This document shows, piece after piece, positions 1-64,000 of a DNA stretch of 64,000 bases. This DNA is from Candidatus Fervidifonticultor secundus. Its GTDB lineage: Bacteria; Sysuimicrobiota; Sysuimicrobiia; Sysuimicrobiales; Humicultoraceae. Within the stretch, counting starts at the first letter, position 1. Every line of letters starts with the position of its first letter. The position numbers and the translations under genes were made by a program. The notes under the pieces are model-generated. The model was not told where the DNA came from, did no database searches, and saw only the letters and a program-made list of their open reading frames with translations. Location: positions 64,001-128,000 of the forward strand of contig JAVKIP010000006.1 of NCBI GenBank assembly GCA_031459385.1, written 5' to 3'.

Positions 1-690
1 CAGTTGCGGCTGCTGCTCGACGACGTCCCGCCGCGCGATGAGGTAGAAGCTGCTGACCGGCAGCTTGGTCATGTCCAGGAGGATGTGGAACTGCCCCGGC
101 GCGCGGCGCATGACGACCCCCGCAAAGCTGAGGTCCATGGTGGCCGCCCGCACCGATCCCACCAGCAGCGCCTCGGCCCGCGCCGCTGAGCCCGCCGGCA
201 TGTACACGAACTCCGGCACCACGGCCGGGTAATCCCGCGCCAGCAGAAAGTCCAGCAGCACCTTCTGGGTCGACCGCGCTGAGTGGCTCGCTACCTGCAT
301 CCCGTGCAGGGCACGGATGTCGGTGATCTCGCGGCGGGTGACCAGCACGAACTCGGGCAGCGCCAGTTCCATCAGCGCCACCACCGGCGCTCCCCGTTCC
401 ACGGCCGGGAAGAACGCGTGGAACCCCGTGCCGAATTGTCCGGCCCCCTGCGCGACCGCCAGGACCGCCGCCTCGCTCTCGCGGAGCTCGCGCACCTCCA
501 CCTCGATCCCGTCCTGCCGCAGAGCTCGCAGGCCGATCAGCGACGGCAGGTTGATCGGCCGGTTGACGGTGGAGATGAAGGTGAGCTTGCGTACGGTGGC
601 CGCTTCGACGGCCCCGCCTGTGCCCGTGGCCAGGACCAGACCCACCACCAGGGCTCCCAGCACGTGCCATCCTGTCGTCCCGTGTCTCAT
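1..690 (-). CDS. ABC transporter substrate-binding protein, NitT/TauT (NMT1/SsuA-like), runs off the left edge
   Basis: Hand translation (not in ORF track): MRHGTTGWHVLGALVVGLVLATGTGGAVEAATVRKLTFISTVNRP...; signal peptide, 'GSAARAEALLVGSVRAA' motif; frame open to base 1. Confidence 0.75.
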   Translation of the reverse strand, partial: MRHGTTGWHVLGALVVGLVLATGTGGAVEAATVRKLTFISTVNRPINLPSLIGLRALRQDGIEVEVRELRESEAAVLAVAQGAGQFGTGFHAFFPAVERGAPVVALMELALPEFVLVTRREITDIRALHGMQVASHSARSTQKVLLDFLLARDYPAVVPEFVYMPAGSAARAEALLVGSVRAATMDLSFAGVVMRRAPGQFHILLDMTKLPVSSFYLIARRDVVEQQPQL

Positions 691-726
691 CGTCGCGTCC
701 CCCTTCCCCGTCATGGCATCAGCAGC

Positions 727-1557
727 TCATCCCGCCCGGGAGCGTCCCTTCCCGGGCACCGCGGCTCGCGTTCGCAGGTCGTGCCCGGGGCCGCCCGCAC
801 CCGTTCCGGCACCCCGCAACGCCCTGACCGAGGCTATGGTGGATTCCAGGTGCTTCGACATCCGGTCGGCGGCACCGGTGACGTCACCAGCGCGGATCGC
901 CTCCAGGATCCCCAGGTGCTGCGCCACGGACCGTCGCGGACGACCGGGCAGGGCCATGACGGCCCGGCGGTCTGCAAAGATGTGATTGATCGACCCGGAT
1001 AAGTAGATCAGGTACGGGTTGCCGCCGAGCTCGGCGATGAGCCCGTGGAACGCGATGTCCAGCCGCTCCAGGGCCGCGACGTCCTGCACCCGGGCTGCAG
1101 CCGCCATCTCCCGGACGTTGCGTTCCAGCAGGTCCAGCGAATCCCGGGCGCGGGCCGGGTCCGCGGCCACGGCACGCGCGGCCAGGGACGCCGATTTGCG
1201 CTCCAGGACCTCCCGTACCTCCAGCAACGCCAGCACGTCCTCGCGGTGGGCCTGGAGCCAGGGCAGCCACGAGGCGGGATCCCTGCTGTCGTCTCGGGGC
1301 GAGGCCACGAAGATGCCCCGGCCCTGGCGCACCTCGACCAGCCTGAGCGCCGACAGGACCTGCACCGCCTCGCGGATCGTCGAGGCACTCACGCCGAAGC
1401 CCTGGGCGAGGTCCCGGACGGGTGGCAGCTTCGCCCCCGGCCCCAACCGTCCCCCCTGGATCAGCTGGCGGATCTGCTCGACGACCTGCTGCGTACTCGT
1501 CAGTGGCCGCACGGCGCGCAGGGTGTTGATCACCAGATCACCGGTTGGTCGGACCAT
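727..1557 (-). CDS. GntR/FadR family transcriptional regulator
   Basis: wHTH 'LGPGAKLPPVRDLAQGFGVSASTIREAV...GRGIFV' plus FCD domain 'DIAFH...GNP'. Confidence 0.92.
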   Translation of the reverse strand: MVRPTGDLVINTLRAVRPLTSTQQVVEQIRQLIQGGRLGPGAKLPPVRDLAQGFGVSASTIREAVQVLSALRLVEVRQGRGIFVASPRDDSRDPASWLPWLQAHREDVLALLEVREVLERKSASLAARAVAADPARARDSLDLLERNVREMAAAARVQDVAALERLDIAFHGLIAELGGNPYLIYLSGSINHIFADRRAVMALPGRPRRSVAQHLGILEAIRAGDVTGAADRMSKHLESTIASVRALRGAGTGAGGPGHDLRTRAAVPGKGRSRAG

Positions 1558-1632
1558 TTGCCCATTTTTATTCCCCTCGGTCCCGCACGGATCCTCCCGC
1601 CGCGCCTGAGGGAGTCCAAGCAGCCCCTTTCG

Positions 1633-3039
1633 CTACAGGGGCGGCCGCCGCAGGTGGAGTCCCGCCGCCTGCTCATAGGCGTAGGCGATGCGCAAGAGGC
1701 GTGCTTCCTGGAAGGGATGGCCGACGATCTGCACGCCGACCGGCAGCCCCTCGGACGTGAACCCGCAGGGCAGGACGATGGCCGGGTGGCCGGTCAGGTT
1801 GAACAGTGCCGTGTAGCGAGTGATGATGCTGAGGACGTCTTCCTCTTCCCCGCCCACCCTCATCGTCCGCTGTCCGATCGGGTATGCCGGGACCGGCAAC
1901 GCGGGAAGGACCACGGCATCGACTCCTGCCATCGCCGACCGGACGTCCAGGGCCATGCGCTGGCGGACGCGCTGCGCACGCACGTAGTCGGCGGCGAGGA
2001 TGAACTCGCCGGTCTCCAGCAGGGAACGCACGACCGGGTGATAGTCAGAGGCTCGCGTGCGGAGATACGGCCGATGGTACTCAGCCGCCTCGGCCGCCGA
2101 GATAGTCCACATGACCGTCCGGGCCTGCGCGAGATCAGGCAGGGCGACTTCCGACAGCGTCGCCCCCTCGCGCTCGATCACGCCGTAGGCGCGGCCGACG
2201 ATCGCCCGCACCTCCGGCTCGATGCGCTCCGAGGACTGCGGCCGCAGGATCCCGACGCGCAGTCCCCGCACGCCTTCGTCGAGGTCTGCCGCGTAGTCTG
2301 GAACTGGCAGGGTGACAGCCGTGGGGTCGGCGGGGTCAGGCCCCGCGATGACCCCAAGCAGCACCGCAGCGTCGCGGACGGTGCGAGCGATCGGTCCGAC
2401 GTGATCCAGGTTGTACCCGACCGGAACGACTCCCGCCCGGCTCACGCGACCGTAGGTGGGCTTCAGTCCCACGACACCGCAAAACGCCGCAGGGATCCGG
2501 ACCGAGCCTCCGGTGTCGGTGCCCAACGACCCGTAGCAGAGTCCCGCAGCCACTGCCGCCGCCGATCCGCTGGAGGAGCCGCCACACGTCCGGTCGCGGT
2601 TCCAGGGGTTGCGGGTGGGCCCGTAGGCCGGGTGGGGTGCTCCGTAGGCGAATTCGTAGAGGTTGGCCTTGGCGAGCAGCACCCCTCCGGCCGCGGCCAG
2701 CCGGTCGGCGACGGTAGCGCTGGTCTGCGGGACCCAGTCGGCGAGGATGGGCGAGCCGGCAGTCGTGCGCACCCCCGCGGTTGCGATGTTGTCCTTGAGC
2801 GAGAGCGGGATCCCGTGCAGAGGACCGAGGTACGTGCCTCTCGCCAGGAGCTCCTCGGCCTCACGGGCCCGCTGCCAGGCCAGCTCGCCCAAGACGCTGA
2901 TGTAGCAGTTGAGCGTCGGGCCGAGCCGCGCGACCCGGTCGAGCAGCGCGCCCGTCACCTCAGTGGGCGAGACCTCGCGCCGCCGGACCAGTTCGGCCAC
3001 CTCGGTGAGCGGCCGGGTGCAGAGATCGTCGCCGGTCAT
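1633..3039 (-). CDS. Amidase-signature family amidase (GatA/AtzE-like)
   Basis: 'GPLHGIPLSLKDN', 'GGSSSGSAAAVAAG', 'GTDTGGSVRIPAAFCG' carrying the Lys-Ser-Ser triad. Confidence 0.93.
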   Translation of the reverse strand: MTGDDLCTRPLTEVAELVRRREVSPTEVTGALLDRVARLGPTLNCYISVLGELAWQRAREAEELLARGTYLGPLHGIPLSLKDNIATAGVRTTAGSPILADWVPQTSATVADRLAAAGGVLLAKANLYEFAYGAPHPAYGPTRNPWNRDRTCGGSSSGSAAAVAAGLCYGSLGTDTGGSVRIPAAFCGVVGLKPTYGRVSRAGVVPVGYNLDHVGPIARTVRDAAVLLGVIAGPDPADPTAVTLPVPDYAADLDEGVRGLRVGILRPQSSERIEPEVRAIVGRAYGVIEREGATLSEVALPDLAQARTVMWTISAAEAAEYHRPYLRTRASDYHPVVRSLLETGEFILAADYVRAQRVRQRMALDVRSAMAGVDAVVLPALPVPAYPIGQRTMRVGGEEEDVLSIITRYTALFNLTGHPAIVLPCGFTSEGLPVGVQIVGHPFQEARLLRIAYAYEQAAGLHLRRPPL

Positions 3040-3245
3040 CGGACCGGATCGTCGGCCGTCGCCGTGAACGCCACGGCCATCTCGACCCCGCCGACGTCGA
3101 CCCTCCTCAACGCGTCCAGCGCTTCGAACAGTGCGGCGACCCGAGGAGCCAGTTCTGTCAAATGCTCGGGCGTGTGCCCCAGCCCGGCCAGGGCAGAGCA
3201 GCCGCGCAGAAACGCCACGACCTCCGCATGCCTCGCCTCACGCAT
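3036..3245 (-). CDS. Small helical partner protein of the amidase (GatC/AtzG-like)
   Basis: 69 aa; stop overlaps the amidase start (ATGA); ends '...LRRVDVGGVEMAVAF' like GatC/AtzG-type subunits. Confidence 0.6.
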   Translation of the reverse strand: MREARHAEVVAFLRGCSALAGLGHTPEHLTELAPRVAALFEALDALRRVDVGGVEMAVAFTATADDPVR

Positions 3246-3263
3246 CAGGATGCCTCCGTCTCC

Positions 3264-4352
3264 TCAGGCTGACGGCGCCGACCGGTCGTCCTCGAGCAGG
3301 ACCACGTGCTCCAGGTCGAAGCCCACCGGCACTGAACTCCCGACGGCCTCAGCCTCTCGCTGGGTAGACGTGGCGATCAGGTGTTGCCCGTCCGCCATCT
3401 CCAGGAGGTGGTCGACGTTGGTGCCCCGATACACCACGTCCCGCAGCGTTGCTATGAGACGCACACGACGGTCAGCGGCGCGAGGCCCAAGACGCAGGTG
3501 CTCCGCGCGAATCGCGACGCTGACCCGAGAGCCCGTGGGCTGTCCGCCAGAGGCTTCCAGCGCGATGACCGTGCCGCCGATGCGAATGTGCAACCGTCCT
3601 CTCACCGCCTCCACGACATCGGCCTCCAGGACATTGGAACCGCGGAAGAAGCTGGCCACGAATCGCGTCTTCGGACGGCGAAAGAGGACCTCGGGGACGT
3701 CGCACTGCACGCAGACTCCGCGGTGGATCACGGCGATGCGGTCGCTCATCGTCAACGCCTCTTCCTGATCGTGCGTCACGTAGACAAAGGTCGTGCCGGT
3801 CTGGCGCTGGATATGCTTCAACTCCACCTGCATCTCCCGCCGGATTTTCTCGTCAAGCGAACCCAGCGGCTCGTCCAGCAGCAGGAGCGGCGGCTCGACC
3901 GCCAGGGCCCGGGCCAGGGCGACGCGCTGCTGCTCGCCGCCGCTCAGCACGGTCACGTCCTTCTCCGCCAGTCCCGATAACCCCACGAGCGCAAGGAGCT
4001 GGGCGACCCTACTGCGGATCCGGTCCTCCGGCACGCCGCGCACACGCAACCCGTACGCGACGTTCCGCGCCACGTTCATGTTCGGGAACAGGGCGTACTG
4101 CTGGAAGACCATGCCCAGGCCTCGTCGCCACGGCGGGACCTGCGCGACATCCTTCCCCTCGATCAGCACCCGTCCGGACTCGGGACGCTCCAGGCCCGCG
4201 ATGATACGCAAGATCGTTGACTTCCCGGAGCCGCTGGGGCCGAGCAGGGTGAAGAACTCGCCTCGGAAGACCGTCAGGCTCAACCGGTCGGCTGCCACGG
4301 TCGCCCCGAATCGCTTGGTGATCCCCTCGAGTTGGAGCAACGCCTCCCCCAT
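3264..4352 (-). CDS. ABC transporter ATP-binding protein, PotA-like
   Basis: Walker A GPSGSGKS, signature LSGGEQQRVALARAL, LLLDEP, C-terminal TOBE; start re-assigned to MGEALLQL. Confidence 0.93.
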   Translation of the reverse strand: MGEALLQLEGITKRFGATVAADRLSLTVFRGEFFTLLGPSGSGKSTILRIIAGLERPESGRVLIEGKDVAQVPPWRRGLGMVFQQYALFPNMNVARNVAYGLRVRGVPEDRIRSRVAQLLALVGLSGLAEKDVTVLSGGEQQRVALARALAVEPPLLLLDEPLGSLDEKIRREMQVELKHIQRQTGTTFVYVTHDQEEALTMSDRIAVIHRGVCVQCDVPEVLFRRPKTRFVASFFRGSNVLEADVVEAVRGRLHIRIGGTVIALEASGGQPTGSRVSVAIRAEHLRLGPRAADRRVRLIATLRDVVYRGTNVDHLLEMADGQHLIATSTQREAEAVGSSVPVGFDLEHVVLLEDDRSAPSA

Positions 4353-4366
4353 GGTCGCGGCCCCAG

Positions 4367-5155
4367 TCACGGCGACACGCGCGGGCGCGGCCGGTATGCG
4401 ATCAGGGGGCGCAGCCCCACGATCAGGACCAGCGTGGAGACGATCAGCAGGCTCATCAGCGCGTACAGGCTGGTGGAGAGGCCGACCTGCAAGTAGGTGG
4501 ACCAGATGTAGGTCTGCACCGTATTGAGCGGGCCCTGCACCAGTGACGTCCGCACGGTCTCGTTGAGGGAGAGGATGAGCGAAAACGTCGCAGCTCCCAC
4601 GATCCCGGGATAAATGAGGGGGAGTTCTACGTCCCAAAACGCTCTCGTCCGGTTGGCCCCGTGGACATAGGCAGCCTCCAGGTAGACCGGGTCGAACGTC
4701 GCCATGGCGGTAAGGACGATCAGAAACGCGAAGGGCAGCGACCACAGCACGTGCACGGTCAGAATCGTCCACAGCGACGGCACCACACCCAGCAGGCGGA
4801 AGAAGAACGCCACGGCCAACCCCATGCTCACCCCCGGGATGAACAGAGGCAGGAGCACCAGCAGCAGCACCAGCCGCGGCGCACGCAGCTCCCGCACGCC
4901 CATCGCCGCCAGCAGCGCCAACAGCGGTGTGAGGGTAGCTGTAAGGATCCCGAGCACTGCCGAGACACGGACCGCTCCCAGGAGAACCGGGTTGCGCCAG
5001 ATCTCAAGGTAGGCCGCCAGAGAAATCCCGCCCGGACTCCCCCCAGCCTCCCCGAGCGAGAACAGCAGCGGCGGGACGAGCTGCGCGTAGAGGAACAACA
5101 GGACGCAGCCAACATAGGCCCAGGCGAACGTGTAAGCAAGCCGGCCTCGACTCAC
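4367..5155 (-). CDS. ABC transporter permease, PotC-like
   Basis: Hydrophobic; EAA loop 'YLEAAYVHGA'. Confidence 0.9.
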   Translation of the reverse strand: MSRGRLAYTFAWAYVGCVLLFLYAQLVPPLLFSLGEAGGSPGGISLAAYLEIWRNPVLLGAVRVSAVLGILTATLTPLLALLAAMGVRELRAPRLVLLLVLLPLFIPGVSMGLAVAFFFRLLGVVPSLWTILTVHVLWSLPFAFLIVLTAMATFDPVYLEAAYVHGANRTRAFWDVELPLIYPGIVGAATFSLILSLNETVRTSLVQGPLNTVQTYIWSTYLQVGLSTSLYALMSLLIVSTLVLIVGLRPLIAYRPRPRVSP

Positions 5156-5194
5156 GCTTCCCCGGTCGCGGAACGCTGCCCGCGCCTGCGCAAT

Positions 5195-6046
5195 TCACAC
5201 CCTCCAGCGGATGATCTTCCCCAGGAACGCACGCACGTCGAACGCAAGGTACCAGCCGATCAGGAAGATCAGCATGACCGCCAGGACAATGCTGGACATC
5301 GTCGCCGCCAGCGGGTAGTTCAGGACATCCAGGGCGCTGGTGATCGTGTTGCCCATGAGTTGATAGCCGAGGCCGCCCAACACGATCGGCACCGCACTCT
5401 CGCCGAAGGAACCGACGAAGCCGAAGATGATCGCCGCGAAGACGCCGGGGAGCGACAGGGGTAAGGTGACGCGGACGAGCGTCGTGCGAGGAGATGCCCC
5501 GAGCAGCCAGCTGGCCTCGATCAGACGCCGGTCAATCCCGGCGATCGCCAGCCACAACGGGTAGATCATGAACGGCATGTACGACGCGATCAACCCCACC
5601 GAAACCGAGAAGTCGCTGAAGAGCAACCAGTCCACCGGGCGCGAGACCACGCCGGCGCCAACCAACATGCGGTTGACGGGCCCGGTCCTGCTGAGCAGAT
5701 AGGCCAGGGAGAAGTTGCGGACGATGTAGTTGACCACGAAGGGCACGGTGAACAGAAGCAACACCGTGCGGCTGGTCTCCCGCCGCACATGCATTCCCAG
5801 GAAGTACGCAATGGGATAGGCAAGGACGAGTCCAACCGCCGTCACAATGGCCGCTTCGACCAGGCTCCGGCGGAGGATGAAGAAGCGCACGCCGGCAAAG
5901 AACTCCTCGTAGGAACGCAGCGTGAAAGCGGGCCGGATCCAGAATCCGGCCCGCTCCCAGAAGCTCGCGGTGACCGTCAGCGCCAGCGGGACGAGAAAGA
6001 AAACGGCGATGAACAGGATCGGAATGCCCAGAACCACATACCGCAC
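5195..6046 (-). CDS. ABC transporter permease, PotB-like (start approximate)
   Basis: 'LIEASWLLGAS...VTLPLSLPG' EAA loop; TM helices begin at VRYVVLGIP. Confidence 0.88.
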   Translation of the reverse strand: MRYVVLGIPILFIAVFFLVPLALTVTASFWERAGFWIRPAFTLRSYEEFFAGVRFFILRRSLVEAAIVTAVGLVLAYPIAYFLGMHVRRETSRTVLLLFTVPFVVNYIVRNFSLAYLLSRTGPVNRMLVGAGVVSRPVDWLLFSDFSVSVGLIASYMPFMIYPLWLAIAGIDRRLIEASWLLGASPRTTLVRVTLPLSLPGVFAAIIFGFVGSFGESAVPIVLGGLGYQLMGNTITSALDVLNYPLAATMSSIVLAVMLIFLIGWYLAFDVRAFLGKIIRWRV

Positions 6047-6072
6047 AGCAGAGGCCAGGACATCCCGCGCGC

Positions 6073-7272
6073 CTACCTGCCCGGCGCCGCTTTGAACCGC
6101 GCCCATTCCGCCTCGTATGCCTCGACATGGGTTGGCCATCGATTCTGCCAGGTGCCGCCCAGTTCGAACTTGCTCTTCACGTTGGCGTGAATCCTGGCGA
6201 TCTCCTGAGCTTCTGCGGCCTTGAACTCCCCGGGGGTCGCCCGCGCATAGGCAATAGCATCCGGATTGGTCATGTAGCCCCGCAGAAGACTGATCTTCGC
6301 GCCATACCATGGGCCGAGCATGAAGTTCAGCAGCTCGTAGATCGCCTGCGTCCGCTCCGGCGGCCGCTTCGGGTTGTTGACGATGTAGGCGGCCATCGTC
6401 CACAGGAGGTAGCCTTCCCTTGGCCGCGCGTACTCGACCTTGACTCCCTTCCTGCGGGCGGCGAAGACCATCGGCTCCCACGCATCCTCGATGTACACTT
6501 CACGCCGCACGAGGAGGTCCACGGCCTGCTCGAAGCTGGTCCAGATGACACGGAACTGGCCTTCCCGCTTTTTCTCGATGAGGAAGTCGATGACGGTCTT
6601 GATCTCGCTGGGGGTCATATCCGCGTGATTCTTGATGGTGGCCAGGTTGTTCTTCGACAGATAGAGCGCCGTTTTCTGTCCCGTGGTCGTGAAGTTGTCC
6701 TCCAACGCCACGTACCCGCGCCACTTGGGGTCAAACATCGCGGCATACGAGTCCAGCGGACCGGTGACCTCTGGCAGGTACGCGAAGGAGTCGCCCTGGA
6801 GGATGGTCGGCACCCCGTAGACCGTGCCCTTGTAAGCCACGAAGTCGAAGCCCGGCTTGCCCGGAGCAATGAAGTCGCGGATGTATGTGTTCCGTTTCCA
6901 GTTGGGCAGCCGATTCGTGTCGATGGGAACGATGAGCTTGTTCTCGACCAGGGGTTTCTGCATGCCGCCGACGATGTTGGCGATGTCGTACACCTGGGTT
7001 CCACCGCCAGCGATCAGCATGTTGAGGATCTGCGACGGCGCGTTGCCGATCGCCACGAGGTTGACGTCCCAGCCCGTCCGGTTCGTGAACCTGGACCAGT
7101 CCCCTCCCGGATCGCCGACACCGACGTCGGCCAGGTTGATCGTTCCCTTCCTCGCCGCGGCCGCCATAGACGGGAGGCTCCAGGGCCCCGCGCCCAGGAG
7201 GCCGGCGCCTGCCGCACCTGCTGCGTACTTCAAGAACTCCCTCCGGTTGACGTGCACGCGGTCACCAGCCAT
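6073..7272 (-). CDS. Tat-exported polyamine-type (PotD-like) substrate-binding protein
   Basis: Twin-arginine signal 'NRREFLKYAAGAAG', 'PREGYLLW' motif; heads the Pot-like operon. Confidence 0.85.
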   Translation of the reverse strand: MAGDRVHVNRREFLKYAAGAAGAGLLGAGPWSLPSMAAAARKGTINLADVGVGDPGGDWSRFTNRTGWDVNLVAIGNAPSQILNMLIAGGGTQVYDIANIVGGMQKPLVENKLIVPIDTNRLPNWKRNTYIRDFIAPGKPGFDFVAYKGTVYGVPTILQGDSFAYLPEVTGPLDSYAAMFDPKWRGYVALEDNFTTTGQKTALYLSKNNLATIKNHADMTPSEIKTVIDFLIEKKREGQFRVIWTSFEQAVDLLVRREVYIEDAWEPMVFAARRKGVKVEYARPREGYLLWTMAAYIVNNPKRPPERTQAIYELLNFMLGPWYGAKISLLRGYMTNPDAIAYARATPGEFKAAEAQEIARIHANVKSKFELGGTWQNRWPTHVEAYEAEWARFKAAPGR

Positions 7273-7670
7273 CGACGGCCCCCTTCCGCCCCGGAATATT
7301 CGGCCGATGAATCCTCGGCGCGGGTTCGCTGCGCGGCCGAGACTCTCCTCCTCCAAGCGAAAAAATCGAATCGCTCATCCGTGATCGTCAAACGAGAATT
7401 AACGGAGGGCGTCAGATAGTTCAGCCACGCAAGAAGAATCGCGGAGTCCTCCGACTCCTGATTTGGCAGGGACCGGTCAAGCGCTGCCGATCGATCTTCG
7501 TCTCATGGACCGCTCCAGGGCTTCCACCGACCGACGCCGACGGCCACGAGCGAGGAGGCTCCTGCTCGACGGTTGATCACTCTGATATCGGTTACGAAAA
7601 TGGTGCTACCTCATCGCCCCGCCGCCACGCTGGGAGAGCCGGGCTATGGGGTACGAGGGGCCACCAGGTA

Positions 7671-7977
7671 CGCATCCTGGGCCTGGCGACCCAGGTCGAC
7701 AACGTCGTGGACTGGATCGAGGCGGCAGCGGCTCGCTTGGCCGACTCCGGGTGACCAGACACAGCCCGAGGCCCGTGAACGCGCCTACGTCATCGTCAGC
7801 ATCTGCGAGGCGGTGGCGGAGGCGGTGGCGGCACTGCGCAAGGGCAACCGCATCTCGGGCGCGTCCCGCGAGATCAACCGGCTCGAGAACCTGGCAGACC
7901 GGGTGCAGCGGCAGGCTGTCAGCCGGCTGTTCCGCGTGGAGTCCAACGCCATCGAGGTCATGAAGTGCAGGGCCTGA
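7671..7977 (+). pseudogene. Remnant of a DUF47 (Pit accessory/PhoU-like) phosphate transport regulator
   Basis: 'RILGLATQVDNVVDWIEAAAARL' then a frame change to 'PEARERAYVIVSICEAVAEAVAALRKG...EINRLENLADRVQRQAVSRLF...AIEVMK'; both termini missing. Confidence 0.7.
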
Positions 7978-8068
7978 CCGGCATCGGCTACGAGATGGTC
8001 TTCTCGCCGCTCGGCGGGATTCGATGATCATCGCGTGTGACGGTCGCGCCGCGCGGGCGCGCTCCAGG

Positions 8069-8584
8069 CTACGGGTTCCGCACCGACCCGGTCACGGCGT
8101 CGGCCGAGACCTCGCCTTCCATGATCCCCTCGCGCACCATTTCGTACGAACTCTGGATCTACGTGCTGGCCAGCCGGCTCGCCAACTCGGCATCGCCGGC
8201 GCGGACGACCGCGACCAAGTCGCGGTGCTCCTGGATCAAGGCGTCCGCCCGGTCGCGCACGTCGAGCCCCAGGTCGAACAGCAGCAGCCGCGGGTCGAAC
8301 AGCTCCTTGATCTGGCGGACGGCGATCGCGGGCACGACGTAGCCGCGGCCCGGGATGGCCTTGACGAATCCCTCCCGCTCAAGGAGCTTCAGGGCCTCAC
8401 GGGCCGACGCCCGGCTCAGGCCATACTGTCGCGCCACCTCGAGCTCGACCAGGCGGTCGCCCGGTCTGAGCTCACCCCGAATGGTCGCGTGCCGCAGCCG
8501 CCGGAACAGGCCGCTGGCGAAGGTGGTACCCGCCGCCGCCGCGGCGCGTGGCGACCGCGTGGAGGACCGTGCGGGGCGCTTCAT
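8069..8584 (-). pseudogene. Degraded GntR family regulator (internal deletion plus in-frame TAG at 8159-8161)
   Basis: Intact HTH 'LRPGDRLVELEVARQYGLSRASAREAL', most of the FCD missing, then 'EHRDLVAVVRAGDAELA'; frame continues past the TAG to a second stop at 8069. Confidence 0.72.
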
Positions 8585-8627
8585 CTCAGCCGATCTGCGG
8601 TATCTGACCAGCGGATCAGCCCGCTTA

Positions 8628-8656
8628 TTGACGCGCTCAGATCTGGGCCCTAGCAT
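8628..8656 (+). promoter_or_regulatory. Sigma70-type promoter with CAGATCTG palindrome in the spacer
   Basis: TTGACG-17 nt-TAGCAT upstream of the SBP operon, divergent from the gntR pseudogene. Confidence 0.5.
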
Positions 8657-8904
8657 GCTGCCAGGGCCCGGGCCGGTCAACACGCAGATCGTCTTGGACG
8701 GAGCCGTGGGGGTGGAGATGGCGGTCGTGCGCCGGGCGCCCTCCGGCACCGCATCGATGGCCGGGGGGGTCCGAGACCGTCTACGCGTCCGCCGCCGACC
8801 TGACGGCCGGAACGCTGACGGTCATGCGAGACGATCCGTGTCGCGTGCCGGATGCCTGACTGTGCGCCGCCGGCAGCGACACCTCGAGTAAGGAGGACAC
8901 AGAA

Positions 8905-10434
8905 ATGCGCTCCTCGCACCAGCGCCTACCCCGCCGTGCCGTGGCGATCGCCGTCGCAGTGCTGCTTGCGGCGGCGCTCGCGCCCACGGAGCTGGGCGCG
9001 CAGGGCCAGCCAGCCCGGACGTTGCGCGTCGCCATCGTGTCCGACGTCAACACGTTGGATCCGCACATGACCGCGACCGTGCAGACCGACCTCAGCGTCA
9101 TCAGCCACATCTACACCAGCCTGGTCGTCCGCGGCCCCGACCTGGCCCTGCGGCCGGCCGCGGCCACTTCGTGGCGTGTCGTCTCCGACACCGTGTGGCG
9201 CTTCACCCTGCGCGAGGACATCAGGTTCGAGAACGGGGAGCGGCTCAACGCCCAGGTGGTCAAGTGGAACATCGACCGCGTTCGCGCGCCCGAGACCCGG
9301 GCCCGCATCCGGCCGTGGTTCGAGCTCGTCGAGGAGGTCCGCGTCGTGGACGGCCGGACCGTGGACATCGTGACCAAGGCGCCCTACCCTGCGCTGGCCG
9401 ACCAGCTCTCGATGTTCTTCCTCTTGCCGCCCGACTGGGCGTCGAAGAACAACCCGGCGGCGCAGGCGATGGGCAGCGGCCCGTACCGGCTGCGCGAGTG
9501 GGTGCGGGACGACCGGATCGTCCTCGAGGCGAGCCCCTCGTACTGGGGCCAGCGGCCGCCGTTCCAGACGTTGATTTTCAGGGCGATTCCCGAGGCCTCG
9601 ACCCGAGTGGCGGCGCTGCTGGCCGGCGACGTCGACATCATCACGGGGGTCGCGCCCACGGACTTCGGACGGCTGAGCGGCAACCCGGCGACACAGGTGG
9701 GCGCGACGCCCAGCATCCGCAGCGCGTTCGTCAAGCTCAACACGCTCCGGAAGCCGCTGGACGACGTCCGCGTGCGCCAGGCGCTGAACTACGCGGTGGA
9801 CAAGGACGCCCTGGTGCGCAACCTGCTCGGCAACCTGACCACGAAGAGCAACTGCCAGGTGCTCACCCCGGCCTACTTCGGCTACAACGAGGACCTCAGG
9901 CCCTACCCGTACGATCCCGCCCGGGCGCGCGCGCTGCTGCAGGAGGCCGGGCTTGCGGGCGGCTTCGAGACCGAGTTCGACGTGCCGGTGGGAGTCTATC
10001 TCCTTGGTGAGGTGCTCTCCCAGGCGATCACACGGCAGCTCGAGCAGGTGGGCGTACGGGCACGGATCACCGAGATGCCGTTCTCGGTGTACATGAACAA
10101 GTACCTTCCGCAGCAGAACCTGGCGCCGATGTCGTACCTGACCCAGGCCTGGCCGACGGTCGACGCCGACGGGCTCCTCTCGCTCTTCGAGGCGGGCAAT
10201 CAGTACGCGTACTGGAACGACACACAGTTCCGGGACCTGCTGGTCGCCGCCCGCTCGACGCACAACCGGGCGCGGCGCCTGGCGCTTTACAAGCAAGCGA
10301 CCGAGCGGATGTGCCAGCAGGCGCCGGTGATCTTCCTGTTTCCGCAGCCGGCCACCTACGCCGTGCGCCGCACGCTCGACTGGAAGGCGCGGCCCGACGA
10401 CTGGGTCCGCGCGATGGACGTGCGCCTCCGGTAG
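8905..10434 (+). CDS. Peptide/nickel-type ABC substrate-binding protein (family 5)
   Basis: Signal peptide, 'TLDPH', 'GSGPYRL', 'VRQALNYAVDK'. Confidence 0.93.
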   Translation: MRSSHQRLPRRAVAIAVAVLLAAALAPTELGAQGQPARTLRVAIVSDVNTLDPHMTATVQTDLSVISHIYTSLVVRGPDLALRPAAATSWRVVSDTVWRFTLREDIRFENGERLNAQVVKWNIDRVRAPETRARIRPWFELVEEVRVVDGRTVDIVTKAPYPALADQLSMFFLLPPDWASKNNPAAQAMGSGPYRLREWVRDDRIVLEASPSYWGQRPPFQTLIFRAIPEASTRVAALLAGDVDIITGVAPTDFGRLSGNPATQVGATPSIRSAFVKLNTLRKPLDDVRVRQALNYAVDKDALVRNLLGNLTTKSNCQVLTPAYFGYNEDLRPYPYDPARARALLQEAGLAGGFETEFDVPVGVYLLGEVLSQAITRQLEQVGVRARITEMPFSVYMNKYLPQQNLAPMSYLTQAWPTVDADGLLSLFEAGNQYAYWNDTQFRDLLVAARSTHNRARRLALYKQATERMCQQAPVIFLFPQPATYAVRRTLDWKARPDDWVRAMDVRLR

Positions 10435-10468
10435 GACGCGGCGACGAGCCCGCGGGGACGCGGCGGCG

Positions 10469-11386
10469 GTGCGGGGATACATCCTGTCGCGGCTGCGCGA
10501 TGCGCTCATTGCCGTGTGGGGCGTCCTGACGATCGTTTTCGTCGTGCTGAGGCTCTCCGGCGACCCCGTCATCCTGCTCCTCCCCGTGGGCGCCACGCCC
10601 GAGCAGGCCCGGGAGCTCAGGCACGAGCTCGGGCTCGACCGGCCCCTGCCGGTGCAGTACTGGGAGTTCCTGCGGCGGGTGGCGCGGGGCGACTTCGCGA
10701 CGTCGCTCCGCGCCGGCCAGCCGGCACTGGGACTCGTGCTCGAGCGGCTCCCCGCGACCGGGCGCCTGGCGCTCGGGGCACTGGCACTTGCCTGCCTGGT
10801 GGGCGGGACGGCGGGCATCCTCGCCGCGGCCTATCGCGGCACTGTCGTGGAGCTTGCGGCGATGGGCACTGCGCTCCTGGGTCAGGCGATGCCCGTGTTC
10901 TGGCTGGGCATTCTGCTCATCCTCGTCTTCGGCGTGCAGCTCCGCTGGCTGCCGGCGGGCGGGAGCGAAACCGCCCGCCACATGATCCTGCCGATGGTGA
11001 CGCTCGCGGCATACTCCAGCGCCAGCATCGCGCGGTTGCTGCGCTCGAGCTTGCTCGAGGTCCTCAACCAGGACTACGTGCGTACTGCCAGGAGCAAGGG
11101 GCTCGCCGGCTGGGTCGTCCTGCTGCGCCACGCCCTGCCCAACGCGCTCCTGCCGGTGGTGACGATCCTCGGCCTGCAGGCGGGGACACTCCTGGGCGGG
11201 TCGGTCATCACCGAGACGATCTTCGCGTGGCCGGGCGTGGGGCGACTCGCGATCCAGGCGATCCAGAACCGCGACTTCCCGGTGGTGCAGGCGGCGGTCA
11301 CCGTGGTGGCCGTGACGTTCGTCCTCATCAACCTGCTCGTCGACCTCCTGTACGCCTACATCGACCCGCGGGTCCGTTTCGCCTGA
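10469..11386 (+). CDS. ABC permease, DppB/OppB-like
   Basis: 'LGLDRPLPVQY', 'DYVRTARSKG', 'ETIFAWPGVG'. Confidence 0.93.
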   Translation: MRGYILSRLRDALIAVWGVLTIVFVVLRLSGDPVILLLPVGATPEQARELRHELGLDRPLPVQYWEFLRRVARGDFATSLRAGQPALGLVLERLPATGRLALGALALACLVGGTAGILAAAYRGTVVELAAMGTALLGQAMPVFWLGILLILVFGVQLRWLPAGGSETARHMILPMVTLAAYSSASIARLLRSSLLEVLNQDYVRTARSKGLAGWVVLLRHALPNALLPVVTILGLQAGTLLGGSVITETIFAWPGVGRLAIQAIQNRDFPVVQAAVTVVAVTFVLINLLVDLLYAYIDPRVRFA

Positions 11387-11387
11387 G

Positions 11388-12302
11388 GTGACCGGTGGCA
11401 TGGCCGCGTCCAACCCGCCCGTGGTCTCCGGCGCCCCGGCGACGCCGGGGCGCCGGCGCCGCCGGATCCGCGGCTCCACGGTGGCGGGCGCGGTGGGGTG
11501 GATCCTGCTCGGAGCCGTGGTCGCGGTGGCCGTCCTCGCACCGGTGCTCGCGCCGCACGACCCGCTGCACCAGGATCTGGAGCTGCGTGCCGGCGCGCCG
11601 ACCATCACACGGTCCGCTCTCGGCGCGCACCCGCTGGGCAACGACCAGCTCGGCCGGGACATACTGAGCCGGCTGATCTACGGCAGCCGGGTGTCGCTTG
11701 TCGTGGGATCGATCGCCGTCCTGCTCGGCGGGTCGGTCGGCGTCACCCTCGGCATCGCGGCCGGCTATTTCGGCGGCTGGGCCGACCGGATCATCATGCG
11801 GGCCGCGGACATCCAGCTCGCATTTCCGTTCATCCTCCTGGCGATGATCATCATCGCGGTCGCCGGCCCGGGGATCACCAAGTTGATCGGCGTCCTGGCG
11901 CTCAGCGGGTGGGTGACGTACGCACGAGTCGTACGGTCGGAGGTGCTCTCGGTGCGCGAGCGCGAATTTGTTCAGGCTGCACGCGTGGTGGGCCTGCGGG
12001 ATGGACGCATCATGCTCCGCCACATCCTCCCGAACGTGACCGCCCCGGTCATCGTGGTGGCCACGCTCGAGCTGGCGCGTGTGGTGATCCTGGAGGCCGC
12101 GTTGAGCTTCCTCGGACTGGGCGTGCAGCCGCCAACGCCGAGCTGGGGGCGCATGCTCGCCGACGGCCGCGACTTCCTGGCCACCGCATGGTGGATCTCC
12201 ACGTTCCCGGGCCTGGCACTCATGGCGCTGGTCCTAGGCGTGAACCTGGTCGGCGACTGGCTCCGGGACGTGCTGGATCCGCGGATCCGATACGCCAGCT
12301 AG
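11388..12302 (+). CDS. ABC permease, DppC/OppC-like
   Basis: 'HPLGNDQLGRDILSRL', 'HILPN', 'EAALSFLGLG'. Confidence 0.93.
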   Translation: MTGGMAASNPPVVSGAPATPGRRRRRIRGSTVAGAVGWILLGAVVAVAVLAPVLAPHDPLHQDLELRAGAPTITRSALGAHPLGNDQLGRDILSRLIYGSRVSLVVGSIAVLLGGSVGVTLGIAAGYFGGWADRIIMRAADIQLAFPFILLAMIIIAVAGPGITKLIGVLALSGWVTYARVVRSEVLSVREREFVQAARVVGLRDGRIMLRHILPNVTAPVIVVATLELARVVILEAALSFLGLGVQPPTPSWGRMLADGRDFLATAWWISTFPGLALMALVLGVNLVGDWLRDVLDPRIRYAS

Positions 12303-12330
12303 TGCCGGCCTGAAGGGAGCGATCAGCACG

Positions 12331-13512
12331 ATGCCGAACGGGCCTGTCCCCGAGCGGGTACGGCGGCTGCGCGAGGGCATGCGGGCGCGCGGCCTCGACG
12401 CGCTCGTCTGCCTGAAGCCGCAGAACACCTTCTACGTGAGCGACTTCAACCCGGTCATCTACAGCCACCCCGTGGTGACGGTGCTGCCGGCGGAGGGCGA
12501 GCCGGTGCTCCTCGTCCACGCACTGCGCGACGACCACGCGCGGGCGTCGTCGTGGATCGGCCACGTGCGCCTCTTCGGCGCCTGGTCGACCAAGCAGACC
12601 ATGGGACCGGACTGGCTGGCGGCGCTGCGCGCGATCCTCGTCGAGCTGGGCGCGGCCTCCGGCCGCCTGGGCGTCGAGTTCGACTTCCTCCCGGTGGGCG
12701 TCATGAGGCAGATGGAGGGGCTCCTGCCACAGGCACGGCTGGAAGACGCCTCGGACGTGGTCAACCATGCGCGGCTCGTCAAGGATCCCGTCGAGCTCGA
12801 GAGGATGCGGCGGGCCGCGTTCCTCGCCGACCGCGGGATGGAGGCGGCCATCGCCGCTGCGGCCGAACGTCGGAGCGAGCGTGAGATCAGCCTGGCGGCG
12901 ATGGCCGCGATGAATGGGGTCTGGGCCGAGCGTTTCCCGCAGACCGAGGTGGCGGACTTTGGGAGCCTGGAAGGCGGCGTGATGAACGGCCTGTGGTGCT
13001 ACTGTCTGATCGGCGACCGCATCCCGATGAACTGCGACGTGCCGACGACGCGTAGGCCTGCCGAAGGGGAGTTCGGGCTGATCGTCATCTGGACGGTCTG
13101 TGACGGCATGCACGCGGAGAACGAGCGCACCGTGGCCTTCGGGCCGCCCGACCCTGAGCGCCGTCGGATGTACGACGCCATCCTGCGTGTGCGTACCGAG
13201 GTCGCGTCGGCGATCCGCCCCGGCGCCACGTGCGCCGATGTCTACCGCGCCGCCCGGGCAGTCTACGAGAGCCAGGGCTACGGGCAGTACCTGCCCGGCC
13301 GGATCGGGCACGGCCTGGGGCTTGGACCGCACGAGCACCCCTCGCTGGGGCCGGCGGATGCGACGCGGCTTGAGCCCGGCATGGTGCTGACGTTCGAACC
13401 GAACCTGCGCATCCCCGGGCTGGGCGGGATGCAGCACTCGGACACCATACTGGTCACCGACGGAGGGTTCGAGTTCGTGACCGACCTGCGTCGGGACTAC
13501 ATTCAGGTCTGA
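12331..13512 (+). CDS. M24 (Xaa-Pro peptidase/creatinase fold) hydrolase
   Basis: Creatinase N-domain plus 'GHGLGL..HEHP', 'TFEP'; atypical 'HAENERT' and 'QHSDT'. Confidence 0.85.
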   Translation: MPNGPVPERVRRLREGMRARGLDALVCLKPQNTFYVSDFNPVIYSHPVVTVLPAEGEPVLLVHALRDDHARASSWIGHVRLFGAWSTKQTMGPDWLAALRAILVELGAASGRLGVEFDFLPVGVMRQMEGLLPQARLEDASDVVNHARLVKDPVELERMRRAAFLADRGMEAAIAAAAERRSEREISLAAMAAMNGVWAERFPQTEVADFGSLEGGVMNGLWCYCLIGDRIPMNCDVPTTRRPAEGEFGLIVIWTVCDGMHAENERTVAFGPPDPERRRMYDAILRVRTEVASAIRPGATCADVYRAARAVYESQGYGQYLPGRIGHGLGLGPHEHPSLGPADATRLEPGMVLTFEPNLRIPGLGGMQHSDTILVTDGGFEFVTDLRRDYIQV

Positions 13513-13524
13513 GGTGGATCGGGC

Positions 13525-14496
13525 ATGACGCGACACGAGCGCGTGCGGGCCGCGCTGGCGGGCGAGCCGGTCGATCGGGTCCCCATCAGCTTCTGGCAGC
13601 ACTTCCCGGGGCAGGACCAGCACGCTGACACCCTGGCCGACGCGACGATCCGCTACCAGCGCCGGTTCGACCTCGACCTCGTCAAGCTCATGCCCACGGG
13701 AATGTACAGCGTCGTGGACTACGGCGTCTCGGTCGTGCCGTCCGGCGACAGCATCGGGACGACCCGGCATGCGGCCGGCCCGATCCGCGAGCCGGGGGAC
13801 TGGGCGCGGCTGCCCACCGTCTCACCCGCGCGCGGCGCCCTGGCCGTCCAGGTGGAGGCGGTGCGGCTGGTGCGGCGGGGCCTGGGGCCGGACGTCCCCA
13901 TCCTGCAGACGATCTTCAGCCCGCTCACCATGGCCGCCAAGATCGCCGGCGGCAACGCGCAGCTGACGCTTGCCGGGCACGAGGCGGCGCTCGAGCCAGC
14001 CCAGGCACGTCTGGCCGAAGACGTCATCGCCTTCGGGCGCGCGTGTCTAGACGGTGGCGCCGACGGCTTCTTCTTCGCGACGCAGCTCGCCAACGGGGCA
14101 GCGCCACCGGGGTGGTACGAGCGGCTCGGCGTGCGCTACGATCTCCACGTGCTGGAGGCGCTGCGGCCGCGGTCGTGGGCGCTGTGGCTCCACCTCCACG
14201 GCGATGACCCGCTGTTCGAGCTGGCCGACCGGTACCCGATCGACGGGGTCAACTGGCATGCCCGGGAGACGCAGCCGTCGCTCGCGGCCGCAATGCTACG
14301 GACGCGGCGCGGGCTTGTGGGCGGCGTGGCGAGAATGGGACCGATCGCCTCCGGCAGGCCCGAGGAGGTCGTCGCCGAGGTCCGCGATGCGATCGCACAG
14401 ACCGGCGGTGCGCGCCTGATCGTGGCCCCGGGGTGCGTGATCCCCACCACGGCGCCGGAGCGGAACCTGGAGGCCCTGCGGCGTGCGGTCGGCTGA
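13525..14496 (+). CDS. Uroporphyrinogen decarboxylase (URO-D) superfamily protein
   Basis: 'ERVRAALAGEPVDRVP', 'QTIFSPLT', 'LHLHG', 'IVAPGCVI'. Confidence 0.85.
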   Translation: MTRHERVRAALAGEPVDRVPISFWQHFPGQDQHADTLADATIRYQRRFDLDLVKLMPTGMYSVVDYGVSVVPSGDSIGTTRHAAGPIREPGDWARLPTVSPARGALAVQVEAVRLVRRGLGPDVPILQTIFSPLTMAAKIAGGNAQLTLAGHEAALEPAQARLAEDVIAFGRACLDGGADGFFFATQLANGAAPPGWYERLGVRYDLHVLEALRPRSWALWLHLHGDDPLFELADRYPIDGVNWHARETQPSLAAAMLRTRRGLVGGVARMGPIASGRPEEVVAEVRDAIAQTGGARLIVAPGCVIPTTAPERNLEALRRAVG

Positions 14497-14546
14497 CGCT
14501 GCGGATCGCCGGGCGCGGGTTCACTTCTGCGGAGGGAGGTGCACCG

Positions 14547-15035
14547 ATGGCTGAGCACACGGACGGGAAGGTCGCGGGCATCTTCATCGCCGCGCTCGCC
14601 GGCACCATGCCGGCCGGGGTGCCGCGGGCGCTCGCGGTCGCCGGCCGCGGGCTGGACGGCGACCGTTATGGATCGGGCACCGGTACCTGGTCGGACCGGC
14701 CGGGCGGTGGGCGCCAGCTCACGCTGATCGCTCAGGAAGACCTCGACGAGGTGGGGCGCGTGCACGGGATCCGAATCGACGCCGCGGCCTCGCGGCGCAA
14801 TGTGTTGACGACCGGGATCGACCTGCGATCGCTGGTGGGGCAGCGCTTCAGGGTCGGGCAGGCCCTGTGTCTGGGTATCCGCCTCTGCGAGCCGTGTTCC
14901 TACCTCGAGGAGAAGACGCAGCCGGGCGTGCTCCGGGCCTTCCTGCACCGCGCCGGGCTGCGGGCCGACATCCTCGAAGGCGGTGAGATCGCGGTCGGCG
15001 ACCCCATCCGCGGGGCCGGCGAGGCCTCCCCCTGA
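14547..15035 (+). CDS. MOSC domain protein
   Basis: 'GRGLDGDRY', 'RRNVLT', 'CEPC', 'GLRADILEGGEIAVGD'; RBS GGAGG upstream. Confidence 0.88.
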   Translation: MAEHTDGKVAGIFIAALAGTMPAGVPRALAVAGRGLDGDRYGSGTGTWSDRPGGGRQLTLIAQEDLDEVGRVHGIRIDAAASRRNVLTTGIDLRSLVGQRFRVGQALCLGIRLCEPCSYLEEKTQPGVLRAFLHRAGLRADILEGGEIAVGDPIRGAGEASP

Positions 15036-15182
15036 GCCTCCCCGGGGCCTACAGCAGCATGCGCCGCTCGCGGTCGTAGTGCTTCCCCAGGAGCGCCGGG
15101 ATCTGCAGCCGCCGGAAGCTCGGCATCATTACCGCCATTGTCGCCAGGTGCACCATCGGGAGGGACGCGCCAGCCAGGCCGA

Positions 15183-15847
15183 TTAGCACCCCCCCGACGA
15201 CGGTCGCGACGTAGCGAACCGCCGGTGGTAAGCGAGCCAGGCTTTCAGGGCCCGCGTGGTGGTCGGTCCGATGAAGGTCACCCGATCCTTGTGGCCTTTG
15301 CCGGCACGCACGAACAGGCCGCGGTCAGCGGGCCGCCAGTCCTCCACGGGCAGATGCGGCAGTTCACTAGCCCGCAGACCGCCGTCGGCGAGCACCGGCA
15401 CGAGTGCCCGGTTCCGCGTGCCTTCCAGGGTGCCGGGGCAAACCGCGAGCACCGCCCGCAGTTCGTCCTCGGTCGGGACGTCGGGCAGCGTCCTCGGCGT
15501 GCGCATGGTGAAACCGCGCAGCGGGTTCTCGGGTAGAGCCCCGATTTCGACGCACCAGCGGAAGAACGTCTTGAAGGTGCGATAGGCTTGGTGCTGGCGC
15601 GATGCTGAGAGTCCTTGCTCCTGCAGGCGCGCAAAGAACGCCCGAACGGTGATGGGGGTCACCTCGGGGACAGCGGCGAGAAACCGACGCAGCCACCACT
15701 CATAGGTGGCCAGCGTGCGGGCTGTGCATCCGGCGACCCGCTTGCCAATTAGGAACGCCTCGACGGCCTCCCTGAGGGGGTGAGCATCGGCTTTTTCGCC
15801 CGGTGTTGGCGAAGGGGAAGCGTCTGAAACCCGCGTCCTGACTGGGT
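15183..15847 (-). mobile_element. Truncated tyrosine recombinase/integrase adjacent to the tRNA-Gly 3' end
   Basis: SAM-like N domain 'LREAVEAFL...TARTLATYEWWLRRF', box I 'RNRALV..LADGGLRASEL', 'GKGHKDR'; HxxR and catalytic Tyr absent. Confidence 0.8.
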
Positions 15848-15922
15848 TGGAGCGGGCGACGGGATTTGAACCCGCGACCCTCGGCTTGGGAAGCCGATGC
15901 TCTACCGCTGAGCTACACCCGC
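15848..15922 (-). tRNA. tRNA-Gly (anticodon CCC)
   Basis: GCGGGTGTAGCTCAGCGGTAGAGCATCGGCTTCCCAAGCCGAGGGTCGCGGGTTCAAATCCCGTCGCCCGCTCCA; full cloverleaf, encoded CCA. Confidence 0.97.
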
Positions 15923-16123
15923 TCGACTACCGCAATTATAGCAAATTCGGCGCGGGGGTAAGCCTTTCCTCCGGGCCCATCGTACACGGGCGGCCCCGAC
16001 GGCTGACGCCGACCCGACGAGCATGGAACCCCTACGGGGCCACGGCCCCGGTGAGCACGCTGGGCGCCCCCGCGATGGATGGTCGCCCCTCGCACTCGCC
16101 CGGGCAGGTGATAGGATGGAAAC

Positions 16124-16819
16124 ATGCCAGTCACTCTGCTGCTCTTCGACGTCGACGGTACCCTCATCCGCCGCAGCAGGGCTGCGCGCCTGGCCTTCGC
16201 CCGGGCCCTGCGCGAGCGCTTCGGCGTCGCGCCCGACCTGCGGGCGCTGGACACCGCCGGCCGCACCGACGCCGCCATCATGGGCGACGTCCTGCGCAGC
16301 CACGGCCTGCCCGCCGCGAACGGGGCGCTGGCCGCGCTGCGGGAGGGGTTCCTCCACCACCTGGCCCAGACGATCCGCGAGCAGCCGGGCGAGCCGTGTC
16401 CGGGCGTCCGCCCGCTGCTCGATGTCCTGGCCGCCCGTCCCGACATGCGCCTGGCGCTGGGCACGGGCAACCTGGAGCGCGGCGCCCGCATCAAGCTGGC
16501 CGCCCACGACCTGGACCGCTACTTCCCCACGGGCGGCTTCGGCGACGATGCGGCGGCGCGCGCGGCGATCATCGCGGCGGGCATCACCAGGGCCCGCACG
16601 CACTACCGGGTGCCCTTCGACCGCACGGTGGTCGTGGGCGACACGCCGTACGACCTCGCGGCGGCACGCGCGAACGGCGCGTTCTGCCTGTGCGTGGCCA
16701 CCGGCCAGTTCGGCCTCGAGGCCCTGCGCGGGGCCGACGTCCTCCTCCCAGACCTGACCGACCTCGACGCCGTGCTGGGCGCGCTCGAGGGACTCACCGG
16801 CGGCCCGGCCGCCCGGTAG
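16124..16819 (+). CDS. HAD superfamily hydrolase (phosphoglycolate phosphatase-like)
   Basis: 'LLFDVDGTL', 'LGTGN', 'VVVGDTPYD'. Confidence 0.9.
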   Translation: MPVTLLLFDVDGTLIRRSRAARLAFARALRERFGVAPDLRALDTAGRTDAAIMGDVLRSHGLPAANGALAALREGFLHHLAQTIREQPGEPCPGVRPLLDVLAARPDMRLALGTGNLERGARIKLAAHDLDRYFPTGGFGDDAAARAAIIAAGITRARTHYRVPFDRTVVVGDTPYDLAAARANGAFCLCVATGQFGLEALRGADVLLPDLTDLDAVLGALEGLTGGPAAR

Positions 16820-16892
16820 GCAGTCGCGCCCGGCCGCTCAACATCCGCCGCCGGGCGAACGACGGCGCCAGACAGCACGGAGGATAGCCCCG

Positions 16893-19550
16893 ATGGCCGT
16901 TCCGACCGGCACGGTCACGTTCCTCTTCTCCGACCTCGAGGGCTCGACACGGCTTCTCGAGCGGATCGGCGACCGGTATGCCCAGGTCCTGCACACATAC
17001 CTGACGCTGCTGCGCCGGGCCGCGGCAGCCGCCGGCGGGTACGAGTTCGAAACGCAGGGAGACGGTCTCTTCGTGGCCTTCGCGAGCGCCAGGGAGGCGC
17101 TGGCGGCGGCCGTCGAGGCGCAGCGCGACCTGCAGGCGCAGACGTGGCCAGACGATGCGCCGGTACGCGTGCGCATGGCGCTCCACACCGGCACGCCGGC
17201 GCTGACGGGCACGCGCTACGTCGGCATCGACCTGCACCGCACGGCGCGCATCTGCCAGGCGGGGTGGGGCGGCCAGGTGCTGCTCTCGCAGGCCACGCGC
17301 GACCTGGTGGTGGACACGCTGCCCCACGGCGTCCGTCTCCGCGACTTCGGCCAGTACCGCCTCAAGGACCTCCGGCGCCCGGAGCACCTCTACCAGGCGG
17401 TGATCGCGTCCCTCCCCTCCGAGTTCCCGCCCCTGCGCTCGCTGACGCCCCACCGTCACAACCTGCCCGTGCAGACCACGAGCTTCGTGGGCCGCGAGCG
17501 GGAAGTGCAGGAGGTCAAGGCGGCGCTGACCGGCGCGCGGCTGGTCACCCTCACCGGGACCGGCGGCAGCGGCAAGACGCGCCTGGCCATCCAGGTGGCG
17601 GCCGACGTCGCGGACATGTTCCCCGACGGCGCGTGGTTCGCGGACCTGGCGGCGCTGTCCGACCCGGCCCTGGTGCCGCAGACGCTGGCCGTCGCGGTGG
17701 GCGTCACGGAAGACCCCGGCCGGTCGCTGACCGAGACGCTCGTCGACGCCCTGCGCGACCGCCACCTCCTGGTGCTGCTGGACAACTGCGAGCACCTGCT
17801 GACGGCGTGCGCGGAGCTCGCGTTGGCCCTGCTGCGCGCGTGCCCGCGGGTGGTCGTGCTGACGACGAGCCGCGAGCCCCTGGACCTGCCCGGCGAGGTG
17901 ACGTATCCGGTCCCGCCACTTGCGCTCCCCGACCCCGCGCGCACGCCGTCGGTCGAGGAACTGGCCCGGGCCGACGCGGTGCGCCTGTTCGTCGAGCGCG
18001 CGTCGCTGGCCTCGCCGGCCTTCAGGCTGACCCCGCAGAACGCCCAGGCAGTGGTGCACCTGTGCCGCAGGCTCGACGGCATCCCGCTGGCGATCGAGCT
18101 GGCCGCGGCGCGGGTGAACGTGCTCTCGGTCGAGCAGATCAGCATCCGCCTGCACGACCGGTTCCGGCTGCTCGCGGGCAGGGCGCGGACCGTCCCGCGT
18201 CACCGCACCCTGCGCGCCGCCATGGACTGGAGCTACGACCTGCTGGCCGGGCCCGAACGCGCACTGCTGTGCCGCCTGTCGGTGTTCGCGGGCACCTTCG
18301 ACCTGGAAGCGGTCGAGGCGGTCTGCGGGGAGCGCGCCGACAGCTGGGGCACGCTCGACCTCCTGGCGCGGCTCGTGCAGCGCTCGCTGGTGACGTCGGA
18401 AGAGCACGGGGGAGAGATCCGCTACCGGATGCTGGAAACGATCCGCCAGTACGCGCGCGAGCACCTGCAGGCCTCGGGGGAGGAACCGGCGGTGCTCGAC
18501 CGGCACAGCCGGTGGTACCTGGCCCTGGCCGAGCGCGCCGAACCGGAGCTGCGCGGCCCGGACCAGGCGCGGTGGCTGTCGCGTCTGGACCGGGATCACG
18601 ACAACCTGCGCGCGGCGCTGGACTGGCTGACCGCGCGCGGGGAGCACGAGGCGACCCTGCGCCTGGCCCACGGGCTGTGGCGGTTCTGGTTCACGAAGAG
18701 CTACTACCGAGAGGGGCGCGGGCGGCTGGAGGAGGCGCTGCGCCGGAGCCTCGAGGCAGACGCCGCGCTGCGGGCAAAGGCCCTCGTGGGCGCCGGATAC
18801 CTGGCCCTCAACCAGGAAGACTACGCGGCCGCGTCGCGGCTACTCGAGGAGAGCCTGGCCATCGGCGAACGCCTGGGCGATCGCCGCGCCATCGCCCTCG
18901 CGCTCAACTGGCTGGGCGTCGTCGCCTGGCGTCTGGGCGAGTTCGGGCGCGCGGCAGCGCTCTACGAGCAGGGCATCGGCCTGGCGGAGGCCGCGGGCGC
19001 CGAGGACGTCAGGACCACGCTGCTGAACAATACGGCCCTCCTGAGTGCCAGTCGCGGTGACTTCACGCTGGCGCGGGCCCTGCTGGAGGAGGCCCTGGCC
19101 ATCCATCGGCGGAAGGCCGACAAGTGGGGCATCGCCAACGTGGCCGGGAACCTGGCCGTGATGGTCTTTCGCGAGGGCGACCCGGCGGCCGCGCGCGCGA
19201 TGGTCACGGAGAGCCTCCAGATCTTCCGCGAGCTGGGCGACGTGCGGGAACGGGCGAGCGACCTGCAGCTGCTCGGGATCCTGGCCGCCGAACGCGGCCA
19301 GGCGGCCCGCGCCGCGCGGATCCTCGGGGCCGTCGAGGCCGCTCGCGACAGCGTCGGCGCGCCGTTCGCCCGGATCGAGCGCGCGCTCTACGACTACGAG
19401 CGGCACGTGACCATGATCCGGGAGGCGCTGGGGCCCGACGCGTTCGCCAGCGCCTGGGCCGAGGGGCGCGCGATGGGCCTGGGCGAGGCCGTCGAGTACG
19501 CTTTGCACGATGAGCCGGCCGCCTCCAGCGTGCTGGACCTCACAGGATAA
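16893..19550 (+). CDS. Class III nucleotide cyclase - NB-ARC-like ATPase - TPR protein
   Basis: 'TFLFSDLEGST..QGDG..RMALHTG', Walker A 'GTGGSGKT', 'LLDNCEH', 'LDGIPLAIELAA', C-terminal TPRs. Confidence 0.9.
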   Translation: MAVPTGTVTFLFSDLEGSTRLLERIGDRYAQVLHTYLTLLRRAAAAAGGYEFETQGDGLFVAFASAREALAAAVEAQRDLQAQTWPDDAPVRVRMALHTGTPALTGTRYVGIDLHRTARICQAGWGGQVLLSQATRDLVVDTLPHGVRLRDFGQYRLKDLRRPEHLYQAVIASLPSEFPPLRSLTPHRHNLPVQTTSFVGREREVQEVKAALTGARLVTLTGTGGSGKTRLAIQVAADVADMFPDGAWFADLAALSDPALVPQTLAVAVGVTEDPGRSLTETLVDALRDRHLLVLLDNCEHLLTACAELALALLRACPRVVVLTTSREPLDLPGEVTYPVPPLALPDPARTPSVEELARADAVRLFVERASLASPAFRLTPQNAQAVVHLCRRLDGIPLAIELAAARVNVLSVEQISIRLHDRFRLLAGRARTVPRHRTLRAAMDWSYDLLAGPERALLCRLSVFAGTFDLEAVEAVCGERADSWGTLDLLARLVQRSLVTSEEHGGEIRYRMLETIRQYAREHLQASGEEPAVLDRHSRWYLALAERAEPELRGPDQARWLSRLDRDHDNLRAALDWLTARGEHEATLRLAHGLWRFWFTKSYYREGRGRLEEALRRSLEADAALRAKALVGAGYLALNQEDYAAASRLLEESLAIGERLGDRRAIALALNWLGVVAWRLGEFGRAAALYEQGIGLAEAAGAEDVRTTLLNNTALLSASRGDFTLARALLEEALAIHRRKADKWGIANVAGNLAVMVFREGDPAAARAMVTESLQIFRELGDVRERASDLQLLGILAAERGQAARAARILGAVEAARDSVGAPFARIERALYDYERHVTMIREALGPDAFASAWAEGRAMGLGEAVEYALHDEPAASSVLDLTG

Positions 19551-19676
19551 CCCGCCGCGCCCCGCGAACGGTCGCCAGGTAGTTCACGCGCCTGGGGCCC
19601 GCGCCGTCGGGCCGGACATCGTTGCGCCGTACCTGTCCCCGTGTCGACCGCAGGTCCGTCACAGCAGAAAGGGGTG

Positions 19677-19931
19677 GTGCGCACGCCGCTCTACATGATC
19701 CAGGCGTCCTACACGGCCGAGGCGTGGGAGGCGATGTGCGACGATCCGGCGATGTGCATGCCGGAACGGACGGTCAGGCCGGTCGAGGCGCTGGCGAAAA
19801 CCGCGGGCATCGAGGTGGAGTACGCGGACGGGTGGGGCCCCCTCGGCGAGAAGACCACGCCGCTGCTGGACCCGAAGCAGAACGAGACCGAGCAGGCCTT
19901 CAGGCTCGCGGGGACCTACAGACCCGCCTGA
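19677..19931 (+). pseudogene. GYD-domain-like small protein with an apparent internal deletion
   Basis: 'PLYMIQASYTAEAW' start and 'KTTPLL...YRP' end resemble the GYD family; the middle strand/helix seems missing. Confidence 0.45.
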
Positions 19932-19934
19932 CGC

Positions 19935-20852
19935 ATGGACCGCCGGACCCTCGCCGCGCTGGCGGCGACGCTGCTGACCTGGTCATCGGCCTACGCCGCC
20001 ATCCGCGCCGGTTTGACGGGGTACCAGCCCGTGCACCTGGCGACGCTGCGGTACGTAATCGCCTCGGCGCTGCTGGCCGGCCACGCGCTCGCCGCCGGGG
20101 TTCGCCCGCCGGTGCTGCGCGACCTCCCCGCGATCGTGGCGCTGGGCGCCACCGGCATCACGACGTACACGCTGGCGTTGGCCTTCGGCCTGCGCACCGT
20201 CGCGGCCGGCGCGGGCAGCCTCATCATCTCCTCGCAGTCGATCTGGATCGCGCTGTTCGCCGTCGCTTTCCTGCGCGAGCGGCTGACCGTGTGGGGGTGG
20301 CTCGGGACGCTGCTGAGCTTCGGCGGCGTGGCCCTCATCGTCTGGGGTGAGGGCAGGGGCGCCGACGCCGCCAGCAGCGGTGCGGGCGCCGCAAGCGCAG
20401 GCCTCGCGGTCGACCGCAACGCGCTGTGGGTGGTGCTGGCCGCCGTGGCTACCGCCGCCTACTTCGTGGGCCAGAAGCCGCTGCTGGGGCGGTACGCGGC
20501 GACGGCCCTTAACGCGTACTGCATCTGGGTCGGCACGGGCCTGATGCTGCTGGCCTCCGGCGGCCTGCTCGCGGCCGTGCGCGAAGCGCCGGCGGCGGCG
20601 ACGCTGGCCGCAGTCTACCTGGGCGTCTTCCCCACCGCGATCGGCTACGCCACGTGGACGTACGCGCTGTCCCGGGCACCGGCGGCGATCGTGGGCAACG
20701 CGCTGTACCTGATCGCGCCGCTGGCGATCGTGGTGGCGTGGGCGTGGCTGGGCGAGGTCCCGCGGGTGCTGTCGCTGCTCGGCGGCGGGGTGGTGCTGGC
20801 GGGCATCGCCCTGGTCAACGCGCGGGGTCACCCTCGTGCCGGCGCCGCGTAG
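19935..20852 (+). CDS. EamA/DMT family transporter
   Basis: Two EamA repeats, 'FLRERL', 'WLGEVP'. Confidence 0.9.
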   Translation: MDRRTLAALAATLLTWSSAYAAIRAGLTGYQPVHLATLRYVIASALLAGHALAAGVRPPVLRDLPAIVALGATGITTYTLALAFGLRTVAAGAGSLIISSQSIWIALFAVAFLRERLTVWGWLGTLLSFGGVALIVWGEGRGADAASSGAGAASAGLAVDRNALWVVLAAVATAAYFVGQKPLLGRYAATALNAYCIWVGTGLMLLASGGLLAAVREAPAAATLAAVYLGVFPTAIGYATWTYALSRAPAAIVGNALYLIAPLAIVVAWAWLGEVPRVLSLLGGGVVLAGIALVNARGHPRAGAA

Positions 20853-20904
20853 ATCTCCTCGCGCACCTGAGGGTCGCGCTCGCGGGCGAGGCGCGCGTCC
20901 CGCG

Positions 20905-22095
20905 TCACGGCGCCGGCGCCTCGCGCGCGGCCCCGGCGGGCTGCGTGTGCGCCGCGGCCAGTGCCGGGACTGGCCGCAGCCACGCCACGGCGCCGGCCAG
21001 CACGACCACCAGTGCCGCTGACAGCAGCAGCGGCAGCGCGGGGTTGGCCCGGTACGCGTAGCCGCCGACCACCACGCCGGCGGCGGCCAGAAGCGCGGCC
21101 AGCATGCCGGAGATGGCGAAGGCCCGGCCGAGCATCTCGCCCGGCGCGCGCGCGCCGACCAGTGCCTGGCCCAGCGCGGCGGTCGGCGCCCGGGCGCGCA
21201 GGACCGAAGCCACCGGCAGCAGCGCCGCCGGCCCGTAGACGTTCAGGGTCATCCCGAGCGCGTAGACGAGCAGCGCGCCGGCCAGCGCCGGGGTGACCCC
21301 CAGGCGGTCGCCCAGGCGGCCGCCGACCGCGGTCAGCGCGACCCCGCCGACCGCCGTCATCGAGCCCAGGAACCCGATCTCCGACAGCGACAGCCCGCGC
21401 ACCTCGCGCAGGAACGGGGTGAGGAACGGGGCCGCGGCCAGGACCGCCACCGCGGGGCCCGCGACCAGAAGCAGCACCGGCAACTGCGGCCGCAGCGCGG
21501 GCCACGCCATCGGCAGTGCCGGTCCCGACCTGCGCGGGGCGGGCGGCGCGCCCCGGACGCGCAGCACCACCGCGGTGGAAACAGCATAGCAGGCCGCGGC
21601 CAGCAGGAGCGTCGCCCGGATGCCCCACCGGTCGGCCACGACGCCGCCGAGCGTGGGCGCCACCAGGAAGGCCGTGGACGTCATCATGCCCAGCGTGGCG
21701 AACGTCGACGCCAGGCGGTCGGGCGTCACCCGCTCGGCGACGAACGCGTGCACCGCCGGCAACCCGAAGAACGTCACCTCGTAGAGCAGCAGGCCTGGCA
21801 GCAGCCACACGTACGCGGGCGCCGCAGCCAGCAGCAGCGGTACCGGCGCGGCCGACACCCACGACGCAATGATGACGGTGCGGCGGCGCCAGCGGTCGGC
21901 GACCAGGATGCCGATCAGGTACCCGCCGGCCAGGGCCAGGTAGCGCAGGTTGAACAGCGTGCCGAGGTGCACCGGCGAGGCCCCGAGCTGGCGCGCGAAG
22001 ATCGGCACCAGCTGCTCGTACAGGCCGATCCCGAACGTCCACAGGAACAGCGCCGCGAACAGCGCGCGCAGGTTGCGGTCCTCCGGCAGCGTCAT
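20905..22095 (-). CDS. MFS transporter
   Basis: About 12 TM segments, 'ADRWRRR' and 'GRLGDRLG' loops; start MTLPEDRNL overlaps the kinase stop. Confidence 0.88.
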   Translation of the reverse strand: MTLPEDRNLRALFAALFLWTFGIGLYEQLVPIFARQLGASPVHLGTLFNLRYLALAGGYLIGILVADRWRRRTVIIASWVSAAPVPLLLAAAPAYVWLLPGLLLYEVTFFGLPAVHAFVAERVTPDRLASTFATLGMMTSTAFLVAPTLGGVVADRWGIRATLLLAAACYAVSTAVVLRVRGAPPAPRRSGPALPMAWPALRPQLPVLLLVAGPAVAVLAAAPFLTPFLREVRGLSLSEIGFLGSMTAVGGVALTAVGGRLGDRLGVTPALAGALLVYALGMTLNVYGPAALLPVASVLRARAPTAALGQALVGARAPGEMLGRAFAISGMLAALLAAAGVVVGGYAYRANPALPLLLSAALVVVLAGAVAWLRPVPALAAAHTQPAGAAREAPAP

Positions 22096-23153
22096 CGCGG
22101 CCTCACCGTCCGGACGTGCAGCCCTCGCCGGGCGACGCGCGTCTCCAGCACGCGAACACCTGCGGCGCGCAGCGCGCGCTCCACCGCCGGCTTGGCGCCG
22201 GTACGCGTGTAGGCCAGCACGCACCCCCCGCCGCCCGCCCCGCACGCCTTCCCGCCCGTCGCGCCGTGGCGGCGGGCCACCGCCAGCACCTGCTCGATCT
22301 CGGGCGTGGAGACTCCCGAGGCCAGCCGCCGCCGGTGGGCCCATTCCTCGCCGATCAACTCGCCCACCGCGTCCAGGTCGCCGGCGCGCAGCGCGTCCCG
22401 CACCTGCCGCGCAACCACCCCGATGCGGCGCAGACCGCTCACCGCGCGCGGTGAGCCGTCCAGGTACGCGCGCACCACCCCCCAGTTCGTGAGCCCCGAG
22501 GCGTGCGGCTGGCCGGTGTAGGCCAGCACCAGACGCTCTTCCAGTGCCCGGCGCTGGCCGGGCCGGCGCAGCAGCGGCTCGATCCGGTCACCGTCGACGC
22601 CGAAGGCGATGGCGTTCACGCCGCCGCAGACCGCCGCCAGGTAGTCCTGCCGGCCCGTGAGCGTGCGCAGCGAGGCGGCTTCCAGGCGCCAGGCTGCCGC
22701 CACCAGATCGTCGGGCCGCCGGGGCCGGCGGCCCAGGCGGTCGAGCGCGGCGAGCAGCGCCACGAGCAGCGCCGACGACGCGCCCAGCCCCGAGCCCGGC
22801 GGCGCCGCAGAGTGCAGCGTGACCTCCAGCCCCCCGCCGCGGCCGAGACGCCCGGCGGCATGGCGGAGCGCGCGGCAGGCCAGGTCGAGCCGACCTCCGG
22901 TCGGCAGGGCGTCGAGTCCCTCGCCGGTCACCTGCACATTGAGATCCTCGGAGCGCACGACGACCCCGACCCGCCGACGCGTCACGCGGACCCGCACGGG
23001 GATCTCTACTGCGACGTTGACGGTCCAGGCGTCGTCCTCCAGCAGGTAGAGCGGGTGAATGTCGAGCGTCCCGCCGGCCAGGTCCACTCGGGTGGGCGCC
23101 TGCGCCAGGACGGCCGCCGGGCGTTGCGTCGTCCTAGTGCGCTGCGCCGTCAT
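22092..23153 (-). CDS. GHMP family sugar kinase (HddA/heptose-7-phosphate kinase-like)
   Basis: 'APTRVDLAGGTLD', 'PPGSGLGASSA', 'GRQD', 'GAGGGG'. Confidence 0.88.
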   Translation of the reverse strand: MTAQRTRTTQRPAAVLAQAPTRVDLAGGTLDIHPLYLLEDDAWTVNVAVEIPVRVRVTRRRVGVVVRSEDLNVQVTGEGLDALPTGGRLDLACRALRHAAGRLGRGGGLEVTLHSAAPPGSGLGASSALLVALLAALDRLGRRPRRPDDLVAAAWRLEAASLRTLTGRQDYLAAVCGGVNAIAFGVDGDRIEPLLRRPGQRRALEERLVLAYTGQPHASGLTNWGVVRAYLDGSPRAVSGLRRIGVVARQVRDALRAGDLDAVGELIGEEWAHRRRLASGVSTPEIEQVLAVARRHGATGGKACGAGGGGCVLAYTRTGAKPAVERALRAAGVRVLETRVARRGLHVRTVRPR

Positions 23154-23184
23154 CGCCCCCTGTCCCCGCCGCTGCCCTGCCGCT

Positions 23185-23865
23185 TCACCGGAACATCCCG
23201 TCCAGCGCGCGCCGGAACGCCTCGGTCGCCCCTCGCACCGAGCGCGGCGTGCGCCCCGTGACGACGACGCCGATCATCACCGCCCACACCTGCGGGATGG
23301 CGAAGTAGCGCGGCAGGTCCTCGGGCTGCACCCGGCGCTGGCTGGGCACGATGAGCCGGCGCCGCGTCACCTGCCCGAGCCGCGCCAGCGCCACCAGGTC
23401 GTCGGCCACGGGGTCGGTGCCGTAGCCGTCCGGCGGGACCAGGGCGGCCTCCAGCCAGTCCCCGGGCAGCGCGGCGATGGCCCCGTAGGCTGCCACGGGG
23501 TAGTCGTGCGGGATAGCCGGCACCACCGGCACGCCGGCCTCATAGAGGAACAGCGGCAGGCGCGTGATGTAGGCGTCGAGGAACGCGAACCGGCGCAGCC
23601 GCGGCAGGTCGTCGCGGGCGACCATCTGCTCCTCGCCCGGCACGAGCCCGGTGGGCACGCCCAGGCGCAGGATCACCTCCAGGCGCGCCCATTCGTCGTC
23701 GAGGGAACCGAACCGCACGCGGGCCGCCCGGTGGAAGACGTTGACGTGCACCTTGAGGAGGTCGGCCCCGCCGGCAGCGGCCGCGTCCGCCAGGGCGGGA
23801 TCGTTGCGGGGCAGGCTGACGATCAGCAGCCCGCGGCGATCGGGGATCGACGGCACCGTGGCCAC
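23185..23865 (-). CDS. Uncharacterised protein, probable ribulose-phosphate-binding TIM barrel
   Basis: 'LIVSLPRND..AAAGGADLLKVH', C-terminal 'AVMIGVVVTG'; GC-biased frame inside the operon. Confidence 0.65.
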   Translation of the reverse strand: MATVPSIPDRRGLLIVSLPRNDPALADAAAAGGADLLKVHVNVFHRAARVRFGSLDDEWARLEVILRLGVPTGLVPGEEQMVARDDLPRLRRFAFLDAYITRLPLFLYEAGVPVVPAIPHDYPVAAYGAIAALPGDWLEAALVPPDGYGTDPVADDLVALARLGQVTRRRLIVPSQRRVQPEDLPRYFAIPQVWAVMIGVVVTGRTPRSVRGATEAFRRALDGMFR

Positions 23866-23888
23866 GGCCTGGTCCCTCCCCCGGGCCC

Positions 23889-25256
23889 TCAGAGGAACGC
23901 GCCGCGCGCGCGCAGCGCCTCCCGCAGTGCCTGCACGTCGATGCCGCGCGGCGTCGTCCCCTGCCGGACGGCGATCGCTGCCGCGATTCCCGCCGCCTGC
24001 GCGATGGCCATGACGATCGCCGAGACCCGGAACGCCGCGGCGGCCTCGTGGGTGGCCGAGATGCACCTGCCGGCCACCAGCCAGTTCTGGCCGCCGCGCG
24101 GCAGCAGGCACCGGTAGGGAATCGTATAGTACTCGCCGTCGGGCAGGCGGCGGGCGACCAGACGCAGCGAGGCCGGATCGTGGATGTCGATCGGGTAGGC
24201 CCCGCAGGCGACGGCGTCATCGAACTTGCGGGCACCCAGCACGTCGTCGGCGGTCAGCACGTAGTCGCCCAGCACCCGCCGGGTCTCGCGCACGCCGATC
24301 TGCGCCGGCGTCTCCAGCAGGTAGGCGGCGGCGAAGCCGGGCACGTGCCGGCGGAGGAACTCCGCCACGAAGTACGCCTGCTGTCGGCCTTCCACCTCGG
24401 CGCGGGCCAGGTCGGCGCCCACGACGCCCACCCGGTCGAGCACGCGCGTGGTGTTCACCACGGCCTCGCCGGGGCGCACGCCCTCGAAGACCAGCAGCCG
24501 GTCGCGGGGGATCGTCCACTCGCCGCGCGCGCGCGCCGCGCTGACCAGCCCCCCGAAGCCCGCGAAGCCGCGCGACGGCAGCCGCCGCAGCCAGCCGACG
24601 TCGATGCGCTCGTGGATCCCCTGGCCGTGCTGGACGTCGTCGGGGTGCGCCGCCAGGTGGTCCATCACCTCCTCCCAGTCCACGCCGCCCAGGCGCATCA
24701 TGAGGGTCATGGGCTGGGGCCGCCCGTCGGCGGGCCGGCCGATCTCGAACGGCGCGCCGGCCGCCACCGACAGGTCGCCGTCGCCCGAGGCGTCGACGAA
24801 CACCGGCGCGCGCAGGGTCTTGATCCCGTCTTTCTGCCAGACGCGCACGCGCTCCACGACGCCGTCGCCCGCGGCCGCCTCCAGGAACACCGTGTGCAGC
24901 CAGAGGTCCACGTCGGCGGCGACCGCCATCTCCAGCAGCACGCGCTTGAGGCCCTCGTAGTCGAAGGGCGTGATGGACGCGCAGAAGTCGATGGGGTCGG
25001 GCACGTGCCCGGGCGAGGCGCCCAGGGCCTGCAGGCGCTCGACGATCTCCTGCGGGAGGCCGCGGACGACCTGCTGCCCGCCGGCGTGGAAGCCCATCAT
25101 CGGCGCCACCATCGCGGCGGTCAGCGTGCCGCCCAGGAAGCCGTAGCGCTCCACGCAGACCACCCGGGCGCCCTCGCGCGCCGCGGCGATGCTCGCCACT
25201 GACCCGGCCGGGCCGCCCCCGACCACCACGACGTCGTAGCGCGCCTCGCCGGTCAC
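23889..25256 (-). CDS. FAD-dependent oxidoreductase (FAD_oxidored type)
   Basis: 'DVVVVGGGPAG', 'VDASGDGDL', 'GVRETRR', 'IPYRCL', 'AGRCIS'. Confidence 0.9.
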   Translation of the reverse strand: MTGEARYDVVVVGGGPAGSVASIAAAREGARVVCVERYGFLGGTLTAAMVAPMMGFHAGGQQVVRGLPQEIVERLQALGASPGHVPDPIDFCASITPFDYEGLKRVLLEMAVAADVDLWLHTVFLEAAAGDGVVERVRVWQKDGIKTLRAPVFVDASGDGDLSVAAGAPFEIGRPADGRPQPMTLMMRLGGVDWEEVMDHLAAHPDDVQHGQGIHERIDVGWLRRLPSRGFAGFGGLVSAARARGEWTIPRDRLLVFEGVRPGEAVVNTTRVLDRVGVVGADLARAEVEGRQQAYFVAEFLRRHVPGFAAAYLLETPAQIGVRETRRVLGDYVLTADDVLGARKFDDAVACGAYPIDIHDPASLRLVARRLPDGEYYTIPYRCLLPRGGQNWLVAGRCISATHEAAAAFRVSAIVMAIAQAAGIAAAIAVRQGTTPRGIDVQALREALRARGAFL

Positions 25257-26761
25257 AGCGCGGCCAGCTCCTCGGGAAGCTCCACGTGGATCTCGAAGAG
25301 CCGGTCCCAGGGAAACGCCAGGCCCCGCAGCGCCGGGCCACCGAAGATGCGCTCGATGGGGGGCAGCACCTTCTCGTGGAACCGCCGCAGGGCCGCTTCG
25401 CGCACCGCGCCGGTCGCCGGGCCAAGGTGGCCGCTGTCGGCGCCGAGGTGTGGGAGCACCTCGCGCGCCAGGTAAGGCCGGACGACGGCCTGGTAGCCCC
25501 AGTCGTCCAGCAGGCGGCGCAGCAGGTAGCGCCGGCGGATCTCGCGGTAGCGGGTCGGGCTCAGGCGCGCGCGCGCGTGGTAGCTCAGCACCAGGTGGGC
25601 CACCACGGTGCCCAGGCTGTTGCTGCAGGTGTTCCACCCGGCGTAGCCGGAGAGGCCGGCGAAGTCGTCCCGGACCAGCAGCGCGTTGACCAGGGCGTCG
25701 TCCGCCCCGTTGGCGAAGCGCACGTCGGCGCACCCGCACAGGATCCCGCGCCCGGCGGTCTCGGCCAGCGCGGTCGCCACGGTCCGCACCGGTGCCGGGG
25801 GGGCCCCGCGCTGGTCGATCGCCTCGCGCTGCTGCGCGCCCGCGAAGTTGTGCACCCACAGCACCGCCTCGATCCCCTCCTCGGCCACGGGGCAGCCGGC
25901 GGCGTCCAGATGCGCCATGACCGTCTCCTCCAGCGGCGCGGGCTCGTAGCGCGGAATGCTGCGCCGCGCCTCGGGGAAGGTGTACCGCACGGCCACGCGC
26001 GGCGCGCGCCCGGCGACGTCGTTAGCCAGGCGCGCCAGGAGCCGCGCGTTGAGCTCGTCGGCGCCCGCCGAGATGTGCACGCGTCCGGCGCCCAGGCGCG
26101 CGCGCAGCCGGCGCAGCACGGCCAGGTCGGCGCGCGGCAACCCGTAGGGCTCGGCGTCGTCCTGGCCGATCAGCAGCGCCCGCAGCGCGCCCTGGGCGGC
26201 CAGCAGCATCAGCTCGATGTTGAGTAGCAGCTGGCGGCGGCGGCGGCGGAGCATATCGTCGACCACCTGGGCGGGGACCGCATCGAGCGCGCGCAGCGCG
26301 TCGCGGACCTTCCCCTCGTCGCCCGACTGCTCGCCGGCGTCCAGCCGGCTGGAGTACAGCCGCAGCGCGTCGCCGTGCGGCCCCCAGTAGGCGGGCTCCT
26401 CGTCGGCACCGCCGGCCGGGATGCGCGGGTTCACGGCGCTGAGGTACGTCGCCACCCGGCCAGCTAGGCGCACCAGCCGATCCAGCCGTGCCCACAGCAC
26501 GTCCAGCGGATCGACCGAGAGGCGCGACGCCACCAGCCCGCCGTGCAGGAGGACCTCGGCGGAGGCGATCAGCGCATCCGCCGACGCCGCTTCCCGCTCG
26601 ACCCAGCGCCACAGCCCGTCCAGGTCGGCGGGCTGCCGGCGGTGCCCCAGCAGGGCGCGCGGCGGCGTCGCCCACCCGTCGCCCAGCAGCGGGAGCAGGT
26701 CGAGCACCGTTTCCCGGGTCGCGGGGCGGGCGTCGAGCGGCACAAAAAGCAGGCGCTTCAC
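25253..26761 (-). CDS. DUF4127 family protein
   Basis: 'VPLDARP', 'GGLVASR', 'GQDDA', 'GADE', 'DVRFANGAD', 'YAGWNTCSNSLGT', 'LDDWGYQ'. Confidence 0.82.
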   Translation of the reverse strand: MKRLLFVPLDARPATRETVLDLLPLLGDGWATPPRALLGHRRQPADLDGLWRWVEREAASADALIASAEVLLHGGLVASRLSVDPLDVLWARLDRLVRLAGRVATYLSAVNPRIPAGGADEEPAYWGPHGDALRLYSSRLDAGEQSGDEGKVRDALRALDAVPAQVVDDMLRRRRRQLLLNIELMLLAAQGALRALLIGQDDAEPYGLPRADLAVLRRLRARLGAGRVHISAGADELNARLLARLANDVAGRAPRVAVRYTFPEARRSIPRYEPAPLEETVMAHLDAAGCPVAEEGIEAVLWVHNFAGAQQREAIDQRGAPPAPVRTVATALAETAGRGILCGCADVRFANGADDALVNALLVRDDFAGLSGYAGWNTCSNSLGTVVAHLVLSYHARARLSPTRYREIRRRYLLRRLLDDWGYQAVVRPYLAREVLPHLGADSGHLGPATGAVREAALRRFHEKVLPPIERIFGGPALRGLAFPWDRLFEIHVELPEELAAL

Positions 26762-27522
26762 CGCACCGCCCCCGCCAGCAGTCCCCGCACGAAGTACCGC
26801 TGCGTGAGCACGAACACGACCACGATCGGCAGCGTCATCAGCACGGCGCCGGCGGCCACCGCGCGCGTGCTGTGCGCGAACAGGCCCGAGAGGTACAGCA
26901 GCCCGACGGCCAGCGGGTACTTCTCGGGCGACTTGAGCACGACGAGCGGCCAGAGGAACGAGTTCCACACCGCCACGAACTCGAAGAGCGCCAGCGCTCC
27001 CAGCGCCGGCCGGATCCCGGGCAGCATCACGCGCTGCCAGATCGTCCACTCGGAGGCCCCGTCCAGGCGCGCGGCGTCTTCCAGTTCGGCGGGCACCGCC
27101 AGGAACGCCTGCCGCAGCAGGAGGATGCCGAAGACGCTCACCGCGCCGGGCAGCACCACGCCCGCGTAGGTGTCCACCAGGCGCAGGTGCAGCAGCGTGA
27201 CGAAGTTGACGATCAGGCCGATGTGCCCGGGGAGCATCAGCGTCGCCAGCAGCAGCCCGGTGACCACCCGGCGCCCCGGGAACTCCATGCGCGCCAGGGG
27301 GTAGGCGGCCATGGCGCACAGCGTCACCTGCAGCGCCACCCCTGCCCCGACCAGCACCAGCGTGTTGGCGAAGAAGCGCGGCAGCGGCATCGTCTGCCAC
27401 ACGCCGGCGAAGTGGACCAGCGACGGCGGCCAGGGCCACAGGGCCGGCGGGAACCCGAAGACCGGGCCGCGTGCGCGCAGGGCCACGGCCAGGAGCCACA
27501 GCAGCGGAAAGGTCGTGAACAC
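26758..27522 (-). CDS. Carbohydrate ABC permease (MalG-like); true start probably further upstream, near 27590
   Basis: 'ELEDAARLDGASEW', 'WNSFLWP'; frame stays open upstream through a hydrophobic segment with no ATG/GTG/TTG. Confidence 0.88.
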   Translation of the reverse strand: MFTTFPLLWLLAVALRARGPVFGFPPALWPWPPSLVHFAGVWQTMPLPRFFANTLVLVGAGVALQVTLCAMAAYPLARMEFPGRRVVTGLLLATLMLPGHIGLIVNFVTLLHLRLVDTYAGVVLPGAVSVFGILLLRQAFLAVPAELEDAARLDGASEWTIWQRVMLPGIRPALGALALFEFVAVWNSFLWPLVVLKSPEKYPLAVGLLYLSGLFAHSTRAVAAGAVLMTLPIVVVFVLTQRYFVRGLLAGAVR

Positions 27523-27592
27523 GGCCAGCGCCGCCAGCCCGGCGTACCGGACGAGCAGGCCCAGACCGACGACAGGGCGGCGGGAGGCGGCG

Positions 27593-28516
27593 TCAGTAAT
27601 ACCTCCACCCCCCGTGCCGGAAGAGGCGGAAGGTCACCGCCGAGAGAACCAGCACCGCGGCGGCCAGCACTACGCCCAGCGCGGCGGCGTAGCCCAGGTC
27701 CAGCTGCTGGAAGCCCCGGTCGAACATGTAGTAGAACATCGTGTAGGTCCGAAACATCGGCCCCCCGCCGGTCATCACGTAGATCTCCTCAAAGACTTTC
27801 AATGCCGCAATCGCGCTGATCGTAGACGCCAGCAGGATCGACGGCCGCAGCAGCGGCAGCGTGACCCACCGGAAGACCTGCCACCGGGTGGCGCCGTCGG
27901 CGGCGGCCGCTTCCTCGTACTCGGGCGGGATACCCTGGAGCCCGGCCAGGTAGATCACCATGTAGTACCCGAGGCCCTTCCACAGCGTCACGACCATGAC
28001 GGCGAAGAGCGCCAGGTCCGGATGCCCCAGCCACGCCACCGGCCGGGCGAGCAGGCCCAGACGCGTCAGGACGAAGTTCACCAGGCCGTCCTGCTCGTAG
28101 AGCCACCGCCACATCAACCCGGCCACCACCATGGAGGTGACCACGGGCAGGTAGTACGCGGCCCGGAACCAGGTGATCCCCCGCAGCGGCACGTTCACCG
28201 CCACGGCCAGTCCGATGGACAGGATCTGGAGCACGGGCACGACCAGCAGGTACTTCAGCGAGTTCCCCAGTGCGATCCAGAAGAACCGGTCGCCCGCCAG
28301 GGCCCGAAAGTGGGCGAGCCCCACGAATCGCGGCGGCGAGATCACGTCGTAGTCGAACAGCGCCAGCAGCGTGCCGACCGCCACCGGGTAGAAGGTGAAG
28401 AGCGCCAGCAGCACCAGAGCCGGCGTCAGGAACAGGTAGGCCACCACGGCCCGGCGCCAGCGCCGCGGCAGGCGCGCCCCCCGCTCTGCGGCCCCGGCCC
28501 CGCTGCGCGCCGGCAT
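27593..28516 (-). CDS. Carbohydrate ABC permease (MalF/UgpA-like)
   Basis: 'YLAGLQGIP..YEEAAAADGA', 'MTGGGP'. Confidence 0.92.
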   Translation of the reverse strand: MPARSGAGAAERGARLPRRWRRAVVAYLFLTPALVLLALFTFYPVAVGTLLALFDYDVISPPRFVGLAHFRALAGDRFFWIALGNSLKYLLVVPVLQILSIGLAVAVNVPLRGITWFRAAYYLPVVTSMVVAGLMWRWLYEQDGLVNFVLTRLGLLARPVAWLGHPDLALFAVMVVTLWKGLGYYMVIYLAGLQGIPPEYEEAAAADGATRWQVFRWVTLPLLRPSILLASTISAIAALKVFEEIYVMTGGGPMFRTYTMFYYMFDRGFQQLDLGYAAALGVVLAAAVLVLSAVTFRLFRHGGWRYY

Positions 28517-29523
28517 CACGGGGCCAGGACGTCGCACAGCCGCCGCAGTGACTCCACGTACCGGTAGTTGATGCCGGAGTGGTCGTCATCGAACTCGCGG
28601 TACTCGTGGGCCACGCCCAGCGCCTCCAGCCGCCGGTGCAGCGCCCGCGCGCCGAAGTGCAGGTTGTACTGGTCGCGGGTCCCGCACTCGAAGTACAGGA
28701 GCCGGAGGCGCCGCAGGGCGTCGGCGTGCGACCCGGCCATGCGCACCGGATCCCGTGCCAGCCACCGTTGCCACGTGGCGTCTACGATCTCGCCGGTGGT
28801 CGGATCGACCGGGAGATCGAAGAAGAACGGCGGCCGCGCCGGGTTGGGCGAGTAGGCCATGGCCATCGCGGCAATGTTGACCGCGGTGAGGGCCTCGGGC
28901 GTCTTCTTGGGCATCTCCAGGAACGCCCGCAGGAACGCCTCGACCCCGCCGTACTTGCCGACGGTGGCGCAGAACTTCCAGAAGTCGGGCAGGTAGCAGG
29001 CCTCAAAGAGCATGTCGCCGCTGTGCGAGGCCGCGGCGCCGAAGACGTCTGGGTGGCGCATGGCCAGCACCAGGGCGCCGTAGCCGCCGCTCGACTTGCC
29101 GTCGATGCCGCGGTGGGCCGGCGAGGGGAGCGTGCGGTAGCGCCGGTCCACGTACGCGACGAGCTCGTGCACGACGAAGTCCTCGTAGCGCCCCGTGGCC
29201 TCCGAGTTCAGGTACTGGCTGCCTCCGAACTTCGTGAACCCGTCGACCATCACCAGGATCGCCGGGGGCGCGCCGGCCGCCATGGCGCGGTCCATGCACT
29301 CCGGGAGCGACGGCACCCAGGGGTTGTAATTGATGGCTGCCAGCGCCGTGCCGGTGAAGCCGTGCAGCCAGTAGATCACCGGGTACGCCGCCTGCGTCCG
29401 GTCGTAGTCCGGCGGCAGGTAGACGGGGATGCGGCGCACGGCCGGATCGCCCAGCGGATTGCCCGCCAGCACGCGGCTCTCGATCTGCTCGACGACGAGG
29501 GTCCCGCTGCGTCCGCCGGTCAC
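28516..29523 (-). CDS. Alpha/beta-hydrolase, putative esterase (Fes-like)
   Basis: 'VYLPPDY', 'YWLHGF', nucleophile elbow 'GKSSGGYG', 'FDDDH'. Confidence 0.87.
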   Translation of the reverse strand: MTGGRSGTLVVEQIESRVLAGNPLGDPAVRRIPVYLPPDYDRTQAAYPVIYWLHGFTGTALAAINYNPWVPSLPECMDRAMAAGAPPAILVMVDGFTKFGGSQYLNSEATGRYEDFVVHELVAYVDRRYRTLPSPAHRGIDGKSSGGYGALVLAMRHPDVFGAAASHSGDMLFEACYLPDFWKFCATVGKYGGVEAFLRAFLEMPKKTPEALTAVNIAAMAMAYSPNPARPPFFFDLPVDPTTGEIVDATWQRWLARDPVRMAGSHADALRRLRLLYFECGTRDQYNLHFGARALHRRLEALGVAHEYREFDDDHSGINYRYVESLRRLCDVLAP

Positions 29524-29530
29524 GGCCGCC

Positions 29531-30772
29531 TCACAGCCGCGCGTTCCACTGCGCCACCGCCCAGTCGAGGGCCGCCTGCGGCGTGCGCCGGCCGTAGAAG
29601 GCACTCTCGATCGCCTCCCGGAACACCCGGAAGAGGTCGCCCTGGTGCGGCACCACCACGCTGAGGTCGCGGGCCAGCGGCAGGTCGGCCGCGGCCACCC
29701 TGCGCGCGAGGTCTTCGGGGCTGGGGCCGCCGCGCCGGAAGAACGGGTCGGCGGCGGCGCGCCGCGTGGACGGGAAGACCACGACCCGCTTGCCAAACGC
29801 CAGCTGGTTCTCGTCGTTGGCCACGAACAGCGCGAAGGCGACGGCTTCCCTGACGTGCCGGCTGGCCCTGGGCACCGCCAGCGTCATCGTGGCCAGGTGC
29901 AGCGTCTTCCCCCTGCCCTTCGGGTAGGGCGCCACAGCGGTCCGGGCGTAGACGTCGGGGTTGTCGGTCTTCACGCGCAGCAGGAACTGCGGACCGGTGA
30001 TGAGCATGCCGAGGCGCCCGGCGCTGTAACGCTCGGTGGCGCCCAGGTAGCCGCGGCGCAGGGTGTCTTCGGGGAAGTAGTCGCCCCGGAACAGCTCCAC
30101 GTAGCGCGCCAGGTACTGCGCGTGCGCCGCGGAGTTGAACACCGCTCGCCGCCCGTCGGCGCTGAGGATCGGCAACCCGGCCTCCTGGAAGCGGTGCAGC
30201 ATCCGCACGCCCTCGACGTTGGGCATAAACCCGTAGACGCCCGCGCGGTCCTTGATCTGGCGGGCGTGCTGGATCATGGCGTCCTCGGTCGCGGGCGGGG
30301 CGTGCGGGTCCAGGCCGGCCAGCCGGTAGATGGCGGTGTTGTAGGCGATGACGTTGGGCACCACGTACCAGGGCACCCCGTAGGTCCGGCCCCCGAGCTG
30401 CGCCGATCGCCACAGCCCCTCGAAGTAGCGCGCTCGGACCTCGGCCGGGATCGCGGCGTCCATGTCCACCAGCGCAGTCCGCTGCGCCAGCCGGATCGTC
30501 ATCTCGGTGTTGAGGTTCACGACGTCGGGCGGCACGCCGCCGGCCAGCGCCGCCAGCAGCTTCTGCTCGATGGCCTGGAACTGCACGTCGACCCACCGCA
30601 CGCGGACGCCCGGGGTCGCCCGCTCGTAGGCCGCGATCAGCCCGTGCACGTAGTCGTTGAAGAACGGCTGGAGCGCGATCGTCCAGAACTCCAGCGTCAC
30701 CGCGGGGGCTGCGGCCGGCCATCCGGTCCCCACCAGGACCAGCGCGACCAGCAGCAGCGCGATCTGCCTCAT
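29531..30772 (-). CDS. Sugar ABC substrate-binding protein
   Basis: Signal peptide MRQIALLLVALVL, 'LEFWT', 'PPDVV', 'YGVPWY'. Confidence 0.9.
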   Translation of the reverse strand: MRQIALLLVALVLVGTGWPAAAPAVTLEFWTIALQPFFNDYVHGLIAAYERATPGVRVRWVDVQFQAIEQKLLAALAGGVPPDVVNLNTEMTIRLAQRTALVDMDAAIPAEVRARYFEGLWRSAQLGGRTYGVPWYVVPNVIAYNTAIYRLAGLDPHAPPATEDAMIQHARQIKDRAGVYGFMPNVEGVRMLHRFQEAGLPILSADGRRAVFNSAAHAQYLARYVELFRGDYFPEDTLRRGYLGATERYSAGRLGMLITGPQFLLRVKTDNPDVYARTAVAPYPKGRGKTLHLATMTLAVPRASRHVREAVAFALFVANDENQLAFGKRVVVFPSTRRAAADPFFRRGGPSPEDLARRVAAADLPLARDLSVVVPHQGDLFRVFREAIESAFYGRRTPQAALDWAVAQWNARL

Positions 30773-30815
30773 CTCGACGCTGGTTCGGGCGCCTGTGGGG
30801 GCAGTCCTGCCGGCA

Positions 30816-31790
30816 TCAGGCGGGCGTGGCGTCCAGCACGTGGAACGTGGCCAGGCGCCCATCGCCCAGCCGCCACTCTACTGTGATCGGATGCGCGAAC
30901 TCCGGGGCCAGGCGGCCCTGCTCGATCCAGCGGCGGCCGCGCGCGTCGCCGGCCAGCGCGGGGCCCGCGCGCACGACCAGGCGCAGGGGGCCTTCGACCA
31001 TGCGCACCTCGTCGAGCACCGCAAGCGCGCTTAGCGCGGCCTCCACCGCGGCGCGCACCGGGTCGGGCGGCGCCGGCCGGATGTTGACCAGCGCCACGTT
31101 CCGGCGCAGCGGTCCGATGATCTTCACGTTGGCCAGCTCAGCGCTCCACCCCGCCTCCGCCAGGGTCCGCAGGAGCACCTCGTTGGCCTCGGCCACCGCG
31201 CGGCCATGGTAGTCCGGGTTCACCAGCGGCTTGAGCAGGTGTTTGAGCTTGCACCCCTCGCGGCCCGGCGCCTCGCCGATGCGCGGGATCCGCAGGCCCA
31301 GCTCGTCGGCCAGCGCGCGGATCTGGGGCTTCTCGAGGTCCAGCAGCGGCGCGTAGAAGCCGCCGTGCAGCCGCAGGCCGCGCTGCCCCCAGGTGTCGCT
31401 GCGATTCGAGCCCGTCAGCACCAGCCGCCCCCGGGCGGCCGCCTGCACCAGGCCCAGCTTGATCTCGCGCGTGCAGCGGTTGCAGGCAGGCCCGGCGCGC
31501 TGCACCACGTGCTGCAGTTTCTGGCCCAGCAGGCAGCGCTGCTGCAGACCCAGCTGCGCCGCCATCTCCAGGACGATCTGGTTTCCGCGGCGGTAGCTGT
31601 ACGGGCCCATGTTGACCGTCACCAGCAGCACCGAGGGGGCGCCGAGCGCCTCCCTGGCCAGCGCCGCCACGGTCGACGAGTCCAGGCCCCCGCTGAACGC
31701 CACGACCACGGGCTTCCCCGCCGTGACCTCGCGGATCTCGGCGATGAGGCCGGCGGCGAGCGACGAGCGAATCCCCACGTCGGCAGCCAT
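30816..31790 (-). CDS. PP-loop ATP-utilising enzyme (ExsB/LarE-like)
   Basis: PP-loop 'AFSGGLDSS', 'CNRC', 'GSNRSD', 'GCKLKH'. Confidence 0.8.
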   Translation of the reverse strand: MAADVGIRSSLAAGLIAEIREVTAGKPVVVAFSGGLDSSTVAALAREALGAPSVLLVTVNMGPYSYRRGNQIVLEMAAQLGLQQRCLLGQKLQHVVQRAGPACNRCTREIKLGLVQAAARGRLVLTGSNRSDTWGQRGLRLHGGFYAPLLDLEKPQIRALADELGLRIPRIGEAPGREGCKLKHLLKPLVNPDYHGRAVAEANEVLLRTLAEAGWSAELANVKIIGPLRRNVALVNIRPAPPDPVRAAVEAALSALAVLDEVRMVEGPLRLVVRAGPALAGDARGRRWIEQGRLAPEFAHPITVEWRLGDGRLATFHVLDATPA

Positions 31791-31890
31791 TGCGCTTCCA
31801 TTATAGGGGGCAGATGACGGTCGGCAGGAAGTCGCGGGCGCGGTCCGAAGCCAGTACCGGTGTCACATCTCGCCGGGACGGAGGTTGCCG

Positions 31891-32238
31891 ATGAGCATCG
31901 CGCCGTCGGACCAGTCGAACCGCCTGCTCGCCGCGCTGGCGTACCCGATCTGGCTGGTGGCCCTGGTCATTGTGGTCAGCGACCTCAAGAGAGACCCGTT
32001 CATGCGCCACCACGGCTGGACGGCCCTGTTCTGGGGAATCGGCTGGCTCGCCCTCTGGGTCGCCGCGACGATTCTCTCCGGGATCCCGTTCCTGGGCTTT
32101 CTGGTGGGCATCCTGACGTTTCCGATCCTGTGGCTGGCGTGGCTGATCCTGTCGGTCTACTATGCCGTGCAGACGTATGAGGGGAAGAGCTTCACGATCC
32201 CCCTGGTCAGCGATTGGGCAAAGAAGTACGCCACGTGA
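31891..32238 (+). CDS. DUF4870/Tic20-like small membrane protein
   Basis: 'LLAALAY', 'DPFMRHH', 'IPFLG', 'FTIPLV'; RBS GGAGG. Confidence 0.78.
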   Translation: MSIAPSDQSNRLLAALAYPIWLVALVIVVSDLKRDPFMRHHGWTALFWGIGWLALWVAATILSGIPFLGFLVGILTFPILWLAWLILSVYYAVQTYEGKSFTIPLVSDWAKKYAT

Positions 32239-32249
32239 TCGCCCGAAAC

Positions 32250-33140
32250 CTATCGGCGGGGGGACGGCGGCGGCGAGGCGGGCGCGCCCCCCGGCGCCAG
32301 CACGAGGTGGGGGTCCGCCCAGATGACGGCCAGGCCGCGGGTGTAGAGCGGATCGCGCGCCCTGGCGATCAGTTCCAGTTCCTCAACGCCTGAGACGTCC
32401 ACGTCGATCACATCGGGCGCGTCGCCGGCACGCTTCGTCGTCCCGGCAAACAGCGACGCGCCGTCTCCGCGCACCTCGAACGACGCGGTGAACTCTGGGG
32501 GCGCGCTGTCCTCGGCGCCTGCCCGCGCCCGAAAGCGCGCGTACCGGCGTTCCAGCCCGTAGACGACGCGCCACTCGCGGTCTCGCTGGCTCCGTCGCTG
32601 CCACCAGTTGCGGTACTCCACCAGCGCCCGGCGGTAGACGACGCCGCCGAGCGCGACCTGGTCGAGGTGGTTGTACCTCGTGATGCCCGCACGCGCGTGC
32701 AACGTCACCAGGTACACGACATCCGGCGGGGCAGGGGGCGAGGCTTGGGCCCGCGGCCCTGCCGCGGGCTGCAGCCGGGCGATCCACTGCCGGGCCACCC
32801 GCGCGTCCTCGCTGCGCGGGGCCAGCGCCACGACGCGCTGGAAGGCGGCGAGCGCCTCCTGGCGCCGGCCGAGCTGGACGTGACAGAAGCCGAGCCAGGC
32901 GTGGGCGCGCGCGTAGCGCGGGTCGAGCGCGATCGCCTTCTGGAGCAGCGGAATCGCCCTGCCGCACGCGCCGCGGCGGTGCAGGGAGACGGCCCGGTCC
33001 ACGTAGTCCTCCGGCGACGGCGCCGCGACCCCCTCGCCGGCGACGCTGCCGAGGAGGCCCAGCAGGGCGGCCGCCAGGACCGCCAGCCGCCAGGCCCGGA
33101 CCGCAGTCGCGGCCCCCACCGTCGCGGGCGAAGACCCCAT
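32250..33140 (-). CDS. Secreted TPR protein with a C-terminal NPCBM/NEW2-like carbohydrate-binding domain
   Basis: Signal peptide, 'KAIALDPRYARAHAWLG', 'FEVRGDG..IDVDVSGVEELEL..VIWADP'. Confidence 0.75.
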   Translation of the reverse strand: MGSSPATVGAATAVRAWRLAVLAAALLGLLGSVAGEGVAAPSPEDYVDRAVSLHRRGACGRAIPLLQKAIALDPRYARAHAWLGFCHVQLGRRQEALAAFQRVVALAPRSEDARVARQWIARLQPAAGPRAQASPPAPPDVVYLVTLHARAGITRYNHLDQVALGGVVYRRALVEYRNWWQRRSQRDREWRVVYGLERRYARFRARAGAEDSAPPEFTASFEVRGDGASLFAGTTKRAGDAPDVIDVDVSGVEELELIARARDPLYTRGLAVIWADPHLVLAPGGAPASPPPSPRR

Positions 33141-34027
33141 CACTGCTGTGGTGGCGGTGGTGGCGGAGGCGGCGACGGGCGGCGGCGCGGCGGGGTGGCC
33201 GGTGCCAGCGCCACGCGCACCACGACGCGTTCGCCCACCCCGACCCGAATCTCGCGGGTGGCAGGGCGAAAGCCTGCCTTCGAGACCCTGAGGGTGTGGA
33301 CCCCGGGCGTCACGCTATCGAGCGTGAGGGTGCTCGTCCCGACCGGCCGGCCGTCGAGGTCGACCCTGGCTCCGGCCGGGATCGTGTGGATGCTGACGAT
33401 GGCTGCCGGCCCTGGTGCTCGTGGCGTCACGACCGACGCTGCGGGCGCAGGAGCCGCGGCCGGGGCCGACGGCGCCGGCGTGGCCCCCTGGTCCACGGGG
33501 CCACGGCGCAGGGCGCCGCGCGCGAGGAAGAGCACCACGACGATCACGATGACCAGGCCGGCCACCGCCGCATCGGCAGCCCAGGCCGGACGCCGCCTCC
33601 CTGCGGCCTCCGCGGCGGGTGCCACGATACCGGTGCCTTCAGGCTCCCGCTCGAGTTGCCGCGGGTCGACGCGCGCCAAGCGCAGGGGCTCCGTGCGTGC
33701 CGCGATCCTGGCCGCGTCAGGAGCAGGCGGCATGGCTTCCGCGAGGGCTGCATCCCGCGTGGGCTCCGGGGCGGCTGCCGCGACGCCCACATCCTCCCCC
33801 GCGGGCCCTGCGGCCACAGGCTCCCCGGCGGCAGCCCGCGGTCCGAACGCGTCGAGGCTCCTGCCGCAGGACTCACAGGTCAGCGCGCCCACGCGGGTAG
33901 CAGGCCGGCCGCAGTGCGGACACGGGCGGCCGCGCAGCAGCGCCCAGCACTCGTAGCAGAACTTGAGGTCCGCCGGGTTGGCCGTCCCGCAGCGCGGGCA
34001 GGTGACGACGGTGGCCTCGGACTCCAC
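33140..34027 (-). CDS. Double zinc-ribbon, single-TM, PEGA domain protein
   Basis: Four CxxC pairs, one TM, 'TIPAGARVDLDG..GVHTLRVSKAGF', Pro-rich tail. Confidence 0.78.
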   Translation of the reverse strand: MESEATVVTCPRCGTANPADLKFCYECWALLRGRPCPHCGRPATRVGALTCESCGRSLDAFGPRAAAGEPVAAGPAGEDVGVAAAAPEPTRDAALAEAMPPAPDAARIAARTEPLRLARVDPRQLEREPEGTGIVAPAAEAAGRRRPAWAADAAVAGLVIVIVVVLFLARGALRRGPVDQGATPAPSAPAAAPAPAASVVTPRAPGPAAIVSIHTIPAGARVDLDGRPVGTSTLTLDSVTPGVHTLRVSKAGFRPATREIRVGVGERVVVRVALAPATPPRRRPSPPPPPPPPQQ

Positions 34028-34216
34028 GCCGGTCCCTCCTGCCTCTCTCCTGCCCGCCGCCGGCCCGGTCAAGGCCTGCCGGCCACCCCCTGTCCTCGCG
34101 AGGCCCTGCTGGAAGAGACGGCGTCGGGATGGCCTTCGGGGGACAGCCGCCCGCCCCGTACGGTGGCGCCGAGAACCAGGCCGGCCGAGAGCAGCACCAG
34201 GTTCTTGGGTGGGCGC

Positions 34217-34307
34217 TGGCGGAGAGGGTGGGATTCGAACCCACGAGGGCTTGTGGCCCTAACGGATTTCAAGTCCGCCGCCTTCAACCGGGCTCAGCCA
34301 CCTCTCC
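34217..34307 (-). tRNA. tRNA-Ser (anticodon TGA)
   Basis: GGAGAGGTGGCTGAG...GCGGACTTGAAATCCGT, long variable arm, GGTTCGAATCC, ends GCCA; TATAAT upstream. Confidence 0.95.
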
Positions 34308-34486
34308 AGCCCTTCATTATAGGTGCGGGCCCGCAGGGCAGGAACACCAACGACCCTGTCCAAGGGGGCGAGCACGCCCCCGTGGTCAGGCCGCAGCCCA
34401 AAGCGGTATGCTGGTGGCACCGGCGCCCGGCGCGCCGCGCGGAGAGCACAGGCGAGGTCGCCTACGAGGTGATCCACGAGGGGGGA

Positions 34487-36070
34487 ATGGTGATGGCGTC
34501 CTGGAGGGGAAGACCTGCGATGGTCGCAGTCATCGTCCTGGCGGTGGTCGCCGGGATGGCTCCCGCAAACTTCGCCCAGAGCCGTCAGCTCGTGCTGGCC
34601 ACCTCAGGCGATGCGGAGACCATGGACCCCGTGCTCACGGCCATCAGCACCACGGGCAGCATCCAGAACCACGTCCTGGAAGGGCTGGTGTCGTACGATC
34701 CCGACGGCAAGCTGCTACCCGCCCTGGCCGAGTCCTGGCGGGCCGTGGACAACCTGACCTGGGAGTTCAAGCTCCGCCGGGGCGTCCGCTTCCACAACGG
34801 CGAGCCCTTCAACGCGGAAGCCGTCCGGTTCAACATCGACCGGGCGCAGAACCACCCGAAGTCGCTGGTCAAGGTCTATGTGAGCCTGATCAAAGAGGTG
34901 CGGGCGGTCGACGACGCCACGGTGCGCATCGTCACCTCCGCACCCTCGCCGGACCTCCCGCAGAACCTGGAGAGTATCGAGATGCTCCCGCCGCGCTACG
35001 TGCGCGAAGCCGGCGACGAGGGCGTGGGCAAGCGGGCGGTCGGGACCGGCCCGTATCGGTTCGTCGAGTGGGTGCGCGACGAGCGGATCGTGCTCGAGGC
35101 GAACCCCACCTACTGGGGGCCGAAGCCGCAGGCGCAGCGCGTGATCATCCGGCCTATCCCCGAGGGCGCCACCCGCGTGGCGGCGCTGCTGGCGGGCGAG
35201 GTGGACGTGATCGAGGGCGTGCCGATTCCCGACATCCCCCGCGTGGCGCGCACCCGTGGGTTCAAGGTGCTGCGCAAGCAGGGGCCGCGGCTGATCTTCA
35301 TCGCCATGGACACGCACCGCGAGCGCGGGGGCCCGCACCCGCAGTTCAGCCCGGGCCTGCCGGCCGGCCAGCCGAACCCGTTCCGGGACGTGCGGGTGCG
35401 CCAGGCGATCTACCACGCCATCAACACCAAGGAGATCGTCGAGCAGGTGATGCAGGGTGCGGCCACGCCGGCAGAGCAGATCCTGCCGCCGTTCATGTTC
35501 GGCTACAACCCCAGGGTGCGCCGCCCCATCTACGACCCCTCGCGCGCCAAGCGCCTGCTGGCCGAGGCCGGATATCCCAACGGGTTCACCGTGCGCCTGG
35601 ACGTCACGACCGACCGCTACGTGAACGACCGCGAGGTGGGCCTGGCCGTGGTGGGCATGCTCCGGCGCGTGGGTATCGACGCCCAGCTGAACGGGATGCC
35701 GCGGGCGATCTACTTCCCCAGGATGCGGGCTTTCGACACATCGTTCCAGATGAGCGGCTGGCTGACCCTCATCTCGAGCATCAACTGGGCGGCGATGCTG
35801 GGGTGCGTCGACCCCAAGACCGGGTACGGGCGCGCCAACTACGGCCGCTACTGCGACCCCGAGCTGAACAGGCTCATCGACATCATGGTCACCGAGATGG
35901 ACGAGCGCAAGCGCCTGGAGGCGTTCCACAAGGCGGCCGAGGTCAACCGGCAGCAGGTGGGCAAGATCCCGCTCTACTTCGAGGCGCTGGTCCGCGCGGT
36001 CAAGGAGCACCTCGAGATGCCCGTGCGGGTGGACGAGTACGTCCTGGCCCAGGAGGTCAGGTTCAAGTAA
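34487..36070 (+). CDS. Peptide-type ABC substrate-binding protein (family 5)
   Basis: Signal peptide, 'PALAESW', 'GTGPYRF', 'VRQAIYHAIN'. Confidence 0.92.
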   Translation: MVMASWRGRPAMVAVIVLAVVAGMAPANFAQSRQLVLATSGDAETMDPVLTAISTTGSIQNHVLEGLVSYDPDGKLLPALAESWRAVDNLTWEFKLRRGVRFHNGEPFNAEAVRFNIDRAQNHPKSLVKVYVSLIKEVRAVDDATVRIVTSAPSPDLPQNLESIEMLPPRYVREAGDEGVGKRAVGTGPYRFVEWVRDERIVLEANPTYWGPKPQAQRVIIRPIPEGATRVAALLAGEVDVIEGVPIPDIPRVARTRGFKVLRKQGPRLIFIAMDTHRERGGPHPQFSPGLPAGQPNPFRDVRVRQAIYHAINTKEIVEQVMQGAATPAEQILPPFMFGYNPRVRRPIYDPSRAKRLLAEAGYPNGFTVRLDVTTDRYVNDREVGLAVVGMLRRVGIDAQLNGMPRAIYFPRMRAFDTSFQMSGWLTLISSINWAAMLGCVDPKTGYGRANYGRYCDPELNRLIDIMVTEMDERKRLEAFHKAAEVNRQQVGKIPLYFEALVRAVKEHLEMPVRVDEYVLAQEVRFK

Positions 36071-36082
36071 CGCGGGCGCCCG

Positions 36083-36113
36083 CCAGGCGGGGGCGGCTCC
36101 CGCCCCCGCCTGG
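36083..36113 (+). terminator. Perfect 14-bp GC stem-loop after the SBP gene (mRNA stabiliser or attenuator)
   Basis: CCAGGCGGGGGCGG-CTC-CCGCCCCCGCCTGG; no U-tract. Confidence 0.6.
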
Positions 36114-36127
36114 GGCGACCGGCCCCC

Positions 36128-37045
36128 ATGACGCGCTTCCTCGCCCAGCGGTTCCTGCAGATGCTCGGGGTCTTCCTGATCATCTCGCTGGTCATCTTCA
36201 TGCTGCTGGTGTTCACCGGCGACCCCATCGAGCTGCTGCTGCCGCCCGCGGCCGGCGTCGATCAGGTGGAGGCGATGCGCCGGCACCTGGGGCTCGATCG
36301 CCCGTGGTACGTCCAGTACGTCCGGTTCCTAGGCAGCGCCGTGCGGGGTGACCTGGGCACGTCGTTCTACTTCAACGAGCCCGCCATTAGGCTGGTCCTG
36401 GAGCGCCTGCCGGCCTCGCTGGAGCTCGTGCTGTGGACGATGGTCGTCTCCACGGCCCTGGCCATCCCGCTGGGGGTCATGGCCGCGGCCCGGGCCGGCT
36501 CGTGGGTGGACCGCGCCGTGCTGGTGGCCTCGCTGGTCGGCATCTCGGCGCCCACGTTCTGGATCGGCATCGTGCTCATCGCCCTCTTCGTGGTGGCGCT
36601 GGGCGTCCTGCCCTCGTCGGGACGGGGCGGATGGGAGCACCTGGTCTTGCCGGTCCTCACCCTGGCCTTCTACCGCGTGGCGCTGTTCGTGCGGTTGATC
36701 CGCTCGGGCATGCTGGACGTCCTGGGCCAGGACTACATCCGCACGGCGCGCGCCAAGGGGCTGCTGGAGCGGATCGTCATCTACCGCCACGCGTTGAAGA
36801 ACACGCTGATCCCCTTCATCACCATCGGCGGCCTGCAGATGGGCGGGTTGATCGCGTTCGCCGTGGTGACCGAGAAGATCTTCGCCTGGCCCGGCATGGG
36901 GCGGCTGCTGCTGATCTCCATCGAGCGGCTCGACTACCCGGTGGTCGTCGCCTACGCCATCGTCACTGCCGCGGTCTTCGTCGTCATCAACCTGACGGTC
37001 GACGTCCTGTACGCGCTGGTCGACCCGCGGATCCGGTACGAGTGA
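36128..37045 (+). CDS. ABC permease, DppB-like
   Basis: 'LGLDRP', 'DYIRTARAKGL', 'IFAWPGMG'. Confidence 0.93.
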   Translation: MTRFLAQRFLQMLGVFLIISLVIFMLLVFTGDPIELLLPPAAGVDQVEAMRRHLGLDRPWYVQYVRFLGSAVRGDLGTSFYFNEPAIRLVLERLPASLELVLWTMVVSTALAIPLGVMAAARAGSWVDRAVLVASLVGISAPTFWIGIVLIALFVVALGVLPSSGRGGWEHLVLPVLTLAFYRVALFVRLIRSGMLDVLGQDYIRTARAKGLLERIVIYRHALKNTLIPFITIGGLQMGGLIAFAVVTEKIFAWPGMGRLLLISIERLDYPVVVAYAIVTAAVFVVINLTVDVLYALVDPRIRYE

Positions 37046-37047
37046 CC

Positions 37048-37959
37048 ATGGCCCGCAGCGTCAGCCCCGCAACGGTGGTGGCGGCTCCCGCGCCGGTGCG
37101 GCCGGCGTCGCCTGCCGCGTGGGCCTGGCGGGCGTTCACCGGCAGCCCGACGGCGCTGGCCGGGGGCGGCGTGCTGCTGGTCATGGTCGTGGCGGCGGCG
37201 CTGGCGCCGCTGCTCGCCCCGTGGGATCCGCATACCCAGGACCTGAACCGCCGGCTGCTCGCGCCCGGGTGGATCCGCGGTCCCCACCTGCTGGGCACGG
37301 ACGCCGTCGGCCGGGACCTGCTGAGCAACATCCTCTTCGGCCTGCGGGTCTCACTGCTGGTCGGCGTGCTGTCGGTCGGCATCTCGACCGTCCTGGGCGT
37401 CGCCGGCGGCATGCTGGCCGGCTTCTACCGCGGCCGCTGGGACGCAGCGCTCATGCGGGCCGCCGACATGCAGCTCTCGCTGCCGACGCTGCTGGTGGCC
37501 CTGGCCGCAGCCGCCATCTGGGGACGCGGCGTGGGCAAGCTCATCGTCGTCATCGGCGTCGTGGGGTGGGCAGAGTTCGCGCGGACCGTGCGGGGGAGCA
37601 CGCTGGCGGTCCGCGAGAAGGAGTTCGTGGAATCGGCACGGGCGCTGGGCGCCAGCGACGGGCGCATCATGCTGCGCCACGTCCTGCCCAACGTGCTGAC
37701 GCCAGTGATCGTGCTGGCGTCGGTGTCGATGCCGCGGGTGATCGTGCTGGAGGCGACGCTGTCGTTCCTGGGCCTGGGCGTCCCGTTGACCACGCCCTCG
37801 CTGGGCCTGCTGATCGACGGCGGCTACAAGTACCTCTTCTCGGGGGCGTGGTGGCCCTCGATCCTCCCCGGCCTGGCGCTGATGCTGCTGGTGGTCGGCA
37901 TCAACCTGGTCGGCGACTGGCTGCGCGACGCCCTCGACCCCCGCCTGGCCCGCCGCTAG
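37048..37959 (+). CDS. ABC permease, DppC-like
   Basis: 'HLLGTDAVGRD', 'HVLPN', 'EATLSFLGLG'. Confidence 0.93.
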   Translation: MARSVSPATVVAAPAPVRPASPAAWAWRAFTGSPTALAGGGVLLVMVVAAALAPLLAPWDPHTQDLNRRLLAPGWIRGPHLLGTDAVGRDLLSNILFGLRVSLLVGVLSVGISTVLGVAGGMLAGFYRGRWDAALMRAADMQLSLPTLLVALAAAAIWGRGVGKLIVVIGVVGWAEFARTVRGSTLAVREKEFVESARALGASDGRIMLRHVLPNVLTPVIVLASVSMPRVIVLEATLSFLGLGVPLTTPSLGLLIDGGYKYLFSGAWWPSILPGLALMLLVVGINLVGDWLRDALDPRLARR

Positions 37960-38010
37960 CCCGGCACTACCCGATATAATGGTCCTGTCACTCCCTCGCC
38001 GAGGTGGACC

Positions 38011-39561
38011 ATGGCGCTGCCCGAGTTCCGCAGCGAGCCCCCGACCGACTTCACGCAGGACGCTCATCGCCAGGCCATGCACGACGCGCTGGCGGCGGTC
38101 GAGCGCGAGCTGGGCCGCGAGTTCCCGCTGATCATCGGCGAGCAGCGCCTGCGTACCGACGGCACGTTCACATCGTGGAATCCCTCGCGCAAGACCCAGG
38201 CGGTGGCGCTGTGTCAGAGGGCCACGGCCAGCGACGTCCAGAAGGCCGTCGAGGTCGCCGAGGACGCGTTTCGGACGTGGTCCCGGGTGCCGGCCGAGGA
38301 GCGGGCCGCCATCCTGTTGCGGGCCGCGGAGGTCCTGCGCCGGCGGAAGTTCTGGGCCGCCGCCTGGCAGGTCTTCGAGGTGGGGAAGAACTGGGCCGAG
38401 GCCGACGCGGACGTGGCCGAGACGATCGACTTCATGGAGTACTACGCGCGCGAGGCGCTGCGCTACGCCCGCGGGCACGGGATGGTCCCGCACCCGCAGG
38501 AGTTCAGTCAGTACGTCTACCTGCCGCTGGGCGTCGTGGCGGTGATTTCGCCGTGGAACTTCCCGCTGGCGATTCCCGCAGGCATGACCACCGCCGCCAT
38601 CGCGGCCGGCAACACCGTGGTCCTCAAGCCCAGCAGCGACTCGCCCGCCAACGCCTACGTGCTCCACGAGGTGCTGGAGGCCGCCGGCCTGCCGCCCGGC
38701 GTGCTCAACGTCGTCACGGGCTCGGGCGGGGAGGTGGGCGACCCGCTGGTGGCGCACCCCAGGGTCCGCATGGTGGCGTTCACCGGCTCCAAGGAGGTCG
38801 GCATCCGCCTCTACGAGCAGACGGCCCGGGTCGTCCCCGGCCAGAAGTGGCTCAAGCGGGTCATCGCCGAGATGGGCGGGAAGAACGCCGTGATCGTGGA
38901 CGAGAGCGCCGACCTCGACGAGGCCGTGGCGGCGGCGGTCGTCTCAGGGTACGGCTTCCAGGGCCAGAAGTGCTCGGCCGGCTCGCGGCTCGTCGTGCTG
39001 GAGGGCCGCTACCGGGTGGTGCTCGAGGCCTTCGCCTCCAGGGTCCGCGAGCTCCGCGTGGGGCCGGCCAGGGACAACTTCCCGGTGGGCCCCGTCATCA
39101 ACGCGCGCGCGATGCAGACCATCATGGAGTACATCGGGATCGGCCGGCGCGAAGGCCGGCTCGTCGCCGGCGGCGAGCCCGCCGACGGCGACGGGTACTT
39201 CATCCAGCCCACGATCATCGCCGACGTCGAGCCCCACGCGCGCATCGCACAGGAAGAGATCTTCGGCCCGGTCGTGGCGGTCATGCGGGCGCGCGACTTC
39301 GACCACGCGCTGGAGATCGCCAATGGCACCGAGTACGGGCTGACCGGCGCGGTCTTCTCGCGCACGCCCGAGCACTTGGCGCGGGCGCGGCGCGAGTTCC
39401 ACTGCGGCAACCTCTACCTGAACCGCAAGTGCACCGGCGCGCTGGTGGGCGTGCACCCCTTCGGTGGCTTCAACATGAGCGGCACCGACGCCAAGGTGGG
39501 CGGCCCGGACTACCTGGGTTACTTCCTGCAGCCCAAGGTCGTGTCGATCAAGTACCGGTAG
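38011..39561 (+). CDS. pruA: 1-pyrroline-5-carboxylate (L-glutamate gamma-semialdehyde) dehydrogenase
   Basis: 'EADADVAETIDF', 'PWNFPLAI', 'EMGGKN', 'GFQGQKCSA', 'NLYLNRKCTGALVG..PFGGFNMSGTDAK.GGPDYL'. Confidence 0.93.
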   Translation: MALPEFRSEPPTDFTQDAHRQAMHDALAAVERELGREFPLIIGEQRLRTDGTFTSWNPSRKTQAVALCQRATASDVQKAVEVAEDAFRTWSRVPAEERAAILLRAAEVLRRRKFWAAAWQVFEVGKNWAEADADVAETIDFMEYYAREALRYARGHGMVPHPQEFSQYVYLPLGVVAVISPWNFPLAIPAGMTTAAIAAGNTVVLKPSSDSPANAYVLHEVLEAAGLPPGVLNVVTGSGGEVGDPLVAHPRVRMVAFTGSKEVGIRLYEQTARVVPGQKWLKRVIAEMGGKNAVIVDESADLDEAVAAAVVSGYGFQGQKCSAGSRLVVLEGRYRVVLEAFASRVRELRVGPARDNFPVGPVINARAMQTIMEYIGIGRREGRLVAGGEPADGDGYFIQPTIIADVEPHARIAQEEIFGPVVAVMRARDFDHALEIANGTEYGLTGAVFSRTPEHLARARREFHCGNLYLNRKCTGALVGVHPFGGFNMSGTDAKVGGPDYLGYFLQPKVVSIKYR

Positions 39562-39748
39562 AGCGCGATCAGGTGCCCGTCGCCCGGCGATCTGGCCGGC
39601 AGGGGCGTGCAGAGTCCAGTGTCAGTCACCATTGGGCGGCGTTCCGGGCGGCGCACCCGTCCAGGCCCGGCCCCAGCGCCGGCGCTTCGCTGGCGCGCGG
39701 CCGGCGCGGAAGGTCCGGGGTGTCCCGGTGGTGTATACTCGTGGACAC

Positions 39749-40606
39749 ATGGAGACCCAGGCCGGGCCCGAGGTGTCCCGCGCAGCGCCCGCGTACGACG
39801 GCGATGAGGGCGATCGCTTTTCGTTCTCCAAGTTCGCCGCGCACCCGTTCTTCAGGGAAGTCAACGAGTGGCTGGTGGCCCGGGCCAGCATTCGCCCCGG
39901 CGCCGACGTCGTCGACCTGGGCTGCGGGCCCGGGGCCGTGACCGAGATCATCCTGCGTCACCTGGGCACCCCGCCGGCGGGCCGGGTGTTCGCCGTCGAC
40001 CCCTCGGCCTCGGCGCTGCGGCTGGCGGCGCAGCGCATCCAGTCGGCGATCGTCAGGTTCATCCAGGGGACGGCCGAGCGGATCAGCAGCCTGGTACCGC
40101 AGGTGGACACCGTGGTCTTCTGCAACGCGATCCACCTGGTACCGGACAAGACTCAGGTCGTGGCGGGCGTGAGCAAGGTCGTCCGCCCCGGCGGCGTGTT
40201 CGCCTTCAACACGACGTTTTTCAGCGGCGCCTACCCGGCCGACACCTACCGGTTCTACAAGCTGTGGGTCCTGCGCGCGGTGCGCTGGCTGAAAGACCGC
40301 GGCCACACCGTCGCCCGGGGCGTCAAGGCCACGGCGATGCAGTGGCTGTCGCCCGAGGACTACCGCGCGCTGTTGGCCGCCCACGGGTTCGGTCAGACGG
40401 AGATCGAGTTCCAGGAGAAGCGGCTCACCTGCCAAGCCTGGGAGGACATCAGCGAGTTCTCCATGTTCATCGAGGGAGCGCTGCCGGGGGTTCCGCTGGA
40501 GGTCGGCGCCGAGGCCCTGAAGGTGGGTGTGAGGGAGGCGTTCCGCGAGCTCAGCCTGCAGTCCGTCCCGCGCATCTGGCTCCAGGCCATCGCCCGGCGG
40601 GTCTAG
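39749..40606 (+). CDS. Class I SAM-dependent methyltransferase
   Basis: 'VVDLGCGPG', 'AVDPS', 'CNAIH', 'RPGGVF'. Confidence 0.87.
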   Translation: METQAGPEVSRAAPAYDGDEGDRFSFSKFAAHPFFREVNEWLVARASIRPGADVVDLGCGPGAVTEIILRHLGTPPAGRVFAVDPSASALRLAAQRIQSAIVRFIQGTAERISSLVPQVDTVVFCNAIHLVPDKTQVVAGVSKVVRPGGVFAFNTTFFSGAYPADTYRFYKLWVLRAVRWLKDRGHTVARGVKATAMQWLSPEDYRALLAAHGFGQTEIEFQEKRLTCQAWEDISEFSMFIEGALPGVPLEVGAEALKVGVREAFRELSLQSVPRIWLQAIARRV

Positions 40607-40630
40607 CCCCCGATCGGTGCCGCACCGTCG

Positions 40631-41389
40631 TTGGACCTGACTGCGCAGGTGGCCTTGGTCACGGGCGGATCGTCCGGCATCGGCCGGGCGGTGGTCCATG
40701 CCCTGGCCCGGGCTGGGGCCGCGGTGGCCTTCACCTACCGCACCAACGCCGCCGGCGCGGAGGCTGTCGTAGCCGACCTGGCGGATGTGGCGCCCGTCCT
40801 GGCCATGGCGGGCGACGTCGGCGCGGAGGCCGACGTCGCACGGGTCGTGGCCGCCACCGTCGAGCGCTTCGGCCGCCTCACCATCGTGGTCAACAACGCC
40901 GGGATCATCCGCGATGCCCTGGCTCTGCGCATGACGCCCGCCGACTGGCAGGCGGTGCTCGACGTGAACCTCTCCGGCGCGCTGCGCGTCTGCCGGCACG
41001 CAGTGCCGCACCTGACCGCGGCCGGCGGCGGCCGCATCATCAACATCGCCTCCATCGCCGGCGTCGCGGGCAGCGCGGGCCAGGCCAACTACTCCGCCGC
41101 CAAGGCCGGGCTCATCGGCCTGACGGAGGTACTGGCGCTGGAACTCGCGCCGCGCGGCATCACCGTGAACACCGTTGCCCCGGGCGCCATCGACGCCGGC
41201 ATCGTCGCGACCCTGCCCGAGGAGCAGCGCCAGCGCCTGATCGAGGTGATCCCCCTGGGGCGCATGGGCACGGCCGCGGAGGTAGCGGCCGCGGTGGCCT
41301 TCCTGGCCAGCCCCCAGGCGAGCTTCATCACCGGGCAAACCCTCATCGTCGACGGGGGCGCGACGATCCGCGCCTGGCGATCTGCCTGA
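40631..41389 (+). CDS. SDR family oxidoreductase (FabG-like)
   Basis: 'TGGSSGIG', 'NNAGI', 'GQANYSAAKAG'. Confidence 0.9.
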   Translation: MDLTAQVALVTGGSSGIGRAVVHALARAGAAVAFTYRTNAAGAEAVVADLADVAPVLAMAGDVGAEADVARVVAATVERFGRLTIVVNNAGIIRDALALRMTPADWQAVLDVNLSGALRVCRHAVPHLTAAGGGRIINIASIAGVAGSAGQANYSAAKAGLIGLTEVLALELAPRGITVNTVAPGAIDAGIVATLPEEQRQRLIEVIPLGRMGTAAEVAAAVAFLASPQASFITGQTLIVDGGATIRAWRSA

Positions 41390-41554
41390 CCCGCCGGCCC
41401 GTGGCGCCATCGCCGTCTTTGCCGCGGCGGTTGCCCCCGGGCCGCCGCCACACGCAGGAGGTTCATCCCACATGGTGAAACAGACGAAGGCCTCGCCGGG
41501 ATCACCCGGGGAGATCCACGCGGGAGGCTGTCAGATCTCCAACGGAGGGTCGAG

Positions 41555-43114
41555 ATGACACGAGACCTGTCCAGCCGTGCCGGTGTCCTGCTCGCCATTC
41601 TGGTCCTGGTACTGGCGGCACTGCCCGCAGCCGCACAGCAGCCAGCGCCGCGCCGGGGTGGGGCGCTGCGCATCGCGCACATCGGCGAACCACCCACCCT
41701 CGACCAGCACTGGACCACCGCCGCCATCACGGGGCACATCATGCACCACGTCAACGAGGGGCTCTTCGCCCTCAACAGCAAGTTCGAGCCCAGGCCCATG
41801 CTGGTGGAGAAGTGGACGACGAGCGGCGACCGGCTGACCTACACCTTCACCCTGCGGCGGGGGATCAAGTTCCACAACGGGAAGGACCTCACCGCCGACG
41901 ACGTCGTGGCGTCGCTGCAGCGCTGGGGGCGCATCGCCACCCGCGGCCGGGCGCTGTTCGCCAACGTGGTCTCCCTCACCGCGTCCGACCCGCTCACGGT
42001 GGTCATGCGGCTGCGCGAGCCCTACGGCCTGCTGCTGGTGGACCTGGCGCTGCCCGGGCAGTCCGCCGTGATCTTCCCCAAGGAGGTCGTAGACGAGGCC
42101 GGGACGGGTCAGGTGCGGCGCTTCATCAGCACCGGACCGTACCGGTTCATCGAGCACCTGCCCGACCGGCACATCCGGCTCGACCGGTTCGACGGCTACC
42201 AGGCCCGCACCGAGGAGCCGGACGGTACCGCGGGCCGCAAGCACGCCTACGCCGATTCGATCTACGTCATCCCCGTGCCCGACGCCGCGGTGCGCATCGC
42301 GGGCGTCAAGCGCGGCGAGTACCACTTTGCCGAGACGGTGCCGCCGGACGAGTACGACCGGCTGCGCACCGACCGCGACCTGGTGCCCTACGTGACCGAG
42401 ATCCCCAACTGGCTCACGGCGGTCTTCAACAACCGCCAGGGCCTGATGGCTAACACCAAGATCCGCCAGGCGTTCCAGGCGGCTCTCGATCACGAGGCGG
42501 TCATGCGGGCCGCCTACGGCAACCGGCGGTTCTGGCGGCTCGACCCCGGGCTGATGCCCAAGGAGCACTACATGTGGACCGACGCGGGCAAGGAGTTTTT
42601 CAACCAGAAGAACCCGGCCCGCGCCCGACAGCTCCTGGCCGAGGCCGGCTACCGGGGCGAGCCCGTGCGGTGGATCACCACCATGGAGTACGTCGCCTAC
42701 GGCACCGCGGCCCAGGTGGTCAAGCCGATGCTGGAACAGGCCGGCTTCACCGTCGACCTGCAGGTGGTGGACTGGGCGACGCTGGTGCAGCGGCGGGCCC
42801 GGCCCGAGCTGTGGGACGTCTTCAGCACGGCCTTCTCCTTCGTGCCCGATCCGGTGTTCCTCCTGGCCCTCCAGCCCACCTGGCCGGGCTGGTTCGACAA
42901 CCGGGACCTGAACGCGATGATGACCCTGATGCGCCGCCACGCGGATCCCAAGGTGCGCAAAGAGATCTGGGCGCGGGCGCAGAAGCTCTGGTACGAGCAG
43001 GCGGGCAGCATCAAGTTCGGCGACTACTTCCTGCTCCACCTGCACCGACGGGAACTGAAGGGGTATACCAACCTGCCGACGCACGTCTGGTGGAACGCCT
43101 GGCTGGAGCGCTAG
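41555..43114 (+). CDS. Peptide-type ABC substrate-binding protein (paralog 1)
   Basis: Signal peptide, 'EPPTLDQHWTTA', 'TGPYRF'. Confidence 0.92.
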   Translation: MTRDLSSRAGVLLAILVLVLAALPAAAQQPAPRRGGALRIAHIGEPPTLDQHWTTAAITGHIMHHVNEGLFALNSKFEPRPMLVEKWTTSGDRLTYTFTLRRGIKFHNGKDLTADDVVASLQRWGRIATRGRALFANVVSLTASDPLTVVMRLREPYGLLLVDLALPGQSAVIFPKEVVDEAGTGQVRRFISTGPYRFIEHLPDRHIRLDRFDGYQARTEEPDGTAGRKHAYADSIYVIPVPDAAVRIAGVKRGEYHFAETVPPDEYDRLRTDRDLVPYVTEIPNWLTAVFNNRQGLMANTKIRQAFQAALDHEAVMRAAYGNRRFWRLDPGLMPKEHYMWTDAGKEFFNQKNPARARQLLAEAGYRGEPVRWITTMEYVAYGTAAQVVKPMLEQAGFTVDLQVVDWATLVQRRARPELWDVFSTAFSFVPDPVFLLALQPTWPGWFDNRDLNAMMTLMRRHADPKVRKEIWARAQKLWYEQAGSIKFGDYFLLHLHRRELKGYTNLPTHVWWNAWLER

Positions 43115-43150
43115 CCCGCCCCGGATCGCGCGCCAACGGCAGGCAGACCA

Positions 43151-43182
43151 GCGGGCGAGAGGGACGGCGTCCCCTCGCCCGC
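43151..43182 (+). terminator. GC-rich stem-loop between the tandem SBP genes
   Basis: GCGGGCGAG-AGGGAC-GGC-GTCCC-CTCGCCCGC. Confidence 0.5.
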
Positions 43183-43220
43183 CGGTATGATGGAAGCAGT
43201 CCTCCGCGGGAGGTGCGACG

Positions 43221-44774
43221 ATGCGTGCGAAGCCGACCGTTGCCGTCGCGACCGTCGCGCTGGCGGTCGCTCTGCTGGCTGGCGCGCTGCCAGCCCCCGG
43301 CCAGGTCCGTCGCGGCGGGACCCTCCGGTACGCGCACTACGCGGAGCCGCCCACGCTGGACATTCACTGGACGACCGCCGCTATCGTCGGCGACATCACC
43401 CGGTTCATCTACGAGGGACTCTTCACCCTCAACAGCAAGAGCGAGCCCGTGCCCATGCTGGTGCAGTCCTGGCGGGTGTCCCCGGATCGCCAGCAGTACA
43501 CGTTCGAGCTGCGCCGCAACATCCAGTTCCACCACGGGCGCGAACTCACCGCCGATGACGTGGTGGCCTCGCTGCAGCGCTGGGGCCGCATCTCGTCCCG
43601 GGGCCGGGAGCTCTTCCGGCAGGTCACCGCCCTGACCGCGGCCGACCGGTACACGGTGCAGCTGCGGCTGTCGGAGCCCAACGCGCTGGTCCTCGTCAGC
43701 TTGGCCTTCCCGGGACAGTGGGCGGCGATCTACCCCAAAGAGGTCGTGGACGAGTACGGCACCAGCGTGGTCCGCCGGTTCATTGGCACCGGGCCCTACC
43801 GGCTGGCCGAGCACGTCCCCGACCGGCACATCCGCCTGGAGCGGTGGGACCGCTACCAGGCGCGGACCGAGCCCCCCGACGGCCTGGCCGGCGCACGGCC
43901 CGCCAACTTCGACACCGTGCTGATCCTGCCGGTGCCCGATCCGGCCGTGCGCATCGCCGGCGTCCAGCGGGGCGAGTACGACTTCGCCCACGCGGTCCCG
44001 CCCGACGAGCACGAGCGCCTGCGGCAGGACCCGCGCGTCGTTCCCTACGTCGAGCCGTCGGCGTCGTGGTTGATCGGCCAGTTCAACAAGCGCCAGGGCA
44101 TCATGACCAACAAGACGCTGCGGCACGCCGTGCTGGCGGCGCTCGACCTCGAGAAGGTCATGTCGGGCGCCTTTGGCCCGCGGGCGCTGTGGCGGCTCGA
44201 CCCGAGCCTGATGCCCAGGGAGACCACCTTCTGGACCGATGCCGGCAAGGAGTACTACAACCAGAGGAACCCGCAGCGCGCCCGCCAGCTTCTGGCGGAG
44301 GCGGGCTACCGCGGTGAGCCGATCCGCTGGCTGACGTCGCCCGAGCGTCCCACGTACTTCGACGCCACCCAGATCGCCCGGGCCCAGCTGGAGGCGGTGG
44401 GCCTGAAGGTCGAACTGGTCACCACCGACTGGGCCACGCTGCTCACCCGGCGCACGCGGCCCGAACTGTGGGACATCTTCACCACCGGCATGCTGGCGCC
44501 GCTCACGGATCCCACGCTGATCCTGGCCATCCTCCCCAACTGGCCCGGCTGGTACGAGAGCCGGGAGGTGGCCGGCCTGCTGCGGCTGCTGGCCCGGCAC
44601 GCCGACCCGAAGGTGCGCTACGACTTCTGGAGACGCGTGCAGAAGCAGTTCTACGAGGACGCTGCGGCGATCAAGTTCGGCGACTTCTTCGTCCTGCACC
44701 TCCACCGCCGCGAGCTGAAAGGCGTGGTGGGGGCGCCGATCATCGACCTGGGCGCTGCCTACCTCGAGCGCTAG
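43221..44774 (+). CDS. Peptide-type ABC substrate-binding protein (paralog 2)
   Basis: Signal peptide, 'EPPTLDIHWTTA'; colinear with the upstream paralog. Confidence 0.92.
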   Translation: MRAKPTVAVATVALAVALLAGALPAPGQVRRGGTLRYAHYAEPPTLDIHWTTAAIVGDITRFIYEGLFTLNSKSEPVPMLVQSWRVSPDRQQYTFELRRNIQFHHGRELTADDVVASLQRWGRISSRGRELFRQVTALTAADRYTVQLRLSEPNALVLVSLAFPGQWAAIYPKEVVDEYGTSVVRRFIGTGPYRLAEHVPDRHIRLERWDRYQARTEPPDGLAGARPANFDTVLILPVPDPAVRIAGVQRGEYDFAHAVPPDEHERLRQDPRVVPYVEPSASWLIGQFNKRQGIMTNKTLRHAVLAALDLEKVMSGAFGPRALWRLDPSLMPRETTFWTDAGKEYYNQRNPQRARQLLAEAGYRGEPIRWLTSPERPTYFDATQIARAQLEAVGLKVELVTTDWATLLTRRTRPELWDIFTTGMLAPLTDPTLILAILPNWPGWYESREVAGLLRLLARHADPKVRYDFWRRVQKQFYEDAAAIKFGDFFVLHLHRRELKGVVGAPIIDLGAAYLER

Positions 44775-44782
44775 GAGCCCTC

Positions 44783-45727
44783 GTGCTCGGCTACATCGTC
44801 CGCCGGCTGCTGGCCCTGGTGCCTGTGCTGCTCATCGTGGCCACGGTCGGCTTCTTCCTGATCTACCTGACGCCGGGCGACCCGGCGGCGGTCATGCTCG
44901 GCCCGGACGCCACCCAGGACGATCTGGCCACCCTGCGCCGCATCATGGGCCTCGACCGGCCGCTGCTGGTGCAGCTGGGGCGCTGGTACAGCCGCACGCT
45001 GCGGGGCGACCTGGGCTACTCCATCTTCTTGCAGCGCCCGGTGCTGCAGGCGATCGTCGAGCGCCTGGAGCCCACGCTCCTGCTGACGACGTTCTCGCTG
45101 GCCATCGCCACCGCCATAGGCATCCCGGCGGGCGTAGTCGCCGCGGTGCGGCGCAACTCCTGGCTCGATCAGGTGTCGATGGGCGTGGCGCTCTTCGGTG
45201 TCTCGATGCCGAACTTCTGGCTGGGCCTGAACCTGATTTTGATCTTCTCGGTCTGGCTGGGCCTGCTGCCCGTGGCCGGCTACGTGCCCGTGGGGCAGTC
45301 GCTGGCGGGGGCGCTGCGGTCGCTGGTGCTGCCGGCCGTCACCCTGGGCTTCTCCGGCTCGGCCCTGATCGCCCGGATGACCCGCTCCAGCATGCTCGAG
45401 GTCCTGGGCCAGGACTTCATCCGGACCGCGCGGGCCAAGGGCAACGAGGAGCGGCGCGTGGTCTTCCGCCACGCGCTGCGCAACGCCATGATCCCCACGG
45501 TCACCGTCATCGGGTTGGCCATGGGCGGACTGCTGGCCGGCGCCATCGTGACCGAGACCGTGTTCGCGCTGCCCGGCGTGGGACGGCTGGTCATCTCGTC
45601 GGTGCTGCGGCGCGACTACCCGGTGATCCAGGGCGTGCTGATCTTCATCGCCTCGATCTACGTACTGGTGAACCTGCTGATCGACGTGCTCTACGTCTAC
45701 CTCGACCCGCGGGTGAAGTATGCGTGA
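44783..45727 (+). CDS. ABC permease, DppB-like
   Basis: 'PGDPA', 'DFIRTARAKG', 'ETVFALPGVG'. Confidence 0.93.
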   Translation: MLGYIVRRLLALVPVLLIVATVGFFLIYLTPGDPAAVMLGPDATQDDLATLRRIMGLDRPLLVQLGRWYSRTLRGDLGYSIFLQRPVLQAIVERLEPTLLLTTFSLAIATAIGIPAGVVAAVRRNSWLDQVSMGVALFGVSMPNFWLGLNLILIFSVWLGLLPVAGYVPVGQSLAGALRSLVLPAVTLGFSGSALIARMTRSSMLEVLGQDFIRTARAKGNEERRVVFRHALRNAMIPTVTVIGLAMGGLLAGAIVTETVFALPGVGRLVISSVLRRDYPVIQGVLIFIASIYVLVNLLIDVLYVYLDPRVKYA

Positions 45728-46643
45728 GGGCATCACCCCGTCCGAGCCCGCCGTAGCCAGCGGCGCGGTCCGGCAGGCGGCGGCGCTGCCCCAACCGGCG
45801 TCGCTGGGGACCCTCGTGGCCCGCGGCCTGCGCCGGAGCCGCTCCACGCTCGTCGGCGGGGGCATCGTGCTGGCCATGGTGCTGGTGGCCCTGCTGGCGC
45901 CCGTGCTGTCGCCCTACGACCCGCTGGAGATCAACGTGCCCCAGCGGCTGCTGGGGCCGAGTGCGGCGCACCTCATGGGCACCGACAACGTGGGGCGGGA
46001 CATCCTGAGCCGGGTAATCTACGGCGCGCGCATCTCGCTGCTGGTCGGCAGCCTGGTCGTGGCCTGTGCCGCGGGCGCGGGCATCGCCCTCGGCCTGACC
46101 GCCGGGTACTCCGACCGGGTCGACCGGGTCCTGATGCGTATCCTGGACGGCCTCATGGCCTTTCCCACCACCCTGCTGGCCATCGCGCTCATGGCCGCCC
46201 TGGGCGCCCGCCTGTCCAACGTCATCATCGCCCTGGCCGTGGTGTTCACTCCCAGGGTCGCGCGCGTCGTGCGCAGCGTGACCCTGGTGGTGCGCGAGCT
46301 GGACTACGTGCAGGCCGCGCAGGCTCTGGGCGCCACCGACGCCCGCATCCTGGCTCGGCACATCCTGCCCAACTGCCTGGCGCCGGTGATCGTGCAGAGC
46401 ACGTTCATCTTCGCCGAGTCGGTGCTGGCCGAGGCGGCGCTCTCGTTCCTGGGGGTGGGCCTGCCCCCCTACATCCCCTCGTGGGGCACCATCATCACCA
46501 CCGGGCGCATGTTCATGCAGACCGCGGCGTGGATCACGATCTTCCCTGGCGTGGCGATTCTGGTGACAGTGCTCGGCCTGAACCTGCTCGGCGACGGGCT
46601 GCGCGACCTGGCCGATCCACGGCTGCGAGGACGGCTGGGGTAG
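45720..46643 (+). CDS. ABC permease, DppC-like
   Basis: 'HLMGTDNVGRD', 'HILPN', 'EAALSFLG'. Confidence 0.93.
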   Translation: MREGITPSEPAVASGAVRQAAALPQPASLGTLVARGLRRSRSTLVGGGIVLAMVLVALLAPVLSPYDPLEINVPQRLLGPSAAHLMGTDNVGRDILSRVIYGARISLLVGSLVVACAAGAGIALGLTAGYSDRVDRVLMRILDGLMAFPTTLLAIALMAALGARLSNVIIALAVVFTPRVARVVRSVTLVVRELDYVQAAQALGATDARILARHILPNCLAPVIVQSTFIFAESVLAEAALSFLGVGLPPYIPSWGTIITTGRMFMQTAAWITIFPGVAILVTVLGLNLLGDGLRDLADPRLRGRLG

Positions 46644-46689
46644 CAGGCCCGGCCGGGAGCCCGGGAGTCGGCGGTCCCCCGCGTGCCCC

Positions 46690-47904
46690 GTGACGCGATC
46701 GCTCTGGCTGGACGAATCCTACGCGGCGCGCCCCGCCCTGCGCGGCGAGACCCGCGCCAGCGTAGCCATCATCGGCGCCGGCCTGACCGGTGTCTCCACC
46801 GCGTACTGGCTGGCCGAGCGGCGCGTGACCGCAGTGGTGCTGGACGCCGAGGCCATCGCCGCCGGGGCCACCGGCCGCAACGGCGGCTTTCTGCTGGAGG
46901 GGACTTCACCCGACTTCACCGACCTCGCGACGCGCTACGGGCGGCAGGCCGCCCGCGACCTGTGGGCGTTCACCGCCGAGAACCGGCGGCGGCTCCTGGA
47001 TGTCTGCGCGCGCGAGGGCCTGGCCTGCGAGGTCGAGCCCGGCGGCAGCATCGCGCTGGCTGCCTCAGAGCAGGCCGCGGCCATCCTCGAGGGCAACGCA
47101 CAGGCGCTCGCCGAGGACGGCTATCCGTGCCAGTGGCTGGACCGCCAGGCGGTGGGCGCGCTACTCCAGGGCGCGCCGCTGGCCCGCACCGTTGTGGCGG
47201 GACTGCTGAACCCGCGCGACGTCGGCATCAATCCGGCGAGGCTGACCCGCGGGCTGGCCGAGGTGGCCGCGCGCCGCGGCGCGCGCATCTACGAGCGCAC
47301 ACCCGCGCGCGCGCTGGCCGGTGGCGGGGCCTCGTGGACGGTCACCACCCCCGAGGGCACGGTGCGGGCCGAGGCCGTCGTGCTGGCGCTCAATGCCTAC
47401 GCAGCCCTCGTGGATCCTGCGTGGCAGGACGTCATCCGGCCCATTCGGGGACAGGTCCTGGCCACCGCCCCGGTGTCGCAGCGCCTCTTCCGCCACCTGT
47501 GGTACGCGCACGGGGGCGTAGACTACTGGCGGCAGCTGGCGAACGGCCGCGTGCTGCTGGGCGGCCTGCGGCGTCTTGCGGCCTCCGAGGAGGTGGGCAC
47601 CGACGATCGGCTGCACCCGCGCATCCAGCGGGCGCTCGACGGGTACCTGCGCGACCTCGGCGTCCCGCCGGTGGCGGTCACGCACCGCTGGAGCGGCATC
47701 CTGGGCCTGAGCCCCGACCGGCTGCCCCTCATCGGCCCCGTCCCCGGCCGGCCGCGCCTGTTCATGGCCGGCGGCTACTCGGGGCAGGGCCTGGCCTTCG
47801 CGTTCCTCGCAGGGCGGATGCTGGCGGAGCTACTCACGACCGGCACGACGACGTATCCGCGGCTGCTGTATCCGGAGCGCGTGTGGCGCGGTGCAGCCCC
47901 ATGA
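46690..47904 (+). CDS. FAD-dependent amine/amino-acid oxidoreductase (DAO/PuuB-like)
   Basis: 'IIGAGLTG', 'GATGRNGG', 'DRLPLIG', 'GYSGQG'. Confidence 0.87.
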   Translation: MTRSLWLDESYAARPALRGETRASVAIIGAGLTGVSTAYWLAERRVTAVVLDAEAIAAGATGRNGGFLLEGTSPDFTDLATRYGRQAARDLWAFTAENRRRLLDVCAREGLACEVEPGGSIALAASEQAAAILEGNAQALAEDGYPCQWLDRQAVGALLQGAPLARTVVAGLLNPRDVGINPARLTRGLAEVAARRGARIYERTPARALAGGGASWTVTTPEGTVRAEAVVLALNAYAALVDPAWQDVIRPIRGQVLATAPVSQRLFRHLWYAHGGVDYWRQLANGRVLLGGLRRLAASEEVGTDDRLHPRIQRALDGYLRDLGVPPVAVTHRWSGILGLSPDRLPLIGPVPGRPRLFMAGGYSGQGLAFAFLAGRMLAELLTTGTTTYPRLLYPERVWRGAAP

Positions 47905-47924
47905 TGCACGGGGGTACGCCGCGC

Positions 47925-52194
<4,270 letters not shown>

Positions 52195-52196
52195 GG

Positions 52197-52234
52197 TGTG
52201 CATAAAAATACCACAAAGAGAATAGATATGCAAC
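52197..52234 (-). promoter_or_regulatory. carAB promoter overlapped by tandem ARG boxes (ArgR operator)
   Basis: AT-rich patch with TGCATAAAAATACC (52199) and AGAATAGATATGCA (52219) 20 bp apart; minus strand TTGCAT-17-TATTTT. Confidence 0.72.
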
Positions 52235-52532
52235 TCGGCTCAGGCGTGGCCAGGGCCACGCCGGCCAGGCGCAGGGCCCCCAGGGGGAAGGCGGCGCCCG
52301 CCGCCAGCAGGCTGCCCATCGTCTTCCCAGCTGCCGCGGAAGGAAAGATGCTCTCGCGGTCCCAGGTGCGCTCGCGGGCCATGGCGCCGCGCGGGGGGAA
52401 TGCTGATCGTGGTCATGGCCTCCTCCGGCCGGTCACGCGCATCTCGCTCGAACCTCCGACAGGAACGCTCCGCAGCATCCGCGAACATTGAGCCGGCCGG
52501 GTGCCCATGCTGCCGCCACCGCGCACTGTCGC

Positions 52533-53318
52533 ATGACTCCCAGGATCACCCTCACCGAGGTGTCCAAGGTCTACCGCGCCGGGACCCGCGCGGTGCGCGC
52601 GCTCGACCGGGTATCGCTGCAGGTGGCCGACGGTGAGTTCGTCTGCATCGTGGGCCCCTCGGGGTGCGGCAAGTCCACGCTGCTCCGAATCCTGGCCGGC
52701 CTCGTCCCCCAGACGTCCGGCACGGTGACCATCCGGGGCAGCGCCCGCGGCAAACCCATGCACAGTCTGGTCTTCCAGGAGTACGCGATCTTCCCCTGGA
52801 AGACCGTCCTCGAGAACGTGGCATTCGGGCTGGAGATGCGCGGGGTGCCGCGCCGCGAGCGCGAGACGGTCGCGCGCCAGTGGATCGTCCGCGTGGGGCT
52901 CGCCGAGTTCGCCGACGCCTACCCCCGCCAGCTCTCGGGCGGCATGCGCCAGCGGGTGGGTATCGCCCGTGCCTTCGCCAACGATCCCGAGGTGCTGCTC
53001 ATGGACGAGCCGCTGGGCGCGCTGGACGCCCAGACGCGCCTGCTCCTGATGGACGAGCTGCTGCGGCTGTGGCAGGCGGACCGCAAGACGGTCGTCTACA
53101 TCACCCACGACATCGAAGAGGCGGTCCTGCTGGGCGACCGCGTGATCCTGATGACGGCCCGCCCGGGCACCTGGAAAGCCGAGTTCGCCGTGCCGTTTGC
53201 CCGGCCGCGCGGCCTGGACGTCATGGCAACGCCGGCCTTCGCGGGGTTGACCTACCGGATCTGGGAAGCCTTGCGGGACGAGGCGCTGGCGGCGATGCGG
53301 GCCGGGGCGGCGCCGTGA
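52533..53318 (+). CDS. NitT/TauT ABC ATP-binding protein
   Basis: 'GPSGCGKST', 'LSGGMRQR', 'LLMDEP'. Confidence 0.93.
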   Translation: MTPRITLTEVSKVYRAGTRAVRALDRVSLQVADGEFVCIVGPSGCGKSTLLRILAGLVPQTSGTVTIRGSARGKPMHSLVFQEYAIFPWKTVLENVAFGLEMRGVPRRERETVARQWIVRVGLAEFADAYPRQLSGGMRQRVGIARAFANDPEVLLMDEPLGALDAQTRLLLMDELLRLWQADRKTVVYITHDIEEAVLLGDRVILMTARPGTWKAEFAVPFARPRGLDVMATPAFAGLTYRIWEALRDEALAAMRAGAAP

Positions 53319-54106
53319 GCCCCGACGGCCGCGACCGCCTGCTGGCCGTCGGCGCACCGGCTGCGCTGGTCGTGCTGTGGGAAGCGGCCGTCGCGACCCG
53401 GGTGCTCGACCCGCGCTTCTTCCCCCCGCCCTCGCTGGTGGTCCTGACCCTGGCGCGGCTGGTGGCCGACGGCACGCTGGTGCAGCACACGCTGGTGAGC
53501 GTGGCGCGGGTGCTGGGGGGCTTCGCCATCGGGGGCGGCGCCGGGCTGCTGCTGGGCCTGCTGCTCGGCGTCGCCCGGCCGCTGCGGGTAGCGCTCGACC
53601 CGGTGATCTCGGCCCTCTACGTGATCCCCAAAGTGGCCATCCTGCCGCTGGTGATGCTCATCTTCGGGCTCGGAGAAGCGGCCAAGGTCGCTATCGTGGC
53701 GATTGCGACGTTCTTCGTAGTCGTGATCAACACCACCGCGGCGGTGATCGGCATCGAGCCGATCTACCTCGAGGCCGGCCGGGCCTTCGGCGCCCGGGGC
53801 GCGGGTATGTTCGCCCACATCGTGCTGCCGGGGGCGCTGCCGGCCATCTTCACCGGCCTGCGCCTGGCCCTGGGGACCGCGCTTATCGTCGTCATCGCGG
53901 CGGAGTTCGTCGCGGCCAAGGAAGGCATCGGCTACTTCATCTGGTTCGCGTGGAACACGCTGCGACCCGAGGCGATGTTCGCGGGCTTCATCGTCATCGG
54001 CGCCCTCGGTATGCTGTCATACGCGGCCGTGCACTGGGCCGGCGCCCGCCTGATGCCCTGGCGGGAGGACGGGCCGGCGCACGAGGGCCGGGCGGAAGGC
54101 GCCTGA
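53315..54106 (+). CDS. NitT/TauT ABC permease
   Basis: 'FFPPPS', 'IPKVAILP', 'VIAAEF..GIG'. Confidence 0.92.
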   Translation: MSPDGRDRLLAVGAPAALVVLWEAAVATRVLDPRFFPPPSLVVLTLARLVADGTLVQHTLVSVARVLGGFAIGGGAGLLLGLLLGVARPLRVALDPVISALYVIPKVAILPLVMLIFGLGEAAKVAIVAIATFFVVVINTTAAVIGIEPIYLEAGRAFGARGAGMFAHIVLPGALPAIFTGLRLALGTALIVVIAAEFVAAKEGIGYFIWFAWNTLRPEAMFAGFIVIGALGMLSYAAVHWAGARLMPWREDGPAHEGRAEGA

Positions 54107-54130
54107 CGCGCCGGGGAGGAGAGCAGGAGC

Positions 54131-55183
54131 ATGGGACGCACGCGCTCGTGGGTGAGCACGGCCCGCCACGCGGGCCTGGCGCTCGTGGTGGGGCTGCTGG
54201 TGACGGCGCATCTGGCCGGGGGCGCGGTGCCCGGGCGGGCCGGGGCGCCGCTGGAGAAAGTGGTGGTGGCCCACGTGCCGCTCATCAACTTCGCCACGCT
54301 CTACGTCGCGGTCGAGCGGGGCTTCATGGCGCAGCAGGGCATCGAGGTCGAGCTGGTGCGCGTCGCCTCGGGCACGGAGGCTCTGGTGTTCCTGGCCCAG
54401 GACCGCCTCGATGTGGGCGCCATCGGCCTGGCAGCGTCCATCTTCAACGCCTTCAACCGCCGGCTGGACCTGCGCATCGTGGCCTCGACCTCGTCGTGGG
54501 GCCAGCGCCACGGCACCAAGATCCTGACCCGCGTCGACCTCTTCGACGCAGGCGAGGTGCGCTCGGTGCGCGACCTGAAGGGGCGACGGGTGGCGGTGGC
54601 GGGCGGCCCGGGCTCGGCCGGCCACTACCTCTTCCTGCTGGGTGCCCGGCGCGGCGGCATCGGCCCCCGTGACTTCGAGCTGGTCAACCTGCCCAACCCC
54701 AACCACGGGGCCGCGCTGGCCCAGGGGCGCGTGGATGCTTCGTTGACGGGCTCGCCGTTCGCGGCGGCGGCGCTGGCGCAGGTGCTGGCCCGGCCGCTGC
54801 TGGAGAACTTCGCGCCCGGCACGGCCACCACGGTCTTCGCGTATTCGGGCGGGTTCATGCGCACGCGCCCGGCGACCGCCACCCGGTTCCTGGCCGCGCT
54901 GATCCAGGCGGCGCGCGCCATGCAGGGCCAGAAGTACTTCGATGAGGAGAACCTGGCGGCGTACAGGAAGTACACGGGCGTTCGCGACGAGGTGCTGCGG
55001 GCCGAGGTCCCCCTGCTCTACTATCCGGACATGCGCATCGTCACCGGCACCATCGTCGATATGGAGAAGACGTTCCGCGAGGCCGGGCTCGCCGACTACA
55101 CTGCGCCGCTGCCGCTGGAGGCGATGGTCACCACGACGTTTCAGCAGGAGGCGCTGGCACGGCTGGGACGCGCGAACCCTTGA
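54131..55183 (+). CDS. NitT/TauT ABC substrate-binding protein
   Basis: Signal peptide, 'YVAVERGF..GIEVEL', 'DLKGRRVAV'. Confidence 0.9.
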   Translation: MGRTRSWVSTARHAGLALVVGLLVTAHLAGGAVPGRAGAPLEKVVVAHVPLINFATLYVAVERGFMAQQGIEVELVRVASGTEALVFLAQDRLDVGAIGLAASIFNAFNRRLDLRIVASTSSWGQRHGTKILTRVDLFDAGEVRSVRDLKGRRVAVAGGPGSAGHYLFLLGARRGGIGPRDFELVNLPNPNHGAALAQGRVDASLTGSPFAAAALAQVLARPLLENFAPGTATTVFAYSGGFMRTRPATATRFLAALIQAARAMQGQKYFDEENLAAYRKYTGVRDEVLRAEVPLLYYPDMRIVTGTIVDMEKTFREAGLADYTAPLPLEAMVTTTFQQEALARLGRANP

Positions 55184-55208
55184 CAGTACCCGTTCCCGCC
55201 GGTACATT
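55180..55208 (+). promoter_or_regulatory. Sigma70 promoter of the gltB leader
   Basis: TTGACA-17 nt-TACATT. Confidence 0.75.
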
Positions 55209-55265
55209 CGGCACAACAGCGGGCCGGCCGCCGTGACGCGGCCTGGTACGGGGGCCCGCGACGCT

Positions 55266-55380
55266 GAGGAAGTGCGCCTAGGGTTCCGCGGTCCGATCGG
55301 GACCGGACTGGTTCGAGCGGCGCAGGCGGCAGACGGAGCCGCTACACCGTCGGGACAGAAGCCCGAGGGGTAGGTTCCTC
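55266..55380 (+). ncRNA. ykkC-family riboswitch aptamer, probably subtype 2a (ppGpp)
   Basis: GGAAGTG..CCTAGGGTTCCG..CGAGCGG..ACACCGT.GGGACAGAAGCCCGAG..; P0 helix GAGGAA/TTCCTC; upstream of glutamate synthase. Confidence 0.85.
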
Positions 55381-55439
55381 GAGTCCGGAGGTCTGCCTCC
55401 GGTTCCCCACGCGGGGAGGAGCCCATCCCTCGGGTTTTT
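55359..55439 (+). terminator. Riboswitch expression-platform intrinsic terminator
   Basis: AAGCCCGAGGGGTAGGTTCCTC pairs with GAGGAGCCCATCCCTCGGGTTT, followed by a T-run. Confidence 0.75.
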
Positions 55440-55504
55440 GCATGCGTGACGTGCCCGGGCCCGGTGCCGGGAACGGGCGCAGACGACGATCGCGGTGAGA
55501 GGGC

Positions 55505-60028
<4,524 letters not shown>

Positions 60029-60078
60029 CCGCGGGCCACTGGGTCCGCACCCGGCGGTGGACCTGCTATCCTGGTCGC

Positions 60079-60525
60079 ATGGTGGCGCTGATCGAGCTCA
60101 TCGTGCGCGCGGTCATCGCGACAGGCGACCGGATTCTCGTGGCCCGCAAGCCCGGCGCTGCCCACACCTTCCTCCCCGGCGGCCACGTCGAACCGGGGGA
60201 GCCGGCCGCGGCCGCGGTGCTGCGCGAGCTGCGCGAGGAACTGGGGATGACCGGCCGGGTCGAGCGGTTCCTGGGCGCCGTCGAACACGGGTGGAGGACC
60301 GCCGACGGAGCCGCCCATGAGCTGAACCTGCTCTTCCTGGTCACCGCCCCCGGCCTGGGGCTGGCCACCCCACCCGTGCCGCGGGAACCGCACCTGCAGT
60401 TCTTCTGGCACCCGCTCGACCGCCTGAACGACGCGCGGCTGGAGCCGTGGATCCTTCGAACGGTCCTCCCCGGCTGGCTGGCCTCCGACGGGCCGGGGTG
60501 GGCGAGCACCCTGGCCGTGCAATAA
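60079..60525 (+). CDS. NUDIX hydrolase
   Basis: Nudix box 'PGGHVEPGEPAAAAVLRELREELG'. Confidence 0.9.
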   Translation: MVALIELIVRAVIATGDRILVARKPGAAHTFLPGGHVEPGEPAAAAVLRELREELGMTGRVERFLGAVEHGWRTADGAAHELNLLFLVTAPGLGLATPPVPREPHLQFFWHPLDRLNDARLEPWILRTVLPGWLASDGPGWASTLAVQ

Positions 60526-60577
60526 ACTGGCCGCCCGGGCCCGTCTCTTGGGACAGGCAGCACCCTGGGGGGGACGC

Positions 60578-61176
60578 ATGGCCGAACTTTCGTCTGTACC
60601 CCGTACGGGCTTCGAGGACGTCGTCACGCCCCACCTCGACTACCTGTACGCCGTGGCCGTGCGGCTGTGCGGCGACCGGACGGCCGCCGAGGACCTCGTG
60701 CAGGAGGCGCTGTTGCGCGCATTCCGGGGCTTTGGAGGCCTGCGCAATCGGGACCGTCCCCGCCCGTGGTTGACGCGCATCTCACCCGAGTCTACTTCGA
60801 CCGCGTAGACGCCGCGACGCACGCGCCGGCGGTCGAGCCCGGCGACGACCGCTTCGATCTCTTCGACAAGATCGTCGAGGAAGACCCGTTCCCGTACTCC
60901 GACCGGGTGCACCTCGACTTCCTCGAGCTGTTCGACGACGCCCGCATCATCGAGGTCCTGCAGCGGGTGCACCCTCTGCACCGCGCGGCCATGATCCTCG
61001 CTTACGTCCATGAGTACAAGGCACGCGAGATCGCGGAGATGACCGGCCGGCCGTTGGGCACGGTGCTGTCCTGGCTGCACCGCGGTCGCCGCCAGCTGGA
61101 GCGCGAACTCTGGGAGTACGCGGAGCACCACCGGCTCCTCACGCCGCACCGGGAGGCTTCTCGTGATCAGCTGTAA
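60578..61176 (+). CDS. ECF sigma factor, frameshifted near 60781 (sequencing error or recent pseudogene)
   Basis: Region 2 'AEDLVQEALLRA..WLTRI' in one frame, 'LTRVYFD..EIAEMTGRPLGTVLSWLHRGR' (region 4) in another; adding one C (ATCTC to ATCCTC) restores it. Confidence 0.85.
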
Positions 61177-61402
61177 GGACGCCGTAGCACGGCTGTGGGC
61201 GTACCTCGACCGCAACCTCGGGCGGGTCGAGGAGCGCGAGATGGAAGAGCACCTCGGGCTGTGCCGCCACTGCTGCGGGGAGCTGGAGTTCGCCCGGCAA
61301 CTCCGCGAGCGGTTGCGGCAGGAGGGCCCGGCAGTGACGCTGGCCCCGGAGGTCCGCCGCAAGCTCGAGGCGTTCATCACGAACCTGGGAGGACAGCGAT
61401 GA
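61163..61402 (+). CDS. Zinc-finger (zf-HC2) anti-sigma factor
   Basis: 'C...LWAYLD...EEHLGLCRHC' HxxxCxxC motif; overlaps the sigma 3' end. Confidence 0.88.
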   Translation: MISCKDAVARLWAYLDRNLGRVEEREMEEHLGLCRHCCGELEFARQLRERLRQEGPAVTLAPEVRRKLEAFITNLGGQR

Positions 61403-62222
61403 GCGCCCACGTCCCCCACCCGGCGGTGCGCGCCACCGACGACCTGCTGGACCAGGAGGGGATCCGGGACCTCGTCCGGCAGGCCTACCGCGCGGTCATC
61501 GGGACCAGGACCAGCGTGGCCGAGCGCCTCTACACGCCGGAGCAGCTGCGCCTGCTGCCCCAGGGCGCCCTCGAGCAGGCGCTGGGCGTGGGCAACCCCG
61601 TGCGCGCGGCCGCGCTTTGCCCCGGCGAGGTCGTCGTCGATCTGGGCTGTGGCGGCGGGATCGACACGATCCTGGCCGCGCACGCGGTGGCCCCCGACGG
61701 CAGGGCGATCGGGCTGGACATGCTGCCGGAGATGCTGGCAGTGGCCGCTGCCAACGCCCGGGCCGCGGGCGTGACCAACGTCGAGTGGCTGCGGGGGAGA
61801 TCGAGGCGATCCCGCTGCCCGAGGCCAGCGTGGACGTGGCCATCAGCAACGGTGTCCTGAACCTCTCGCCGCGCAAGTCGCGGGCGTTCGCCGAGGTGTT
61901 CCGCATCCTGCGGCCGGGCGGTCGCATGGTGGTAGCGGACATCGTCGTCGACGAGGACCTGCCGCCGCAGGTGCTCACCAGCGCGGCGGCCTGGGCGGGC
62001 TGACTCTCGGGCGCCCTGGCGGAGCGTGTCTTCGTCAGCAAACTCCAGAAGATCGGGTTCACCGAGATCGCACGCGGCGAGGAGCTGCCCTTCGGCATAG
62101 ACGAGTGCGAGCAGTACCCGCTGTTCACCCCGGAGCTGATCGCGCTCATGCGCCGGCTCATCCCGCCGCAGCGGCAGCCGCACGTGGCGCGGTCGGTCAT
62201 CTTCGCGGCGCGGAAGCCGTAG
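61399..62222 (+). CDS. ArsM-like SAM methyltransferase, candidate selenoprotein (in-frame TGA 62001-62003; frameshift at the G-run 61793-61797)
   Basis: 'LGVGNP..PGEVVVDLGCGGGID..GLDM', 'EIEAIPL..SVDVAISNGVLNL', 'WAG*LSGAL'; coding frame continues 73 codons to TAG. Confidence 0.8.
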
Positions 62223-62283
62223 GAAAGGGTGCGCCGGGGCGCACCGGCGCCGGCGGATGCACCATCGGAGGGGCTGAGCGGTC

Positions 62284-62853
62284 ATGACCTGGGTGCGCAC
62301 GCTGGACGAGGACGAGGTTGCAGACGAGCTGCGGCCGCTCTACGAGGCCGAACTGGCGCGGCTGGGCTTCGTCATGGAGGCCACGAAAGCGCTCTCGCTG
62401 CGGCCGCGGCTGGCGGCGGCCCTGGAGACCTTCACGGCAGCAGTAAAACAGGAGTCGGCGCTGACGCCCCAGGAGCGTCGCCTGATCAGCCTGCTCGTCG
62501 CCCATCGCCTGCGGTCGACGTACTGCGTGCTGGTCTACGCCGTAGACGTCGAGCGCGACCTGGGCGGGCTGGCGCGCGTGCGAGCCGTGCTGCGCGACTA
62601 CCGCACCGCCGGCCTGACCCCGCGGGAGGTGGCGATCCTCGACTACGCCCTGGCGGCCGCCACCGGGCACCCCACCGCCGAGCACGTCGCCGGGCTGCGG
62701 GCTGCGGGACTGGACGACGGCGCCATCATCGACGTGGCGGTCTGGGCCAACCTGCGGGCCCTGCGCAGCCGGGTCTATGAGGCGCTGGGCGTCGAGACCG
62801 ACCCGTTCTTCCTTGAGCAGGCCGACCTGGTCGAGGCTGTCGCAGCGCGGTAG
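62284..62853 (+). CDS. AhpD/CMD-like peroxidase-related protein
   Basis: 'MTWVRTL', 'LSLRP', 'ERRLISLLVA..RSTYC', 'LTPREVAILDYA', 'LRAAGLDD'. Confidence 0.78.
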   Translation: MTWVRTLDEDEVADELRPLYEAELARLGFVMEATKALSLRPRLAAALETFTAAVKQESALTPQERRLISLLVAHRLRSTYCVLVYAVDVERDLGGLARVRAVLRDYRTAGLTPREVAILDYALAAATGHPTAEHVAGLRAAGLDDGAIIDVAVWANLRALRSRVYEALGVETDPFFLEQADLVEAVAAR

Positions 62854-62884
62854 AGAACGTCAGAGAGAACAGGGGGGATCTGCT

Positions 62885-63277
62885 ATGGCACTGTCACGCA
62901 GGCAGCTCCTGAAAGCCATCGGCGCCACGGCCGCCGGTGTCACCGCGGTCGAACTCGCCAGCGCCGAACTCGTCTCGCAGGCCCTGGCGCAGGTCCGCAC
63001 CGACACGCTCGCCGACCATGCCCTCGCCAACATCCCCGGTGTCACGCGGGTGACGCTGATCCAGGCGGTGCTCCCACCCGGGACCCGCGTCACCACCCCG
63101 GCGGGGACGACACTCTTCTGCTGGATGGTCTCGGGCCAGGCCTATCTCACCCTCGGCGGACAGACCAGACGGTACGGGGTGGGCGAGAGTTTCATCGTCC
63201 CCAAGGGCGCCGCGCGGATCGAGGGAAACGACGCGCGGGAAGACAACGTGCAGCTGGTCTTCTCGATCGCCCACTAG
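62885..63277 (+). CDS. Tat-exported small cupin-fold protein
   Basis: 'LSRRQLLK' signal; 'FCWMVSGQAYLTLGG..YGVGESFIVPKG'. Confidence 0.7.
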   Translation: MALSRRQLLKAIGATAAGVTAVELASAELVSQALAQVRTDTLADHALANIPGVTRVTLIQAVLPPGTRVTTPAGTTLFCWMVSGQAYLTLGGQTRRYGVGESFIVPKGAARIEGNDAREDNVQLVFSIAH

Positions 63278-63315
63278 GCGCGCGGGACGCGCACACCACC
63301 AGGGAGGTGACGGCT

Positions 63316-63918
63316 ATGGGGTACGAGCTGGAAGGCGCGCTGCTGGAAGCCTGCTCATGTGCAGCCGTGTGCCCCTGCTGGGTCGGGCAGGACCCCGACG
63401 GCGGGGCCTGCAACGGGCTCATCGCCTACCATTACGACCGCGGGCAGATCAACGGGGTCGACGTGGCGGGCCTGACCCTGGCCCTGGTCGTGCAGATTCC
63501 CGGGAACGTCCTCAAGGGCAACTGGAAGGCCGTGGTCTTCGTCGACAGCAGGGCCACGCCGCAGCAGAAGGAGGCTATCCTGGCGGCGCACACGGGGAAG
63601 CTTGGCGGACCGCTGGCCGACCTGGCACCCCTTGTGGGTGAGGTCCTCGGCGTCTACGACGCGCCCATCGACTTCAGCTTCCATGAGGGCAAGGGACGCA
63701 TCACGATCGGTGACGCGGTGACCAGCGAGATGGAGCCCCTGACGGACCTCCAGGGCCACCCCACGAAGCTCGTCGACAGCATCTTCTCGACCATCCCCGG
63801 CTCTGCGGCCTTCGTCGGCAGAGCGCCCGCGTTCCGGGCCGACGTCCCGCAGCACCGCATCCGATGGGAGTACAGCGGGCGCAACGCGGTGCTGGGGCCG
63901 TTCAGCTTCGCCGCCTGA
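63316..63918 (+). CDS. DUF1326 domain protein (Cys-rich, putative metal binding)
   Basis: 'LEACSCAAVCPCW..PDGGAC', 'VDVAGL', 'GNW..FVD.RAT'. Confidence 0.85.
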   Translation: MGYELEGALLEACSCAAVCPCWVGQDPDGGACNGLIAYHYDRGQINGVDVAGLTLALVVQIPGNVLKGNWKAVVFVDSRATPQQKEAILAAHTGKLGGPLADLAPLVGEVLGVYDAPIDFSFHEGKGRITIGDAVTSEMEPLTDLQGHPTKLVDSIFSTIPGSAAFVGRAPAFRADVPQHRIRWEYSGRNAVLGPFSFAA

Positions 63919-64000
63919 CCGCCGCCCGGGGCCTGCGCCATGATCGCGCCCTCCGCACGCCCGACGACGCCCGCTGGTACCGGCTGGCGCTGGGGGCCCT

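Follow-up and report, generated by a model that had tools for sequence, protein, structure and literature searches.

The closest described regulatory systems are SigR-RsrA of Streptomyces coelicolor and SigH-RshA of mycobacteria, switches for thiol-oxidative stress in which, as at the locus described here, an ECF sigma factor is followed by a small soluble zf-HC2 anti-sigma factor. The HxxxCxxC motif of these anti-sigma factors is not sufficient on its own to make such a protein redox sensitive. On the enzymatic side, the nearest family is that of the arsenite methyltransferases ArsM/AS3MT, with As(III)-binding cysteines that we take to be C72, C174, and C224 in the numbering of CmArsM. ArsM-type selenoproteins have been listed as well: the available parts of PMC13188914 and PMC9312934 contain an "arsenite methyltransferase" with a UxxG motif and a fusion of ArsM with AhpD, the latter being represented in NCBIfam by the ArsM/AhpD-domain fusion selenoprotein model NF041537. 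For two further families, the available text of PMC12992908 describes DmdE (DUF2182) and DmdF (DUF1326) of Ruegeria lacuscaerulensis, of which DmdF consumes H2O2 in vitro and which as a pair are tied to protection from oxidative stress; homologs outside the Rhodobacterales are termed phylogenetically distinct there.

The window, a stretch of 64,000 nucleotides from Candidatus Fervidifonticultor secundus (GCA_031459385.1 JAVKIP010000006.1:64001-128000; genome G000), contains a set of six genes on the plus strand (60578..63918) with the start of a DUF2182 gene (63941) behind it. The locus probably represents a conserved and self-contained stress operon, of which this copy was inactivated recently. 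The intact gene set, with a sigma/anti-sigma switch in front of a selenocysteine (Sec) methyltransferase, is a predicted stress-response set common to a group of hot-spring bacteria.

60519..60546, plus strand: ECF-type promoter motif GCAATAA-N16-CGTCT, 31 nt 5' of the sigma ATG, with the NUDIX stop codon inside the -35 element
60578..61166, plus strand: ECF sigma gene, inactivated, with 1-nt deletions near 60781 and near 61154-61161
61163..61402, plus strand: soluble zf-HC2 anti-sigma gene (79 aa), intact, with C4, H30, C34, C37, and C38
61399..62222, plus strand: ArsM-derived SAM methyltransferase gene with an ancestral Sec codon, inactivated, with a 1-nt deletion near 61793
62001..62003, plus strand: in-frame TGA, the ancestral Sec codon, motif WAG-U-LSG, aligning with the third arsenite-binding Cys of ArsM
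62016..62038, plus strand: candidate bacterial SECIS hairpin CUGGCGGAG-CGUGU-CUUCGUCAG, 9 bp, 12 nt after the UGA
62284..62853, plus strand: AhpD/CMD-like protein gene, intact, single conserved Cys in SxxC
62885..63277, plus strand: small cupin-like protein gene with the twin-arginine-like N terminus SRRQLLK, a lineage-specific insertion
63316..63918, plus strand: DUF1326 protein gene, intact, N-terminal CSCxxxCPC...C
63941..64000, plus strand: start of a DUF2182/PpoB2-type membrane protein gene that runs to 64703, beyond the window

An earlier note, made from this DNA alone, had placed and assigned these genes, and its positions and families are borne out by Pfam matches for the sigma, anti-sigma, methyltransferase, AhpD-like, and DUF1326 products. 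Its module of six genes holds for one part only. Among 94 genomes of the phylum searched, 24 carry a close methyltransferase (E <= 1.6e-52), and the sigma gene, whose co-occurrence the note had made decisive for its reading, lies directly upstream in every one of them, with the anti-sigma gene present in 23. The AhpD-like gene follows the methyltransferase gene in 14 of the 24 genomes, 11-93 nt behind it, and DUF1326 stands beside the trio in 8. Sigma, anti-sigma, and methyltransferase are thus the sole constant core; the accessory genes (AhpD-like, OsmC, cupin, and DUF1326/PpoB2) vary, the AhpD-like and DUF1326/DUF2182 genes being frequent and the Tat cupin of the window a local insertion. 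Trios of the Cys type are found in Actinomycetota and Chloroflexota, in a Nitriliruptoraceae MAG (L059) and an Anaerolineaceae MAG (L060). In its intact form in relatives, the core of the operon combines a conserved promoter motif, an ECF sigma factor, a 79-aa RsrA-like anti-sigma factor, and an ArsM-derived methyltransferase.

Reading by eye finds the promoter motif upstream of the sigma gene at 15 of 17 loci; in an additional set of 11 loci, 9 have it there. The strict pattern has a single match in the whole G000 genome, at this locus, and the operon match is the only one in G002, G004, and G058 as well. About one such match per genome is expected by chance from an estimate based on base composition; therefore, the uniqueness of the motif is a weak argument, which is carried instead by its position and conservation. 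Both would fit the autoregulation by the sigma factor that had been proposed earlier.

The sigma gene, read from the ATG at 60578, switches frame near 60781 and ends at the TAG at 60806-60808, and the Pfam matches Sigma70_r2 (PF04542; 48.6 bits) and Sigma70_r4_2 (PF08281; 44.6 bits) fall on separate frame pieces. The intact ortholog in the same-genus genome G002 matches the ECF superfamily model TIGR02937 with 68.2 bits (cutoff, 42.9) and has no sigma regions besides 2 and 4. Among NCBIfam models, it matches TIGR02947 (SigH_actino) best, with 102.7 bits, below the cutoff of 251.55, and it is thus not assigned to the SigR/SigH equivalog.

The anti-sigma factor matches PF13490 (zf-HC2) with 34.3 bits against a cutoff of 22.2 and contains HxxxCxxC. 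All 16 aligned sequences share residues C4, H30, C34, C37, and C38 without variation; the N-terminal Cys lies 26 residues before the His, which we take to be the same spacing as in RsrA. The best NCBIfam match is the RsrA model TIGR03988, whose 43 bits, below the cutoff of 62.5, do not place the protein in that equivalog. The description as an RsrA-like zf-HC2 anti-sigma factor with an additional Cys is supported by the Pfam match, the identity of the best NCBIfam model, and the invariance of C4. In G000, the anti-sigma gene begins with the GTG at 61163, before the sigma gene has ended, and the ATGA at 61399-61402 joins the anti-sigma and methyltransferase genes, as the earlier note had seen.

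The three genes are linked by 4-nt overlaps (GTGA in G002, ATGA in G000 and G002), an arrangement that fits a fixed stoichiometry of their products, and hardly any other gene is marked by the strict promoter motif. Both observations would suit a methyltransferase that is itself part of the switch, methylating a Cys of the anti-sigma factor or another protein thiol instead of a small molecule. We regard such a role as extremely unlikely: another Sec-containing clade of this type of enzyme occurs without any sigma pair (7 loci in one search and 9 loci in 8 genomes in another), and fusions of this enzyme type with cupin domains (L059, P0009, P0012, and P0094) and the AhpD fusion model NF041537 suggest small-molecule chemistry. 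The preferred reading, a stress operon whose switch would control an enzyme acting on a small molecule, is followed below.

The methyltransferase frame of G000 switches near 61793 and runs into a stop codon at 61858-61860, before the Sec codon, with Methyltransf_31 matches of 44.6 and 44.3 bits on the two halves. The Sec methyltransferase of the earlier note therefore stands for the ancestral gene, with its in-frame TGA at 62001-62003 followed by 72 codons conserved in relatives, and falls for the G000 copy, which is closed ahead of that codon. Close orthologs show TGA at this position in 22 of 24 cases and Cys in 2, and the frame 3' of the TGA is conserved over ∼72 codons in all 19 relatives. 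The TGA aligns with Cys in 78 homologs, comprising all 75 canonical ArsM loci examined and 3 relatives of the Cys type. Pairing in the candidate SECIS hairpin is kept in 98.3% of 117 cells across 13 sequences, compared to 26-64% in slid controls; covariation is thin, as both partners have changed in just one pair and the observed score is also attained in 24 of 500 shuffles, and a search of the hairpin against Rfam gives no matching family. G000 contains the Sec machinery, with selA (548.9 bits), selB (367.6 bits), and tRNA-Sec (64.5 bits) together on contig C12, and a selD (388.2 bits) that itself contains a TGA and is thus Sec containing.

The three cysteine positions of ArsM show the pattern x/G/U-or-C in 24 loci of the subfamily versus C/C/C in the 75 canonical loci. 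The first two arsenite-binding cysteines are replaced by Val/Leu/Met and Gly in 24 of 24 members; in the locus enzyme, these are Val and Gly, and the third is kept as Sec. A quick tree separates the subfamily from canonical ArsM on a branch with an SH-aLRT of 99. The intact G002 enzyme scores 240.2 bits with NF008823 (ArsM), below the cutoff of 263, and with one of three As(III)-binding cysteines kept, it is not counted as a member of that family. The methyltransferase thus appears, from its alignments, to be a descendant of ArsM that lost two arsenite-binding cysteines and kept the third as Sec, or as Cys in some lineages. The label "metalloid" attached to the module earlier is not indicated for an enzyme lacking two of the three arsenite ligands of ArsM.

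An enzyme that still methylates arsenic can nevertheless be imagined, either on species requiring one ligand, such as methylated or thiolated arsenicals, or on As(III) shared by the Sec and a thiol in trans (the AhpD-like Cys or a small thiol), which would make the operon an arsenic-stress module. Every one of the nearest families and structures is an ArsM, including the NF008823 match and the best solved structure, 5evj (E 2.1e-29); the Sec occupies the third-Cys position; and the sequencing runs containing the locus, among which no RNA run is listed, are labeled hot springs metagenome. Against this stand, besides the two missing ligands in every subfamily member examined, a complete canonical ArsR-GNAT-ArsM cluster with all cysteines elsewhere in G000, a separate stop-free ArsM-like copy in 11 of 13 genomes with close orthologs, and flanks in which neither arsR nor acr3 nor arsC is seen (17 loci with annotated flanks). 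We consider an arsenic methyltransferase unlikely and retain the preferred reading.

Among the downstream genes, the AhpD-like product matches PF02627 (CMD) with 33.1 bits (cutoff, 23) and falls just below the cutoff of TIGR01926 (81.5 versus 81.8 bits). Alignment with the solved structures 2oyo and 6k40 shows SxxC instead of CxxC and Tyr instead of His, which rules out the CxxC-with-His active site; the protein, described earlier as thiol centered, has a single Cys. The cupin-like product remains below the Pfam cutoffs (Cupin_2, 23.6 versus 27.2 bits; TAT_signal, 20.2 versus 22.7 bits). SRRQLLK is visible in its sequence, but a Tat cupin as a member of the module is not upheld, as the scores are below the cutoffs and the gene is not conserved at the locus: a homolog is absent from 12 orthologous loci, and the only one among 40 relatives is unlinked, in the same-genus genome G001. 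The DUF1326 protein (PF07040; 182.4 bits; cutoff, 25) begins with CSCAAVCPC...C in the alignment, in agreement with the Cys cluster noted before. The DUF2182 gene sought after base 63940 is present. It matches PF09948, now named PpoB2, with 205.5 bits on a shifted frame: because of a 1-nt deletion near 63945, the frame opened by the native ATG (63941) is not that of the protein and closes within 20 codons. The DUF2182 reading could be rescued by another ATG, which lies in frame at 63864 within the DUF1326 gene.

In alignments with G001 and G002, four 1-nt deletions are found in the G000 operon: the sigma gene lacks a base near 60781 and another near 61154-61161, the methyltransferase gene one 5' of the Sec codon (near 61793), and the DUF2182 gene one near 63945, each deletion being visible against both genomes. 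The earlier note had implied an intact operon and missed these breaks, and its proposal that the operon senses a compound and detoxifies it by Sec-dependent methyl transfer fails for G000, where the sigma and methyltransferase genes are pseudogenes with frame breaks in both.

G000 is a draft of 59 contigs with 5.5% contamination, one of the breaks falls within a stretch of G residues, frame switches relative to G002 occur in 5 more of ∼207 orthologous open reading frames, and protein identity with the same-genus genomes is high, with values of 91-94% in the methyltransferase, all of which would speak for breaks that are sequence errors and an operon that is intact and working in the organism. 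This explanation is very unlikely. At all four deletion sites, Logan contigs assembled separately from 4 of 4 sequencing runs are identical to the window, with 0 gaps. This result is independent of the assembler and not of the sample, since these runs, which have no library type on record, may be the source samples. Furthermore, four breaks in ∼3.6 kb of the operon contrast with ∼6 in ∼230 kb of other coding sequence, and G039, G043, and G093 show different breaks of their own in the same operon. Inactivation in G000 thus remains the preferred explanation. The G000 branch shows no excess of amino acid changes (4 against 2 in the methyltransferase and 13 against 9 in the sigma factor), which indicates that the inactivation is recent. 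Open reading frames are retained in the anti-sigma, AhpD-like, cupin, and DUF1326 genes, and with the last three of these intact, that part of the locus may still be in use.

For the intact operon, a multistep mechanism can be proposed, in which the signal, the substrate, and the partnership with the AhpD-like protein are what we infer. A SigR/SigH-like ECF sigma factor would transcribe its own operon from the GCAATAA-N16-CGTCT promoter while being held by the small cytoplasmic RsrA-like zinc-finger anti-sigma factor. A thiol-reactive agent would attack the Zn-thiolate site of the anti-sigma factor and free the sigma factor, leading to induction of the operon. The single selenol of the methyltransferase would then capture a soft nucleophilic species as an Se-X adduct beside the methyl group of SAM, followed by methylation of that species, with the single-Cys AhpD-like protein as the likely resolving thiol. 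Within this explanation, reactive sulfur or selenium species (persulfide, selenide, or sulfide) are a possible substrate class, at a probability clearly short of even; arsenic species are a less probable one, and the remainder falls to something else.

A wider proposal is offered tentatively and is, in our estimate, rather doubtful: the sigma-linked enzymes might be SAM methyltransferases of a class of their own, with a single selenol or a single thiol, that are not arsenite methyltransferases and that methylate a Sec-bound Se-S or Se-Se adduct (from persulfide, selenide, or sulfide), with the AhpD-like Cys resolving it and each enzyme under a private RsrA-type redox switch with a regulon of about one operon. 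If true, this would constitute a new detoxification or signaling route for reactive sulfur and selenium species. Such an enzyme would be hidden in databases because its gene is called as a truncated protein of 201 aa.

Compared to the known systems, the locus enzyme shares the SAM core of the solved ArsM/AS3MT proteins (5evj, 4fr0, and 4fs8), with which it aligns over residues 18-226, as well as the DLGxGxGxD and SNxVxNL motifs and the reactive residue at the third arsenite-binding Cys (CxxG). It lacks the N-terminal Cys pair present in the canonical G000 copy and is shorter, with ∼275 aa compared to 377-387 aa in the solved ArsM chains. With the ArsM-type selenoproteins, as far as the available parts of the sources describe them, it shares the UxxG Sec motif and the association with AhpD. 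In the fusion described by NF041537, AhpD is a domain with CxxU, whereas it is a separate gene with SxxC at the locus, and the locus enzyme reaches 180.2 bits with this model against a cutoff of 510. As for the earlier remark that no characterized pathway was recognized, the selenoprotein family of the Sec methyltransferase is one that the available part of PMC13188914 already includes (arsenite methyltransferase, UxxG), and a sigma-linked single-selenol subfamily was not found described in the available review literature, to which the primary paper of Haft and Tolstoy 2025 does not belong. The link to a sigma/anti-sigma pair is absent from the accessible portions of these reviews, with 0 occurrences of "sigma" in that of PMC13188914.

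The two families of DmdE/DmdF and of the PpoB2 copper chaperone are likewise adjacent at the locus, in the order DUF1326 and then DUF2182 and with no DMSP genes at the locus; the pair is an accessory here, present in 8 of 24 genomes, and its DUF2182 gene is broken in G000. The likeness to SigR-RsrA and SigH-RshA extends to the position of the promoter motif, which fits autoregulation; read as GCAAT-N19-GTC, the locus promoter resembles GGAAT-N18-GTT, which we take to be the SigR/SigH type. The best NCBIfam models of the pair are SigH_actino and RsrA, yet the scores lie far below the cutoffs. The system described here is found mainly in Ca. Sysuimicrobiota, its strict motif marks essentially its own operon and not a broad thiol regulon, and it differs further in the methyltransferase gene that overlaps the anti-sigma gene by 4 nt.

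The operon studied here begins at 60578 on the + strand of the window (G000:C56:64001-128000), in a draft genome of 3.30 Mb on 59 contigs (G000), and is preceded by gltB and a NUDIX gene. The earlier note described six co-oriented genes up to position 64000 as a putative ECF-controlled thiol/metalloid stress module. Its ATGA overlap at 61399-61402 is borne out, and the DUF2182 gene that it expected after 63940 is present from the ATG at 63941 (the contig was followed for a further 12 kb). The strand switches after DUF2182, with genes for a VUT-type transporter and QueF, and the gene block therefore ends there. In order, the genes are as follows.

+ strand, ECF sigma factor; Pfam region 2 at 48.6 bits, region 4_2 at 44.6 bits
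+ strand, zf-HC2 protein (anti-sigma) of 79 aa; Pfam, 34.3 bits
+ strand, SAM methyltransferase (MT) with the Sec codon at 62001-62003; Pfam, two halves at 44.6 and 44.3 bits
+ strand, CMD/AhpD-like protein; Pfam, 33.1 bits
+ strand, cupin-like protein with the N-terminus SRRQLLK; Pfam scores under the cut-offs
+ strand, DUF1326 protein; Pfam, 182.4 bits
63941 (ATG) to 64703, + strand, DUF2182 protein; PF09948, now "PpoB2, copper chaperone" in Pfam, 205.5 bits

The NUDIX gene (60079-60525) lies directly 5' of sigma, a neighbor common to the genus only (G001 and G002), and its stop codon falls within the -35 element of the sigma promoter. Rfam gives no match at an E value of ≤1 between 60000 and 64000, and a sigma-70 promoter scan of the operon returns no promoter. 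The terminator scan yields one terminator-like site, located within the NUDIX gene, a yield not above that of shuffled sequences.

A close ortholog of the MT occurs in 24 of the 94 genomes of the phylum Ca. Sysuimicrobiota, with TGA in 22 and Cys in 2; the unpublished genomes G010 and G019 are counted only among those without one. A sigma match is found directly upstream of the MT in all 24 genomes and an anti-sigma in 23, and the conservation of neighborhood for which the earlier note called is thereby confirmed for sigma, anti-sigma, and MT. The closest named record is a metagenome-assembled genome (MAG) labeled Candidatus Fervidifonticultor quintus, within the same phylum. Outside the phylum, the same trio, with Cys for Sec, is found in two MAGs, one from the Nitriliruptoraceae and one from the Anaerolineaceae. 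The MT stands directly behind an RsrA-like sigma/anti-sigma pair in three phyla. SigH_actino and RsrA are the best-scoring models for the sigma and the anti-sigma, yet both proteins score far under the cut-offs. All 16 aligned anti-sigma sequences share the residues C4, H30, C34, C37, and C38.

The search upstream of 60578 proposed by the earlier note revealed a conserved promoter motif. The pattern GCAAT(A/C)N-N15-17-(C/T)GTC(T/A) was recognized by eye 5' of sigma at 15 of 17 loci and by pattern search at 9 of 11 further loci. Its strict form matches G000 at 60519-60546 (here GCAATAA-N16-CGTCT) and nowhere else in the genome. The strict motif is also single in G002, G004, and G058, while G007 holds two additional matches and G036 carries a variant missed by the pattern. 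Base composition alone predicts roughly one strict match per genome by chance, so the argument rests on the position and conservation of the motif, not on its uniqueness. In G007, a DsrE-like gene with an in-frame TGA (G007:C12:124045-124471, locus L157; IYV-U-GGC; PF02635, 47.4 bits) lies 40 nt 3' of a second copy of the motif. Its DsrE-like homolog in G000 (C3:1814-2174; L164 1501-1861) is without the motif and is frameshifted by an extra G in a G run. A related sequence, GGAATAAT-N15-CGTCT, is located at G000:C58:125532-125559 (L150 1532-1559), flanked by a divergent thioredoxin-reductase-like gene and by a MoeB/ThiF-rhodanese gene. It may be the site for a paralogous sigma/zf-HC2 pair at C34:71722-72488, the sigma of which shares 43% identity with that of G002.

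The best NCBIfam match of the MT is the ArsM model NF008823 (240.2 bits; cut-off, 263), and its best solved structures are likewise ArsM. The three arsenite-binding Cys positions were compared across 99 loci: 75 have C/C/C, 21 have (V/L/M)/G/Sec, and 3 have V/G/Cys. In a quick tree, the C/C/C forms and the forms with two ligands lost are split on a branch with an SH-aLRT value of 99, and the Cys forms are nested within the Sec forms at least three times. Judged by sequence, the MT is an offshoot of ArsM in a separate clade and not ArsM itself. A canonical cluster of ArsR, a GNAT acetyltransferase, and ArsM is located elsewhere in the source genome (G000:C16:28747-30481; L149 4747-6481); this ArsM has a CC pair near its N-terminus together with all three of the cysteines that bind arsenite. 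A second Sec clade, 46 to 54% identical to the MT of the window, shows no conserved context, with heterogeneous neighbors (LysR, DUF302, epoxide hydrolase, and others). Since the MT swaps Sec and Cys among close relatives, natural Cys forms such as the database protein P0001 ease expression and testing.

Apart from one TGA, the MT is a single open frame in 19/19 of the relatives first examined, with ∼70 conserved codons 3' of the TGA. The surrounding Sec motif reads AAWAG-TGA-LSGALAE or AAYAG-TGA-LAGALAE. A 9-bp hairpin starting 12 nt after the UGA is 98.3% paired over 13 sequences, with one pair changed on both sides, and another hairpin, unlike this one, is likewise kept in the second Sec clade. 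RNAalifold, run on the 13 close sequences, proposes another, longer fold with almost no covariation; the short hairpin, assessed on its own, was retained. The genes selA and selB and the tRNA-Sec lie side by side on contig C12 of G000. The selD gene (C1:104038-104961) carries an in-frame TGA, and the selenophosphate synthetase is therefore itself a selenoprotein. Among the best 120 matches in the protein database, most are proteins of 193 to 201 aa that end at the Sec codon, the truncated entries being annotated either as "methyltransferase domain-containing protein" or as "arsenite methyltransferase." This is an annotation problem: Sec MTs are cut at the Sec codon and filed under generic or arsenite names.

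The accessory genes are more variable. In 14 of 24 genomes the MT is followed by the AhpD-like gene, and 2 further genomes keep remnants of it; the AhpD-like protein shows SxxC for the CxxC and Tyr for the His of its solved relatives. An NCBIfam model for an ArsM/AhpD fusion selenoprotein is listed in a review (PMC13188914). DUF1326, usually with DUF2182, neighbors the trio in 8 of 24 genomes, a count in which 11 of the loci had only 1.5-kb flanks. In one genome (G025; L040 7214-7806), the trio-adjacent DUF1326 is spread over two frames and holds two stops, and the sigma, anti-sigma, MT, AhpD-like, and DUF2182 genes are intact. The literature search on the DUF1326/DUF2182 pair returned a single paper, in which the DUF1326 protein DmdF is shown to consume H2O2 (PMC12992908). 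OsmC is found at 2 loci, as is a cytoplasmic cupin (82% identity between the two), and the MT is fused to a Cupin_2 domain in the Nitriliruptoraceae MAG and in three database proteins. The Tat-cupin of G000 has one homolog, unlinked, among 40 relatives.

The operon copy in the window is dead. Sigma regions 2 and 4 lie in different frames, as do the two MT halves, and alignment with G001 and G002 places one missing base at each of four sites (near 60781, 61154-61161, 61793, and 63945). The sigma frame that opens at its ATG ends in a stop at 60806-60808; that of the MT ends at 61858-61860, 140 nt 5' of the Sec codon; and DUF2182 reaches a stop within 20 codons of its native start, although the gene might be rescued by an ATG at 63864 that is in frame. 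With the missing bases hypothetically restored, the sigma end would overlap the anti-sigma by GTGA, as in G002. In separately built Logan contigs, all four runs with the locus (from one study, possibly the source samples) show no other letter and no gap across the four sites. The search for sequencing runs with the locus listed no RNA run. As a control, 212 ORFs from 21 stretches of G002 that match G000 at ≥65% identity were screened for frame switches. Ten have more than one frame: two are this sigma and MT, three are paralog artefacts, and the remaining five hold 6 switches in ∼76,500 codons, far below the rate of four breaks in ∼3.6 kb in the operon. Those five G000 genes, with intact G002 orthologs (C8 ∼24835-25206; C15 ∼7040; C5 ∼18340 and ∼12700; C11 ∼43900), may be pseudogenes or contain local errors. 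The Logan contigs, the low frame-switch rate elsewhere, and the branch substitutions say that the deletions were not made by the assembler. The G000 branch has no excess of amino-acid change, which marks the loss as recent. The operon is broken in 4 of the 24 genomes, each time differently: besides G000, sigma is in three frames in G039, a deletion in G043 extends from residue 166 of sigma to residue 19 of the MT and removes the anti-sigma, and in G093 the MT is split over two frames and the anti-sigma is interrupted by a stop. These varied breaks suggest that the operon is dispensable and often lost.

The gene order, 4-nt overlaps, promoter motif, Sec codon, hairpin, and breaks are directly observed; the mechanism proposed for intact copies is inferred. 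In this model, thiol-reactive stress would release sigma from the RsrA-like anti-sigma, the single selenol of the MT would keep the substrate beside SAM, and the Cys of the AhpD-like protein would resolve the adduct. As substrate, a reactive sulfur or selenium species is tentatively favored over arsenite, because arsenite ligands have been lost, the genome has a normal ars cluster at another site, the accessory proteins are of types that act in peroxide and sulfur chemistry, and, in one genome only, an extra motif of G007 precedes a DsrE-like UxxC selenoprotein.

We know of no function tied to the ArsM-type form without two of the three arsenite ligands. Literature searches found no description of the combination of sigma/anti-sigma with the MT or of the MT subfamily, and nothing relevant on arsM with an anti-sigma or on an ECF sigma/anti-sigma/methyltransferase context. 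In the main text of the Sysuimicrobiota paper, the terms "selen," "sigma," and "methyltransferase" do not occur. The module at this locus is real and conserved, and its general kind is known: an ECF switch with a zinc-binding (ZAS) anti-sigma joined to an ArsM-type selenoprotein. ArsM-type selenoproteins are already on record. New is the form with two ligands lost as a separate clade, placed directly behind a sigma/anti-sigma pair that has a promoter motif of its own, and exchanging Sec and Cys.

Follow-up and report, generated by a model that had tools for sequence, protein, structure and literature searches.

The window analysed here, a stretch of 64,000 nucleotides from Candidatus Fervidifonticultor secundus (contig JAVKIP010000006.1, positions 64,001 to 128,000 of the forward strand), contains a member of a conserved branch of ArsM-like methyltransferases in which a UGA codon, at the column of the ArsM active-site residue Cys224, appears to be read as selenocysteine (Sec) with the help of a downstream hairpin. 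The copy carried by this genome is probably a recent pseudogene. Taken as a whole, this reading is considered probable. The features of the methyltransferase locus are as follows.

61399, + strand: ATG of the ArsM-like methyltransferase, preceded by GGAGG.
61399..61797, + strand: N-terminal part of the methyltransferase, read in frame with the ATG and containing GVGNP and the SAM motif DLGCGGG, with matches to PF13847 and NF008823.
61793..61797, + strand: frameshift site, the G5 run cGGGGGa, with one base fewer than in all relatives.
61794..62000, + strand: middle part of the methyltransferase (ISNGV ... AAAWAG), in the shifted frame.
62001..62003, + strand: TGA, the family's predicted Sec codon, in a UxxG motif and at the ArsM Cys224 column.
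62004..62222, + strand: C-terminal part of the methyltransferase, comprising a branch-specific extension (PFGxDxxxxYPLFTPELxxLMRxLIP) and, at 62220-62222, the TAG stop.
62016..62038, + strand: SECIS-like hairpin with a 9-bp stem, CUGGCGGAG/CUUCGUCAG, and the loop CGUGU, from RNAalifold and pair counts.

On translation, the frame through the TGA reads ...AAAWAG-TGA-LSGALAERVFVSKLQKIGF...VIFAARKP. This agrees with the original prediction, in which the TGA at 62001-62003 was in frame with a C-terminus that continued as LSGALAERVFVSKLQKIGF...VIFAARKP to the TAG at 62220-62222. The motifs GVGNP and ISNGV, described there as standing in place of the Cys motifs of arsenite methyltransferases, are also both present in the translations. 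However, 61399..62222 had been taken as a single gene frame, and this part of the prediction fails, as a frameshift had been overlooked. The span is 824 nt long and cannot be one frame, because 824 is not divisible by 3; two frames meet at 61793-61797, and the prediction had linked GVGNP, from frame 1, with ISNGV and the TGA, from frame 3. The frame of 61399 holds the N-terminal 132-133 codons; its translation reads ...VTNVEWLRG and then nonsense up to its end at the TGA at 61858-61860. ISNGV, the TGA at 62001-62003 and the C-terminus all lie in the frame of 61617, which is nonsense until ...GEIEAIPLPEASVDVAISNGV. In the list of open reading frames, the N-terminal part is found in the frame of 61195..61860 and the remainder in that of 61617..62003. 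Even with the TGA set aside, the reading frame from the ATG at 61399 to the TAG ending at 62222 is not intact, with the switch of frame at 61793-61797. The deletion of 1 nt sits 204 nt upstream of the UGA. The N-terminal part is 92% and 90% identical to its counterparts in genomes G002 and G001, respectively.

The features expected of a bacterial selenoprotein, namely Sec machinery, a conserved in-frame UGA, homologues with Cys at the same column and a conserved stem-loop downstream, were all found, and on these grounds the predicted decoding of the UGA as Sec holds for this methyltransferase family. A search of the genome for the Sec machinery recovered tRNA-Sec, selA, selB and selD. The tRNA-Sec matches RF01852 at 64.5 bits, and ARAGORN identifies it as SeC (anticodon tca); the sole other match above the cut-off is a tRNA-Ser. 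The genes selB (367.6 bits, cut-off 242.25) and selA (548.9 bits, cut-off 267.9) both adjoin the tRNA-Sec on contig C12, and selD (388.2 bits, cut-off 125) itself contains one TGA. A genome-wide scan for in-frame TGA codons flanked by open GC3-rich frames returned 637 candidates, was uninformative in this high-GC genome and was dropped.

When 41 related genomes were searched with the C-terminal part, 20 best matches were obtained in 19 genomes, including the genome of this window (G000), each with a single TGA. Another 34 matches, weaker and covering only the first ~100 residues, come from paralogues and contain no TGA, one of them having a single TAG. Across the phylum (94 genomes), 34 genomes gave a total of 35 matches at E <= 1e-28. 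The codon was read directly in these 35 loci and is TGA in 32 and TGC in three (G087, G090 and G075), so that TGA is not unique to this assembly. Both tallies include the unpublished genome G019, which has a paralogue match and no TGA match, and no claim depends on it. Genomes G087 and G090, with TGC, are congeneric with G039 and G093, which have TGA; alternation of Sec and Cys within a genus is the usual pattern of true Sec. All ten full-length database homologues have WAGC. The frame past the TGA is conserved, with a C-terminal part that is 43-94% identical across the loci. That the TGA is a plain stop, that the gene encodes a methyltransferase of ~200 aa as annotated, and that the conserved downstream frame is vestigial or belongs to another gene is scarcely credible. 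The 73 codons after the TGA keep 78-94% amino-acid identity within the main group, in the same frame and without a start codon; the TGC forms are continuous proteins; the column is that of the ArsM active-site Cys224; and the genome holds the full Sec machinery. What speaks for a plain stop is the state of the databases, where 110 cluster representatives among the top 120 have an annotated length of <=225 aa and all end in ...WAG at the UGA.

RNAalifold on 13 main-group loci yields one helix, CUGGCGGAG-CGUGU-CUUCGUCAG, at 62016-62038 of the window, in columns 16-38 from the U of the UGA and 15-37 nt past that codon, the loop CGUGU beginning 21 nt after the UGA. In the alignment 98% of the cells are paired, one pair is compensatory (G-C to C-G) and three changes are one-sided; sliding the 3' arm by 1-3 columns lowers the pairing to 26-64%. 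All 21 readable main-group Sec loci retain 8-9 of the 9 pairs. The Cys form G087 retains 8 of 9 pairs and the Cys form G090 only 5 of 9, though its peptide LAERVFV is unchanged. In the distant group, at 43-54% identity, nearly the same place is taken by another stem, of 7 bp with a GGA loop, at +13 to +29; one of its pairs varies between U-A, G-C and G-U. Downstream of the selD UGA of this genome stands a stem that resembles the main-group hairpin in its 5' arm (CUGGCG) and loop (CGUGC). The hairpin has qualitative support: in folding energy the 63-nt sequence does not surpass its shuffled versions (z +1.02), and the covariation score or percentage paired of the alignment is matched or exceeded in 27-32 of 500 shuffles. 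The SECIS element first proposed for this gene (GCGC...GCGU) overlaps the conserved hairpin but differs from the conserved stem at 62016-62038.

The protein has the fold of an ArsM-type class I SAM methyltransferase. Both halves match Methyltransf_31/11 (PF13847, PF08241), and the best NCBIfam model is the arsenite methyltransferase NF008823. A search of PDB sequences with phmmer gave Chlamydomonas ArsM (5evj, E 5e-30) as the best match, and also the Cyanidioschyzon entries 4fr0 and 4kw7. The AlphaFold model of a natural Cys form, P0003, has a mean pLDDT of 92.7, and the top 12 PDB entries listed for it by Foldseek are all ArsM/AS3MT, with TMq values of 0.58-0.72. The protein is 273-274 aa in length in the main-group orthologues scored, with one TGA only and no extra domain. 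In the alignment to solved ArsM chains, with residue numbers counted from the alignment in chain 4kw7 (CmArsM numbering), Val falls on C72, the Cys of G-C-G (5eg5, a C72A mutant, reads A), Gly falls on C174, the Cys of ISNCV, and the TGA falls on C224, the Cys of G-E-C-L-G-G-A-L. In the 120 highest-ranking database hits, V occupies the C72 column in 118 and G the C174 column in 117, the pattern not having been found in the remaining 2 and 3 hits, respectively; the distant group has Leu or Met at the Cys72 column. The As(III)-binding set of Cys at C72, C174 and C224 is thus reduced to C224 alone, kept as U or C, and the original prediction was right, by the structure alignment and the 120 database hits, that no active-site chalcogen other than that at the UGA has been retained. 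The branch is without the N-terminal Cys-Cys insert and has a C-terminal extension of its own. A canonical ArsM paralogue in the same genome, on contig C16, has the CC insert, GCG, SNC and ACLAG.

The methyltransferase is flanked by the following genes.

60548..60781, + strand: N-terminal part of an ECF sigma factor (sigma-70 region 2; PF04542, 1.3e-12), cut by a 1-nt deletion at ~60780.
60781..61176, + strand: C-terminal part of the ECF sigma factor (region 4; PF08281, 1.7e-11), in another frame, its tail altered by a 1-nt deletion at ~61154.
61163..61402, + strand: zf-HC2 anti-sigma factor (ZAS-type, HxxxCxxC; PF13490, 2.5e-08), 79 aa, intact, with a TGA stop.
62284..62853, + strand: AhpD-like/CMD-family protein (PF02627, 5.7e-08; TIGR01926, 81.5 bits against a cut-off of 81.8).
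62777..63277, + strand: small cupin with a TAT signal (PF07883, PF05899 and PF10518, weak matches below the Pfam gathering scores).
63307..63918, + strand: DUF1326 protein with an N-terminal Cys cluster (PF07040, 1.2e-53).

In the main group the methyltransferase gene is preceded by genes for an ECF sigma factor and a zf-HC2 anti-sigma factor with HxxxCxxC; the sigma gene was found upstream in 10 of the scanned relatives. It is one intact ORF of 196 aa with regions 2 and 4 in G001 and G002, and by tblastn the sigma ORF of G002 splits into two frames in G000. A zf-HC2 gene of 78-79 aa is also present in G001, G036 and G003, the three relatives in which this ORF was scanned. The TGA of the adjacent anti-sigma gene is an ordinary stop and overlaps the ATG of the methyltransferase. 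The AhpD-like protein has one Cys (STYC) at what is presumably the place of the second AhpD-type Cys. A CMD gene stands beside the methyltransferase in G002, G025, G007 and G004 as well as in G000. DUF1326 is followed by PpoB2 (PF09948, 'copper chaperone') in G001 and G003, and PpoB2 is also present in G035. Small cupin genes likewise recur downstream of the methyltransferase or close to it. In the genomes with Cys forms an OsmC-like neighbour takes the place of the AhpD-like one, and in Actinomycetota there are Cys forms that carry a fused cupin (P0100, P0119) or TusA-type domain (P0113, P0114).

In an alignment with two congeners, G000 is short of one base at 61793, where it reads CTGCG-GGGGAG against CTGCGCGGCGAG. 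The ECF sigma gene is short of two further bases, one each at 60780 and 61154. These three 1-nt deletions lie within ~1 kb of G000, all in or beside short homopolymers. When the two halves of the methyltransferase were used in tblastn, G000 alone showed them in different frames, with an overlap of one base; in 19 relatives' loci they abutted in one frame. The N- and C-terminal parts are in one frame in 33 of the 35 loci; the exceptions are G000 and G093, the latter with a 1-nt deletion of its own elsewhere in the gene, at a homopolymer. The window was also compared with contigs built per run from four public hot-spring metagenome runs (X1-X4), which may be the source of the assembly. Contigs of X1 match 60500-62021 of the window with 0 differences and 0 gaps, and contigs of X2, X3 and X4 match 61709-62021 or 61270-62021, likewise with 0 differences and 0 gaps; the comparison is one of contigs, not reads, and leaves room for an intact allele at low abundance or for a homopolymer error of the sequencing platform. 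In a tblastn survey of G002 ORFs of at least 120 aa against contig C56 at an identity of at least 75% (~17,000 aligned residues), 2 of 49 are frame-split in G000, the sigma factor and the methyltransferase. The genome is therefore not full of indel errors. The dN/dS of the methyltransferase between G000 and G002 is 0.107, and no relaxation of selection is seen; purifying selection has therefore acted nearly throughout the history of the gene, and any loss is recent.

The methyltransferase copy in the window is most likely broken and the operon a recent pseudogene, and we infer that the frameshift amounts to a loss of function. If the missing bases were sequencing or consensus errors, or an artefact of the dominant allele, the gene would be intact and functional and would represent one more working Sec-ArsM-like gene. 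This is unlikely, as the per-run contigs of all four runs carry the deletion with 0 differences and 0 gaps, these runs hold contigs of up to 177 kb, which implies accurate reads, and just 2 of 49 ORFs are frame-split, both inside the 1.7-kb operon. It does find support in the location of the deletions at homopolymers (G5; CC to C; G-run), in the long-term purifying selection expressed by the dN/dS of 0.107, in the nature of the genome, a MAG of 59 contigs with 5.5% contamination, and in the homopolymer deletion likewise present in the copy of G093, also a MAG. The frame could also be restored by programmed -1 frameshifting, with tRNA-Gly slipping on the G-run (CGG GGG A), to yield the conserved ...WLRGEIE..., since a move from GGG at 61795-61797 to GGG at 61794-61796 would retain full pairing and give the conserved sequence. 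Such a slip is very improbable: every other locus with contiguous N- and C-terminal parts has a single frame at this place, the congeners have CGC GGC GAG, without a slippery run, and the frameshift of the sigma gene at CAT-CTC is not slippery. A recent pseudogene remains the preferred reading of the copy in the window.

A Sec-containing ArsM-like methyltransferase with the motif UxxG is an already known kind, catalogued since 2007. A Sec-containing arsenite S-adenosylmethyltransferase with this motif is given as 'experimentally verified' in table 1 of a 2026 review (PMC13188914), where it is credited to Fomenko et al. 2007 (Science 315:387), and Sec-containing ArsM is also named in PMC2398784 and PMC9312934. 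Entries of the same review list the ArsM-like multi-Sec families NF041536, NF041537 and NF047649, credited to Haft & Tolstoy 2025. The main text on BSepDB (PMC13326102) does not mention methyltransferase. The branch described here has the fold, the position of Sec and the UxxG motif (here U-L-S-G) in common with the catalogued Sec-ArsM of the PRK11873/NF008823 type, and in both cases gene callers stop at the TGA. It differs from the NF008823 type in that its orthologues score 218-243 bits, below the cut-off of 263 (224.6, 242.6 and 217.9 bits for three full-length ones), in the Cys72 and Cys174 columns, which are Val (Leu/Met in the distant group) and Gly, in the missing Cys-Cys insert and in the C-terminal extension.

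An ArsM-like domain with Sec in UxxG is likewise shared with NF041536 (ArsM/DUF2284), NF047649 (methyltransferase/UXPK-star double selenoprotein) and NF041537 (arsenite methyltransferase/AhpD domain selenoprotein). In NF041537 an AhpD-type partner is fused, whereas here a separate CMD-family gene lies downstream; the protein encoded by this gene has no match to NF041537 and has Cys, not a CxxU motif. In contrast to these three families, the branch has one Sec and not two or three, and no fused domain. Two main-group orthologues score 181-183 bits against a cut-off of 510 for NF041537, 160-164 against 575 for NF041536 and 164-174 against 460 for NF047649, and a distant one scores lower. The SAM-binding core is shared with CmArsM/CrArsM (PDB 4FR0, 4FS8, 6CX6, 5EVJ) and human AS3MT (8XT7), the Cys224 column being Sec or Cys here. 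Compared with these enzymes the branch is without two of the three As(III) ligands, and its protein is shorter than ArsM (274 aa vs 320-387) and without the ArsM C-terminal domain. MddH, MddM1 and MddM2 are described, in passages of PMC12904073, as H2S/methanethiol S-methyltransferases, small cytosolic class I SAM enzymes induced by oxidative stress. They detoxify a soft nucleophile, are assigned to the UbiG or UbiE families and are not presented there as ArsM-like, and their likeness to the branch is, from those passages, a functional analogy only. MddM1 and MddM2 were also considered as relatives of the Actinomycetota Cys forms and set aside, since according to the same passages they are UbiG/UbiE-type proteins of 204-210 aa, which leaves an analogy only.

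In the proposed working of the branch, the UGA at the Cys224 column of this class I SAM methyltransferase would be translated as Sec, helped by the hairpin 15-37 nt downstream. With C72 replaced by Val, C174 by Gly and the N-terminal Cys-Cys insert absent, a single selenolate, or in the Cys forms a single thiolate, would be left beside SAM. From this we infer that the enzyme may methylate a substrate that requires a single chalcogen ligand. One ligand would be unable to hold As(III) as ArsM does, and a species with one free valence could be held; candidates are sulfane sulfur or selenium, as a Se-S or Se-Se adduct, or a dialkyl- or alkyl-metal(loid). The ECF sigma/ZAS anti-sigma pair, together with the thiol-redox and copper-related neighbours in closer relatives, points to stress-induced detoxifying methylation as the role. 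It is suggested, tentatively and with more doubt than belief, that the branch is not an arsenite methyltransferase at all and may be a lone-selenolate enzyme, governed by a thiol-sensing ECF/ZAS switch, with a substrate that needs one chalcogen bond. Such an enzyme might convert sulfane sulfur or selenium to methanethiol or methaneselenol, or might act on a monovalent organometal(loid), e.g. dimethylarsenite or methylmercury. The TusA and cupin fusions of the Actinomycetota Cys forms and the AhpD-like, OsmC-like, DUF1326 and PpoB2 neighbours were seen to lean the same way.

Judged by its sequences, the gene family is a real, conserved and poorly annotated selenoprotein family, and the branch has an unusual lone-Sec site. 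The copy in the window is interrupted by the frameshift and is probably no longer functional; it would represent a selenoprotein operon caught during decay. The lesson of this locus is that an in-frame TGA needs a check of the remaining frame before it is read through. Those of the truncated database entries that bear a name are labelled 'methyltransferase domain-containing protein [Armatimonadota bacterium]', 'SAM-dependent methyltransferase' or 'arsenite methyltransferase'. As the branch is cut to 200-201 residues in public databases, selenoproteome counts of this hot-spring phylum would be too low. The natural Cys forms, e.g. P0003, can be expressed without Sec machinery, and the branch, having kept one arsenic ligand, would offer a natural test of a single Sec or Cys beside SAM.

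The genome that carries the window (G000) encodes a selenocysteine apparatus, in which the genes for tRNA-Sec, SelB and SelA lie in one cluster and SelD is itself a selenoprotein (CAG-U-ASK). The 3' side of the UGA in selD holds a hairpin (5' arm CUGGCG, loop CGUGC) that resembles the hairpin of the selenocysteine-containing, ArsM-like methyltransferase. The features concerned are as follows.

G000 contig C12, 151486-157010: tRNA-Sec, selB and selA
G000 contig C1, 104038-104961: selD
G000 contig C16, 29687-30478 (locus L048, 1188-1979): canonical ArsM paralogue, complete cysteine set
Window 60548-61176: ECF sigma factor gene, split by one 1-nt deletion and with its tail changed by a second
Window 62284-62853: AhpD-like protein
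Window 63307-64000 (also L024, 2265-3422; L034, 1969-3397): DUF1326 gene, then PpoB2

The cysteine motifs of the ArsM paralogue are ACCDG, LGCGA, ISNCA and WTACLAGA. Within the methyltransferase branch itself, four Actinomycetota proteins with Cys at the Sec column (P0100, P0119, P0113 and P0114) carry a C-terminal fusion to a cupin_2 or TusA-like sulfur-carrier domain; their identity is 58-60%, measured against the G025 orthologue as query. The copy in another species, G093 (locus L053; contig C14, 64540-65490), lacks one nucleotide at a different place, a C-run near codon 98 (there GCG-CCGG, vs GCGCCCGG in G039), and therefore two of the 35 loci are frame-broken, each at a homopolymer. Upstream, the ECF sigma factor gene is whole in both congeners, G001 and G002 (196 aa); in the window a 1-nt deletion at ~60780 parts region 2 from region 4 and a second at ~61154 alters the C-terminal tail. 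In all four hot-spring metagenome runs (X1-X4), contigs end at 62015-62021 (region 62015-62041), and 61982-62042 is spanned by short alternative contigs. One of these has six differences, which suggests the presence of a second related strain with the same conserved stretch.

The DUF1326 and PpoB2 pair is recurrent 3' of the methyltransferase operon. The DUF1326 product has an N-terminal CSCxxxCPC cluster, and PpoB2 (PF09948) is a membrane 'copper chaperone'. The AhpD-like protein scores just below the TIGR01926 cut-off (81.5 against 81.8 bits) and has only one Cys, in R-S-T-Y-C-V-L-V-Y. The usual AhpD-type motif comprises two Cys plus His, for which this single-Cys site would presumably stand in. 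This neighbour is dispensable within the genus, because G001 (locus L024, compared with window 62272-62800) is missing a segment of ~520 nt that in G000 and G002 contains the bulk of the AhpD-like gene.
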